NCBI GenBank assembly: GCA_003697105.1
Contig: RFFQ01000005.1
Location: 1 to 52,165, forward strand
Direction: 5' to 3'
DNA length: 52,165 nucleotides
Source of the DNA: Gemmatimonadota bacterium
Lineage (GTDB): Bacteria; 4572-55; J002
Positions 1-52,165 of the stretch are shown piece after piece (the first letter of the stretch is position 1; each line of letters starts with the position of its first letter). Both the position numbers and the translations under genes were made by a program. Under the pieces are notes generated by a model that did not search any database, had not been told where the DNA came from, and saw only the letters and a list, made by a program, of their open reading frames with translations.

Positions 1-2
1 CT

Positions 3-431
3 TTTGTATTTTTCCTACTAATTTTCCAATATTTGAGGGCTAAATTGAACTCCAAATTATTTGGAAGTATTGTAATTGGCTCGTGGTTTCTCCTGATGAT
101 TTCAATTATTTTGATGAATCAAACGAAGGAGGCGTATAGTAAACCTGCAAACGTTATTACGGCGGATTTTCAAGTAATAACGGATCGGATCGGAATTAAC
201 AATTCCATTTACATAGATGGCGATTATGCGACATTTGCCAATGCAACTCATGCCCTTGGGTTTTATCTATCGGGGAATTTTATTGTTTCCAATCTAAATC
301 AGGCAGATTATGTGATCAGCCGGCGTAAGCAGTTTAACCCGTGTTTATTGACACCTCATAATTCTGTAATGTTTCTATTTGATAATCCATGCCAAGATGT
401 GCGTAATACCAATAGGAAGAGACCCCAATGA
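3..431 (+). CDS. Partial (5'-truncated by window edge) membrane protein, possibly a glycosyltransferase/surface-modification protein C-terminus
   Basis: Frame is open from base 3 (FVFFLLIFQYLRAK...) to TGA at 429-431; hydrophobic stretches; visibly AT-rich relative to the rest of the window; ATGA overlap with next gene. Confidence 0.5.
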   Translation, partial: FVFFLLIFQYLRAKLNSKLFGSIVIGSWFLLMISIILMNQTKEAYSKPANVITADFQVITDRIGINNSIYIDGDYATFANATHALGFYLSGNFIVSNLNQADYVISRRKQFNPCLLTPHNSVMFLFDNPCQDVRNTNRKRPQ

Positions 432-1330
432 ATAAATTTTATTACCATCACCTCAACGTATTTGCTACAGAACCCTTTTGCGGTGCGCCAGTTACTGTTT
501 GTTTGAACGCCGCCGATTTACCCGAGGCGATGCTGGAAAAGATTGCCACGGAGTTGCACCTGCCGCACACAGCGTTTGTCCTGCCGCCGGGGGATTCTCG
601 GGCAGATTTCCGGGTGCGGGTTTTCACCCCGGAGATGGAGCTTGCTTTTAGCGGTGCCGGAATTACCGGTATCTTTTTTGCCTTGGCTCAAGCTCGCCAA
701 CATGGGTTAGACCAGGAGGGAAATCACTTTTTTTACGTGGAAACCGGCTTGGGGATTTTTCAGGTGGCGGTGGTCATCGACCCGAAACGAATGCCCTTTG
801 TGCGGATTGCTTTACCCCGCTTCATTTTTACCGAAACAGAGGATGTCAATCCCCAGCTATTGATCCGCTATTTTAAGGTCTCCCAACTGGCTTCAGATTT
901 CCCGCTGGTGCGCTGTGAAAATTACCTGCTGGTGTCGCTCCCCACACTCCAAGCGTTGGATAACCTTGACCCCGATTACCGCGCCTTGCGCAACCTGAGC
1001 CGCACCATCGGGGTGGATACCTTCATTTTATACACACTGAGTCATGTGGATACGGTCGCCAGCTTGCAAATGCGGGTCTTTCGTCCCGCGCTGGGCATTT
1101 TGGAGGAGGTCGTCACACCCATCGCCCACGGAATGCTAGGCGTTTTTCTGTATGAATGTGGGGTGTGGCAACCCCAACAGGAGGAGATCGCGTTCATCGG
1201 CGAACAAGGCGACCGGCGAGACCGCCCCTGCCGGGTACTAACCAAAATCAGCTTGGAAAAAGACGAGATCACAGCGGTTGAGGTCGGTGGAACTGCCGTA
1301 CAAGTCGGCTCAGGGTGGTTGGAATTTTAA
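428..1330 (+). CDS. PhzF/diaminopimelate epimerase-like family isomerase
   Basis: N-terminal NVFATEPFCGAP, RVRVFTPEMEL, MRVFRP..GILEE and C-terminal VEVGGTAV match the PhzF family pattern. Confidence 0.85.
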   Translation: MNKFYYHHLNVFATEPFCGAPVTVCLNAADLPEAMLEKIATELHLPHTAFVLPPGDSRADFRVRVFTPEMELAFSGAGITGIFFALAQARQHGLDQEGNHFFYVETGLGIFQVAVVIDPKRMPFVRIALPRFIFTETEDVNPQLLIRYFKVSQLASDFPLVRCENYLLVSLPTLQALDNLDPDYRALRNLSRTIGVDTFILYTLSHVDTVASLQMRVFRPALGILEEVVTPIAHGMLGVFLYECGVWQPQQEEIAFIGEQGDRRDRPCRVLTKISLEKDEITAVEVGGTAVQVGSGWLEF

Positions 1331-1379
1331 CATAAGAGCCTAAAGGTTTCAGGATGATACGCTTCAAACGGATTTGCTA

Positions 1380-1408
1380 TTGAAATTATCCTGTTTCCGG
1401 CATATATT
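1380..1408 (+). promoter_or_regulatory. Putative sigma70 promoter
   Basis: TTGAAA-17 bp-TATATT upstream of the alkaline phosphatase-family gene. Confidence 0.45.
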
Positions 1409-1412
1409 CGAC

Positions 1413-1450
1413 AATGCCATCTTAACTGGTTAAGATGGCATTTGCTTTTT
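1413..1450 (+). terminator. 14-bp inverted repeat with T-rich tail (terminator/attenuator or operator)
   Basis: AATGCCATCTTAAC-TG-GTTAAGATGGCATT followed by TGCTTTTT. Confidence 0.6.
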
Positions 1451-1470
1451 GCACCTTTAGGGGATGTTGA

Positions 1471-2652
1471 ATGGCATACCAACACGCATTTTTAATTATT
1501 ATTGACGGGTTGCCGCTAAATACCTTTCAGCAGGCAGAAATCCCATTTATCAGACAGTTGATTGCCGCTGGCGCGCAATCCACCACGTGCGAGGTGAACA
1601 CGCTACCCACCGTTTCACGCGGGGCACATGCCACAATTGCCACGGGAGTCACGCCGGCACAACATGGTATTTATGGCAACCGGTATTATGATCGAATCCA
1701 GAAGCGAGTGCGGGGGTTTGGACCCGCCCAGCTACGGCGGGTAACGTTTGCCCATTATGCAGAACAACAGGGCAAGCGAGTAGCGGTCACCGGTAACAAA
1801 GGGTTAGGGTTATCGGATGGGTCACTGGAAGCCCTTCTACCGGGGGATGAAGGCGGCTCCGGCGCCCTGGAAATTCTGGGTAAAGGCGCAAGTATTCTCC
1901 GCACCGTGAAAAACGATCCCATGTTGCGCGACGCTCGCCGGCAAATTCTCAGCGAAATTCAGCAAAAAAACACCGCTTCTTATACCAAGTACATCGAATT
2001 TGATAATGTCGCCGCCCGGCTGGTCTTTGATATTTTAGAACACGACCACCCGGATATATTAGCCGTGAATTTTGTCGGAGCAGACAAAGCCATCCACGCT
2101 TACGGACCCACCAGCCCCGAAGCCCTGCAAACCCTCGCCAATATTGACCGGCTAATACAGTGCATGTTTGAGCGGGTGAATCCGCACCAGACCTTCTGCC
2201 TGATTACTGCCGATCACGGCAATACCGCCGTGACCCGGCACATTGATCTGACCACTTCCGGTACTCACGCCGGTTCAATCGAAGCGATTGTAACAGAGGG
2301 ACGCCGTTCTGCCCGAATTTACCTTTCGGACCGGGCGTCTCTCCCAGAAGTTGAGATGCGCTACCGCCACCATCCCGGAGTCGGCCTGGTGAAGGTCAAC
2401 CATAACGACCCTTTCACGAACGGCGACCTGTGGCTCTATGCCGCCGGTCAGACCACGTTCGGAGTTGATACAAAAATTACACGCCGCGCCTGTCATGGCT
2501 CTCCCGCCGATTCCGACCGGCTTGTCCCAATGGTGATCTGGAATCCGTTACAAGCCAACGGGTATCGTATCCAACAGCAGACGGACATCGCCGGGGCGCT
2601 GGCTCACGCGATGAATTTTCGGATCAGAAATGGCTCACCCACCCGAATTTGA
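1471..2652 (+). CDS. Alkaline phosphatase superfamily / nucleotide pyrophosphatase-phosphodiesterase-like protein
   Basis: Metal-binding motifs IIIDGL, TVSRGAHATIATG, DKAIHAYGP, TADHG, CHGS; no signal peptide. Confidence 0.85.
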   Translation: MAYQHAFLIIIDGLPLNTFQQAEIPFIRQLIAAGAQSTTCEVNTLPTVSRGAHATIATGVTPAQHGIYGNRYYDRIQKRVRGFGPAQLRRVTFAHYAEQQGKRVAVTGNKGLGLSDGSLEALLPGDEGGSGALEILGKGASILRTVKNDPMLRDARRQILSEIQQKNTASYTKYIEFDNVAARLVFDILEHDHPDILAVNFVGADKAIHAYGPTSPEALQTLANIDRLIQCMFERVNPHQTFCLITADHGNTAVTRHIDLTTSGTHAGSIEAIVTEGRRSARIYLSDRASLPEVEMRYRHHPGVGLVKVNHNDPFTNGDLWLYAAGQTTFGVDTKITRRACHGSPADSDRLVPMVIWNPLQANGYRIQQQTDIAGALAHAMNFRIRNGSPTRI

Positions 2653-3079
2653 TCATCTGAAAGATATTTTTCAAGCCGGCTTGAATCGCGCCGATCCATA
2701 CCAAATGGTGATCGATACCGTGCGATTAGAAGGCGACCAGCTACACCTCCGCACGGATACCGGTCCTTTGGAAGTGGATTTGGCTCAATTTGATCGCATC
2801 GTGATTCTCGGTTGGGGGAAAGCCTCTGCCCGCATGGCACACGCCCTAGAGACGATCTTGGGGGATCGTATTTCCGAGGGTTTGGTCGTCACAGCATACG
2901 GACATACGGCATCTCTGAACCGGGTCAAACTGTGGCAAGCCGGTCATCCCGTGCCCGACGAAAACAGCCTCCGTGCCGGAGAAGCGCTTAAAAAACATGC
3001 CATAGCCGCCGAAGAACGTACATTGGTCATCAATTTAATTTCCGGGGGCGGATCGGCATTGGTGGAGTGTTTAGTTTGA
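2630..3079 (+). pseudogene. Truncated glycerate 2-kinase (type 2, DUF4147/MOFRL family), N-terminal part only
   Basis: GWGKASARMA, AGHPVPDENS and LISGGGSAL motifs, then stop after 149 aa; no continuation visible before the next gene at 3186. Confidence 0.8.
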
Positions 3080-3185
3080 TGGTTTCTGCCGCCGCCATGG
3101 CCCCACCAAGCCTCCGAACATTGCAAAGCAACTAAATTTCGGACAATAACCGGCTAATCTCTTCATTTTAACGCGCACAAGGTCT

Positions 3186-4475
3186 ATGCTGGAACAACTC
3201 ATTGCGCTGTTAGTCATGTTTTTCCTGATGGCGCTCACCCACATTCTACCGGTGGGGGCATTTGAAGATAACAGTATTCGGGCGGCGACAGCATTGGGAT
3301 TTATCATCCCGACGGCATATATCATTGGCAGCGTGTTGCACCGGTTTAAACTGCCCAAAATTACAGGCTATATGATCGTGGGCGTCTTGGCGGGCCCGTA
3401 TGTTCTTGATTTTTTAACTGAGCCGATTGTGCATGACCTGACACTCATCGATCAGGTCGCATTGAGCCTGATTGCCTTTTCTGCCGGACGTAAACTGAAA
3501 ATCAGTATGCTTCGCAAACGGGCAAAACCGATTTTGTACATCACCCTTGCTCGTACCATCGTTTGTGTGACCCTCGGCTTCGGTTTTACGTACCTCATCG
3601 GACCTCACTTTTTTGCGTTCTTAAAAGGGCAACCCCAGTCGATCATTGTGGTGGTCGCCATTTTTTTTGGCATTTTCTCGCTCGCCACCTCGCCGGTGCT
3701 GACCATTGCCGTCATTGAAGAAACCAAATCCGAAGGACCCATTACGGACACCATCTTAGGGTCTGTGGTTCTGGCGGATTTGATAATCATTATGCTGGCG
3801 GCAATAGCCGTATCCCTTTCCAAAGCGATCCTCAGCAATGCCGGCATTGATGCGGTCGTCTTTGGACGGCTCAGTTTGGAACTGGTCGGCTCTTTCCTCA
3901 TGGGGATACTCTGTGGCGGCGGCATCGCCCTCTATTTACATTATGTGAAAGAGCAATCCGCTTTTTTTGTGCTGGCAGCCGCGTTTATCTGCACCCAAAT
4001 CGCAAACGTCTTCCATTTGGATGCCCTCTTACTGTGTCTTTCCGCCGGATTCGTCATCGAAAATGTGTTTCATAAAGGGAATGACTTTTTAGCGGCGATC
4101 TCTAAAAGTACCCCGCTCATTTATGTCATTTTTTTTCCGATCACGGCGGCAACACTCAATCTCCACGCGATTCAAATGACGTGGTACGTTATTTTGACCT
4201 TGCTCCTCCTACGGAAAATATCGGTCTTCACATCGGTCTATTTGGGGAGCAAACTGTCCGAGGATAATCCGGGGATGCGGCGCTGGGGTTGGTTGGCATT
4301 TTTTCACCAAGCGGGGGTTACCCTAGCACTCGCCGTCATTATTGACCGTTCCTTCCCGGAATTTGGGGGCTATGTCAAAGCGGTGGCGTTGGGAATGGTT
4401 GCCTGCACCGATTTTTACGGGCCAGCATTATTCAAGTTTGCCTTGTGGAAAGTTGGCGAGGCAAAGGTCGTCTAA
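3186..4475 (+). CDS. Cation:proton antiporter (CPA2/Kef-like membrane domain)
   Basis: Many TM helices; KLPKITGYMIVGVLAGP and ATSP motifs typical of the Na/H exchanger family. Confidence 0.85.
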   Translation: MLEQLIALLVMFFLMALTHILPVGAFEDNSIRAATALGFIIPTAYIIGSVLHRFKLPKITGYMIVGVLAGPYVLDFLTEPIVHDLTLIDQVALSLIAFSAGRKLKISMLRKRAKPILYITLARTIVCVTLGFGFTYLIGPHFFAFLKGQPQSIIVVVAIFFGIFSLATSPVLTIAVIEETKSEGPITDTILGSVVLADLIIIMLAAIAVSLSKAILSNAGIDAVVFGRLSLELVGSFLMGILCGGGIALYLHYVKEQSAFFVLAAAFICTQIANVFHLDALLLCLSAGFVIENVFHKGNDFLAAISKSTPLIYVIFFPITAATLNLHAIQMTWYVILTLLLLRKISVFTSVYLGSKLSEDNPGMRRWGWLAFFHQAGVTLALAVIIDRSFPEFGGYVKAVALGMVACTDFYGPALFKFALWKVGEAKVV

Positions 4476-4499
4476 ACCACTATTTTCAAGGATAACCCA

Positions 4500-5009
4500 A
4501 TGGCAGAACACCTGATTTTAGTAGATGAACAAGACCGGCAGATTGGTACAGGGGAAAAACACGCGGTTCATATCGCCGGACAGTTACACCGGGCATTTTC
4601 GATTTTTGTCTTCAACAGCGCCGGAAAATTATTGATCCACCAACGTGCCTTCCACAAATATCACAGCGGCGGCTTGTGGACCAACACCTGTTGCAGTCAC
4701 CCGCGTACCGGAGAAACCTTGAACGAGAGCATTCATCGCCGGTTAATGGAAGAAATGGGATTTGATTGTACACTTGAAGAATACTTTAGTTTTATCTACC
4801 GCGCCGAGTTTGAAAACGGCTTGATCGAACACGAATTGGATCACGTGTTTGTGGGTCACTATGAGGGCGATCCAAACCCCAATCCCGAGGAAGTCGCCGC
4901 TTGGAAATGGGCGGACCCCGCCATGTTACAGCAGGATATAAACGCGCACCCTTCACGATACACGCCTTGGTTTAAGTTGGCGTTGCCCGGTGTCCTCCGC
5001 CGCCTTTAA
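4500..5009 (+). CDS. idi: Isopentenyl-diphosphate delta-isomerase type 1
   Basis: LHRAFSIF, WTNTCCSHP, EHELDHVF and YTPWFK motifs. Confidence 0.97.
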   Translation: MAEHLILVDEQDRQIGTGEKHAVHIAGQLHRAFSIFVFNSAGKLLIHQRAFHKYHSGGLWTNTCCSHPRTGETLNESIHRRLMEEMGFDCTLEEYFSFIYRAEFENGLIEHELDHVFVGHYEGDPNPNPEEVAAWKWADPAMLQQDINAHPSRYTPWFKLALPGVLRRL

Positions 5010-6460
5010 CCCGAAACGGGGAGAGGCTGCAACTGCGACCCGTAGCGAACTTGATAGGTCTCTAAAGGGTGTGTTTTGCCCTTGACCTGAAGCTGGTCAA
5101 AGGGGTGTAAATGAATTTCGAGGTCATTCAATCCAGCGATATTCTGAAGGCTGTTATACGCCGTTTTGGTCAATAAAATTTGATGTTTTTGGGCAGATTG
5201 GCATAGCCGCGCCCCCACATTGACGGCATCTCCAATGACGGTGTAATCCATGCGGTCAGGACTGCCCATAGCGCCAACCACGACTTCTCCAACGTTAATC
5301 CCGATCCCCACGCCCAAATCAAGTTGGTACTCCATAATGATTTCCGCCGTGCGTTGCTGGATTTCTACAGCACACCGGATGGCACGCTCAACCATCTCCG
5401 AGCCACTGAATGTCGCCACCAGTTCATCCCCCACATATTTATCCACATCACCACCGTACGCCTTCACAATGTCCGCTTGATAACTCAGATACATATTGAG
5501 CACTTCTACCACTTTTTCCGGATCGGTTTTTTCCGTAAATGAGGTAAATCCACGAATATCGGAGAAAAAGACGGTCAACCGCTCTCGTGTTCCCCCCAAC
5601 TTGATTTCCCCGGAATCCGCTGAGGCGGCGGCAGAAATCGTCTGCTGCGAAACAAACTTTTCCAGATTAAACTTGGTACGAAGTTCCCGAATCATGGTGT
5701 TCATGCGTTGCGCCAATTCACCAATTTCATCATCCGAAACAATCTCAATATGTGCTGATAAATCACCGCGCCCCACTCGCTCAGCAACGTCTCCGATGTG
5801 GTGAATCGGACGCACGACTACATTATTCAAAAAGAAACCTAAAACAAGCCAACTGAGAAAGATCGTCAGTAAACCAACAATAACGGAATAATTTCGATTT
5901 TGACGGATTTGATTTTCAATGGGGGTCAACGAAGATGAAACCTCAATCACGGCCCGGATCGGATGGTCATCCTCATGGCACTTTTGGCACTGTGGGTCAT
6001 TGAAGAGCGGGTCTAACCGCGTCATAAAGCGGGTACCCTGATGGGTATCTTCCGTGAATTCCATTGATTGACCGGTTTGCAAGACCATTTGCACACTATC
6101 GAGAATCGCTTGCTTCATGGCAAGCGACCACACCTCTGTGCTATCGGGCTCCACCTCATTGCTATAAACTTCATCCCCTTTTTTATTGTAAATCCGAAGC
6201 TTTTCCACATACATTAAATTTTTACGGATGTCTCGAATCAACTCTTTAGCTTGTTCGCCTTCTCCAGACAGCATCACGGTGCGGATACCCGATTTGAGCG
6301 CGTTGGAAAGCGTTTCCGCCTTCTGCCGGTTTTGTGTCAACAGCGCCTCTGAGTTACTCACCAGACTCAGAATAGCATAGCTCCCAAAACCCAAGATCAA
6401 GACAACAATCAGCAAAGTGATGATTTTCCGTTGCAAACGAGTACGGCGAGGAATGATCAT
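5006..6460 (-). CDS. Membrane-bound class III adenylate cyclase with periplasmic heme-c (CxxCH) sensor and HAMP domain
   Basis: Two TM helices, CQKCH in the extracytoplasmic part, HAMP (DEIGELA), FSDIRGFT, DKYVGD, DYTVIGDAVNVGARL; start moved to ATG 6460 (AGGAG RBS). Confidence 0.92.
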   Translation of the reverse strand: MIIPRRTRLQRKIITLLIVVLILGFGSYAILSLVSNSEALLTQNRQKAETLSNALKSGIRTVMLSGEGEQAKELIRDIRKNLMYVEKLRIYNKKGDEVYSNEVEPDSTEVWSLAMKQAILDSVQMVLQTGQSMEFTEDTHQGTRFMTRLDPLFNDPQCQKCHEDDHPIRAVIEVSSSLTPIENQIRQNRNYSVIVGLLTIFLSWLVLGFFLNNVVVRPIHHIGDVAERVGRGDLSAHIEIVSDDEIGELAQRMNTMIRELRTKFNLEKFVSQQTISAAASADSGEIKLGGTRERLTVFFSDIRGFTSFTEKTDPEKVVEVLNMYLSYQADIVKAYGGDVDKYVGDELVATFSGSEMVERAIRCAVEIQQRTAEIIMEYQLDLGVGIGINVGEVVVGAMGSPDRMDYTVIGDAVNVGARLCQSAQKHQILLTKTAYNSLQNIAGLNDLEIHLHPFDQLQVKGKTHPLETYQVRYGSQLQPLPVSG

Positions 6461-6473
6461 AAAACTCCTGCGG

Positions 6474-7679
6474 CTAAAGCGGTACGGTGGCGCCGAATAC
6501 CTGACAATCAGTTCCGGCAAGGAGGGTGTACTCCGTCAAACATGCTGGGATAAGTACGCACTCACCCCGTGAGAGGGTGTGATCACCAAAACATCCCTTT
6601 AGGCACACCGCGCCCGAGGTGACCAATAAAAGTTGCACCGCGCCCGGATTTGGCACAACCTGCAAGCTACCGGCGGGAAGCGCCCACCGCATCACCTGAA
6701 ACGCATTACTCGGCACAGCGTACACTTGCGAAACGTCATCTGTTGCCGGAATGACCGGACGACCGGCGTTCGCGGTATAATCCAAAATATTGATGAGGGT
6801 CGCGGCATCTTTAAATTTGGAGGTTAGCCCCAAACGCACCACATTATCGGAATTTGCCATGCACTCCACAATATTGCCTTGCAAATAGCTGTGGGGTACA
6901 CCGGCGGCAGTGTACATCGCTTCCCCAGCGGTCAACTCGACCCGATTCAAAAAAAATAGCACAAATAGCCCAATATCCGCTTGGGAGTAGATTTGCCGTA
7001 ATTCCAAAAATAGTGACTCGTGCGCCGTATGGACCGGCTGGTTGGCAAGTCGATCCGCTAACTGCTCGATATACGGCAACAGTTCATCCTCATGGTGGAT
7101 CGTATATCGAATCAGACGGCAAAACACTTGCCGAACAAAAGCGGCGTCATCAAGTTCTCTGTTAGGCTGCCACTTCATAAACGTCGCAATTTCTGGGTAT
7201 TGGCTGAGGACAGCTTCAATCTCATGGCGGGATCGAAATCCAACCAAGGCGGAAAGTGAGTCCAATGCGATGGCAATTTCCGGCTTGTGGTTCGCATCGG
7301 GATAGTGTTCGGGGTCATGGGCATGGAGGAGTTCTGCCTGCGCTTTATTGGGGTGAGTTTGGATGGACAGCGCTTGACCGGCAGAGAGGACTTTCAGTAA
7401 AAATGGAAGTTGCGCACCAAACGTTCGGACAACCGCCTCGCCTAAAATGGCGGTTGGATGTGCCGCAATCCACTGGTGAAGGGGGCATTCCGCACCATCG
7501 TCAAATTGCACCGTGGAAGGCGCTTTGGGATGTGCCCCAATCCACAACTCGGCGTAAGGCCTGCCCGGTTGAGGGGATATTCCCAGTAATTTTGGAATGT
7601 ACGCACCGGCATCGCGTGTTCCCCACGCATAGGATTGAATCTGAGGTTGCAATCGATACGGTTTCGGTTCTGGTATCAT
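6474..7679 (-). CDS. manA: Mannose-6-phosphate isomerase class I
   Basis: YAWG, AELWIGAHP, LLKVLSA..ALSIQTHP, NHKPE, ANSDNVVRLGLT; start approximate (7679 or 7715). Confidence 0.95.
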   Translation of the reverse strand: MIPEPKPYRLQPQIQSYAWGTRDAGAYIPKLLGISPQPGRPYAELWIGAHPKAPSTVQFDDGAECPLHQWIAAHPTAILGEAVVRTFGAQLPFLLKVLSAGQALSIQTHPNKAQAELLHAHDPEHYPDANHKPEIAIALDSLSALVGFRSRHEIEAVLSQYPEIATFMKWQPNRELDDAAFVRQVFCRLIRYTIHHEDELLPYIEQLADRLANQPVHTAHESLFLELRQIYSQADIGLFVLFFLNRVELTAGEAMYTAAGVPHSYLQGNIVECMANSDNVVRLGLTSKFKDAATLINILDYTANAGRPVIPATDDVSQVYAVPSNAFQVMRWALPAGSLQVVPNPGAVQLLLVTSGAVCLKGCFGDHTLSRGECVLIPACLTEYTLLAGTDCQVFGATVPL

Positions 7680-7752
7680 CCGGTTATTCTGTAATAAGCT
7701 ATGGGTGTGAAGCAATTCCGTACAGTGTGTTGTCCGTATTCAAATCACCTGA

Positions 7753-7781
7753 ACAATAGGTTTTCTCATCCGGTACGTCAA
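7753..7781 (-). promoter_or_regulatory. Putative sigma70 promoter for manA-cyclase
   Basis: Minus strand TTGACG-17 bp-TATTGT. Confidence 0.55.
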
Positions 7782-7815
7782 GCAATTTCTATGCGATAAA
7801 TTGCAAATCCGGTGC

Positions 7816-7844
7816 TTGACATTCCCCGGCATTTCTATTATCCT
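7816..7844 (+). promoter_or_regulatory. Putative sigma70 promoter for the trmB operon (divergent from manA)
   Basis: TTGACA-17 bp-TATCCT. Confidence 0.6.
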
Positions 7845-7893
7845 TTGCTCGCATCCAAAACATCATGATTATCGACTCCAACATTCATCCCGT

Positions 7894-8535
7894 ATGGCAA
7901 AACGAAAGCGCCAACATTTGGCAGAACTCGAAACTTTTGATAATGTTTACCAGCAACCCGTCCTCTGGAAAGGGCAATGGGCAACAGAATGTTTCGGCAA
8001 TTCCCACCCGATCACATTGGAACTCGCTTGCGGTAAAGGCGAATACACCGTTGAACTGGCACGGCGTTTCCCACAGACCAATTTTATTGGGGTCGATATA
8101 AAAGGTGCTCGGATTTGGCGGGGTGCGAAAACCGCCATCGAAACGGGCATTCCAAACGTCGCCTTCATCCGTACCTATATCCAGTTTTTGCCAGAATATT
8201 TTGGCAAAGATGAAATTTCCGAAATTTGGATCACGTTCCCGGATCCCTACATCAAACCCTCCAAATGGCGCAAACGCCTGACCTCTTCATTTTTCCTGAA
8301 TATTTACCGGCAGATTCTCAAGCCAGAAGGGCACATTCATCTAAAAACAGACTCCGATAAGCTCTACCAGTTCACGCTGGAGACCCTTCAAGCGGAAAAA
8401 TGTACCGTACAGGCGCAGATCGATGATATTTACGGGCAAGACTGCCCGAATGAGCTCCTAAGCATTCAAACCTACTACGAAAAAAAACACTTGGCGAACC
8501 AACGAACCATTAAATATGTCTGCTTTACATTATGA
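7894..8535 (+). CDS. trmB: tRNA (guanine-N7)-methyltransferase
   Basis: LELACGKG, GVDIKGARI, ITFPDP, HLKTD, TYYEKK; ATG 7894 lies downstream of the promoter. Confidence 0.95.
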   Translation: MAKRKRQHLAELETFDNVYQQPVLWKGQWATECFGNSHPITLELACGKGEYTVELARRFPQTNFIGVDIKGARIWRGAKTAIETGIPNVAFIRTYIQFLPEYFGKDEISEIWITFPDPYIKPSKWRKRLTSSFFLNIYRQILKPEGHIHLKTDSDKLYQFTLETLQAEKCTVQAQIDDIYGQDCPNELLSIQTYYEKKHLANQRTIKYVCFTL

Positions 8536-8562
8536 TCGCCTGACTCTTAAGGAACGTATGAA

Positions 8563-9486
8563 ATGAAAAAAGTCTCTGCTACAACCGAATTTATTGTTGG
8601 ATTGACGGTGATTATAGCCCTGCTGATTCTCATCTTCGGTACTATCTGGATGGGGGAAATTGGCTTCCGGAAAGACCGACTGGTCATCAATGCCGTCTTT
8701 GATGACATCGGCGGCTTGCAAGAAGGCGATCCAGTCACGGTCGCCGGTTTGAACCGGGGAATTGTGCGCCGTATTGACCTAACAGACAGTGGCGTACTCG
8801 TGGTGATGGGATTGATTACCGAAACCTATTTGCCGGTCGATTCCGAAGTATCCATTCAAAATAACGGCATGATGGGTGACAAACTGGTCGATTTCAACCT
8901 CGGAGACAGCCGTACCTATGCGGAAACCGGACATACCTTTTATGGCAAGTACTCCCCCGGTATTATGGAAGCCGGCGATCAAGCACAAGAACTCATCACA
9001 CACATTGAAAATTTGGTCATTGCGGTGGAACAAACCTTTGCCTCGCAACACCGCCAACAACAGATTGATTCAATCCTGATCAATTTGCAAGGGGCAACTC
9101 GCAATGCGGAAGTCCTCACCGCGGATGCAATCGAACTGATCCGCACCAATCAGGAACATATTGAGCAAGCAGTCACAAATGTGCGTGACATGACTGCCGA
9201 CCTGAAAAACCTCGTGGAAACACGCCGCCCAACCGTCGATTCCACCTTGAGCGGAATTAATGATGTCACGGTGCAAGTACAGACGATCATGACCCGAATC
9301 GATTCTCTAACCCTTTCCCTAAATGAAATTGCGAATAAGATCAATAATGGGGATGGACTGGTTAGTAAAGTACTGGATGATGAAATGCTTTACCAAGACC
9401 TGCGCACGGCGTTGCATAATTTGAATGAACTGGTGATTGATGTGCAAAAGCACCCCCGCAAATATCTCACTGTTGAACTTTTCTAA
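8563..9486 (+). CDS. MlaD/MCE family lipid transport protein
   Basis: N-terminal TM, GGLQEGDPVTVAG MCE motif, helical C-terminus ending HPRKYL. Confidence 0.9.
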   Translation: MKKVSATTEFIVGLTVIIALLILIFGTIWMGEIGFRKDRLVINAVFDDIGGLQEGDPVTVAGLNRGIVRRIDLTDSGVLVVMGLITETYLPVDSEVSIQNNGMMGDKLVDFNLGDSRTYAETGHTFYGKYSPGIMEAGDQAQELITHIENLVIAVEQTFASQHRQQQIDSILINLQGATRNAEVLTADAIELIRTNQEHIEQAVTNVRDMTADLKNLVETRRPTVDSTLSGINDVTVQVQTIMTRIDSLTLSLNEIANKINNGDGLVSKVLDDEMLYQDLRTALHNLNELVIDVQKHPRKYLTVELF

Positions 9487-9532
9487 ACTAATAACCCAGA
9501 CCCGAAATCCTATCCCTAATCCCTAACCCCTA
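9487..9532 (+). repeat. Short C-rich tract with ~7-nt periodicity (CCCTAA-like units) filling the intergenic space
   Basis: ...ATAACCCAGACCCGAAATCCTATCCCTAATCCCTAACCCCTA-ATG between the MlaD stop and the next start codon. Confidence 0.55.
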
Positions 9533-11533
9533 ATGACGAAACCAAAGCGTAAACCATCAACAAATAAAAGGTGGAGGACGGTTGCTCCGGTAATCGTCCT
9601 TTTGTTGATTTTCTGGGCGGTCAGTCTAGTGGTCGCCGTGAATTACACCAATACAATCATTTTTAAGCCAGTAGTCGCAACTTCTGGGGTTTTCTTGTTT
9701 TGGCTGGTCACGTTAGTCATTGTTTTACGCACTCGGCAACGGAGTGTATCGCTCAGTCCGCTTTCCATTTCGATGCTGGTATGGCTGTTAGCGGTTTCAT
9801 TTTCGTTCGCTTTTGCCGCGTATCCCTTTTTTAGCTATTTACGTTGGAGCGAGGTTTGTACTGGGGTGATGTTTGCGTGGTTGGTTTCGATCTGGGTGCG
9901 CCAACCGCGGGATATATCGATTTTGGCAATGGGTTTAGTCGGTTTGGGGGTGTTGACAGCGGTTTACGGTATCATGCAGCGGTTTGATCTCAGCCCGTTT
10001 GTATGGGACAAACTTCGGGCGAAAGAAATGATGCAAATCTATGGTACACTGGAACGCCTGCGGGTCACGGCTACTTTTGGTCATGGTACGTACTTTGCCG
10101 GATTTCTAGCGATGGTGATTCCGCTAACCGTATTCGTTATGTTTGAGGTCAAAATGCGGTGGCCGCGGGTCATTTTGATGGTCGCTCTTTTGTTCATGGT
10201 GGTCGCGCTCAACTTTACGCTGGGGCGGACGGGGTTTGTATTAGCTGTTCTTGGCGCCATCGGGGTGATCGGGATCCAAGCCGGTTGGCGCCTGTTTCAA
10301 ACACGACGGCAGACCGCAATAACCCTCATCTTCAGCCTACTAACGGCTGCCGTGCTATTTTTACTCTTGCCGGCACATCTGAAAGAACGATTTGTGTCGC
10401 TTTTGAGCCTGAGCGATGCCAGCGCCTACGGTCGATCCCATATTTGGCGAGGTTCGTGGGCAATGTTGCTGGAACGCCCGATGTGGGGCTGGGGTACAGG
10501 ACTCTTTTTTCAATATTTTCCCCGATTTCGCCCCCCCAATTATAGCGATTTTGGGATGGAAGACCGCGTGACGCATGCCCACAACGAACTGCTCGAAATC
10601 GGAGCAGAACAGGGCATCACTGGCATGGTACTTTTTCTTCTTCTCATCGGCATCAGTTACTGGCAGGTGTGGCGCATCGTTACCCACCACCACGGAAGGT
10701 TGCGTCGCTGGGCATTGATGTTCGCGTTAGTGTTGTCGATCATCATTGCGGATGGTTTGGTTAGTGTCAATTTGCGGATGCCTACGGGACATTTGCTGTT
10801 TTGGTTCGTTCTGGGTGGGATCAATGCGCTCTACCAGATGGCCAACTGCCAAACCGTCCGGTCGATCCCGCTTGCGGTACCCCCCATCTGGGCAGGTCTC
10901 ATCGTGATTAGCGGTATTTTGGTCGGAAATAGCTTGTTGCAATGGCACATACTCAGCTCGGATCGGGAATTATACAAGGGCTGGGCACTCCGGTATCAAG
11001 GGCGAAGCGCACAAGCAATTCCCTATTTGAACGCGGCACTGGCAAAAAATCCGTACAACCTCTATGCCTATTACCAGTTAGGGGTTGCGCACTTTTCACA
11101 AGAAAATTATTTTGAAAGTCTAGCCGCATTTGAACATCTGTTGCAAAAATCGCCGTACTACCCTGAAGCCATAAAAAATATTGGTTTGGTATATAAACGG
11201 CTGAACCAACCCCAACAGGCAATTGAATATCTGGAGCGGTCACTGGATCAAAACGCAACCGCATCAACGTATTTTACTCTGGCAGAATTGTACCGCACGA
11301 TTGGGGATACCACCCGGATGATTAACCGGATTGCAGCCTATTTACCCAAAGCCGCTCAACAAATGGCATTAGCACCCGACGAAGAAACAAAAACTGAAAT
11401 CCAACAAGCGTGCGCCTGGTGGTATGAGTCTGGTCAAGATTATCCACGCCAATTGGAAGTGTACCAACATCTGAATATCGATTTTGTCAAAAGTTATATC
11501 GACTCAATAAAACAGAGACTTGAGGAGCAGTAA
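9533..11533 (+). CDS. O-antigen ligase/oligosaccharyltransferase-like (Wzy_C) membrane protein with C-terminal TPRs
   Basis: Multiple TMs, ATFGH, R..IW, GWGTG, HAHNELLE..AEQG motifs; TPR repeats at C-terminus. Confidence 0.88.
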   Translation: MTKPKRKPSTNKRWRTVAPVIVLLLIFWAVSLVVAVNYTNTIIFKPVVATSGVFLFWLVTLVIVLRTRQRSVSLSPLSISMLVWLLAVSFSFAFAAYPFFSYLRWSEVCTGVMFAWLVSIWVRQPRDISILAMGLVGLGVLTAVYGIMQRFDLSPFVWDKLRAKEMMQIYGTLERLRVTATFGHGTYFAGFLAMVIPLTVFVMFEVKMRWPRVILMVALLFMVVALNFTLGRTGFVLAVLGAIGVIGIQAGWRLFQTRRQTAITLIFSLLTAAVLFLLLPAHLKERFVSLLSLSDASAYGRSHIWRGSWAMLLERPMWGWGTGLFFQYFPRFRPPNYSDFGMEDRVTHAHNELLEIGAEQGITGMVLFLLLIGISYWQVWRIVTHHHGRLRRWALMFALVLSIIIADGLVSVNLRMPTGHLLFWFVLGGINALYQMANCQTVRSIPLAVPPIWAGLIVISGILVGNSLLQWHILSSDRELYKGWALRYQGRSAQAIPYLNAALAKNPYNLYAYYQLGVAHFSQENYFESLAAFEHLLQKSPYYPEAIKNIGLVYKRLNQPQQAIEYLERSLDQNATASTYFTLAELYRTIGDTTRMINRIAAYLPKAAQQMALAPDEETKTEIQQACAWWYESGQDYPRQLEVYQHLNIDFVKSYIDSIKQRLEEQ

Positions 11534-11537
11534 CCCC

Positions 11538-12545
11538 ATGGAAAAAAAGCGATTAGGAAATCTGGAATTAGACAAAAAGATTCTACTTGCCCCGATGGCA
11601 GGTATCACAAATTCCGCCTTCCGGTCATTGGCGAAGGAATACGGCGCGGGAGTGGTTTACACCGAGATGGTTAGTTCCGATGGCTTGGTCCGAGGCGGTA
11701 AAAACTCAAAATCAGAACAATTAATGCAGTTTGAAGACGAAGAGCGTCCACTGGGAATACAGGTTTTTGGTTGCAAGCCCGATGTTATGGAAAAAGCCAC
11801 CCAACGAGTTGCGGAGAGCGAACCGAATATCATCGATATTAATTTTGGCTGTCCGGTACACAAAGTGGTCAAACGGAATGGTGGGTCATCATTGCTCCGA
11901 GATGTTCCACTCTTGCGGGAGATTATCAGTGCGGTGATTTCCGGGGCGGGGCGGATTCCGGTAAGCATCAAAATTCGTACAGGTTGGGATCATAAGTCGA
12001 TCAATTGTGTGGAAGTCGCCCAATTAGCAGAAGAATTGGGTTGCTGTGCAGTGACCGTACACGGGCGCACCCGTTCCCAAATGTTTTCGGGACAGGCAGA
12101 TTTAAGCTGGATTCGGAAGGTCAAAGAAGCCGTCCGTATTCCGGTGGTGGGCAACGGGGATGTGAACACTCCAGAAGATGCCAAACGCATGTTTGATGAA
12201 ACAGGCTGTGATTTTATCATGATTGCCCGCGGTGCATTGGCGGGTCCCTGGGCGTTTTATCGCATCAATCATTATTTGGAAACCGGTGAGATTCTCCCCG
12301 AACCTCCGATGGAAGAAAAGATCGATTTTGCCATGCGCCACCTCAAGATGACCTGCGACCTCAAAGGCGAAGCGATCGGCGTGCGGGAAGTACGTAAACA
12401 TGTGGCATGGTACACCAAAGGTTGGACAGGAGGCGCAAAACTTCGACAGGAAATATTTAAAAAATCCCGCGTGAACGAAATAGAAGACCTCTTCCGAGAC
12501 TATCTGGATTATATGAAAAAAACAAAAGAGGCAACCATCAATTGA
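11538..12545 (+). CDS. dusB: tRNA-dihydrouridine synthase B
   Basis: LAPMAGIT, TEMVS, DINFGCP, KIRTGW, VHGRTR, GNGDV motifs. Confidence 0.95.
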   Translation: MEKKRLGNLELDKKILLAPMAGITNSAFRSLAKEYGAGVVYTEMVSSDGLVRGGKNSKSEQLMQFEDEERPLGIQVFGCKPDVMEKATQRVAESEPNIIDINFGCPVHKVVKRNGGSSLLRDVPLLREIISAVISGAGRIPVSIKIRTGWDHKSINCVEVAQLAEELGCCAVTVHGRTRSQMFSGQADLSWIRKVKEAVRIPVVGNGDVNTPEDAKRMFDETGCDFIMIARGALAGPWAFYRINHYLETGEILPEPPMEEKIDFAMRHLKMTCDLKGEAIGVREVRKHVAWYTKGWTGGAKLRQEIFKKSRVNEIEDLFRDYLDYMKKTKEATIN

Positions 12546-12646
12546 CGTTGTAAATCCTTCCGAATATGCGGGTTTCTTTGAGGCGCCACGATTATAGTTA
12601 CCGGTATGGGTGAGGATGGAAACCACCGAGCACCCCCATTACCTTC

Positions 12647-12702
12647 ATCATAAATTCCGAGTTCCAAATTTTTAATTCGTAAATCCCCATTCTTCATTAT
12701 CC
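12647..12702 (+). repeat. Degenerate heptamer-periodic tract (ATTCnnA-like) upstream of gdhA
   Basis: ATCATAA ATTCCGA GTTCCAA ATTTTTA ATTCGTA AATCCCC ATTCTTC ATTATCC. Confidence 0.5.
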
Positions 12703-12722
12703 ACAGTTAGGAGGTTGTGCTA

Positions 12723-13985
12723 ATGGCAGAAAAACTCAATGTGCATGAGATGGCACTCATGCAGTTTCATAATGCGGCGGATGCGATTAATCTTAGCGCT
12801 GATATTCGTCGAATCTTAGAAAAACCAATGAACCAGTTTAAGGTGAATTTTCCGGTCAAGATGGACGACGGACACATTCAGGTTTTTCAGGGTTACCGGA
12901 TGCAACATAACAACGTGCTAGGACCGTTTAAGGGGGGGTTGCGGTATCACCCGACGGTCAACACAGCAGAGAGCATCGCCCTCGCCATGTGGATGACGTG
13001 GAAGAGTGCACTGGTCGATATTCCCTTTGGTGGGGCAAAAGGTGGCATCCAAATCGATCCCAGTCAATACTCGAAAGGAGAAATTGAACGGGTGACCCGG
13101 CGGTTTACCTATGCCCTCGGTCAAACCATTGGGCCTGAATTTGATATTCCTGCCCCAGATGTCAATACCAATGCTCAAACGATGGCGTGGATTTTAGATA
13201 CATACCTGCTGACCGTTCCACCCCACGAACGGCATGCCCACATCCACGTGGTGACCGGCAAACCGCTTGGCAGTGGAGGCAGTGAAGGGCGCGACAAAGC
13301 TACCGGTCAAGGTGTGGTTTACCTGATCGAGGAATGGGCAAATGACCGTGCATTCCCGCTAAAAAATGCCACCTATATGGTGCAAGGTTTCGGTAATGTG
13401 GGGTCCTGGTCTGCACGGCTGCTCAAACCGTTTGGCGCCAAAATGGTAGCTGTGCAGGATCACACCGGGTCCATTCGCAATTATAAGGGTATCGACCCGG
13501 ATGACCTCTACCAGTACGTCCAAAGTACCGGTGGTGTAAAAGATTATCCACAAGCGGAAGCCATCGACCCCGACGATTTCTTCGCCTCTGAAGCCGATAT
13601 TTTCATCCCCGCAGCACTGAGTGAAGTCATTACAGAAGATATTGCCCCCAAATTGAAAGTTAAATTAGTGGCGGAAGGCGCCAATGGTCCCACTACCCCG
13701 CATGGCGACCGCATCCTACGCGAACATGGGGTTAGTGTCATTCCTGATGTGCTTTGTAATGCCGGTGGCGTAACCGTTAGCTATTTTGAATGGTTGCAAA
13801 ATAAACGCAGTGAATTCTGGGATATTGAAGAGGTCGATATGAAACTCCGCCGTCGCTTGACCAAAGCCTACCGTCACATCACCAATATTGCTAAACAACA
13901 CGATTGTGATCTGCGTACCGGTGCATACATCGCCGCCCTCCTGCGGATTGAAAATACATACAAACACCGGGGAATTTTTCCGTAA
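12723..13985 (+). CDS. gdhA: Glutamate dehydrogenase (Glu/Leu/Phe/Val family)
   Basis: GPFKGGLRY, PFGGAKGG, DIPAPD, VTGKP, QGFGNVG, EGANGP; AGGAGG RBS. Confidence 0.95.
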   Translation: MAEKLNVHEMALMQFHNAADAINLSADIRRILEKPMNQFKVNFPVKMDDGHIQVFQGYRMQHNNVLGPFKGGLRYHPTVNTAESIALAMWMTWKSALVDIPFGGAKGGIQIDPSQYSKGEIERVTRRFTYALGQTIGPEFDIPAPDVNTNAQTMAWILDTYLLTVPPHERHAHIHVVTGKPLGSGGSEGRDKATGQGVVYLIEEWANDRAFPLKNATYMVQGFGNVGSWSARLLKPFGAKMVAVQDHTGSIRNYKGIDPDDLYQYVQSTGGVKDYPQAEAIDPDDFFASEADIFIPAALSEVITEDIAPKLKVKLVAEGANGPTTPHGDRILREHGVSVIPDVLCNAGGVTVSYFEWLQNKRSEFWDIEEVDMKLRRRLTKAYRHITNIAKQHDCDLRTGAYIAALLRIENTYKHRGIFP

Positions 13986-13986
13986 T

Positions 13987-14260
13987 GAGTTTTACGAGTT
14001 TGATGAGTTGGGGAGTTTGGGAGTTTTATGAGTTGGGGAGTTCGGGAGTTTGACGAGTTTTATGAGTTGGGGAGTTGGGGAGTTCGGGAGTTTGACGAGT
14101 TGGGGAGTTCGGGAGTTGGGGAGTTTGACGAGTTGGGGAGTTTGACGAGTTGGGGAGTTTGACGAGTTCGGGAGTTTGACGAGTTTGGTGAGTTTGGGAG
14201 TTCGGGAGTTCGGGAGTTTGACGAGTTTGTGAGTTTGACGAGTTTGTGAGTTGGGAAGTT
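13987..14260 (+). repeat. Combinatorial tandem array: 32 GAGTT cores (+1 AAGTT) separated by 3-4 nt linkers
   Basis: Manual parse: linkers drawn from GGG, CGG, TGG, TGT, TGAC, TTAT, TTAC, TGAT, TGGT; begins 1 nt after the gdhA TAA and ends 6 nt before the four-helix-bundle ATG. Confidence 0.97.
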
Positions 14261-14266
14261 GATATT

Positions 14267-14571
14267 ATGAGCCAAACAATAGAACGATTTGAGCAAATTC
14301 AGGCATGGCAAAAAGCGCGAGGTTTAACTCGTCAGGTGTACTCCATCACTCAAAATAGAACGTTTACAAAGGATTTCTCACTAAAAGATCAACTTAGGCG
14401 AGCCTCAAATTCTATCATGCTCAACATTGCAGAGGGTTTCGCTCTGCTCTATATATTGCTCTGGGTCACAGTTATATTTCGGAACCAGAGTTTCAATAGA
14501 TTGATGATGTTGCAAGTGAGGTTTCAAAAATAATTGCCGGATGTGTTCGACCTCTGAATTTTCGCAAATAA
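14267..14571 (+). pseudogene. Four-helix-bundle protein (23S rRNA IVP/bAvd-like family) pseudogene
   Basis: MSQTIERFEQIQAWQKAR...LKDQLRRASNSIMLNIAEGF, then internal deletion and frameshift at ~14443; continuation SALYIALGHSYISEPEFQ*IDDVASEVSKIIAG in another frame with premature TAG at 14497-14499. Confidence 0.9.
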
Positions 14572-14583
14572 CTCACGAAACTC
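14570..14583 (-). repeat. Two reverse-complement GAGTT units (AACTC-ACGA-AACTC) closing the four-helix-bundle cassette
   Basis: Lies between the pseudogene stop and the next ATG (14585); reverse complement is GAGTT-TCGT-GAGTT. Confidence 0.7.
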
Positions 14584-14584
14584 A

Positions 14585-15436
14585 ATGAATACAAAAAACA
14601 TTTCCTGGCGATTTTTAGATACCGGTGCACACGGTCCCGCCTATAACATGGCAGTGGATGAAGCCTTAATGCATCTTTGTACCCAACCAACATTGCGGGT
14701 ATACCGGTGGCAACCTTACACGATCTCTTTCGGTTATGGGCAGGAGATCGAGCAAGAGATCGATGTCGATGCACTCCACCGTTTCGGCTTCGGTTATGTG
14801 CGGCGTCCGACCGGTGGACGGGCGGTACTACATGCACACGAACTGACCTACAGTATCACCGTACGAGTGGACCAAGTCGAGTTTGGGAATAACGTTCTGG
14901 AAACCTACCGCTGGATCAGCCAAGGGCTACTGAACGCGCTCTCTGTACTAGGGGTTACGGAGGCAGAACTCCAAAAATCCCGCTTACCCGAGAAACGCAC
15001 CCACGGAAATCCCTGTTTTACCAGTGCTGGGCGCTATGAAATCTGCGTGAATAATCGAAAAATTATCGGTAGTGCCCAGCGCCGGACACAAGGACACATC
15101 TTACAGCATGGCTCATTTTTGATTGGGTCTGAACATCTCAGACTGATCGATTGTATTCCTCATTTAGAACCTACCCAACGCGAGCGCCTACGGCAAATTC
15201 TCACCCGTAAAACTATCGATTTAGAGACGTTGTTGCATCGGCCGGTATCTTACGAAGAAGTCGCCGGTGCTATGAAAACCGGCTTTCAACACGCATTTGA
15301 TTTGAATTTTGAAGATGGGTCATTGACATCTGAAGAAGAAAAATTATCTTATAGCTTGATCGAAAAGTACCGTTCCACAGCATGGAATTGGGAGCGAAAA
15401 CCGCGTCAATATCAATGGATAGGAGATGTCCCATGA
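14585..15436 (+). CDS. Lipoate-protein ligase A family / LipM-like octanoyltransferase
   Basis: NMAVDEAL, VRRPTGGRAVLH, CF, RKIIGSAQ, LQHGS. Confidence 0.92.
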   Translation: MNTKNISWRFLDTGAHGPAYNMAVDEALMHLCTQPTLRVYRWQPYTISFGYGQEIEQEIDVDALHRFGFGYVRRPTGGRAVLHAHELTYSITVRVDQVEFGNNVLETYRWISQGLLNALSVLGVTEAELQKSRLPEKRTHGNPCFTSAGRYEICVNNRKIIGSAQRRTQGHILQHGSFLIGSEHLRLIDCIPHLEPTQRERLRQILTRKTIDLETLLHRPVSYEEVAGAMKTGFQHAFDLNFEDGSLTSEEEKLSYSLIEKYRSTAWNWERKPRQYQWIGDVP

Positions 15437-15723
15437 AACCCCCTCCAGAGAATCAAGCGTTTAATAGCAAATTGACATTTCAAGCCAAAGCCATCTTTAA
15501 TAGTTTAGGCTTGGATACCCGTAAATTGCGATTCAGCGTTTCCGGCGGGCGCATTTCCGTCACGGGTCCGTTTAAGCCACGCCGTTCAGACCTAAGTAAA
15601 GAAGAAAAGTTGAAAAAAGTGATGATCCTCGAACAGGAACTCAGTAAAATCCCCAAAGTAAAAGGGGTTTCACTCAGACTAAAGGGCGCCACCAAGCGTA
15701 ACGGCAAATGGGTCGTTTCCTAA
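15433..15723 (+). CDS. Small basic hypothetical protein (BON-like fold possible)
   Basis: AGGAG RBS, ATGA coupling to the upstream gene; helix-strand-strand(G.ISVTG)-helix-(IPKVKGV) pattern. Confidence 0.6.
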   Translation: MKPPPENQAFNSKLTFQAKAIFNSLGLDTRKLRFSVSGGRISVTGPFKPRRSDLSKEEKLKKVMILEQELSKIPKVKGVSLRLKGATKRNGKWVVS

Positions 15724-16235
15724 ACCGAGTCTATCTTCTGCTTGCTCTGCCGCTGATGGTGATTATCACCGGCTGTACCGGCAATGTCTCATCAACGCGA
15801 GGAATAGCACTGCCCTCCCCGCCCGAACAACAGGAATCTCACCGAGATGAGATCAATCCCCGCTTAGACCCCCAGATTCTGGAACAGGCATTGCGGGATT
15901 GGTGGGGCACCCCGTACCAATACGGCGGGGAGAGCTATCATGGGGTGGATTGTTCGGCGTTGATGGTTGATTTCTACCGGCGTTGGGGCTACCGCCTACC
16001 CCGCACCACCGCAGAACAAATTCAAAAGGGGAAAGCGGTAAACTTACGCCAGTTGTGGATCGGAGACTTGCTCTTTTTTGCGATGAAACGCCGGGGGCAG
16101 GTCTCGCATGTGGGAATGTACGTGGGGGAGGGGCAGTTTGTCCATGCCAGCACATCGCAAGGTGTCACCGTTGCTCCCCTGTGGAATGAATATTACCAAC
16201 GCCGCTTACTGATGGCAAAACGAATGGTCTGGTGA
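15708..16235 (+). CDS. NlpC/P60 cell-wall peptidase lipoprotein
   Basis: Lipobox IITGC; GTPYQYGG, DCS, LPRT, HVGMY, FVHAS. Confidence 0.93.
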   Translation: MGRFLNRVYLLLALPLMVIITGCTGNVSSTRGIALPSPPEQQESHRDEINPRLDPQILEQALRDWWGTPYQYGGESYHGVDCSALMVDFYRRWGYRLPRTTAEQIQKGKAVNLRQLWIGDLLFFAMKRRGQVSHVGMYVGEGQFVHASTSQGVTVAPLWNEYYQRRLLMAKRMVW

Positions 16236-16332
16236 CCAGATAACACCGCTAGAACCGGAACAATGCACCGAAGCCGCTCCATAGAAAAGCGATTTATTCA
16301 CATAACACGTGCAATTTAAGAGTAAAATCCGA

Positions 16333-16854
16333 ATGAATACAATACGCCCCCCATTTTTGATCGAACGATTGCGCGCGAATACGCCCATCATCCAAGGTTT
16401 GATTGCCGGGGTCAGTATGGAACAAGCCCGCTGGAAACCTGCTCCAGAAAAATGGTCGATCCTAGAAGTGATCAATCATTTGTATGATGAAGAACGGGAG
16501 GACTTCCGCCAGCGGCTAGACTATACGCTCCACAAACCCGGCGCAGATTGGCCACCCATCAACCCCCAGAAGTGGGTCACCGAACGCCGCTATAATGAAC
16601 GCGATCTGGCAGAATCCCTCCACCGTTTTCTCACGGAACGTCAAGCATCATTGGAATGGCTTCACCAGCTAGAAAACCCGAATTGGGAACATTACAAAGA
16701 CCATCCGATAGCACCCCGCATCACCGCCAACCGGTTGCTTGCGTGCTGGGTTGCCCATGATCTGCTGCATATCCGCCAATTGAACGCCTTGCACTGGGCA
16801 TATTTGAACCATCTCAGTGGCGAAGGTTCCCTGGATTATGCAGGTGAGTGGTGA
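16333..16854 (+). CDS. DinB family protein
   Basis: KWSILEVINHL.DEE and WVAHDLLHIRQ motifs; start approximate. Confidence 0.9.
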   Translation: MNTIRPPFLIERLRANTPIIQGLIAGVSMEQARWKPAPEKWSILEVINHLYDEEREDFRQRLDYTLHKPGADWPPINPQKWVTERRYNERDLAESLHRFLTERQASLEWLHQLENPNWEHYKDHPIAPRITANRLLACWVAHDLLHIRQLNALHWAYLNHLSGEGSLDYAGEW

Positions 16855-16860
16855 AAACCC

Positions 16861-17886
16861 ATGGTTAAACTGATTCGTAATTTACTCATTGTCATGCTCA
16901 TGCTGGGGTTGGTTCTGATGGGTGTCGCCTTTTACGTGTATCAGACCCTTGCCACCCAATCGATTCTCATCACCAATCCGCAATTGATCGTTATTCCGCA
17001 GGGTGCCAGTCTGACAAAAATTGGTGATCTGCTCCAATCGGAAGGAATCATCACCGATGCCGGTGATTTTATCTTGCTTTCTAAAATTCAGGGACAAACC
17101 ACCCAACTCAAAGCCGGTCGTTACCAGCTTTCACCCGGTCAGACCTTACTCGATGTGATTCACCAACTGGCGGCAGGAAAAACCCATGAGGAAACGATCA
17201 CAATCCCAGAAGGGTTGACGCGCCATGAAATTGCCAGCCGGTTACAGCAGTACGCGGGGTTGGATTCGGCGGTGTTCGTCGGTTTGACGGAAAATCCGGT
17301 TTTTTGCCAATCTACCGGCATTAACCAACCCACCTTGGAAGGCTACCTTTTCCCGGACACGTACCGTTTGGAATGGGGTATCACGGAAGAAACACTCATC
17401 CGGCGCATGGTTAATCAGTTTAAAAAGCAGTTGACGGAAAAAGATTTAAACGTAGCGGCAACAATGGGGTTGACGTTGCATGAGGTCGTCACCTTTGCCT
17501 CGCTGGTGGAGAAAGAAACCGCCGTTCCGGAGGAGCGACCGATCATTGCGGGCGTGTTTCATAATCGATTAAAAAAGGGGTGGAAACTGGAAACCGATCC
17601 CACCGTTCTCTATGCCCTCGGTGAGCATAAAAAACGGCTTTTGTACAAAGATTTAGAAGTGGATTCGCCCTACAACACCTACAAATATGCGGGCTTACCC
17701 CCGGGACCGATCTGTAATCCCGGCGCGGCGGCACTAAAAGCGGTGATTTATCCAGCAGAAGTGGAATATTTTTATTTTGTGGCAAAAGGGGATGGGTCCG
17801 GACGGCACACCTTTTCGCGCACCAATCAAGAACACATTGCGGCAAAAAATGAGGCAAAACGCCAGCGACGATTGCGCCAACAGTAA
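16861..17886 (+). CDS. mltG: Endolytic transglycosylase MltG
   Basis: TIPEG, LEGYLFPDTY, ASLVEKE, SPYNTYKYAGLPPGPI. Confidence 0.96.
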   Translation: MVKLIRNLLIVMLMLGLVLMGVAFYVYQTLATQSILITNPQLIVIPQGASLTKIGDLLQSEGIITDAGDFILLSKIQGQTTQLKAGRYQLSPGQTLLDVIHQLAAGKTHEETITIPEGLTRHEIASRLQQYAGLDSAVFVGLTENPVFCQSTGINQPTLEGYLFPDTYRLEWGITEETLIRRMVNQFKKQLTEKDLNVAATMGLTLHEVVTFASLVEKETAVPEERPIIAGVFHNRLKKGWKLETDPTVLYALGEHKKRLLYKDLEVDSPYNTYKYAGLPPGPICNPGAAALKAVIYPAEVEYFYFVAKGDGSGRHTFSRTNQEHIAAKNEAKRQRRLRQQ

Positions 17887-17888
17887 TC

Positions 17889-18194
17889 TTAATCCAATTC
17901 CTGTGCTAACTTCTCCAAATCCGCCTTCAAATGTTGCATCCGATCCGCGATGCACTCCCAATGTACCAATTCCGCGTGGATGCGCCGGCATGCCAGCTCG
18001 TGCGCCTCATCACCGGCATGTTGTTTCATCTCACGGTAGCGTTGTTGATATTCCTTCAGGGTGCATTGGTGCTTTTCCTCAAAATGTTGCAAATCGATTT
18101 CGCATTGGCGGATGTTCTCCGCGATAGCTCGCCGGGAAACTTCAGCCATAAATTTTTCCGTCCAATGAACGGGCTTTGAGGATGGGACAGACAT
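17889..18194 (-). CDS. Small helical hypothetical protein
   Basis: GGAGG RBS before ATG 18194; 101 aa, coiled-coil-like, FEEKH...W pattern. Confidence 0.65.
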   Translation of the reverse strand: MSVPSSKPVHWTEKFMAEVSRRAIAENIRQCEIDLQHFEEKHQCTLKEYQQRYREMKQHAGDEAHELACRRIHAELVHWECIADRMQHLKADLEKLAQELD

Positions 18195-18275
18195 GGATAT
18201 ACCTCCCGGGTAAACAAGGTGTACCAAACCGGATCAGTCTAGCCGTTTTCGGGGGAAAAGGCAAGGAAAATTTGA

Positions 18276-18304
18276 TTGACATCACGTACCAAAAACCGTA
18301 TTCT
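18276..18304 (+). promoter_or_regulatory. Putative sigma70 promoter for trpS-lipB
   Basis: TTGACA-17 bp-TATTCT. Confidence 0.65.
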
Positions 18305-18412
18305 AAGCGGAAAATCCGAAGCGGCGAGGACACAAAGGAAAATAAACCGGTAAGGTTTGATTTTTTAGCGGTTCGGTGGCTTCTCTTAAAAACTTAAACC
18401 CAGATAGAGGAC

Positions 18413-19426
18413 ATGATGGCAAAAAGAGGTAAAATTTTTAGCGGTATGCGTCCTACCGGTAAATTACACATTGGGCATTTATTAGGGGCACTGGAAAATT
18501 GGGTTGTGCTTCAAGATGAGTATGATTGTGTGTTCGGAATCGTTGATTGGCATGCCATGACCACCGGCTACACCGATCTATCGGAACTACCCGAAAATGT
18601 GCGAGAGATGGCGATTGATTGGCTGGCGGCAGGAATCGATCCCGAAAAGTCGATTGTCATGCGGCAATCCTTCGTCAAAGAACACGCGGAACTCCATCTG
18701 ATCCTTTCCATGGTGACCCCGACCCCGTGGCTCATCCGCAACCCCACCCTAAAAGAGCAAGCTCGCGATATGGGTCTCATCAAAAGTGAGGACGATACCG
18801 AAATGGCAACCATTGATTATGGCTATCTGGGATATCCGGTCTTGCAATCGGCGGACATTTTACTCTATAAAGCGGATACCGTGCCGGTTGGCGCCGATCA
18901 AGTCCCCCATATCGAAATTAGCCGGGAGATTGCCCGGCGGTTCAATCATATTTTTGGCGCGGTTTTCCCAGAACCCCAAGCCAAACTGACCCAAACACCG
19001 CGCTTAGCCGGCGTTGACGGGCGCAAAATGAGCAAAAGTTTGCAGAACTGCATCTATTTGGATGATGATCTGGATACAATCGTCAGCCAGACCCGTAAAA
19101 TGGTAACCGACCCGCAAAAACTGCGCAAAAATGACCCCGGGCGACCAGAAGTCTGCTCGGTGTTTGAATATCACACCATTTTTAATCCGCATGAGTTACC
19201 CACCATTGAAACGGAGTGTAAAAGTGGGGCATTAGGCTGTGTCGCCTGCAAAAAAAATCTGGCAGAACGGATTGATAGCTACATTGCTCCCTGCCGCGAA
19301 CGCCGGCGCGAATATGCCCAAAACCCGGAAAAAGTGGATCAATTGATTCAGCAAGGCTCCGATACCGCGCGGGAAATTGCCCAAACCACAATGAAGGATG
19401 TCCGTAAAGCGGTACATTTGGTGTAA
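18413..19426 (+). CDS. trpS: Tryptophan--tRNA ligase
   Basis: SGMRPTG, HIGH, YPVLQSADIL, VPVGADQ, KMSKS. Confidence 0.97.
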   Translation: MMAKRGKIFSGMRPTGKLHIGHLLGALENWVVLQDEYDCVFGIVDWHAMTTGYTDLSELPENVREMAIDWLAAGIDPEKSIVMRQSFVKEHAELHLILSMVTPTPWLIRNPTLKEQARDMGLIKSEDDTEMATIDYGYLGYPVLQSADILLYKADTVPVGADQVPHIEISREIARRFNHIFGAVFPEPQAKLTQTPRLAGVDGRKMSKSLQNCIYLDDDLDTIVSQTRKMVTDPQKLRKNDPGRPEVCSVFEYHTIFNPHELPTIETECKSGALGCVACKKNLAERIDSYIAPCRERRREYAQNPEKVDQLIQQGSDTAREIAQTTMKDVRKAVHLV

Positions 19427-19432
19427 TGCCTC

Positions 19433-20122
19433 ATGAACCAGCCCACCGTTTCGTATGCCAATGTCGGCGTAATCCCGTACAAACAGGCGTGGGACTTACA
19501 ACGGCAGTGCCACCAAAAACGATGTCAAAAAGAGCTGGAAGATGTGCTGATCTTATGCCAGCATCCCCATGTGTTCACGGTGGGACGGGTGGGTACGCGC
19601 GAGAATATCCTCATCCCACCAGAACGGCTCAAACAGGAACAGATTCAGGTGTTTGACATTGATCGCGGCGGGGATATTACATACCACGGACCCGGGCAGT
19701 TGGTGGGTTACCCCATTTTGGATTTGCACAATTACTATCTGGATGTGCATCGCTATTTGCGCGATTTGGAAGAGGTGATCATCCGCACATTAGCCGATTA
19801 TCACATCTCCGCCGGACGATCCGAGGGTTTGACCGGAGTTTGGCTGGATGACCGCAAAATCGCCGCAATGGGCATCAAAGTAAGCAAATGGGTAACCATG
19901 CACGGATTCTCGTTTAATATTCAGCCAGATTTGGGATTTTTTGGTAAGATCGTCCCCTGCGGCATTACAGACAAACAGGTGACCTCCCTCGCCCAAGAGT
20001 TAGGACGTGAAATCACAATTGAGGAGGTGCTCCCCCATTGGCTACATCACTTTGCTGAGGTCTTTCAAGTAAGATTAAACCGGATGGATGCCGCCGCCTT
20101 TTACGACTATCTTCGCCCCTAA
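19433..20122 (+). CDS. lipB: Octanoyltransferase LipB
   Basis: HPHVFTVG, DRGGDITYHGPGQ, KIAAMG, HGFSFN, IVPCG. Confidence 0.96.
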   Translation: MNQPTVSYANVGVIPYKQAWDLQRQCHQKRCQKELEDVLILCQHPHVFTVGRVGTRENILIPPERLKQEQIQVFDIDRGGDITYHGPGQLVGYPILDLHNYYLDVHRYLRDLEEVIIRTLADYHISAGRSEGLTGVWLDDRKIAAMGIKVSKWVTMHGFSFNIQPDLGFFGKIVPCGITDKQVTSLAQELGREITIEEVLPHWLHHFAEVFQVRLNRMDAAAFYDYLRP

Positions 20123-20141
20123 ATAAATGGTTTGGAATAGT

Positions 20142-20172
20142 ACCTGCTTCCCACTGGGAGGCAGGTTTTTTT
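20142..20172 (+). terminator. Rho-independent terminator after lipB
   Basis: ACCTGCTTCCC-ACT-GGGAGGCAGGT stem followed by T7. Confidence 0.8.
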
Positions 20173-20185
20173 ATATGAGGGTATC

Positions 20186-22030
20186 ATGCCAGATCACACG
20201 GCTCAACTCCGGGCAACCATTGCCAAAACCCCATTGGAGCACCAAGCTCCCCTCCTTGCCGATCTAGCGATGAAGCTACGATTATCGGATCCCCAGCAGG
20301 CGTTAATCACGGCAAAAAAAGCATTACAGTTAGCCAAGCAACACTGCCAACCCGAAATAATAGCCAAATGTCATAACGTGCTGGGTGCGATCTACCATGC
20401 ATTCGGGCAATACCAAACAGCAACAAGTCATTTTGAACAAACCCTTACATTTTATCGCCACACCTCCGACGATTGGGAAGGCTTAAGTGCGGTACTCAAT
20501 AATTTGGGTGTCACCTGCTACGTGCAAGGGCAATACGATACCGCCTTGAAGTACTATTTAGATTCCCTGAAACTCCGCGAACGTCTCGGAAATAAAGCAC
20601 AAATTGCCGGCTCTTATGGAAATATCGCCGCCGTCTATTTCGATATGGAAAATTACCAAAAAGCGTTGGAATTTTATCTGAAAGAAACGGAGATCAAAGA
20701 AGAAATCGGGGATCAGGAGCATTTAGGCAATGCTTACATCGGGCTAGGAGTGGTGTACGAAGCCTTGCAAGAATACGAAAAATCTCTGGAATATTATCAC
20801 AAAGCGATTCACATTCAGGAACAATTTGAAGACCGCAAAGGGCTTTCCATCAGTTACGGCAATATCGGTTTTGTATATAGCAGCTTGCACCAAGCCGAAC
20901 AGGCACTGAAGTATTATTTCAAGGCACTTGCTATCAAAGAGGACTTAAATGATGCCAGCGGACTCACCAGCGTCTATCTAAATATAGCAGATATGTATCT
21001 CCAACAACATCAGTATGATACCGCCGAAAATTATTTGGAAAAAGCCCTAACTACCGCCCAAAGCACCGGCGCAAAATTACATGAAATGGATTGTTATCAC
21101 ACGTTTTCCGAACTATATGAAGCCAAAGGGAATTACCGGCACGCTTTGCACTATTACAAGCAATATACCGCCGTAAAAGAAGCCCTGTTCAACCGTGAAA
21201 AAGCCCGCCAAATTGCCGAAATTCAAACCCAATACGAAACCGAAAAAAAGGAAAAAGAAGCCGAAATTTATCGTCTGAAAAATGTCGAACTGGTCAAAAT
21301 GGTCGAAAAACTAGAAACTCTTCATCAAGAGAAAAATGAGTTTTTAGGGCTGGTGTCACATGACCTTAAAAACCCATTGACCTACATCCGGGGTACGACG
21401 GATTTGGTCCTTGAATACGGTGCCAAAAACTACAGCAAAACCGAATTGATCGAACTGTTCCCCTCGATCCGAGAAAACTGCGACCGGATGTTAAAAATGA
21501 TAAGAAACTTACTGGATATAAATCGATTGGAATCAAACCACACCCAATTTACATGGATGGCATTCGATCTGAATCATGTAGTGGAACAGGTGGTTGAGCA
21601 ACACCAGCTCCCAGCAACGGAAAAAAATATCTCTATCCATCTGGAAATACCCTCCCAGCCAGCAGAAATATACGCCGATGCGGACGCCGTTAAACAGATT
21701 TTAGAAAATCTGCTCTCCAATGCCCTCAAATATTCTTACCCGCATTCACCGGTGACGGTTCGGGTCATTCCGCAGGAACAGACCGTGCGCGTAGAGGTGC
21801 GCGATCAAGGACAGGGCTTATCCAAAACAGACTTAGCGCAGGTATTCAATAAATTTACCAAGCTCAGTGCCCAACCAACCGCCGGAGAAGAATCAACCGG
21901 TTTAGGATTATCCATTGTGAAAAAATTAACCGAATTGATGCAAGGTGACGTTAAGGTGGAAAGCGCCGGTAAAGGTCACGGTGCGACATTCACCGTGACC
22001 TTCCCCACAGCTCCGAAAAATGCAGATTAA
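20186..22030 (+). CDS. Soluble TPR-repeat sensor histidine kinase
   Basis: Tandem TPRs, EAEIYRLKNVEL linker, H-box SHDLKNPL, NLLSNALKYS, DQGQG, TGLGL. Confidence 0.93.
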   Translation: MPDHTAQLRATIAKTPLEHQAPLLADLAMKLRLSDPQQALITAKKALQLAKQHCQPEIIAKCHNVLGAIYHAFGQYQTATSHFEQTLTFYRHTSDDWEGLSAVLNNLGVTCYVQGQYDTALKYYLDSLKLRERLGNKAQIAGSYGNIAAVYFDMENYQKALEFYLKETEIKEEIGDQEHLGNAYIGLGVVYEALQEYEKSLEYYHKAIHIQEQFEDRKGLSISYGNIGFVYSSLHQAEQALKYYFKALAIKEDLNDASGLTSVYLNIADMYLQQHQYDTAENYLEKALTTAQSTGAKLHEMDCYHTFSELYEAKGNYRHALHYYKQYTAVKEALFNREKARQIAEIQTQYETEKKEKEAEIYRLKNVELVKMVEKLETLHQEKNEFLGLVSHDLKNPLTYIRGTTDLVLEYGAKNYSKTELIELFPSIRENCDRMLKMIRNLLDINRLESNHTQFTWMAFDLNHVVEQVVEQHQLPATEKNISIHLEIPSQPAEIYADADAVKQILENLLSNALKYSYPHSPVTVRVIPQEQTVRVEVRDQGQGLSKTDLAQVFNKFTKLSAQPTAGEESTGLGLSIVKKLTELMQGDVKVESAGKGHGATFTVTFPTAPKNAD

Positions 22031-22099
22031 CATCAGCCGTAAACCGGTGTTATCATTGGGATGGATGAAATGGTAAGCCTTTTGAAGGGCGGCGAGGTG

Positions 22100-23896
22100 T
22101 TATTTCACGTCCCCGCCGGCAGGTAATTCCACCGAGAAGATACTACCGTGCCCGGCTCCCGGACTTTCGGCATCCACATTGCCGTGCATCGCTTCCACCA
22201 GCTTTTTGACGATGGAAAGTCCTAAACCAGTGGAATGTTCCCCACCGGTAGGCATCACTTTCAGGCGGGAAAAGCGTTTAAACAATTTATTCCGGTCTTC
22301 AGGGGAAAAGCCGGGACCCTCATCTTGTACTTCCAACCGTATCCGGTTGTTTACCCGCTTCAACCGGACGCGCACCGTCGTTTCTGGGGGTGAATACTTG
22401 ATGGCATTGGAAATCAAATTATCAACCACTTGGACAATGGCGTCCTCATCTGCGATCACCCAACAGGCGGTATCGGGCACATCCAATTCAAGGGCAATCT
22501 GTTTGGCGGCAGCCGCCGGCAGATATTCCTCGACATGTTTCACCGTCACGGGCAGCCAATCGACTAAGTTTAAGGAAAGATTGAGCTTACCGGATTCTAG
22601 GGCGTTCAAATCCAGTAAATTGCGGATGAGAGTGAACATGCGTGCCGCACCGTTTTCAATATAGCCCATAAATTCGATCAATTCCTCGCGGGAAAGACGG
22701 TCGTATTGCAAGCGGATAAAATGGGCAGTACTGCTGATAGAGGACAACGGATTTTTGAGGTCGTGCGCGGCGATGCCCAAAAATTCATCTTTTTCTTGTA
22801 ATAACGCAGCCAATTCGATGTTTTTCAGGCGATAAATTTCGGCTTCTTTGCGGGCAGTTTCTACTTGATGCAATAACTGCAAATTTTTCAACTGGTTATC
22901 CGTTTCTTCTCGATGTAGCAGTTGTTCCAAGTGCCGGCATTGTTTCAGGTGAGTTAAGGCATTTTGATAATCACCGGTCGCCTCATAAATTTGGGCAAAT
23001 AGATGATGGATACGGTGTTGTTGGGATTTTGCGCCGATTTCCACCGCTATATCGGATGCTTCCTGCAGAGAAGCCATCGCGGAGGCCATCTCTCCCTGTT
23101 CAAAATAGAAATCTGCCAACGAAATCAAAGTTTGGGTGATACCCAGCCGGTCATGGCGGGGGCGTCGTAAAGCTAAACTCTGCTGGAAATATGCCAGCGC
23201 TTGCGCGGATTGCCCCTGCACCGCCAGCGCAATTGCCAGATTGGTCATTGAATTCGCCTCACCCAACGGATTCCCCAGTTGCCGGTGCAACTCAAGACTT
23301 TCGTGGTGATACCGCAATGCGGTTTCCGGCTGACCGAGTTCATCATAAGCATTGGCGAGATTGCTGAGAGTGATCGCGATTTCCATAGGCGCATCCAATT
23401 GGCGGAATAAGGCTAAACTTTGCTCCAGATACGCCACTGCCCGATCATATTGCATCATATCATGGTGCAAAATACCCAGATGATTGAGTGCCGCCGCCGT
23501 TCCTTTTTCATCACCACATTGGCGTGATAATGCCAACGCCTGTTGGAACAGATCAAACACCGGTGCATAATCCCCCAAATGGTGATAAATCACCCCGATA
23601 ACATTATAAATTTTGGCTTGTTGTGCCGTCTCGTCATGCTGTTTGGCAAGGTCAAGTGCCTGTTCTAGAGTTTTCAGCGCTTCGGGATACGAGCCAGACT
23701 GGAGCAATGCGACGCCGGCGTGATGCAGGCTTTCTGCATGGCGAAATGAATCACCGTGAGATTCGGCTAATGCGGCGGCTTGGCGGGCATAATCAAGAGC
23801 TTTCAGAGGGTCCGATTGGCGAAGGTCCCAAGCGCGTGCATTAAGATGATCAATTTGATCGGGAATCGGAAAAGGAGAATTTGAATGCGAGGTCAT
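22100..23896 (-). CDS. Soluble TPR-repeat sensor histidine kinase
   Basis: TPRs, EAEIYRLKNIEL, AHDLKNPL, NLISNAIKYS, DEGPG, TGLGL. Confidence 0.93.
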   Translation of the reverse strand: MTSHSNSPFPIPDQIDHLNARAWDLRQSDPLKALDYARQAAALAESHGDSFRHAESLHHAGVALLQSGSYPEALKTLEQALDLAKQHDETAQQAKIYNVIGVIYHHLGDYAPVFDLFQQALALSRQCGDEKGTAAALNHLGILHHDMMQYDRAVAYLEQSLALFRQLDAPMEIAITLSNLANAYDELGQPETALRYHHESLELHRQLGNPLGEANSMTNLAIALAVQGQSAQALAYFQQSLALRRPRHDRLGITQTLISLADFYFEQGEMASAMASLQEASDIAVEIGAKSQQHRIHHLFAQIYEATGDYQNALTHLKQCRHLEQLLHREETDNQLKNLQLLHQVETARKEAEIYRLKNIELAALLQEKDEFLGIAAHDLKNPLSSISSTAHFIRLQYDRLSREELIEFMGYIENGAARMFTLIRNLLDLNALESGKLNLSLNLVDWLPVTVKHVEEYLPAAAAKQIALELDVPDTACWVIADEDAIVQVVDNLISNAIKYSPPETTVRVRLKRVNNRIRLEVQDEGPGFSPEDRNKLFKRFSRLKVMPTGGEHSTGLGLSIVKKLVEAMHGNVDAESPGAGHGSIFSVELPAGGDVK

Positions 23897-23900
23897 TGAT

Positions 23901-24401
23901 CTAAGCGGGGGCGTTCAATTCACGTTCTAATAGGTTGATCACACTCTTAAATTTTAACTCATTTTCCGGTTTCAGGGGAAGCAACAACCGGTGCGCCTCT
24001 AAAATGCGTTGGGCGCGAGTGCGCGGGTCTTCATCATCCGTCCATTTGGCGGCTTGAAATTCATCAAACTGTTGGGGAAATTCCTGTACTAATACAAAAA
24101 GCTTGTCCACACCGAGATTTTCTAAGGTAAAATTGACATCCTGATGGGTGGAAAAGATAATCGAGGGTTCCAGATTGTTTTTTCGTGACCAAACCCCAAT
24201 CTTGACCAACAAACCCAGATTCGTACTATCAATGTAGATCGTTTCCGTCAGATCGATTACAAATTGATGTACATCTGGATTTTCCAATGCCAGATTGATA
24301 ACAAATTCCAAGTCACGGCTAATAGTGTACTTAATCTCCCCCCGTAATTTGATGATACATTGTGAATTTTGAAACGCATATAAAATATGATCGTCCGGCA
24401 T
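23901..24401 (-). CDS. STAS-domain anti-sigma factor antagonist
   Basis: IDLTETIYIDSTNLGLL (phosphorylatable Ser motif) and C-terminal ILEAHRLL extension. Confidence 0.88.
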   Translation of the reverse strand: MPDDHILYAFQNSQCIIKLRGEIKYTISRDLEFVINLALENPDVHQFVIDLTETIYIDSTNLGLLVKIGVWSRKNNLEPSIIFSTHQDVNFTLENLGVDKLFVLVQEFPQQFDEFQAAKWTDDEDPRTRAQRILEAHRLLLPLKPENELKFKSVINLLERELNAPA

Positions 24402-24431
24402 AACACCATCCTTTAGTGAATAGGTAAATAT

Positions 24432-26153
24432 CTATGATGAAACAGCTTTGGGTAAGTCAAAACCGAAGGTCGCCCCTTTCTCGGGTCCCTCGGATTCCAC
24501 CCAGACCGTACCGTTCATTTCATCCACGAGACGTTTGACGATAGAAAGTCCTAGCCCGGAGGAATGCTCTCCGTCGGTGGGTTGGGCACTCAACCGGGTA
24601 TATTTGGTAAAGACCTGCTGAAGATCGGCTTCCGAAAGTCCTTGCCCTTGATCCCGAACGGTACACCGAATATAGTCATCGCGGTCAAGGAGTTCAATAC
24701 AAACTCTTGTACCCCCGTACGAATATTTTATCGCGTTGGAAATCAAATTATCCAGCACTTGGTCTACCGCACTTTTATCGGCATAAGCATAGAGGGTGTG
24801 CACTGGAGATTCAAATTCCAGCATAATTTTCTTGCTATCCGCCGCCGCATTATAGTTTGAGAGCACTTCTAATACCACCAGTTGCATATTTACCGGCTCC
24901 AACGTAAACTGGACATCACCGTTTTCCAATCGATTGACATCCAGCAGGTTGGTCACCAAGTTTAACATGCGGTTGGCGGTGCGGCGGATTCGCGGAAAAT
25001 AAGCAAGCAGGTCTTCTTTGCTAAATGTATTTACGCTATAACTGGTCACTAAATCTGAGATGCCAATCAAATAACTGAGGGGATTTTTAAGATCATGGGA
25101 GACAATCTCTAAAAAATCGTTTTTTTCTGCATTCAACCGGCGAAGGCGCTCCAACGCAGAAGCAAGCTCAACATTTTTCAGGCGATAAATCTCCGCTTCT
25201 CGCTCCCGTTTTTCGGTCTTATACTGGAGTTCAATGCTAGTGATATGGCGGTTTTTTTCCAGATTAAATAACTCTTGTTCCAATGCCAACAGATGTTTGT
25301 GGTACTCCAACGCTTCTCGATAATTTTCGAGGGTCTCTTGCAACAAAAATAAGTTGTTATAGGCGATCCGTTCCCAATTTTTGGCGCCGGTTTTTTTGGC
25401 AAGGTCTAATCCCCAGTGTAGGTATTCCAACGCCTGTTCAAATTTACCCTGTATCCGGCAACCCGAACCGAGATTGATATAGCACATGGCAATACCCTGC
25501 TGGTTACCCTGCTGTTGCCAAATTTCCAATGCTTTTAACTGGTAATCTAGCCCGACATCATAATCTCCCTTCAGCGCATATAAGGCCCCAATGTTATTGA
25601 ACAGGGTTGCTAATGACTCCGCCGAATCCAGATGTTCCTGCAGGTTTAATTCTTTTTGGAAGTACTCCAGAGCCCGGTCATAATCCCCTAAACTTTGGTA
25701 CGTCACCCCTAGATTGCGATAAATGTGGGGTAAAAGGCGAGGGTCGTCCAACTTCATCTGTATTTGAAGTGCTTTTTCTAAAAATTCTAATGAGGTATGG
25801 TAATCTTGTTGCATTTGATACGCTTTACCTAGATTCACATACGCGGAAACCATTCCTTGAAGGTTGTTATGTTTCTCATCTAGGCTGAGCGACTTCAAGA
25901 AGAATTCAATCGCCCGGTCATTGGCAAATTGACCGGCGTAGCCAATCCCGATCAAACGTAATGCCATGGCTTCTGGGATCACCAACTGGAGGTTCTGCGC
26001 TAATGTTAGGGCTTCCAAGCCGATTTTCAGTGCTCGCTCCGGTTGGGTTGGGTACACCAGTTGGCCAAGTTCGAGCAGTAGATTTAGTCTCTCTTCCCCC
26101 TCAGCATGTGGCAGCACTTCTTCCAACTGATGAATTTTCGATGAGAGGTTCAT
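24432..26153 (-). CDS. Soluble TPR-repeat sensor histidine kinase
   Basis: TPRs, EAEIYRLKNVEL, SHDLKNPL, NLISNAIKYS, DQGQG, SGLGL. Confidence 0.93.
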   Translation of the reverse strand: MNLSSKIHQLEEVLPHAEGEERLNLLLELGQLVYPTQPERALKIGLEALTLAQNLQLVIPEAMALRLIGIGYAGQFANDRAIEFFLKSLSLDEKHNNLQGMVSAYVNLGKAYQMQQDYHTSLEFLEKALQIQMKLDDPRLLPHIYRNLGVTYQSLGDYDRALEYFQKELNLQEHLDSAESLATLFNNIGALYALKGDYDVGLDYQLKALEIWQQQGNQQGIAMCYINLGSGCRIQGKFEQALEYLHWGLDLAKKTGAKNWERIAYNNLFLLQETLENYREALEYHKHLLALEQELFNLEKNRHITSIELQYKTEKREREAEIYRLKNVELASALERLRRLNAEKNDFLEIVSHDLKNPLSYLIGISDLVTSYSVNTFSKEDLLAYFPRIRRTANRMLNLVTNLLDVNRLENGDVQFTLEPVNMQLVVLEVLSNYNAAADSKKIMLEFESPVHTLYAYADKSAVDQVLDNLISNAIKYSYGGTRVCIELLDRDDYIRCTVRDQGQGLSEADLQQVFTKYTRLSAQPTDGEHSSGLGLSIVKRLVDEMNGTVWVESEGPEKGATFGFDLPKAVSS

Positions 26154-26328
26154 GAGTACCTCATGTGGAGTGATAGGGATAACGATGGATTGGATGATAA
26201 AAGGGGTAGGAATTCCCCAACAGGTGTGGATGATATGCCCTTATTTCCCTCGTGGATATAGAATTTAGATGCCCCCGGCAGGGCATACAAAACTAACATA
26301 AGCGAGTTTGATGCCGAGTTTTGCCGGC

Positions 26329-27057
26329 TTAGTTCCGATCTTGAGCGGCACCAGTCATGGGTACGAACCGAACCGGCAGGACACTCCGCTGTGTGATACC
26401 CCGCTGGGTACGCTCAATCAAAATCAGCTCTTGTTGATCCTCACCTACCGGAATGATCATCCGCCCATCCATTGCGAGCTGGTCAACCAAGGGTTGGGGG
26501 ATATGCCCTGGCGCCGCCGTGACAATAATCGCATCAAAAGGGGCATGTTCGGGCCACCCTTGATACCCATCCCCGATTTTGCAATGAATATCGGTGTAAT
26601 GCATATCGCGTAAGCGTTGAATGGTACGCTCTGCCAACGGTTCAACAATCTCAATGGTATAGACAGAATCCACGATCTCTGCCAACACTGCCGCTTGATA
26701 ACCGGAGCCGGTGCCGATTTCCAGTACCTTCTCGATACCAACCAGATGCAAGGCTTCAGTCATATATGCCACAATATAAGGCTGGGAGATGGTCTGATTC
26801 CAACCAATCGGCAAAGGATAGTCTCCATACGCTCGGGCACGATGTTCTGGGGGCACAAACAGATGGCGGGGTACGGTACGCATCGCGCTCAAAACAAGGG
26901 TATCCGTGATGCCACGCGCCTGAATCTGTTCGCGCACCATATTTTCACGTTGTTTGGCATAATATTCTTCCATATTGTCCTCGTTTGCCCTCACACACGC
27001 GACCATGAGAGCGGAAGAGAGTAAAATGATCATACATCCGGTAATGATGGTTTTCAT
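26329..27057 (-). CDS. pcm: Protein-L-isoaspartate O-methyltransferase with N-terminal signal/lipoprotein-like peptide
   Basis: QTISQPY, VLEIGTGSGYQAA, GDGYQGW, APFDAIIVTAA, VRFVPM; ATG 27057 coupled (TAATG) to the lptD stop. Confidence 0.93.
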   Translation of the reverse strand: MKTIITGCMIILLSSALMVACVRANEDNMEEYYAKQRENMVREQIQARGITDTLVLSAMRTVPRHLFVPPEHRARAYGDYPLPIGWNQTISQPYIVAYMTEALHLVGIEKVLEIGTGSGYQAAVLAEIVDSVYTIEIVEPLAERTIQRLRDMHYTDIHCKIGDGYQGWPEHAPFDAIIVTAAPGHIPQPLVDQLAMDGRMIIPVGEDQQELILIERTQRGITQRSVLPVRFVPMTGAAQDRN

Positions 27058-29495
27058 TAGCGCCGAAACTCCCGTTGGTCTTGTTCGATCTGAATATCCG
27101 GTAAATCGATGATCGAGAAGCGAAAGCGATAATCCCAATAGCCGGGGCGCATGTTCCAACTGAACGTAGCTTGCCAGCAGTGGAGATCGCGGGTAAAATT
27201 AAAACTTTGGGAACGGATCGTTTGATCCTGAAAATCATAGCTGTTATGGTAAGTCACTTGCCACTTGGCGGTGGGTTTAAAATCGAACCGGAAACGTCCG
27301 GTAATCCGCTTACCCCCCCCAGCGGAGGATTCATACCGCCACGTAGCAGAAAAAGACCAATCCCGTTTGCCGGAAAGCCGCTCCGGATGGCGAGTCCCAA
27401 ACGAAATTTCCTCTGCCAGAGGACGGTTATGGCTCACGGTCAGGGTGTCCAGATCAAACCATGTCCATTGGGCGGTGGATGAGGCCATGGAATCCGGTAG
27501 CGCCGAACCAATCTTTCCCCCAATGGAGGCGCTGGCATCAAAGCTAACAGACTGAAGTTCCCACGTTTGGGTGTCGTGGCGGGTATTCCAATTCAGGGAA
27601 AACCGGTTGAGTTTGGTATCACCCAATTGCACCTGAAAAGCATCTAAGGGATTCATCTGCAAACTGGAATTGAGGTCTGCCCACGGGTGAGAGACGCGTC
27701 CAAAATTGTAACGGGTCGAAAAATTGAGCCGGGCTAACTGAATCTTTTTCTCTTTGGGGGCAGACGATGATGGGGAAAGGCTCCCCTGAAAGCTGGCAGT
27801 GGTATCGATCCCTACAGAATCTATTTCCGTTAGATGGGAATCACGACGCCATTTCAGATCAAAAATATGTTGTACCGAAATTGGCAATTCTTTGGAAGGG
27901 TCACTTCGTTCCACGTCATAATCCCAGTTCATCAACGGGAAGATCGTTCCATCGGAATGAATCCGGCGAAACGGGCTGTAGGAATAGGAAATAGTGGGAT
28001 TGATGGTATGGCGCAACATCTCGATCCCGGCAATCCCCGGCTGAAACAACCCGATAATTTTCGTCCGGGCACTGATCGAAGCACTCAATGTGGCGGATTT
28101 GTGCCGCCCGGACACCTCATATTTCATTTTGTTCCAAGTCTCACTATAGCGGATACTGGGATTAAAACTGAGCGGAAACAGATCGAGTGCCGGTAAGGAA
28201 ATCCCTAGCGAATGGCTGGTCGTGATGTCCGTTTGTTCCGGTGAACCGGTGGTTTTGGTGCGTTGGGCATTAAACCGGCTACTTGGATTGAGGGAAATAC
28301 CCTCCCAATAGGTCTCCTCTGGCACAAACGGGAAAAGCGGCAAGGTGGGATACCGCATGGAAAAGTTGATCACCGGTAAGCGTTGGTTTTGTGTTTCGAT
28401 TTCTTTTCCGGTTTCATCGGTGTCAAAGGTGCGGGTTTCTTCGAGCGCAACGGAGCCACTACCAAATGTCCACTGTTTTTGCAAGGTAATGGTGGAGCGG
28501 ATAGAGCGTGTCGGTTGCTCATCAAAATCAAGGCTGTTACTATAAAAGTTCTGGCTACTACTCAAATTGACATTCGCCCGTAATGACGCCGTCTCATCAA
28601 TTTGTTGATTGTGATTCCAACGGGCTTGCCATTCCTTACGCTTTCCACCGGAGATTGGGATATGCCGTTGCTCATAGCGGATCGTTCCATTAAACACATA
28701 GCGCAAATTATAGCGCCAATTTGCTTCCCACCACCAGCCGCGCCGTTCCCCGTAACTAAAATAAAGTGCCAAATCGTGGTAATCACTCAGGGCAAAATAG
28801 TAGCCCAAATCTTCAATGTAACGCTCGGAATCCGCCTGCAAAAACCCTTGTTCGCCAAATGTTGGAACAATCAGTCCGGATTGGCGGTTTTTGCGTTGGA
28901 TCGGAAAAATCGCATAAGGGAGCACAAAGACGGGTACATCCCGAAATTTGAGGTAAATCGGTTTAGCAATGGCACGATCCCGGTGATACAATTTAATTTT
29001 ATGGCTCGTAAAATAATAATGAGGGCACTTGGCATCACAAGTGGTAAACGAACCATCAACAACATTCATTGTGGATGGACCCACTTTATGAATACGCACG
29101 CCACTGAACATTCCTTTTTTGCCCCGATTAAACTCGGTAACACTAAATCCCTGAAAGATGGTACCGCGCCCGCTACCCACATTGTAAATCAACCGGTCAC
29201 CAACCACTTTTTGATCACCATCCCACAGTACTGGTACTCCCCATGCCATTAAATCTTGGGTTTGGGTATTGTAGCGGATGTGATCGGCTTTTAATTTGGC
29301 CGTCCGATAACGAATCATGGCATTGCCATCTAGCATGAGCAGATGTTCTGGGTTCACATACTCGATTGTTTCCGCCGCATATTGCACGGAATCAGCCGGT
29401 GCCGGCAGACGCGCGTGGGTAGTATCCGGGGATTGTGCCCACAATCGGAGTGGTATCAGCACCCATATCAACACAGTCAGGGACTTACAATTCAT
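27057..29495 (-). CDS. lptD: LPS-assembly protein LptD-like outer-membrane beta-barrel
   Basis: Signal peptide, OstA-like N-terminus, FTTCD...PHY, RQSGLIVP, C-terminal RDLHCW. Confidence 0.88.
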   Translation of the reverse strand: MNCKSLTVLIWVLIPLRLWAQSPDTTHARLPAPADSVQYAAETIEYVNPEHLLMLDGNAMIRYRTAKLKADHIRYNTQTQDLMAWGVPVLWDGDQKVVGDRLIYNVGSGRGTIFQGFSVTEFNRGKKGMFSGVRIHKVGPSTMNVVDGSFTTCDAKCPHYYFTSHKIKLYHRDRAIAKPIYLKFRDVPVFVLPYAIFPIQRKNRQSGLIVPTFGEQGFLQADSERYIEDLGYYFALSDYHDLALYFSYGERRGWWWEANWRYNLRYVFNGTIRYEQRHIPISGGKRKEWQARWNHNQQIDETASLRANVNLSSSQNFYSNSLDFDEQPTRSIRSTITLQKQWTFGSGSVALEETRTFDTDETGKEIETQNQRLPVINFSMRYPTLPLFPFVPEETYWEGISLNPSSRFNAQRTKTTGSPEQTDITTSHSLGISLPALDLFPLSFNPSIRYSETWNKMKYEVSGRHKSATLSASISARTKIIGLFQPGIAGIEMLRHTINPTISYSYSPFRRIHSDGTIFPLMNWDYDVERSDPSKELPISVQHIFDLKWRRDSHLTEIDSVGIDTTASFQGSLSPSSSAPKEKKIQLARLNFSTRYNFGRVSHPWADLNSSLQMNPLDAFQVQLGDTKLNRFSLNWNTRHDTQTWELQSVSFDASASIGGKIGSALPDSMASSTAQWTWFDLDTLTVSHNRPLAEEISFGTRHPERLSGKRDWSFSATWRYESSAGGGKRITGRFRFDFKPTAKWQVTYHNSYDFQDQTIRSQSFNFTRDLHCWQATFSWNMRPGYWDYRFRFSIIDLPDIQIEQDQREFRR

Positions 29496-29507
29496 AGCTT
29501 AAGATGG

Positions 29508-29533
29508 AAAAACGGGGTATATACCCCGTTTTT
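29508..29533. terminator. Perfect 26-bp palindrome, bidirectional terminator-like
   Basis: AAAAACGGGGTATATACCCCGTTTTT. Confidence 0.7.
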
Positions 29534-29542
29534 ACCCCAAAA

Positions 29543-30280
29543 TTACGATGTCTCCGGCTTATCTTGGGAGGGTCGAGTACATTCAAATTGATTCAATTGA
29601 TTTTCCAAGCGTTTGACCGCACTCCACAATGCTTCCAATGCTTCCGGGTCGTCTGGTTTTAAGTGTTCGGTCTGGAGCACGATCTCGGCGGCAACGGATT
29701 GTACCGGCTCAATTTTAGCGGTGATACCGTCTAACATGCTATTAAAATCCGATTCGATCATCGTTTTTAGTTCGTCTTTTTGGCGAAATCGCATTCGCCA
29801 GTACAATTTACCCGTACCAATTTCTTTCATCATCCGGTTAAACCGGTCGATGGGTCCCGCGATTCGGTGGGATTGGATAAGGGCAATCCAGACCGCGACC
29901 ACAAGTACCACCACCAGCACCACCAAGCCAAATATCAGATTGATGGTGAGTAAAAAATCGATCTCAAATTCGGGCATTGCTTTGACTAACCGCAAGACAT
30001 CAACCTTGCGCTGTACCGTTTTCGCCCGGCTCTCTACGGAGGCGGTATCCCGCACAGCGACTTCCTGAACGATCACCAAAGCTTGTTGAAGTTCGTTGGC
30101 GTAGGTACTCCATTCCTCAATATAGCTATTGAGGACAGTCCACACATAAAAACTCACCAGCGTTAAACCAATGGTTAACAATAATACCGGTACAATCGGA
30201 ATCCATAAAAACCGGAATTGAAACCCTTGATTGGAAAACCAACTGCGCTGATTCACCTGATAGGCTTTAGACTTGGGCAT
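29543..30280 (-). CDS. Two-TM HAMP-domain protein without output domain
   Basis: FQFRF then TM1, periplasmic helix, TM2, SHRIAGPI.R...R.KDEL HAMP motif. Confidence 0.8.
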   Translation of the reverse strand: MPKSKAYQVNQRSWFSNQGFQFRFLWIPIVPVLLLTIGLTLVSFYVWTVLNSYIEEWSTYANELQQALVIVQEVAVRDTASVESRAKTVQRKVDVLRLVKAMPEFEIDFLLTINLIFGLVVLVVVLVVAVWIALIQSHRIAGPIDRFNRMMKEIGTGKLYWRMRFRQKDELKTMIESDFNSMLDGITAKIEPVQSVAAEIVLQTEHLKPDDPEALEALWSAVKRLENQLNQFECTRPSQDKPETS

Positions 30281-30316
30281 ATTATTCCCCTATCGATAAG
30301 GTCTATGGTTTAATGT

Positions 30317-30673
30317 TCAAACTGACCCAACCGGTTGATTATGTTCATCCAACACAACAACTTTCGGTTGATGCTGCCGGGCTTCTGTGTCATCCATCAA
30401 GGCATAACTAATAATGATAATGCGGTCTCCGACTTCACCCAGCCGTGCGGCGGCGCCATTCAGGCAAATTTCCCGTTTGCCACGTTCGCCTTTAATGACA
30501 TAAGTTTCCAACCGGGCGCCGGTGTTGATATTCACCACTTGCACTTTTTCATTAACAAGTAAATCAACCATCTCCATCAGCTCTTCATCGATGGTCAAAC
30601 TGCCCGCATAATGCAAATTGGCATCGGTAATGGTTGCCCGATGAAGTTTTGACTTATGCATCTCTCTAAACAT
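30317..30673 (-). CDS. panD: Aspartate 1-decarboxylase
   Basis: [16 protein letters not shown] cleavage site, ETYVI, NGAAAR; TAATG coupling. Confidence 0.97.
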
Positions 30674-31371
30674 TAACAATCACTCTCCTTTGCTTCTGGG
30701 TGATTTTGCAATTGTTGCAAAACCGCCGGTAATTCGGTGAAACATTCAATCTGTAGATCAGCGGTCGCCAATTCGGCGGGGCTACCGAATCCATAACGGC
30801 AAGCAATCACCGGTATTCCGTTGGCATGTCCGGCATCAATATCACTTTGCCGGTCTCCAATCAATACGACCTGTTCCGCCGGGAAACGATACAACATTTC
30901 ATGAACCAGATCAACTTTTGTCGCGTGTTGGCGATCCTGAATACATAAATGATAATCAAAAAGCGAGTCTAGCGCAAATGTTTCTAAAACAGCGTCCAAA
31001 TACGGGCGGTCACAATTGCTGGCGATTGCCAACGTCCACCGTTTCGAGTAAAGAAGATTAAGGATTGGGATCACCTGAGGGTACAGCGAAGCCGCACCAT
31101 GACGAATCCAGCGAGCCAGTGTTAGCCGCCCTTGATGGTGCAGTTGGGGGGAAAGGTGTTGGTATGCCGGAGGTAATAACCCGCGATAATACTGGTCAAC
31201 CGGTGTTCCTAAAGCTTGGACGATGTGGCACGTGGAGGGTATAGCGAGGTCATCGATCTGGTGAGCTTCAAAAAACTGGGTTAATAAATCCTGAACCGCC
31301 GGTACAATAAAACTGCGCGTATCCAGCAGGGTTCCATCCAGATCGAAAATAAGGAGTTTAGTTTGGGGCAC
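30673..31371 (-). CDS. HAD-superfamily hydrolase (phosphoglycolate phosphatase-like)
   Basis: FDLDGTL, ASN, K, IGDRQSD motifs. Confidence 0.9.
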
Positions 31372-31404
31372 GTTCTATATCACACACATCACGCCGGGTT
31401 GGAT

Positions 31405-32640
31405 TTAGAAAAAATCCATCCACTTTTTCATGCGGTTCAGAATTTTTTCAAACACACGTTCATCACTGACCCCACCAATTAAGCTCAATTCATTTTGGAA
31501 TTGGCGTCCATACAGTACCAACCCAACCCCGGTGGCATACATCGGTTCAGATACGGATTCGGACAATCCTCCGACCCCGCGGGGAATGCCTCGCTTAACG
31601 GGGCAATGAAACACTTGTTCAGCCAGTTCAGGAGCGCCTTCAATGGTGGAAGCTCCGCCGGTAATAACAAGACCGGCATTGAGCAAGTCAGCATAATCCG
31701 TTTTACGAATTTCACGCAAGGTCAGATGAAAAATTTCTTCCATTCGGGCTTCAATGATGTCGGCAAGATAGAGGCGAGGTACTTCACGAGGCTCACGCCC
31801 ACCGACACCGGGCACCATGATCATTTCGGACTCATCAACAAGGTCTTTCAGGGCACATCCATGCTGTTTTTTCAATTCTTCAGCACGGGCAAGGGGGGTA
31901 CGCAATCCCACGGATATATCTTGGGTTACATTATCGCCTCCCAGACCGATCACGGCGGTGTGGCGAATACTCCCGCCATGAAAGATGGCGACGTCTGCCG
32001 TACCGCCGCCGATATCCAGCAGTGCCACACCCAGTTCTTTTTCATCGTCATCCAGCACGGCATAGCTTGAGGCCAGGGGTTCTAAGACAATGTCTGATAC
32101 TTCCAACCCCGCCCGGCGTACCGCTTTGTAAATATTTTGGGCAGATGTTACCGCACCTGTCACAATATGGACTTCGGCTTCCAAGCGCACCCCGGACATT
32201 CCCACGGGGTCGGTGATGCCACCCTGATCATCGACGATAAACTCTTGCGGGAGAACATGAATAATTTCCCGGTCCATGGGAATGGCAACCGCTTTAGCGG
32301 CATCGATCACGCGCACAATATCCGTTTTCGTGATCTCGTTATCCTGCCGAGAGACCGCAATCACCCCGCGTGAATTGATACTGCGAATATGGTCGCCAGC
32401 GATTCCGGCATAGACGGAATGTACCTCCACACCTGCCATCAATTCGGCTTCTTCCACAGCCGTAGTAATGGACTGAACGGTCTTTTCCAGATTGACAACC
32501 ACCCCCCGTCGCAATCCATGGGAAGGACTTTTTCCCACTCCTACGACATTCAACTGTCCATCGGAATCCACCTCAGCGATAATCGCCCCAATTTTGGTGG
32601 TACCAATATCTAAACCTACAATGGTATGTGTTCTAGCCAT
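31405..32640 (-). CDS. ftsA: Cell division protein FtsA
   Basis: GLDIGTTK, GVRLEA, LLDIGGGT, ITGGAS, YATGVGL. Confidence 0.98.
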   Translation of the reverse strand: MARTHTIVGLDIGTTKIGAIIAEVDSDGQLNVVGVGKSPSHGLRRGVVVNLEKTVQSITTAVEEAELMAGVEVHSVYAGIAGDHIRSINSRGVIAVSRQDNEITKTDIVRVIDAAKAVAIPMDREIIHVLPQEFIVDDQGGITDPVGMSGVRLEAEVHIVTGAVTSAQNIYKAVRRAGLEVSDIVLEPLASSYAVLDDDEKELGVALLDIGGGTADVAIFHGGSIRHTAVIGLGGDNVTQDISVGLRTPLARAEELKKQHGCALKDLVDESEMIMVPGVGGREPREVPRLYLADIIEARMEEIFHLTLREIRKTDYADLLNAGLVITGGASTIEGAPELAEQVFHCPVKRGIPRGVGGLSESVSEPMYATGVGLVLYGRQFQNELSLIGGVSDERVFEKILNRMKKWMDFF

Positions 32641-32658
32641 AATTTGTAGTCCTTTTTC

Positions 32659-33408
32659 TTAGTGACCCTGAAGTTTCACCACAGCAGCGTCATCATAACG
32701 GAGGTCAATTTCAGCTACCGGTAAACCTCGTTGGTTTATATCATCTATCATTTCAGTTAGATAGTACATTTTTTGGGGAAATTGATCCGCTTCTATTCGT
32801 GCTTTGATGCCCTGAGAGAGGGTGTACACCGTGACATCTGTTTCGGATTCCAACTGAATTTCAGAGATAACGGCGGCATAAGTCTCTGAAATAGCAAGAA
32901 ATTCCACAACCGGTTCCAGTTGCGGAAGTTCCAGAGGCATTCCCACTTGATACGGCACATCACGCAAACCCGTAATGAGCGGGTGGTCAAAATCAGATGA
33001 ATGAACTAATGGAAAAATAACGCGGTCTTTATCAATTCCGCATAGGCTATCTAACACGACAATGGCAATGGGGGACCGCTCAACGACCTTGATTTGGAGC
33101 GTATGTGGCAGTTTTTTCTTGAAGGCTGCCGAACGGAGGCGCGGGTGACGTTCCACCTGCTGGGCCCATACCGGATCAACGGTAAAAAGAGAAATACCCT
33201 CCATTGCCGGTACAAACGGCTCAATATCTGCCGGGGTCAAGGCGTGGGTGCCCACAATTTCTACCCGCCGGATAGAAAACCAGCTTGAGAGAAATAGGGC
33301 ATAGTACCCCATACCAACCCCCCCAACGAGTACAAACAACAAAAAAAGAGCTTGCCGGCGGTGTTTCCGTTGGCGCTGCCGGCGCTCTAATGTTAGGGCG
33401 CGTATCAT
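32659..33408 (-). CDS. ftsQ: Cell division protein FtsQ/DivIB
   Basis: Basic N-terminus, single TM, POTRA domain, V.ER.P, C-terminal IDLRY; directly upstream of ftsA. Confidence 0.9.
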   Translation of the reverse strand: MIRALTLERRQRQRKHRRQALFLLFVLVGGVGMGYYALFLSSWFSIRRVEIVGTHALTPADIEPFVPAMEGISLFTVDPVWAQQVERHPRLRSAAFKKKLPHTLQIKVVERSPIAIVVLDSLCGIDKDRVIFPLVHSSDFDHPLITGLRDVPYQVGMPLELPQLEPVVEFLAISETYAAVISEIQLESETDVTVYTLSQGIKARIEADQFPQKMYYLTEMIDDINQRGLPVAEIDLRYDDAAVVKLQGH

Positions 33409-33449
33409 GGTTCTCCTTTCGTTTATTCAGCAACATGCAGAACGGGTCA

Positions 33450-33478
33450 AGCATACCAAAAATAAGATATATTGTCAA
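33450..33478 (-). promoter_or_regulatory. Putative sigma70 promoter (extended -10) for ftsQ-ftsA
   Basis: Minus strand TTGACA-17 bp-TATGCT with TGG immediately before the -10. Confidence 0.7.
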
Positions 33479-33537
33479 TAGAAAAGCATATGGATTTAAG
33501 CACCCGCCAGGTGTTGCTTGGCATTGGAACAAATTTC

Positions 33538-33566
33538 TTGCCAAAGCTTCTTTTTTCGTGTAGGTT
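33538..33566 (+). promoter_or_regulatory. Putative sigma70 promoter for the UbiA-CAP-murE unit
   Basis: TTGCCA-17 bp-TAGGTT. Confidence 0.45.
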
Positions 33567-33588
33567 CAGGCAACACAGGGAGAACACT

Positions 33589-34431
33589 ATGCAGGTTATC
33601 AGCGGGCTAATTCGGTTAATGCGGTTGGGTAACGGGTTGATCGCGGGGCTGGCGGTCATGCTCGGAGCACTGCTAGGCCAACCCACATCTCCAGATTGGC
33701 TATGGATCGGCATTGCCGGTACATCCGCTTTGCTCATCACGGCGGGCGGAAATACCCTAAACGATGTATGTGACCGGGAGATTGATCGCCTGAACCGTCC
33801 CGAACGACCCCTCCCCGCCGGTATGGTTTCTGTACGTCAGGCAACAATTTGGGGTAGTCTGTTACTCCTGGCGGGTCTCGGGATCAGTTACCGTCTGCAG
33901 ATCACGTTATTCGGGATGGCAATGTTGGTAACGGTTCTGATCTTGATATACAACCTCCGCTGGAAACGCCAACCTTTAATCGGAAATGTGGTAGTCGCTT
34001 TAAGTAGCGCACTCTGTTTTGTTTACGGGGGATTGGCGGTCAATACCGTCTTACCAACCCTCATTCCGGCGGTATTCGCTTTTTTTTTCCATCTCGCCCG
34101 AGAAATCATTAAAGATATAGAAGATATGCGGGGAGACCGTGCGCAACGGGCTACCACATTTCCCATTGTATATGGGGAAGAACATGCCATACGGCTGGTT
34201 ATCTTCATTTTATGGATATTGGTTATCTTGATCCCCTTGCCGTATTTATTGGAGATATATTCGTGGGTGTATCTTCTGATCGTGACCATCGGGGTGTTAC
34301 CGGTGTTAGCCCACACAATTATGAAATTAAAAAACAGAACACAACCGGCAAACTTTGCTCAAATTAGCCTTTACTTAAAATTAGATATGATTGTCGGTAT
34401 TCTTGCCATTTGGAAAGGACAATACCCATGA
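33589..34431 (+). CDS. UbiA-family prenyltransferase, digeranylgeranylglyceryl-phosphate synthase-like
   Basis: GGNTLNDVCDREIDRLNRPERPLPAG, Y...K..PLIGN, AREIIKDIEDMRGD...T.P motifs typical of DGGGPS-like proteins; GGAGA RBS. Confidence 0.85.
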   Translation: MQVISGLIRLMRLGNGLIAGLAVMLGALLGQPTSPDWLWIGIAGTSALLITAGGNTLNDVCDREIDRLNRPERPLPAGMVSVRQATIWGSLLLLAGLGISYRLQITLFGMAMLVTVLILIYNLRWKRQPLIGNVVVALSSALCFVYGGLAVNTVLPTLIPAVFAFFFHLAREIIKDIEDMRGDRAQRATTFPIVYGEEHAIRLVIFILWILVILIPLPYLLEIYSWVYLLIVTIGVLPVLAHTIMKLKNRTQPANFAQISLYLKLDMIVGILAIWKGQYP

Positions 34432-34940
34432 TCCGCTTCAAACCGGTTATCTGGTTATGGATAGTATTCGTTTTGGCGAGCGTAGGTTGCGACCCTAGTG
34501 ACACTACACCTTCCGGTACCTCCGATCCGGTAGATAACGCTGAATTTCAACCCCTGATTGAAGACGAAATTCTAACTTACACCAATAACTATCGCGCCCA
34601 ACATGGCTTGAACCCACTTTACATGCGCGAAGATGTTCGCACCGTCGCTCGCCAACACAGTTTGGATATGCTCGACCGGAACTTTTTTGACCACACGAAC
34701 CCAGACGGAGAATCTCCGGCAGACCGGCTGAAGAACGCCCACATATCGTACACCGCTTGGGCAGAAAATATTGCCTTAAACAGTGGTGCCACCGATCCGG
34801 CAAGTACCGTGATGAATCAGTGGATCAACAGTGAAGGACACCGGCTAAATATTCTGAACACCGCGGTCACCCATATTGGTATTGGAGTTGTTCGCGCCGG
34901 AGAGACGTATTATTATACCCAACTTTTTATGAGACCCTAA
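34428..34940 (+). CDS. CAP (SCP-like) domain lipoprotein
   Basis: Lipobox SVGC; HSLDM...FFDH, AENIA, WINSEGHRLNIL, YYTQLF. Confidence 0.92.
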   Translation: MIRFKPVIWLWIVFVLASVGCDPSDTTPSGTSDPVDNAEFQPLIEDEILTYTNNYRAQHGLNPLYMREDVRTVARQHSLDMLDRNFFDHTNPDGESPADRLKNAHISYTAWAENIALNSGATDPASTVMNQWINSEGHRLNILNTAVTHIGIGVVRAGETYYYTQLFMRP

Positions 34941-34944
34941 CCCC

Positions 34945-36441
34945 ATGATACAAAAAACATTAACAGATTTAGTTTCCGTACTACCAGATGTTCGCCGGAG
35001 TACCTCCGAAAATCCGGTGATTACCCACATCACCCATGACTCGCGGCAAGTCCAGCCCAGTAGCTTATTTGTTTGTATAGAAGGCTTGACAACAGACGGG
35101 CACCACTTCATTGATGCCGCGATAGAACGGGGTGCAGTGGCAATTCTGGCATCGCGCCCCGTAGCGGAACATCGTGTACCGGTAATTTACGTAAATAATA
35201 CCCGCGCCGCACTGCCGGTACTCGCCGCCGCACTCTACGATCATCCTTCCCGGCAATTGAATGTCATTGGCATCACCGGTACAAACGGTAAAACCACCTC
35301 CACGTACCTGATCCGCTCGCTATTTGAGGTAGCAACCCAAAAAACCGGTTTGATCGGTACAATCGCCTATTGGATCGGCGCAGATGCTTTTGAAGCCCCT
35401 TTTACGACTCCGGAATCCATCGATATCCAACGCCTTTTTGCCGAAATGGTCAAACAACACGTTCAAACCGTTATTATGGAGGTCTCCTCCCATGCGCTGG
35501 AGTTACGCCGCGCCGACGCGATTGACTTTGATACCGCCATCTTTACTAACCTGACCCGCGACCATCTCGATTTTCATTCCTCGGTTGAAGCGTACCGAAA
35601 TGCCAAATTAAGACTGTTTCAAAAACTCACCGACCCCCAACGGCAGCGGGGCATTGTCAATCTGGATGATCCAAATGCCAGTTATTTTATAAAACAGACC
35701 CCGGTACCCGTGTTGACGTTTGGCTTTTCAACCGAAGCAGATATTCACCCGCTTTCCGTTCAAATGACGTTATTTCACACGGATTTAGAACTCCGTACAC
35801 CCTTGGGAACGCTCCAACTCCGGTCCCCTTTGCGCGGACGAAGTAATATTTACAACCTTTTAACTACCGTAACCGTTGGAATTGCCTACAACATGAGTTT
35901 AGAGACTATTCGGGCAGGTATTGAACAGGTGGAAAATGTGGCAGGACGGTTTGAAACTGTTGATGAAGGGCAGGATTTCGGGGTCATTGTGGATTATGCC
36001 CATACCCCCGATGCGCTAGAACGCTTGCTAAAAACAGTACGAGAGATTGGGGTCAAGCGAATTATTACGGTGTTTGGGTGTGGCGGAGACCGGGATCGCG
36101 GCAAACGCCCCCAAATGGGACAGATTGCCGCGAATTTGAGCGATTGGGCGATTGTCACCTCTGACAATCCCCGCACAGAAGACCCGAACCAGATTATTGC
36201 AGATATTTTGGAGGGAATCTCCACCTCCAATATCGACGTGGAGATCGACCGCCGGAAAGCAATTTATCGGGCGGTCGAAATTGCCCAAACCGGGGACGCG
36301 GTCGTCATCGCGGGAAAAGGTCACGAAGATTACCAAATTTTAGGAACCACCAAAACCCATTTTGATGACCGCGAAGAAGCACGAAAGGCGTTGAAAGCAA
36401 TCGCGCGCACCTACCAAACATCCGGCGATAACCAGAATTGA
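34945..36441 (+). CDS. murE: UDP-MurNAc-Ala-Glu--2,6-diaminopimelate ligase
   Basis: GITGTNGKTT, MEVSSH, TNLTRDHLDFH, DYAHTPD, DNPR (meso-DAP specificity), AGKGHE. Confidence 0.97.
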   Translation: MIQKTLTDLVSVLPDVRRSTSENPVITHITHDSRQVQPSSLFVCIEGLTTDGHHFIDAAIERGAVAILASRPVAEHRVPVIYVNNTRAALPVLAAALYDHPSRQLNVIGITGTNGKTTSTYLIRSLFEVATQKTGLIGTIAYWIGADAFEAPFTTPESIDIQRLFAEMVKQHVQTVIMEVSSHALELRRADAIDFDTAIFTNLTRDHLDFHSSVEAYRNAKLRLFQKLTDPQRQRGIVNLDDPNASYFIKQTPVPVLTFGFSTEADIHPLSVQMTLFHTDLELRTPLGTLQLRSPLRGRSNIYNLLTTVTVGIAYNMSLETIRAGIEQVENVAGRFETVDEGQDFGVIVDYAHTPDALERLLKTVREIGVKRIITVFGCGGDRDRGKRPQMGQIAANLSDWAIVTSDNPRTEDPNQIIADILEGISTSNIDVEIDRRKAIYRAVEIAQTGDAVVIAGKGHEDYQILGTTKTHFDDREEARKALKAIARTYQTSGDNQN

Positions 36442-36452
36442 CCGGTAAAAAC

Positions 36453-36848
36453 TTACGGCAACAGGGCAAAGGTGAGTGCCGTTTCCGCCGGATGCTGGTC
36501 TGTTTGAACAAATTTCACGATTTTGCCCTGCGCGTAATAATCCGCGCGACTCACAATAATATGATAGGTACCCGTGGGCAATCCGGAGACCGTACGTTTC
36601 CCATGGTTATCGGTATGTCCTTGAAAACGGATATCCCCTTTTGGCGTATAAACGATAACCGCCGCATTCGGAATGGGACGATTTGCAGGGTCAATGGCAT
36701 GAATTATAAGAACATCGGATAGCACCGTCACTTCTTCAGCAATAGGTGGCTCTTCCAGATGGACTGGCGCCGAAAACCAAGCACAGGATTGTCCGGTAAG
36801 CATCCAAATCCACAAAACGAAAATACTAAAAATTTGTCGTTTTATCAT
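36453..36848 (-). CDS. Exported protein with carboxypeptidase-regulatory-like beta-sandwich domain
   Basis: Signal-like N-terminus with Cys; PIPNAAV, TDNHG, GLPTGTYHIIVS pattern. Confidence 0.65.
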   Translation of the reverse strand: MIKRQIFSIFVLWIWMLTGQSCAWFSAPVHLEEPPIAEEVTVLSDVLIIHAIDPANRPIPNAAVIVYTPKGDIRFQGHTDNHGKRTVSGLPTGTYHIIVSRADYYAQGKIVKFVQTDQHPAETALTFALLP

Positions 36849-36970
36849 CCAAAACGCCCCCCAAAGGTAAAAAAAGACATAAAATTTTTCATATTTCCAC
36901 ATGTTGGCAGACAAATTCGGAGTATCGCAACTCCTTTGCCGCCGGAAGAGTCGCCAAGATAGATTTTCGT

Positions 36971-36999
36971 TTGACAAGAGAAGGTCTGCATGTTATTTT
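36971..36999 (+). promoter_or_regulatory. Putative sigma70 promoter (extended -10)
   Basis: TTGACA-17 bp-TATTTT with TGT before the -10. Confidence 0.55.
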
Positions 37000-37043
37000 A
37001 GCCCACTCAATTGCCCTTAATGTGAATAATTTCAGGAACAAGA

Positions 37044-38018
37044 ATGCGGTTACAGAATCTGATTTTACCGATTCAGAACGATTTAAATCAGGTAGAAAAC
37101 GAACTTAAAACGAGTATCAATTCGGATATTCCCGTATTACAGGACATTGGTCACCATTTATGGCAAGTACCCGGTAAGCGCTTGCGACCTATCATGTTGC
37201 TGCTCACCGCACGTCTCTTCCCCCACTTGAAACCGGAACGAATTACGGCGGCGGTAGCGGTGGAAATGGTGCATACGGCGACCCTTATCCATGATGATTG
37301 CATTGATGTTGCCGATACTCGGCGGGGTCAACCCACTGTTTTTGCCCGGTGGGGTACCCAAACCGCGATCCTGACCGGGGATTATATCTATGCCGCTGTT
37401 ATCAAAATGCTGATTGAACAGTCCTTATACGATGTACTGGACACCATCGCACGAGCCATGATGATTGTGACCAGTGGAGAAGTCAATCAAATATCTCATA
37501 ATTTTGATTTTGAAAGTACGGAAGACAGTTATTATCAGTATATATACGACAAGACAGCGGTACTGATAGAGGCAACCTGCCGGATCGGGGCGATGGTCGG
37601 CGGGGCTTCCCCAGAGCAGGTCGCCCAGATGGCAGAATTCGGAAAGACCTTGGGGATCGCCTTCCAAATTGTGGACGATCTGTTGGATTACATCGGTGAC
37701 CCGGAACAAACCGGAAAACCGGTTGGTATTGACTTGATGGAAGGCAAAGTGACCCTACCCCTAATCCACGCCCTGAGACAAGCACCCGCGGCAGAGCGAG
37801 AAGCGATTTTACCCATTCTTCGCCAACATCGGGAATCTCCCGCCCGTTGGGATTCTATTATTGATTTTGTCACCCGGCATGGCGGTTTAGATTATGCACG
37901 GTCTCAGGTAAACTTCTACGCCAAACAGGCAAAAGCCATTTTGAAACAATATCAAGTGTCCCCCGTACGTACCACGTTAATGACCGCGGTCGATTATGTC
38001 GTCGCCCGGAACCGGTGA
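37044..38018 (+). CDS. Long-chain trans-polyprenyl diphosphate synthase (IspB/HepT-like)
   Basis: GKRLRP, ATLIHDDCID (FARM with small residue at -5), RRG, KTA, FQIVDDLLD (SARM). Confidence 0.92.
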   Translation: MRLQNLILPIQNDLNQVENELKTSINSDIPVLQDIGHHLWQVPGKRLRPIMLLLTARLFPHLKPERITAAVAVEMVHTATLIHDDCIDVADTRRGQPTVFARWGTQTAILTGDYIYAAVIKMLIEQSLYDVLDTIARAMMIVTSGEVNQISHNFDFESTEDSYYQYIYDKTAVLIEATCRIGAMVGGASPEQVAQMAEFGKTLGIAFQIVDDLLDYIGDPEQTGKPVGIDLMEGKVTLPLIHALRQAPAAEREAILPILRQHRESPARWDSIIDFVTRHGGLDYARSQVNFYAKQAKAILKQYQVSPVRTTLMTAVDYVVARNR

Positions 38019-38061
38019 CGTCACGACGAGACACCAATTTAAGCATCAGAAGGAGTTTATT

Positions 38062-39993
38062 TTGAGTTCAAATACATCAAATACATTTTATATTACGACC
38101 CCTATTTATTACGTGAATGATGTGCCGCACATCGGGCACGCTTATACCACGTTAGTGGCAGATACAATTGCCCGGTACCAACGTCAAATGGGAAAAGATA
38201 CCTTTTTTATAACCGGTACCGACGAGCACGGTCAGAAAGTGGCACAAGCGGCAGAAGAACAGGGCATGACACCCCTGGCTTATGCCGATCAGGTCGTCCA
38301 ACGATTCCGAAAATGTTGGGACGTTTACCAATTAAGTCATAATGATTTTATCCGCACGACCGAACCCCGGCATGAACGGGTGGTACAAGAGATTATCCAA
38401 CAGGTGTATGATAACGGCGATATATACGAGGGTGAATACGAAGGGTGGTATTCCACCACAAGCGAGACCTTTTTTACCGACACCGAAGCCGAAGCCATGA
38501 ACTACATGGATAGCGGCAAAAAAATGCAACGGATGAAAGAGAAAAATTACTTTTTTAGGCTCACCAAATATGCCCAGCCGTTGTTAGATCATATTGAAAA
38601 ACACCCGAATTTCATCCGCCCGCATAACCGGCGGAATGAAGTTATCTCCTTTATTAAAGGGGGGTTACAGGATTTAAGTATCTCTCGTTCCAAGACATCG
38701 CTGTCATGGGGCGTACCATTGCCGTTTGATGAAAATCATGTGATTTACGTGTGGATTGATGCACTGATCAACTATATTTCGGTCCTGAAGGACAAACCGG
38801 AGGAGCGCTGGAAATATTGGCAAAATGCCGTACATCTGATCGGGAAAGATATTCTCCGGCACCATGCCATCTATTGGCCCGCTTTATTGATGTCAGCGGG
38901 AATCGACCTACCCCAACAAATTTACGCGCACGGATGGTGGACAATTGATGGAAAAAAAATGTCGAAAAGTTTGGGAAATGTCGTCGATCCGTTTGATATG
39001 GCAGAACGCTACGGTACTGATATTTTTCGTTATTTTCTGCTCCGGGAAACCGCATTTGGACAAGATGGTGATTTTTCCGAAACGGCAGTTGTCAAACGGG
39101 TCAATTATGATTTAGCCAATGATTTAGGCAACCTGCTGAACCGGTCGATCACAATGGTCTGCCGCTACCGCCAAGGAGTCGTCCCTCAAACGAATCAGCA
39201 TGATCTGAAGGAAACGGCGGAAGAGGTCGTCCGAAAATATCAAGATCGAATGAATGACTTTGATTTTCAAAACGGTCTGGCAGCGATCTGGGAATTGGTC
39301 AAACGAGCAAACCAGTACGTGCAGGAACAGAAACCGTGGGAATTGGCAAAAGCGGATGCCCATGCGGATCAATTAAATGCCGTTTTGTATAATCTGTTGG
39401 AAGCATCGCGGTTTGCAACGGTGTTATTAGCGCCGGTAATGCCTAATAAAGTTAAGGAGATGTGGCGGCAACTCAAATTGGAAGGTCAGCCCGCCGAACA
39501 ACAAATTCATCACCTAAAATGGGGTGAATTTCCCCACGGCATCCAACTTGAAGAACCCGAACCCATTTTTCCTCGCATCAAAGCAGAATCGAAAAAAAAG
39601 AAGGAGAACCGGAAAAAAATGGAAACACCACACCCCTCAACAAGTAAAAAAGAGCAAACTCCGGCGGCAAACGTCATCACGATTGATGATTTTGCCAAAG
39701 TCCAACTCCGCATTGCCGAAGTTTTGGACGCCGAAAAAGTGGAAAATGCAGATCGATTATTAAAATTGCAAATTCAAATTGGTGAAGAGAAACGGCAACT
39801 GGTGGCGGGTATCGCCAAGTGGTACACCCCAGAGGAAATGATCGGGAAAAAAATCGTGGTCGTCGCGAACTTGAAACCGGCAAAAATTCGGGGGGTTGAA
39901 TCCAATGGAATGCTGTTAGCGGCAAAAACCGGGGACGCGTTGTCAATTGTCACCGTCGAGCGGGACCTGCCCAGTGGCGCCTCGGTTTCGTAA
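38062..39993 (+). CDS. metG: Methionine--tRNA ligase with C-terminal tRNA-binding domain
   Basis: TTPIYYVN, HIGH, GTDEHG, KMSKS, Trbp111-like C-terminus; TTG start after AGGAG. Confidence 0.96.
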   Translation: MSSNTSNTFYITTPIYYVNDVPHIGHAYTTLVADTIARYQRQMGKDTFFITGTDEHGQKVAQAAEEQGMTPLAYADQVVQRFRKCWDVYQLSHNDFIRTTEPRHERVVQEIIQQVYDNGDIYEGEYEGWYSTTSETFFTDTEAEAMNYMDSGKKMQRMKEKNYFFRLTKYAQPLLDHIEKHPNFIRPHNRRNEVISFIKGGLQDLSISRSKTSLSWGVPLPFDENHVIYVWIDALINYISVLKDKPEERWKYWQNAVHLIGKDILRHHAIYWPALLMSAGIDLPQQIYAHGWWTIDGKKMSKSLGNVVDPFDMAERYGTDIFRYFLLRETAFGQDGDFSETAVVKRVNYDLANDLGNLLNRSITMVCRYRQGVVPQTNQHDLKETAEEVVRKYQDRMNDFDFQNGLAAIWELVKRANQYVQEQKPWELAKADAHADQLNAVLYNLLEASRFATVLLAPVMPNKVKEMWRQLKLEGQPAEQQIHHLKWGEFPHGIQLEEPEPIFPRIKAESKKKKENRKKMETPHPSTSKKEQTPAANVITIDDFAKVQLRIAEVLDAEKVENADRLLKLQIQIGEEKRQLVAGIAKWYTPEEMIGKKIVVVANLKPAKIRGVESNGMLLAAKTGDALSIVTVERDLPSGASVS

Positions 39994-40048
39994 TCAACAC
40001 CACATATTATCAGACCCTTAAATTCAACGAGAGGAGTTCATACGCAGT

Positions 40049-41878
40049 ATGTTTGATTGGCTACGTCGTAAAACCAAAGTCTTTATCATCATTGTCACCG
40101 TCGCGTTTATTGCCACCATTTTTCTGGTCTGGGGCATGAACTTAAGAGGGATGTCTGGCTCTGCGGGGGCAGTCAGCCCTACAACTCCGGTGGGTAAAAT
40201 CAACGGTGAAAAAGTGGAATTGCAACAATTTGGAGCACAGTATGAACGAAATGTAAGTGAACGCGCCCAACAACGCGATGGTGAACTCACCGATCAAGAT
40301 TACGCCCAAATTCAAGAGCAAACATGGGAACAATTTGTACGGGAGTATTTGATCGAGCAAGCCGTAAAAGAGCACAAGATTCAAGTTAGCAACGAAGAAG
40401 TTGTGGATTATATGTTGAACAATCCACCCCAATCCATCCGAGAAAACGAACAATTTCAGGATGAAAACGGTGAATTTTCGTTGGAATTATATCAAAATTA
40501 TCTCGCCACACTGGATGCAAACATTCTGGCTTCCAACGAAGCCTATTACCGCCAGTTGGTATTGCCGCGTGTACGGTTGCAAAATATGTTGGAATCCGCC
40601 GTTCGGGTTACTGAACTGGAATTGAAAGAAGCATATCTGGCTCAGAACTTGAAAGTTACGGTAGAATATGTCGCGTTTCGACCACGCGATCTGCTACCGA
40701 ATGATAGTGTGGAAGTCACCGATGACGAAATTCAGGCGTACTATGAAGCCCACAAAGAGGACTACAAAGTCGGTGAGCAAGCCATTCTTTCATACGTGTT
40801 ATTTAATGCCGAACAAGAAGCAAAAGCCGAGATTGACCGGATTTATGCCGAAGCCACCCAACCCGGGGCCGATTTTGCCGCGTTAGCACGAGAATATTCA
40901 CAAGACCCCGGTTCAGGCGCTCGCGGTGGAGATTTGAATTGGTTCGGAAAAGGACGAATGGTCAAACCATTTGAAGATGCCGCATTCGCCCTAGAACCCG
41001 GTGAGATCAGCCAACCGGTGAAGAGCCAGTTTGGTTGGCATATCATCAAAATGGATTCTGTACGAACCACAGATAACGGTGAGAAAGAAGTCCGGGCACG
41101 GCATATTTTGATCAAAACCGATCCTACAGAAGAGCAAATGCAAGCCTTCCAACAAAAAGCCAAAGAATTCGCAGAAAAAGCAAAATCAGGCGATTTTGCG
41201 GCTATCGCTGCAGAAATGGGCTTAACCATTGAGGAAACCAAACCATTTGAAAATAATGTGAGCGGCTTTGTGGGCGGTGTGGGTCGCGTTCCCGAAGTGG
41301 TTGAATTTGCTTTTGCCAACAAGGTAGGAGATGTCAGTGATCCGGTGAACCAGACTCGAGGCGTTTATGTCTTTCAAATCAAAGAAAGGCTACCGGAGCG
41401 TGTTCAAGATATAGAAGAAGTGCGCCCCCAGATCGAAAGTTCGGTCAAATTTGAAAAACAACAAGAATTTGCCAAAGCCAAAGCTGAAGAATTCTTAGAA
41501 CGCCTGAAAACAGAAGGCAAAGATTTGCAAACCCTTGCCGCAGAAATGGATTCCTTACCCTACGAAAAGCCAGAACCCTTTGCTAAAAAGGATTTTGTGC
41601 GAGGTGTTGGGCGCGGGAACGAATTTATCTGGACGGCGTTTGAATTGCCTGTGGGGGAAATCAGTGATGTCATTACGATTGAAAACCGTGGAAGCTACAT
41701 CCTGAAAGTACTTGATCGGGACGAGTTTGATCCGGCTAAATTTGCCGAGGAAAAGGACGCCATTCGGGAGCAGTTGCTTGCCCGCCGGCAAGGCTTGATT
41801 TTCAATCACTGGTATGAATCCCAGAAAAAAGATGCGCGGATTGAAGAAAATATCGAAAAATATTTTTCGTTGAACTGA
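40049..41878 (+). CDS. SurA N-terminal/PpiD-like periplasmic peptidyl-prolyl isomerase
   Basis: N-terminal TM, SurA_N-like region, parvulin motifs [31 protein letters not shown]. Confidence 0.9.
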
Positions 41879-41907
41879 CACCCACCGCACCCCGCCCAAG
41901 TTTATAC

Positions 41908-41945
41908 AAAAAACCCCGCTTCCGGAATGGAAAGCGGGGTTTTTT
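41908..41945. terminator. Bidirectional rho-independent terminator between convergent genes
   Basis: AAAAAACCCCGCTTCC-GGAAT-GGAAAGCGGGGTTTTTT. Confidence 0.9.
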
Positions 41946-41973
41946 CAGGGGGTATTTTAAACGAGTTGAAAGG

Positions 41974-42534
41974 TTAAACTTCCATGATCTCAGCTTCTTT
42001 TTTGCTCAAAATTTCATCAATCAGTTTCGTGTGTTCATCTAATATCTTCTGAATATCATTTTGACCCTTATGCATTTCATCTTCCGAGATGTCTTTATTC
42101 TTTTCTGCTTTTTTAAACTCATCATTACCATCCCGGCGCACATTTCGCAAGGCGACGCGGGCATCCTCTGCCATTTTTTTGACCATTTTGACTAACTCTT
42201 TGCGGCGGTCTTCGGTCAACTGTGGCACAGCCAACCGGATAATGGTACCATCGCTATTCGGGGTTAGACCGATGTTTGCCGCCAAAATAGCTTTTTCGAT
42301 CACCGGGATCATGCTTTTTTCCCACGGTTGAACCGTCAACAAACGGGGTTCGGGCGTGCCAATACTCGCCACTTGATTCAAAGGGGTCATCACGCCGTAA
42401 TAATCAACTTTAATATTTTCCAACAGCGCGGGCGAGGCTTTTCCGGTCCGGATTTTAGTGATGTCCTGCCGGAAGGTTTCCACAGAATCATGCATCTTAC
42501 GTCTCATCATGTCTAAAATTTCGCGGCTTGTCAT
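41974..42534 (-). CDS. frr: Ribosome recycling factor
   Basis: IRTGKASP, VDYYG, LTEDRRKELVK, RNVRRD; AGGAGG RBS. Confidence 0.97.
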   Translation of the reverse strand: MTSREILDMMRRKMHDSVETFRQDITKIRTGKASPALLENIKVDYYGVMTPLNQVASIGTPEPRLLTVQPWEKSMIPVIEKAILAANIGLTPNSDGTIIRLAVPQLTEDRRKELVKMVKKMAEDARVALRNVRRDGNDEFKKAEKNKDISEDEMHKGQNDIQKILDEHTKLIDEILSKKEAEIMEV

Positions 42535-42559
42535 TGTTAACCTCCTAAACGTTAAATAA

Positions 42560-42595
42560 TAAAGCACCTAATAGAAAGGTCTATTAAGTGCTTTA
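42560..42595 (-). terminator. 16-bp stem hairpin between the ssb-like gene and frr
   Basis: Minus strand TAAAGCACTTAATAGA-CCTT-TCTATTAGGTGCTTTA (one G-U pair) followed by a U-rich stretch. Confidence 0.6.
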
Positions 42596-42616
42596 GATAA
42601 AACCCTATCTTTGGGG

Positions 42617-42997
42617 TCAGAGATACCGGTCAAAATCGGTTTTCAGCACATCAGGCATAATTTCAGCATCATTACTGGAGCTTTGTTCTGACATGCGGGA
42701 ATCCTCAACCGAATTTAGCACTTGAATACGCACCGCATGGATTCCCACCGTAGGCGAGTCAGTTATTTGCTGTAATTCTCCTTCTACATAAATCACATCG
42801 CCCTTAGCCAACAGCGAATGACACTGCTTGGCAAATTGCCCCCGGGCAATGACCTTCACTGCGGGTAAACGCGATCCCACCCGGAGAGTAAACCCCACTT
42901 GAACATCGGCGGAGGCATCATCTGCGAGTACCGGCGAATCAGCAATAATACCGGTCAAGAGCACGTTATTGAGGGTGGGAATCCGATACGTTGTCAT
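42617..42997 (-). CDS. Divergent single-stranded DNA-binding (SSB/PriB-like) OB-fold protein
   Basis: LNNVLLTG, LAKGDVIYVEGELQ, IHAVRIQVL; located immediately after rpsF. Confidence 0.75.
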   Translation of the reverse strand: MTTYRIPTLNNVLLTGIIADSPVLADDASADVQVGFTLRVGSRLPAVKVIARGQFAKQCHSLLAKGDVIYVEGELQQITDSPTVGIHAVRIQVLNSVEDSRMSEQSSSNDAEIMPDVLKTDFDRYL

Positions 42998-43022
42998 TTC
43001 TGGTACCTGAAGTCACGTATTT

Positions 43023-43454
43023 CTACTCGTTTTCGTCATCAAAATCATCATCAAAGTCGTCTTCATCGGTCTCTTCATCGACCTCATCATCACTTTCGGT
43101 AATATCGGTGCCCTCACCGCTGGTATCGTCCTCCTCATCCGTTTCCGGTAATTCAGCAACAACCGTCGGCAAGGCTACCGTAATCAAGAACCGTAAAATT
43201 GAATCATTTAAACGAAGTAACCGGTCCAATTCGGTTAATAACGGTCCCTCAATGGTAAAATAAGCGAGATAATAATAACCTTCGGTTTTCTTTTTAATAG
43301 GATAGGCTAATTTACGCAAACCCATCCGGCGTAATTTAATCATATTACCACCGACGCGAGTAATTAACTCACCCACCTCATTTGCTACCTGTTGGACTCC
43401 AGCACCTTCATGGCGGGTAGCGTCGATAATAAACATCATTTCATAGGTTTTCAT
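43023..43454 (-). CDS. rpsF: 30S ribosomal protein S6 with long acidic tail
   Basis: MKTYEMMFII, GLRKLAYPIKK..EGYY, ILRFL. Confidence 0.95.
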   Translation of the reverse strand: MKTYEMMFIIDATRHEGAGVQQVANEVGELITRVGGNMIKLRRMGLRKLAYPIKKKTEGYYYLAYFTIEGPLLTELDRLLRLNDSILRFLITVALPTVVAELPETDEEDDTSGEGTDITESDDEVDEETDEDDFDDDFDDENE

Positions 43455-43466
43455 ACGACGGTACGA

Positions 43467-43513
43467 CTCCCTTCGGACATAAAGTTGACTTATCCATAAG
43501 TGATAAGTAGGGA
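43467..43513 (-). promoter_or_regulatory. Candidate S6:S18-binding rpsF leader RNA
   Basis: Minus strand UCCCU-ACUUAUC(loop)GAUAAGU...GU-CCG-AAGGGAG: anti-SD/SD pairing, inner hairpin and CCG next to the SD. Confidence 0.55.
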
Positions 43514-43514
43514 T

Positions 43515-43542
43515 AAGAAAAGCGCACATACCAGATGTACGC
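43515..43542 (-). terminator. Terminator-like hairpin after pth
   Basis: Minus strand GCGTACAT-CTGGT-ATGTGCGC followed by TTTTCTT. Confidence 0.55.
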
Positions 43543-43552
43543 ATTTCCGGGT

Positions 43553-44131
43553 TTATTCAGAAGTTGTCAGGTGTTGACGATTGAAAAGGCTCATCGTCTT
43601 TTCCAAACCGTACTCCACATAATGGAACACGGCATCTTGCGAAACTTGAATAATTTGAGGCAGTTCCGCTTGTTCGGTCTTAGAAAAGGGTGCCAGAACA
43701 TAATCGGTCAAGGCTTGGTGTTCCGGCTGACCAATCCCCACACGCAATCGCGGGAATTCCGGCGTCTGAAGTGCTTGGATGATCGACGAAATACCGTTAT
43801 GCCCACCGGCGCTCCCTTTACCTCGCAACCGAAGTTCACCTAAAGGAAGGTGAATATCATCATAAATAATCAAACAGTCTTGGGGCGTCAGGTCATAATA
43901 GCGCATTGCTTGGGAAACCGCAAGACCACTACGATTCATGTAGGTCAATGGTTTCAGCAGATGGAGGGTTTCCCCCTTATAAGTACCTGAAGCAATGCTA
44001 TAAGCCCCTTTGCCCATACGAAAAGAACATTGCAACGTCTGGCTCAGCGCATCAACAACCATAAAACCAATGTTGTGGCGGGTCTGTTCGTACTTCCGCC
44101 CCACATTTCCCAGTCCGGCAACCAATTTCAT
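43553..44131 (-). CDS. pth: Peptidyl-tRNA hydrolase
   Basis: GLGN, TRHNIGF, KPLTYMNRSG, GSAGGHNG, RLRVGIG. Confidence 0.97.
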   Translation of the reverse strand: MKLVAGLGNVGRKYEQTRHNIGFMVVDALSQTLQCSFRMGKGAYSIASGTYKGETLHLLKPLTYMNRSGLAVSQAMRYYDLTPQDCLIIYDDIHLPLGELRLRGKGSAGGHNGISSIIQALQTPEFPRLRVGIGQPEHQALTDYVLAPFSKTEQAELPQIIQVSQDAVFHYVEYGLEKTMSLFNRQHLTTSE

Positions 44132-44135
44132 GAAA

Positions 44136-44744
44136 CTATTCGGTATCCTCAGACGTAGCCTCTTCTTCGCTCGTTTCCTCCGCTTGTTTCATACCGCGCG
44201 GAATTACCACCGAAGCCAATGTAGTTTCAGGGTCTACCAGAATTTCAATCTCGTCACCCACATTCAAATCAGAGACAGACAGAACCGACCCTAAATCCAA
44301 ATGGGTAACATCAACATCAATATGCTCTGGGATTTGTGAGGGGAGACATCTAATATGGACCGTACGAAGTTGCTCCTCAAACACGCCTCCTTTTTTAATA
44401 CCAATAGGCGTTCCAATAAAATTGAGATTCACATCGATTTCAATCGGTTCGCCGAAATGAATATGGAGAAAGTCCAGGTGCAAGACCTCATGCGTTACGG
44501 GGTCATATTGGATATCCCGCACAACGCCTTTCAATTCTTCCTCAGACGATTCGACCTTGAAGTCAATTAGCGAGGCTTCATAATGATATTTGGTATTAAA
44601 CTCATGTGCATCGATATTAAGATGAATATTATCGTCGTGCGGTCCGTAAACCACCGCCGGAATAAATCCATCTCGACGTATTTTTCGAGCAGCACCTTTA
44701 CCAAACGCCGTTCGAGGTGTTGCACGAAGCGTGATCATAGCCAT
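44136..44744 (-). CDS. rplY: 50S ribosomal protein L25/Ctc
   Basis: GKGAARKIRR.G.IPAVVYG, HLDF, C-terminal Ctc domain. Confidence 0.96.
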   Translation of the reverse strand: MAMITLRATPRTAFGKGAARKIRRDGFIPAVVYGPHDDNIHLNIDAHEFNTKYHYEASLIDFKVESSEEELKGVVRDIQYDPVTHEVLHLDFLHIHFGEPIEIDVNLNFIGTPIGIKKGGVFEEQLRTVHIRCLPSQIPEHIDVDVTHLDLGSVLSVSDLNVGDEIEILVDPETTLASVVIPRGMKQAEETSEEEATSEDTE

Positions 44745-44779
44745 AAGTAGGTATTTCCTCCTTCTGTACTGGACAAAAA

Positions 44780-45718
44780 TTATATATCTTCAAACATTTC
44801 ACTGATAGATCGTTCACCGTGGATGCGTTGGATCGCACCTCCCAGAACTTCTGCCACTGATAAGACGCGTATTTTGGCGGGTAAGTCCGCTTTGGGAGCA
44901 ATGGTGTTGGTCACCACGAGTTCTTTAATGGGCGAATTTTCAATCCGCTCGATGGCGTCTCCGGATAATAAGGCGTGAGTGCATCCGGCATAGACATCTT
45001 TTGCGCCATGCTCTTTCATGGTAGTTGCCGCCCGTACGAGCGTCCCTGCCGTGTCACAAATATCATCAAAAATAATGACATTTGAGCCTTCCACATTCCC
45101 GATAACGGTCAGCACTTCCGAGACATTGGCACGTGGGCGGTTTTTTTCAATAATCGCAATATCGCCCCCCAACCGTTTGGCAAATGCCCGCGCTAAGGTA
45201 GCACGACCTAAATCCGGGGCAACTATCGTTAAATTTTCCAATGCCAAGGATTGAAAGTAGGTTTTAAATACAGACGCGGCATAAAGGTGATCGACGGGAA
45301 TATCAAAAAAACCCTGAAGTTGGCTGGTATGCAAATCCATGGAAACGACCCGGTCGGCACCGGAGGAACCGATCAGATTCGCAACCAATTTAGCGGTGAT
45401 CGGTTCTCGTCCGCGGGACTTCCGGTCTTGCCGGGCATAACCAAAATAGGGAATAACCGCCGTAATGGAATGCGCCGATGCGCGGCGCATCGCATCAATC
45501 ACAATCAGCAGTTCGAGTAGATTCTCGGCAGGCGGATTGGTGGATTGAACGATAAAAACATTCGTCCCACGGATATTATCATGGATTCGCACGGAAATTT
45601 CGCCATCGGCAAAGTTTTTAACCTCCATATTGCCGAGGGGCATTCCGGTAAACGCACTAATTTCTTCTGCGAGGGCTAAATTAGAGCGCCCCGCAAATAA
45701 TTTAGGTGTACGTAACAT
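44780..45718 (-). CDS. prs: Ribose-phosphate pyrophosphokinase
   Basis: FADGE, PYFGYARQDRK, DLH, DDICDTAGT. Confidence 0.97.
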   Translation of the reverse strand: MLRTPKLFAGRSNLALAEEISAFTGMPLGNMEVKNFADGEISVRIHDNIRGTNVFIVQSTNPPAENLLELLIVIDAMRRASAHSITAVIPYFGYARQDRKSRGREPITAKLVANLIGSSGADRVVSMDLHTSQLQGFFDIPVDHLYAASVFKTYFQSLALENLTIVAPDLGRATLARAFAKRLGGDIAIIEKNRPRANVSEVLTVIGNVEGSNVIIFDDICDTAGTLVRAATTMKEHGAKDVYAGCTHALLSGDAIERIENSPIKELVVTNTIAPKADLPAKIRVLSVAEVLGGAIQRIHGERSISEMFEDI

Positions 45719-45733
45719 AATCCTAAAGCCGGA

Positions 45734-46024
45734 TTAAAACGTGTAGTTGGGGCTTTCGCCCTCAAATGTGGCGTGATATTCTTCCAGAACTTTTGTTTCA
45801 ATATATTCCCGCATTTCGTTGGTAATGGGATGCGCAATGTCACGGTATTCTTTGCGGTCTCCCTCGCCCTCGACTTCGCGGCTTGGCATAGCAATGAAGA
45901 AACCATCGCGTCCTTCGATCACTTTCAACCCGCGTACCACAAAACAATCATCAAACGTGATATTAGCAAAAGCGCGAAGCCGGCCAGCTTCATGAAGCGA
46001 AATGCGTACTTCTGTAATTTCCAC
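45734..46024 (-). CDS. spoVG: SpoVG family nucleic-acid-binding protein
   Basis: MEITEVRI, FIAMPSR, YRDIAHPI. Confidence 0.95.
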   Translation of the reverse strand: MEITEVRISLHEAGRLRAFANITFDDCFVVRGLKVIEGRDGFFIAMPSREVEGEGDRKEYRDIAHPITNEMREYIETKVLEEYHATFEGESPNYTF

Positions 46025-46049
46025 GATACACCCACCTTACCTTTAGTTG

Positions 46050-46925
46050 TTAATCGATTAACATTGATGCCGATGTCGGAATCGTTGTGGTTACATAAAA
46101 TCGAAAATCCGGGTAGCGCTCATGTAGTTGCGCTGCGGAAGCCTTTGCTACCGCCGGGTCCGAAAAAAGCCCAAAGAGGGAAGAACCACTGCCAGACATC
46201 GCCGCGCTTTCCGCCCCAGTTTCTAACAAAGCCGATTTCAACTCGGCGAGTATCGGGAAACTAGGAAAAACCAGATACTCAAAGTCATTATGCAAATGTT
46301 CCAGAATTTCGGGAAATTTGGTGACGAAGTTACCACGTTGCGATACATTTGTCAACGCTAATTTTATATTTTTATACGCCCATACCGTGGAAATCGTGAT
46401 TTGCGGGTCAATCAGAACCACCCATTTGTGAACCGGTTCCCGAACCACTTCGAGGCGGTCACCGATACCCTGCCCTATCATCGTCCCCCCAAATAGAAAA
46501 AAGGGAACATCAGCCCCCAAATTCCGCGCATAGGGGATTAAATCCTGCTTTTTCAGATTCAGACCCCATAATTCACTCAACGCCAGTAGAACCTTCGCGG
46601 CATTGGAACTGCCTCCCCCTAACCCCGAACCAATCGGAATATGCTTTTCCAACGCCAAGTGAACATGACCCCGCCCGCCATACATCTCACCCAGCAATTT
46701 CGCCGCTTTTACCACTAAATTTTGGTCATTACGCGGTAAATCCGGGTGGTCACACGTAAAATGAATTTGCAAATCCGCTTCCGGATGAATAATCTCAATG
46801 GTGAGCGTATCGTACAAATCAATTTCTTGAAAGACCGTAAACAGATTGTGATACCCATCCGGGCGTTGGTTTAAAATATACAAACAGAGATTAACTTTAG
46901 CATTCGTACGGTAACTTTTTTTCAT
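46050..46925 (-). CDS. ispE: 4-diphosphocytidyl-2-C-methyl-D-erythritol kinase
   Basis: AKVNL, RPDGYH, KHIPIGSGLGGGSSNAA, GADVPFF, MSGSGS. Confidence 0.96.
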   Translation of the reverse strand: MKKSYRTNAKVNLCLYILNQRPDGYHNLFTVFQEIDLYDTLTIEIIHPEADLQIHFTCDHPDLPRNDQNLVVKAAKLLGEMYGGRGHVHLALEKHIPIGSGLGGGSSNAAKVLLALSELWGLNLKKQDLIPYARNLGADVPFFLFGGTMIGQGIGDRLEVVREPVHKWVVLIDPQITISTVWAYKNIKLALTNVSQRGNFVTKFPEILEHLHNDFEYLVFPSFPILAELKSALLETGAESAAMSGSGSSLFGLFSDPAVAKASAAQLHERYPDFRFYVTTTIPTSASMLID

Positions 46926-48637
46926 CGTAATGCCAACATATCCTCATAAGAAATGAATCCTTGCGCCGTTTTATTCAGAGCATCCACTTGAAGGGGTACC
47001 ATTCCATGACCTAGCGCAAAATTTTTAACATCCTGAATTGGTTTCTGTCCGGCAACTAACTCACTGATTTTTTTATCAAAATGTAAGAGTTCATACACGA
47101 CAATATGCCCAATATAGCCTGTATTTTTACATTCATCACAGCCTCGGGGCTTAAAAAATTCCGGTTTTTCGATATTTAGCACGGTGCGGGCATGCTCAAC
47201 CAGACGAGGCGGTACTTTGGAATCGGGGTCTTTGCAGTGCTCACACAAGCGCGGGATCAGCCGTTGCGCCAAAATACCATTCACGGAATTGGCAATCAAA
47301 TAAGCTGAAATGCCCATATCCAAAAAGCGAACCAGTGCGCCAAACGCATCCGGGGCATGAACTCGAGCTATTGTCTTCATCTTCCCCATGGAGGCATCCA
47401 TTGTCAACCGGTAACTTTCTGGAGAAGAAATATCGGAAAGATAGAGAACATCGGGGTTTTGTTTGATAATCGCCCGTAAATCCGTTACTGGGTCTGCATG
47501 CGGCTGTTGGATGGTTTGAACCACGCCATCCAACTCATCGCGCAGGGATTCCTCGTAACTGAAAATGATTCGACCCGAGGAGGCAAGCGTGGACAATGTC
47601 GCATATACCGTTGTGGTCTTGCCATGATGATACGGTCCTGTGATAACAATGTACCCTCGTGGCTGATTCAAAATCATTTTATACGTTGACAAAATATGTT
47701 CGGGGATGCCCATATTCTCCAGATTGGGAATAACAGCGGTTGTCTTCCGTAAATGGAGTACCATCCGCTCACCATGATAGGTCATATAGGTGGAAACAGA
47801 AACGGAACATTGCGTCTGCAGGTCATCTAAACGAATCTGGAAAAAACCATCCTGTGGCTCTTTTTTGGTAAGCGTGTTGATATTGGCTAAGATTTTAATC
47901 TTATTGATTAAACCTCGCTCCAACCGTTTGGCAATTTTGGTATAGCTATAGACTTTTTCATCGATGCGAATCCGAATATGCACGACATCCCGGCGAGGTT
48001 CAATATGGATATGGGACGCATTGCGGAACGCGGCATCTGCCAGCATCTGTTTAATCAGTTGATCCAGTGCAATTTCATCTTTACCCAATACCTTTTCGGG
48101 GATACGGGTTTGCTCATCCTCGCCGTAACTGATGATCTCCAATTGTTCCGGGTTCACCACCGACGCACTCCCCACATCACTGATCGGCGCATTGGGACCG
48201 CTAAACATCTTGCCATAGTATTTGTCAATAGCCGCCGCAATTTGGGTATCCGCCGCCAAAACCGGGGTGACCACTTTATACCCTGTCAAAAAGGTCGTCT
48301 GATCAAGGGCATCATAATTGGTGGGGTCTGCCAGAGCCACCACCAAGCGCTTATCTTTCGCCTGAATCGCAATCAGGTTGTTCTCCCGGGCGAATGCCTC
48401 TGGAATAACCCGCACCGTTGCCGGATTCAGATTCAACTTTTCCAAATTCACGGATTTGATATTGAGTCGTTGGGAAAGAAATTCCAACAACTTATCGGTG
48501 GTGATAAATTTCAACCGGACTAAGATCGCCCCCAACCGCTCGTTGGTCTGTTTTTGTTCCAATAGCGCGCGGTCCAGTTCCCGTTCTGTAATGAGTCCAG
48601 CAGAAACCAGCAAGCTACCTAACCGTTTTTGTGCCAT
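46922..48637 (-). CDS. GspE/PilB-family ATPase homolog with MshEN domain and degenerate catalytic motifs
   Basis: RLGSLLV...RLGAILV MshEN, HIHIEP, PQDG, GERMVL, Walker A GPYHHGKTTT, AQRL, CEHC/CDEC zinc site. Confidence 0.9.
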   Translation of the reverse strand: MAQKRLGSLLVSAGLITERELDRALLEQKQTNERLGAILVRLKFITTDKLLEFLSQRLNIKSVNLEKLNLNPATVRVIPEAFARENNLIAIQAKDKRLVVALADPTNYDALDQTTFLTGYKVVTPVLAADTQIAAAIDKYYGKMFSGPNAPISDVGSASVVNPEQLEIISYGEDEQTRIPEKVLGKDEIALDQLIKQMLADAAFRNASHIHIEPRRDVVHIRIRIDEKVYSYTKIAKRLERGLINKIKILANINTLTKKEPQDGFFQIRLDDLQTQCSVSVSTYMTYHGERMVLHLRKTTAVIPNLENMGIPEHILSTYKMILNQPRGYIVITGPYHHGKTTTVYATLSTLASSGRIIFSYEESLRDELDGVVQTIQQPHADPVTDLRAIIKQNPDVLYLSDISSPESYRLTMDASMGKMKTIARVHAPDAFGALVRFLDMGISAYLIANSVNGILAQRLIPRLCEHCKDPDSKVPPRLVEHARTVLNIEKPEFFKPRGCDECKNTGYIGHIVVYELLHFDKKISELVAGQKPIQDVKNFALGHGMVPLQVDALNKTAQGFISYEDMLALR

Positions 48638-48685
48638 TATTCTTAAAATTCCATTTGATAGATTGCGCTGAATTTAATTCGCCAC

Positions 48686-48714
48686 ATTTTAGTCAATTTT
48701 TAAGGGTTTGTCAA
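48686..48714 (-). promoter_or_regulatory. Putative sigma70 promoter for the pilB-like/ispE/prs unit
   Basis: Minus strand TTGACA-17 bp-TAAAAT. Confidence 0.75.
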
Positions 48715-48735
48715 AGGGTTTCTGGGCTAAAACTC

Positions 48736-48764
48736 TTGACAGCCACCTGAGAATGATATAGAGT
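48736..48764 (+). promoter_or_regulatory. Putative sigma70 promoter for the sucD-like/citryl-CoA lyase unit
   Basis: TTGACA-17 bp-TAGAGT. Confidence 0.6.
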
Positions 48765-48840
48765 ACCAGACCATTAAGGCGATTTTCAGCGAAACACCGA
48801 ATCGGTTCTCATACATTTAACTTCAGGAGTAGGGCATTTT

Positions 48841-49740
48841 ATGGCAATTTTAATTGATGAATCCAAAACGGTTCTCGTGCAAGGAATTACTGGACGAGAA
48901 GGCATGACCCGTGCCAAGTTGATGATGAATTATGGGACAAATGTCGTTGCCGGCTGTACACCGGGCAAAGGCGGTCAAATAGTGCTCGACAAAATTCCGG
49001 TATATGATACCGTGCAAGAAGCTACCGAACATCACGGTAAAATTGACATCAGTGTGATTTTTGTACCGGCGCCCTTGGTCAAAAATGCGGCATTGGAGGC
49101 AATTTATGCCGGCATTCAGTTGGTGGTTATCGTTCCGGATCGGGTGCCAATATACGACGTACTGGAAATCAGCCGCACAGCGAAAAAGTTCGGAGCCAAC
49201 TTTGTCGGTCCCAACACGCTGGGTTTGCTCAGCCCGGGCAAAGGAGTGCTCGGCATGATGGGCGGTCGTGCGGAAAGTGCCCGCAAGTGGTTCAAAGCGG
49301 GCAACGTCGGTGTGACCTCACGGAGTGGTGGAATGACCAGTTCGATGGCGTATTACCTCAGCCAAAATGGTATCGGGCTATCCACCATAGTCCATGTGGG
49401 CGGGGATGCCGTGGTGGGAATGCCCCACCCCAAAATCGTCGAACAGTTTGAACACGACCCCCAAACCGAAGCAGTTGTGATGTTCGGGGAAATTGGCACG
49501 TCCCAAGAAGAAACCGTTGCCGACCTCATCGAACAAGGTAAATTCACAAAACCGTTGGTCGCTTACATTGGTGGTAAAGCCGCTAAAGAAGGCACCCGTT
49601 TTTCCCATGCTGGAGCCATTGTCGAAGGTAACCGCGGTACACACGCCGGAAAAGTCGCCCGGTTGCGCGAAGTCGGCGCGATTGTGGTAGATTCCTTCGC
49701 CGATATACCCGCTGCCACTAAATCTGTTTTGAGCAGATGA
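48841..49740 (+). CDS. CoA-ligase alpha subunit (SucD-like; citryl-CoA synthetase small subunit/ACL-alpha N-terminal-like)
   Basis: QGITG, GPNTLG, SRSGG, GEIG, phospho-His motif RFSHAGA. Confidence 0.88.
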   Translation: MAILIDESKTVLVQGITGREGMTRAKLMMNYGTNVVAGCTPGKGGQIVLDKIPVYDTVQEATEHHGKIDISVIFVPAPLVKNAALEAIYAGIQLVVIVPDRVPIYDVLEISRTAKKFGANFVGPNTLGLLSPGKGVLGMMGGRAESARKWFKAGNVGVTSRSGGMTSSMAYYLSQNGIGLSTIVHVGGDAVVGMPHPKIVEQFEHDPQTEAVVMFGEIGTSQEETVADLIEQGKFTKPLVAYIGGKAAKEGTRFSHAGAIVEGNRGTHAGKVARLREVGAIVVDSFADIPAATKSVLSR

Positions 49741-49794
49741 GTTTTGCGAGTTGGGGAGTTTGATGAGTTTTACGAGTTGGGGAGTTGGGGAGGT
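49739..49794 (+). repeat. Second GAGTT array (6 cores + GAGGT) without cargo gene
   Basis: T-GAGTT ttgc GAGTT ggg GAGTT tgat GAGTT ttac GAGTT ggg GAGTT ggg GAGGT; first core overlaps the TGA stop. Confidence 0.92.
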
Positions 49795-49795
49795 G

Positions 49796-49823
49796 CTCAC
49801 TGGTAACTGTAAACTACTAACTG
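49796..49823 (+). repeat. Four heptamers of nnnACTR type
   Basis: CTCACTG GTAACTG TAAACTA CTAACTG directly after the GAGTT array. Confidence 0.55.
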
Positions 49824-49843
49824 CATTAAAATGAGGTCTTAAA

Positions 49844-50617
49844 ATGGTAGATACATGGAAAACAGAAATTACAAATATTAAACCTAATAAAGTGATGCTA
49901 CGTGGCTATCCCATCGACCAGTTGATGGGCAACATCTCCTACGCACAAGGCGTTTATCTGGCATTAAAAGGTGAATTACCCACCGAAAATGTGGGTAAAC
50001 TAATAGACGCAATACTCGTATCCTCCATCGATCATGGGGTGACGCCACCCTCGGCAATGGCAGCCATGATCGCCGCCTCCACCGGAGCGGCACTGAACAG
50101 CGCCCTTGCCGCCGGAATTTTATCCATTAACCGCTTTCACGGCGGCGCAATTGAAGATTGTATGCGGGCAATTCTGGAAGTCAAAGCCTACAAAGAGGAA
50201 CAGCAGTGTGATGATGCCACTGCCGCTACGGCAATCGTAGCTAATTATCGCGCTAAAAAAGTACGGATTGCCGGCTTCGGACATCGAATTCATACCGAAG
50301 ACCCACGCACGATTAAACTATTTCGATTGGCAGACGAATTAAACCTTGCGGGAGAATTTGTGGAATTGGGAAAGGCGCTGGAAGCCGCGATTAGTGAATC
50401 TCTGGGCAAAAAATTACCGATGAACGTAGATGGCGCTATCGCCGCCCTGCTCTGTGAATTGGATTTTGAACCTGATCTGGCAAACGCCTTCTTTATCATG
50501 GCACGGGTGCCCGGCTTAGTGGCGCACATCCGTGAAGAACAGACCCGGCAAAAACCGATGCGGCGTATCGACCCCAATAATTGGGAGTACGATGGTGCGG
50601 AAGAGCGTTTTTTGTAA
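49844..50617 (+). CDS. Citryl-CoA lyase (citrate synthase superfamily, ACL C-terminal-like)
   Basis: IDHGVTPPS, FHGGAIE, GFGHRIH..DPR, NVDGAIA, R..GL.AH..E; 257 aa. Confidence 0.88.
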   Translation: MVDTWKTEITNIKPNKVMLRGYPIDQLMGNISYAQGVYLALKGELPTENVGKLIDAILVSSIDHGVTPPSAMAAMIAASTGAALNSALAAGILSINRFHGGAIEDCMRAILEVKAYKEEQQCDDATAATAIVANYRAKKVRIAGFGHRIHTEDPRTIKLFRLADELNLAGEFVELGKALEAAISESLGKKLPMNVDGAIAALLCELDFEPDLANAFFIMARVPGLVAHIREEQTRQKPMRRIDPNNWEYDGAEERFL

Positions 50618-50841
50618 AAAGGCGGCGCTAAATGGGTTTTCCTCATTTGTTTACCCGAATCTTAACGCGGGTCATAAACATAAAGCCCGGGCCAGCATCC
50701 GCTCCGCAATATGTCGCTGTTTATAGCCAGTGTGGGGGATGATAGCGCAACCGGATAATCCAGTTGTAAAGTTTTTTAGTACACAATACAATAACATAAG
50801 CCATAACAATACGCAACCGCAAGAAACCGCGTTTCCATATG

Positions 50842-50869
50842 CCACCGCCTATCCGTTGACAGGCGGTGG
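50842..50869. other. GC-rich hairpin (terminator- or REP/IS200-605-end-like)
   Basis: CCACCGCCT-ATCCGTTGAC-AGGCGGTGG, 11 nt downstream of the TPR gene stop; no U-tail. Confidence 0.5.
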
Positions 50870-50880
50870 TTATCCGTCCT

Positions 50881-51384
50881 TCATTCATCCTCTTTGGACA
50901 TCATCTTCATAAATTCCTTGATCAGTCCCTCGATTAAGCCCTTTAAGCCTTGATTGAGGTCGGGATCAAGTTCTATCGCACGGTTAAAATCAGCCAGTGC
51001 TTTGGTATAATTTTCTTGTGCGGCATACACTGTACCTCGCCCAACATATGCCTGTGCCTTATCCGGGTTGACCTCAATCGCCTGACCAAAACTTGCCAGC
51101 GCCGCTTCATACTGTTGCAGTGCCAACCGGGTGAAGCCTTGCTCCTGGTAAGGCAGCACCTGGCGGGGGTCAAGCGTGATCGCCTGCTGATAATCGGTAA
51201 GTGCCGCCTCAAAATTCTGCATTTGCCGGTGGGTATTACCGCGATGGGTGTATGCCAGCGCATGATTGGGATCAAGTGCGATCACCTGCGAAAAGTACCT
51301 GACCGCTTGCGCATAATCTTGCCGATTAAAAGCGGCTTTCCCCTGCTGAAAATAATATTGAATGGTGTCCAGCCGATCTTCCAT
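50881..51384 (-). CDS. Tetratricopeptide repeat protein
   Basis: About four canonical TPRs (AY..RG......A..D...AI.LDP); start approximate. Confidence 0.85.
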   Translation of the reverse strand: MEDRLDTIQYYFQQGKAAFNRQDYAQAVRYFSQVIALDPNHALAYTHRGNTHRQMQNFEAALTDYQQAITLDPRQVLPYQEQGFTRLALQQYEAALASFGQAIEVNPDKAQAYVGRGTVYAAQENYTKALADFNRAIELDPDLNQGLKGLIEGLIKEFMKMMSKEDE

Positions 51385-51546
51385 GCGTTCTATGAATTGA
51401 GTGGAAATCCGTTGACGGGGTCGACCCGCCCTACTACTTGGACGAAAGACCAAACCCCTTTCCATTTGGTAACTAAATCCATCTACAATGAGTGTAGGAT
51501 ACGTGGTTTCAAGAGTAAGATCAAGGGCAAAATCGGGGGAGAATTA

Positions 51547-51575
51547 TTGACACCCTCACCGAGGAATATTATGTT
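51547..51575 (+). promoter_or_regulatory. Putative sigma70 promoter
   Basis: TTGACA-17 bp-TATGTT. Confidence 0.6.
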
Positions 51576-51604
51576 AGCATCATATCTTGTGCGGGGAGTG
51601 TTTT

Positions 51605-51742
51605 ATGTCAAAAGAACTGCATGTTGTTTTTGGGACGGGTTCGGTAGGATGTTGGATTGCGCGTGCTTTACGAAAGATGGGATACAATGTGCGTGCGGTA
51701 AATCGTAGCGGTAAACGCCCTGTCCTGATGCCGGTAGAAGTG
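51605..51742 (+). pseudogene. N-terminal fragment of NAD-dependent epimerase/dehydratase (SDR)
   Basis: MSKELHVVFGTGSVG...VRAVNRSG Rossmann start with GGAG RBS, replaced after ~46 codons by transposase sequence. Confidence 0.75.
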
Positions 51743-52165
51743 GATTTCAAAGGTCAGATCGCGCTGCCGGGTCTGGATGTCTGGATTTTTGTGGTGGTCG
51801 ATGATGCCACCCGCTTCTGCGGATACCCAAACGGTCATCCGGAAAATGAACGACCTGTTCGTTCAATTCGGACTCCCCGAGCAGGTCTGCACCGATAACG
51901 GCAAAGCCTTTACCTCGGTTTGGGAAGGCGGCACTCATCAATTTGAGACCTTTTTGAATGAGCGTCACATTGAACACGATCTGATTACACCGTATTATCC
52001 TGAAAGCAACGGCAAAGTGGAAGCCTTGATCAAAATCATTAACCGCGAGTGCTTACGCTGGTATTCGATGACGCATCACAAAGAGCAATTTCAATCGATC
52101 TCGGAATTGCAAGAGGCGTTGGATACCTTTGTCGAGTACTATAATTGGTATCGGGGACACCGCGC
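51740..52165 (+). mobile_element. IS481-like (rve/integrase core DDE) transposase remnant, frameshifted, runs off the window
   Basis: VDFKG...VVDDATRF, frameshift near 51820, then FGLPEQVCTDNGKAF...PYYPESNGKVEALIK...EYYNWYRGH. Confidence 0.85.

Follow-up and report, generated by a model that had tools for sequence, protein, structure and literature searches.

The spacer between a gdhA-like dehydrogenase gene and a lipoate-protein ligase gene in the analyzed stretch of DNA (52,165 nt, hereafter the window) is probably, although far from certainly, the relic of a cassette that resembles the intervening sequences (IVS) of 23S rRNA, carried a four-helix-bundle (4HB) gene, and was built from the tandem-repeat family found at gene boundaries throughout this genome. 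The 4HB gene is a pseudogene, i.e., a dead member of the PF05635/TIGR02436 family. The layout that the initial annotation had described, namely, a cassette filling the whole junction, proved to be the usual setting of 4HB genes in other genomes.

Structure of the gdhA–lplA Junction

The gdhA-like Glu/Leu/Phe/Val dehydrogenase gene occupies an ORF on the plus strand (12717–13985; PF00208, E = 1e-72; PF02812, E = 1.4e-56), the TAA stop of which (13983–13985) lies 1 nt before the 5′ arm, a tandem array of 32 GAGTT cores on the same strand (13987–14252). The cores are separated by spacers of 3–4 nt, i.e., the units lie 8–9 nt apart, and TRF, which set the end of the array at 14260, reported a period of 8 along with the higher-order periods 17, 34, and 42. 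The pattern GAGTT-N3-GAGTT was observed in the window 20 times versus 0.05 expected, and GAGTT-N4-GAGTT 17 times versus 0.04 expected. With a length of 266 nt, this array is the longest among the 53 arrays of the genome. Each of the contigs matched to the locus breaks within it, and one contig of run X2 contained a 17-nt insertion behind position 13993, which corresponds to a two-unit indel in the array. Positions 14305–14572 were not covered by any contig of run X2, and the gap was unbridged; this run is therefore silent on the presence or absence of the pseudogene.

On the other side of the 4HB gene, two inverted GAGTT units make up the remnant of a 3′ arm (14570–14583, minus strand, GAGTTTCGTGAGTT), with an alignment score of 23 to the array. 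These units overlap the ancestral stop codon of the 4HB gene and end 1 nt ahead of the ATG (14585) of the gene encoding a lipoate-protein ligase of the LplA/LipB family (14585–15436, plus strand; PF21948, E = 1.4e-33; PF03099, E = 3.3e-19). The gdhA and lplA genes are co-directional, and the cassette fills the junction between them from stop to start. The initial annotation had listed the same succession of parts (TAA, 32 GAGTT units, a decayed 4HB gene, inverted units, and the ATG of lplA), and all of them were found, with slight corrections of the coordinates. No Rfam family, rRNA included, matched the whole window at gathering thresholds, and a promoter and terminator scan of positions 13800–14800 gave a number of sites not above that in shuffled sequences. 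Only two relatives at the class level were available for comparison (G001 and G002); their lplA was 43–44% identical and had different neighbors, with no gdhA–lplA synteny.

Decay of the Four-Helix-Bundle Gene

The ORF located at 14267–14533 matched PF05635 (E = 1.5e-15, 57.8 bits with a cut-off of 33.8) at profile positions 1–51 of 106 and TIGR02436 (E = 3.7e-13, 49.7 bits with a cut-off of 24). Its ATG is situated 14 nt past the end of the 5′ array. The N-terminal half of the gene, which corresponds to helices 1–2 (14267–14443, plus strand), looks intact and matched positions 1–53 of our own profile. The C-terminal half (14444–14571, plus strand), which was traced by three-frame translation and a profile search, is decayed: approximately 20 codons are gone, a frameshift and an in-frame TAG are present, and the ancestral stop TAA lies at 14569–14571. 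The frame starting at 14242 gave a weak match to profile positions 47–106 (i-Evalue 1.2e-4, with X at the stop), and the helix-4 remnant sits in a frame different from that of the N-terminal half. A full-length four-helix domain in one open frame is absent, as only profile positions 1–51 are in frame. The N-terminal half shares 44% identity with the intact paralog on contig C49.

The GAGTT Array Family Across the Genome

A total of 53 GAGTT(N3–4) arrays with 463 units were found in the genome, versus at most 18 arrays for permuted pentamers, and the four-unit pattern had 190 matches here versus 0–1 per genome in 30 other genomes. The arrays vary in length, 18 array ends reach the ends of contigs, and such arrays break short-read assemblies. 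Their placement is polar: among the 33 usable arrays, the 5′ end lay within −10 to +7 nt of an ORF boundary in 24 (17 stops and 7 starts) and the 3′ end in 4, with median distances to the boundary of 2 nt and 50 nt, respectively (sign test, p = 0.0046). The 5′ ends abut the stops of co-directional genes or the starts of divergent genes. A second array of the window, with six units (49739–49786, plus strand), begins within the TGA stop codon of a CoA-ligase alpha-type gene and lacks a neighboring 4HB gene; thus, the repeats also occur independently of the cassette.

The genome contains three 4HB genes, two of which have a GAGTT array directly on the 5′ side in the same orientation; the chance of such a coincidence was estimated at roughly 1e-3, given 53 arrays and about 3250 crudely called genes. 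The other 51 of the 53 arrays do not adjoin a 4HB gene, and the earlier proposal of cis signals is therefore not supported in the sense of signals private to that gene. The translations of the genes next to most arrays resemble, as judged by eye, ordinary unrelated proteins, and the supposition that small array-adjoining genes are selfish cassettes was dropped on the same grounds. It was also considered that most arrays might be gene-less hairpins, and this was abandoned because only 3 of 46 arrays had an inverted partner with a score higher than those of the controls (the C121 pair and, marginally, C183). An ORF of 64 aa between the inverted arrays of C121 had no Pfam match. Consequently, any function of most arrays would involve neither a partner nor a 4HB gene.

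The 3′ Arm and Folding of the Cassette

The complementarity of the cassette flanks, which had been put forward in the initial annotation, was confirmed only insofar as the two inverted units exist. The complementary part of the flanks comprises 14 nt, and the score of 23 matches the top score among 46 controls (the maximum of the cross-locus controls being 26). The 607-nt cassette had a folding energy of −160.3 kcal/mol versus −161.25 kcal/mol for shuffled sequences (z = +0.17), and two-unit GAGTT matches were not enriched genome-wide (21 versus 5–61 for control pentamers). The ends of the cassette at this locus do not appear to make a credible stem. Of the two other 4HB loci of the genome, one has the 5′ array, as described above, but the intact paralog on contig C49 had no long 3′ arm (score 14), and it follows that the gdhA–lplA locus need never have had one.

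Four-Helix-Bundle Loci in Other Genomes

The comparison set comprised 29 4HB loci from 24 other genomes, 28 of which were used in the tests involving both flanks. Arrays with a period of 7–9 were detected within 150 nt upstream of the gene at 18 of the 29 loci, downstream at 23 of 28, and on both sides at 16 of 28, and repeats covered 19.2% of the 4HB flanks versus 2.4% elsewhere in the same loci. According to the alignment of the 5′ flank with the reverse complement of the 3′ flank, 17 of 28 loci beat all 112 cross-locus controls; in the control with windows moved by 1 kb, 4 of 53 scores were above the cross-locus 95th percentile, and none of the 53 was above 27 (cross-locus maximum, 26). Inverted flanks were also revealed at three of the five loci of a replicate set. 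The inverted arms in these genomes are locus-specific tandem repeats of 7–9 nt, and several of the 5′ arrays begin at, or a few nt from, the end of the upstream gene. A co-directional neighbor was present upstream at 21 of 27 loci and downstream at 20 of 26. An intact cassette (L139) had a long terminal stem with a fold z of −5.86. In the arms of 17 cassettes (627 matches and 58 transversions), G–U-compatible mismatches of the sense strand were not in excess (18, with 16 on the antisense strand), and the test therefore does not tell RNA-level pairing from a DNA-level inverted repeat.

The nfeD–SPFH junction was followed in 16 related genomes, of which nine carried the 4HB gene, one a decayed copy, one was empty but for an array, and four carried other inserts. 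The identity of the 4HB protein tracked that of the flanking gene (93/92, 90/89, 89/89, 79/80, and 80/79%, respectively), which indicates vertical descent with losses. The arms of this series had little in common beyond the 4-nt core AGCG with variable spacers (scores of 14–40), and consequently they would form a weak stem and rather resemble a binding motif in several copies. At one junction, two congeners with an 81% identical flanking protein differed both in the 4HB gene (36% identity) and in its arms. In lineages other than that of the window, the state of a junction ranged from empty to occupied, the occupant being in some cases a different 4HB gene. Arm units also differed between two paralogs of one genome (L138 and L175), and gene-less inverted GAACTGA pairs were found in genome G037. 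In a phylum sample of 61 genomes from 40 genera, PF05635 and (GAACTGA)3 arrays were confined to one common genus; one genome of this genus had 13 array matches and no PF05635 match.

Discussion

The IVS analogy drawn in the initial annotation holds for the layout. According to PMC4990558, the ORF-bearing 23S rRNA IVS of Coxiella and Leptospira encode the S23p protein, which likewise belongs to PF05635; the small ORF occupies the loop enclosed by terminal inverted repeats, 7-nt tandem repeats of strain-variable copy number directly precede the start codon, the ORF is prone to decay, and the element resides within the host transcript. Unlike these elements, the cassette of the window is situated between protein genes and has a unit of 8–9 nt, a 32-unit 5′ array, and a vestigial 3′ arm. 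Cutting by RNase III has been shown for the 23S rRNA IVS (PMC4990558), and by analogy we infer it for the intergenic 4HB cassettes: in the transcript of an intact one, the arms would form a long stem by pairing, and its cleavage by RNase III would leave the small gene looped out or set free and would insulate the adjacent cistrons. Excision would not be expected of the cassette of the window, since its 3′ arm is only 14 nt long and its ORF is broken. At most, the 266-nt array may stay active as a slippage-prone tract, which would be transcribed behind gdhA if read-through occurs.

As for the arrays, tandem heptamers known as STRR are found between genes in cyanobacteria. TAACTGA repeats were described in Beggiatoaceae, Cyanobacteria, and Bacteroidetes, where they end about 1 nt ahead of start codons (PMC4679880), and GGGAATC and GGGGA(C/T)T repeats in Xanthomonas and Nostoc, where they lie nearer to the 5′ neighboring ORF whatever its orientation (PMC4692102). 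Like the GAGTT arrays, these heptamer arrays are numerous per genome, nearly all intergenic, and polar, with some overlaps of upstream stop codons, whole-unit indels, and convergent pairs (PMC4679880, PMC4692102). The accessible text of both papers contained no four-helix-bundle or IVS-protein terms, i.e., no link to the gene family is made there. The GAGTT arrays differ from the heptamers in that their unit consists of a 5-nt core and a variable spacer of 3–4 nt, with a period of 8–9 nt.

The accessory protein bAvd of diversity-generating retroelements (DGR) is a nucleic-acid binder and pentameric. It is homologous to the 4HB proteins in fold and family (PMC10053308). Its setting is different, as neither a reverse transcriptase nor a template/variable repeat pair adjoins the 4HB gene of the window, which is flanked by gdhA and lplA. 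Foldback elements and MITEs have inverted terminal arms, sometimes with short tandem repeats, and occur as gene-less hairpins beside gene-bearing copies. The gene-less inverted pairs of G037 may be compared with such derivatives; unlike foldback elements and MITEs, however, the cassette of the window showed no transposase, target duplication, or identical copies, and inheritance was vertical in the one 4HB series that was followed.

In another reading of the data, which we consider rather unlikely, the arrays are tandem binding sites, several cores of which are read in RNA, ssDNA, or dsDNA by a pentameric ring of the 4HB protein; the gene would then sit between two sites of its own, and the approximately 50 other arrays would be trans targets of the C49 paralog. 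TRAP is known to bind spaced GAG triplets. Binding would fit the conservation of a core of 4–5 nt next to a variable spacer (GAGTT + N3–4 here and AGCG + N3 at nfeD–SPFH) and the occurrence of PF05635 and (GAACTGA)3 arrays in the same single genus, and the closest solved relative, 2gsc, was deposited with five chains and is described as a homopentamer (PMC4990558). However, co-occurrence at the genus level amounts to a single phylogenetic event, the genome with 13 array matches lacks PF05635, and the two array-adjoining 4HB genes of this genome are only 44% identical in the N-terminal half, while the different arm units of L138 and L175 would call for many specificities. To our knowledge, binding has been demonstrated for no member of the 4HB family except DGR Avd. 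It is unlikely that the 4HB protein is the missing trans factor of boundary heptamer and octamer arrays, with the C49 paralog governing about 50 of them; if this were true, mRNA processing, mRNA stability, or translational coupling would be set at the junctions where these arrays abut stops and starts, and the gene would have been born between its own sites, the dead copy being a retired member whose array persists as a target. A mobile, transposase-less cassette that targets gene junctions, with the arrays as terminal repeats and movement aided by the 4HB protein, had been proposed in the initial annotation and appears improbable. Such an element would have arms like those observed elsewhere, which are 85–95% complementary and take in unique inner sequence in the manner of terminal inverted repeats; the variable occupancy of the nfeD–SPFH junction among the 16 genomes, the two congeners with different 4HB genes and arms at one junction, and the PF05635 genes wedged inside cas operons (PMC3936711) also agree with movement. 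At nfeD–SPFH, however, descent was vertical with losses, the three 4HB genes of this genome are diverged with no near-identical copies among them, no target-site duplication was seen and no recombinase adjoins the cassette at the gdhA–lplA locus, and the arrays, mostly solo, far outnumber the gene.

Finally, the locus might be a coincidence of a microsatellite-like array grown by slippage, an unrelated pseudogene, and two inverted units arising by chance. This would agree with the 51 of 53 arrays that have no neighboring 4HB gene, with two-unit matches no commoner than those of control pentamers, and with a 3′ match and a fold no better than the best control and the shuffled sequences, respectively. 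We nevertheless regard it as very improbable: two of the three 4HB genes have on their 5′ side an array oriented as they are, the family elsewhere shows a strong enrichment of array flanks, and the two inverted units are placed, 1 nt off the start codon, as the family layout and the anchoring rule prescribe.

A statement that PF05635 genes outside rRNA have inverted tandem-array flanks was not found in the literature, the scope of the search being main texts outside subscription journals. The polar placement of arrays at gene boundaries has been reported before for G-rich heptamers (PMC4692102). What the window adds is a core-plus-spacer variant of the repeat unit with a period of 8–9 nt, an evident example of a gene that decayed while its 32-unit array persisted, and a genome with 53 arrays, most of them solo, versus three 4HB genes. 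Two puzzles meet here, namely, the function of the PF05635 "IVS protein" and the origin and role of the abundant boundary arrays with units of 7–9 nt, known from cyanobacteria, Bacteroidota, Xanthomonas, and large sulfur bacteria and now also seen in a deep-branching lineage. Should the gene and the arrays prove to form one system, simple assays could address either puzzle, and the rRNA IVS would be a special case of a general operon-dwelling cassette.

Structure of the gdhA–lplA Cassette

The analyzed genome is a draft assembly of 4.18 Mb in 199 contigs, one of which is the window. The gene of a Glu/Leu/Phe/Val dehydrogenase (gdhA; 12717–13985, plus strand; Pfam E-value = 1 × 10−72) ends with a TAA stop codon at 13983–13985, and a plus-strand tandem array, in which 32 GAGTT cores alternate with spacers of 3–4 variable bases, extends from 1 nt past this stop to 14252. 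The array periods were 8, 17, 34, and 42 (TRF), and the counts of spaced GAGTT pairs in the window reached 20 and 17, with 0.05 and 0.04 expected. The ATG of an ORF of the four-helix-bundle (4HB) family lies 14 nt 3′ of the array (PF05635, E-value = 1.5 × 10−15; TIGR02436, E-value = 3.7 × 10−13), the match being confined to the first half of both profiles. Three-frame translation revealed a decayed C-terminal part: about 20 codons are lost, the helix-4 remnant has shifted frame and contains an in-frame TAG, and the ancestral TAA occupies 14569–14571. Two inverted GAGTT units (14570–14583, minus strand) overlap this ancestral stop and lie 1 nt 5′ of the ATG of the lipoate-protein ligase gene (lplA). 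Coordinates, Pfam matches, and translation are in agreement with this order of elements, as described in the initial annotation. A two-unit insertion was found within the array in sequencing run X2; the array between gdhA and lplA is a length-variable tract that is still present. An 83-codon open frame on its reverse strand (14060–14311, minus strand), a PNS/SNS-rich repeat, was taken for a by-product of the repeat and not for a gene.

The flanks of the cassette had been described as complementary, and the two inverted units are indeed present, but their complementarity is weak: aligned to the array they scored 23, equal to the best of 46 controls (cross-locus maximum 26), and shuffled sequence folded as well as the 607-nt cassette (z = +0.17). 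Two-unit GAGTT matches were not enriched across the genome (21 versus 5–61 for control pentamers), and 14 of the 21 fall within ORFs. Since the 1-nt distance to the lplA start codon fits the anchoring rule of arrays in this genome, we regard the two units as a genuine mini-array rather than a functional arm. The 4HB gene of the window cassette is dead and its 3′ arm is vestigial, so no excision is expected from it.

GAGTT Arrays across the Genome

The genome contained 53 arrays of at least three GAGTT units (463 units in total), compared with no more than 18 arrays for permuted pentamers. The four-unit pattern matched 190 times, versus 0–1 in each of 30 other genomes, both class-level relatives included; octamer arrays of the GAGTT type are present in many other phyla. 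PF05635 matched only three times, namely, the window copy, an intact gene on contig C49, and one on contig C113, and a GAGTT array lies directly 5′, in the same orientation, at two of these three genes. The reading of the repeats as signals private to the 4HB gene is not sustained, given 53 arrays against three PF05635 matches and a second array in the window (49739–49786), which is far from any 4HB gene and begins within the TGA stop codon of a gene of the CoA-ligase alpha type. The ORFs adjoining the arrays appear, judging by their translations alone, to encode ordinary, unrelated proteins.

The second array is directly followed by a short AACTG/AACTA-type heptamer run (49787–49830), resembling published TAACTGA repeats, upstream of a citrate-synthase-like gene starting at 49844. 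The CoA-ligase alpha-type gene and this gene, which has the citrate synthase C-terminal domain only, occupy 48841–50617, a pair typical of the reductive TCA cycle enzymes citryl-CoA synthetase/lyase. Other repeat families occur downstream of many GAGTT arrays (e.g., C66:5760–5803 and contigs C183, C160, and C67), including a conserved linker that precedes CCCTAAATCC-type arrays, heptamer runs of CATCCTT (C3, C38, and C49 from 30385 onward), and a TTGTACACTGCTAACTG-type module. A clear pair of inverted arrays was found in this genome only at C121:1–440, where it encloses a 64-codon ORF without a Pfam match that is not a 4HB gene. The GAGTT array of this pair is at the start of the contig, and its inverted partner, of 14 units, stops 22 nt before the ATG of the next gene. 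The third 4HB gene (C113:21960–22400) has no tandem arrays; its flanks carry an imperfect 26-nt inverted repeat, scoring 28 and thereby marginally above the 26 reached by controls. One copy of this repeat, the left one, falls within the end of the gene upstream.

For 33 arrays, both neighbours could be called. Read in the orientation of GAGTT, 24 of these have their 5′ end near an ORF boundary (−10 to +7 nt), at 17 stops of co-directional genes and 7 starts of divergent genes, and 4 have their 3′ end there; the median distances were 2 nt and 50 nt, respectively (sign test, p = 0.0046). Contig ends coincided with 18 array ends. The same polarity is described for G-rich heptamers in Xanthomonas and Nostoc, where the arrays are nearer the 5′ neighbouring ORF in any orientation (PMC4692102). 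It is also described for TAACTGA repeats: these either stop about 1 nt short of a start codon or overlap the stop codon of the gene upstream (PMC4679880). The GAGTT arrays, with a core-plus-spacer unit of 8–9 nt, are a new addition to the known tandem arrays at gene boundaries.

Four-Helix-Bundle Genes in Other Genomes

The survey covered 29 PF05635 loci of 24 other genomes, chosen from a set of 61 for the strength of their profile matches and without reference to repeats. Arrays with a period of 7–9 were found within 150 nt of the 4HB gene upstream in 18/29, downstream in 23/28, and on both sides in 16/28 loci, and repeats covered 19.2% of the 4HB flanks versus 2.4% of the remaining locus sequence. 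The reverse-complemented upstream unit equals the downstream unit, while the unit itself varies between loci. When the 3′ flank was reverse-complemented and aligned locally with the 5′ flank, the score exceeded all 112 cross-locus controls (maximum 26) in 17/28 loci; in windows shifted by 1 kb, 4/53 were over the 95th percentile of the controls and 0/53 over 27. In a further set, inverted flanks were present in 3/5 loci, with units differing between loci of one genome. The neighbours of the 4HB gene were mostly co-directional (upstream 21/27, downstream 20/26), with gaps mostly of 25–150 nt, and several 5′ arrays begin at, or a few nucleotides from, the end of the upstream gene. An intact cassette (L139) folded (z = −5.86) into a structure closed by a long stem at its ends. 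Thus, the array-flanked layout is the norm for the PF05635 gene family.

Arm units also belong to array families elsewhere in their own genomes, with roughly 4 further sites in G047 and 10 in G041; G037 has more than 25, gene-less inverted pairs among them. In 61 genomes of one phylum, PF05635 and (GAACTGA)3 arrays were both limited to the same single genus, one member of which has the arrays without the gene; this co-occurrence counts as one phylogenetic event. In a Desulfatiglandales MAG (L013:1110–1364, minus strand), the insertion of a GIY-YIG nuclease ORF (Pfam E-value = 1 × 10−16) has split a 4HB gene that adjoins a GAGTTGTT array.

Inheritance of the Cassette

A cassette was located in the nfeD–SPFH junction (genes identified by Pfam) in the family of genome G006. 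Of 16 genomes, nine had the gene, one a decayed gene, one an empty junction (a 63-nt gap holding only a five-unit array), and four other 1.1-kb inserts, and one was cut by a contig end. The identities of the 4HB and flanking genes were 93/92, 90/89, 89/89, 79/80, 80/79, 60/73, 70/71, and 76/70%. Because 4HB identity tracks that of the flanking gene, the cassette is inherited vertically with losses in this series, which runs counter to the mobile element proposed in the initial annotation. The arm units differ by genus (an AGCG core in some, the GGGTCAAGG type in another), and the arms are complementary in most genera despite this change; one genome, G077, scores only 14. In contrast to this series, two congeners that share another cassette-bearing junction had flanking proteins 81% identical, 4HB genes only 36% identical, and unrelated arms.

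It should be noted that the nfeD–SPFH junction is an insertion hot spot. In G076 (L163), a 1.1-kb gene is inserted and the junction is duplicated over 75–100 nt on either side, including the end of nfeD, the heptamer array, and the ribosome-binding region, and three other genomes (L162, L157, and L171) carry a different gene, encoding a 325-aa lipoprotein-like product.

Known Systems and Probable Mode of Action

No statement that operon PF05635 genes are bracketed by inverted tandem arrays was found in the open-access article texts searched; a passage on PF05635 genes wedged inside cas operons contains no mention of repeats (PMC3936711). A solved relative of the 4HB family, 2gsc (E-value = 8.6 × 10−28), was deposited with five chains.

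Arm mismatches had no G-U bias (18 versus 16, with 58 transversions), and some arms have only a 4-nt core in common. Both features speak against a simple stem; a repeated protein-binding site would fit the lack of bias and the core-only arms equally well. The closest system described is the ORF-bearing intervening sequence (IVS) of 23S rRNA, which encodes a protein of the same family; RNase III cleaves its 28-bp terminal stem, and the tandem heptamers immediately 5′ of its start codon vary in number between strains (PMC4990558). The cassette represents an IVS variant located outside rRNA. By analogy with the ORF-bearing 23S rRNA IVS, the most likely mode of action inferred for this kind would be a looping-out of the intact cassette from the transcript of its operon.
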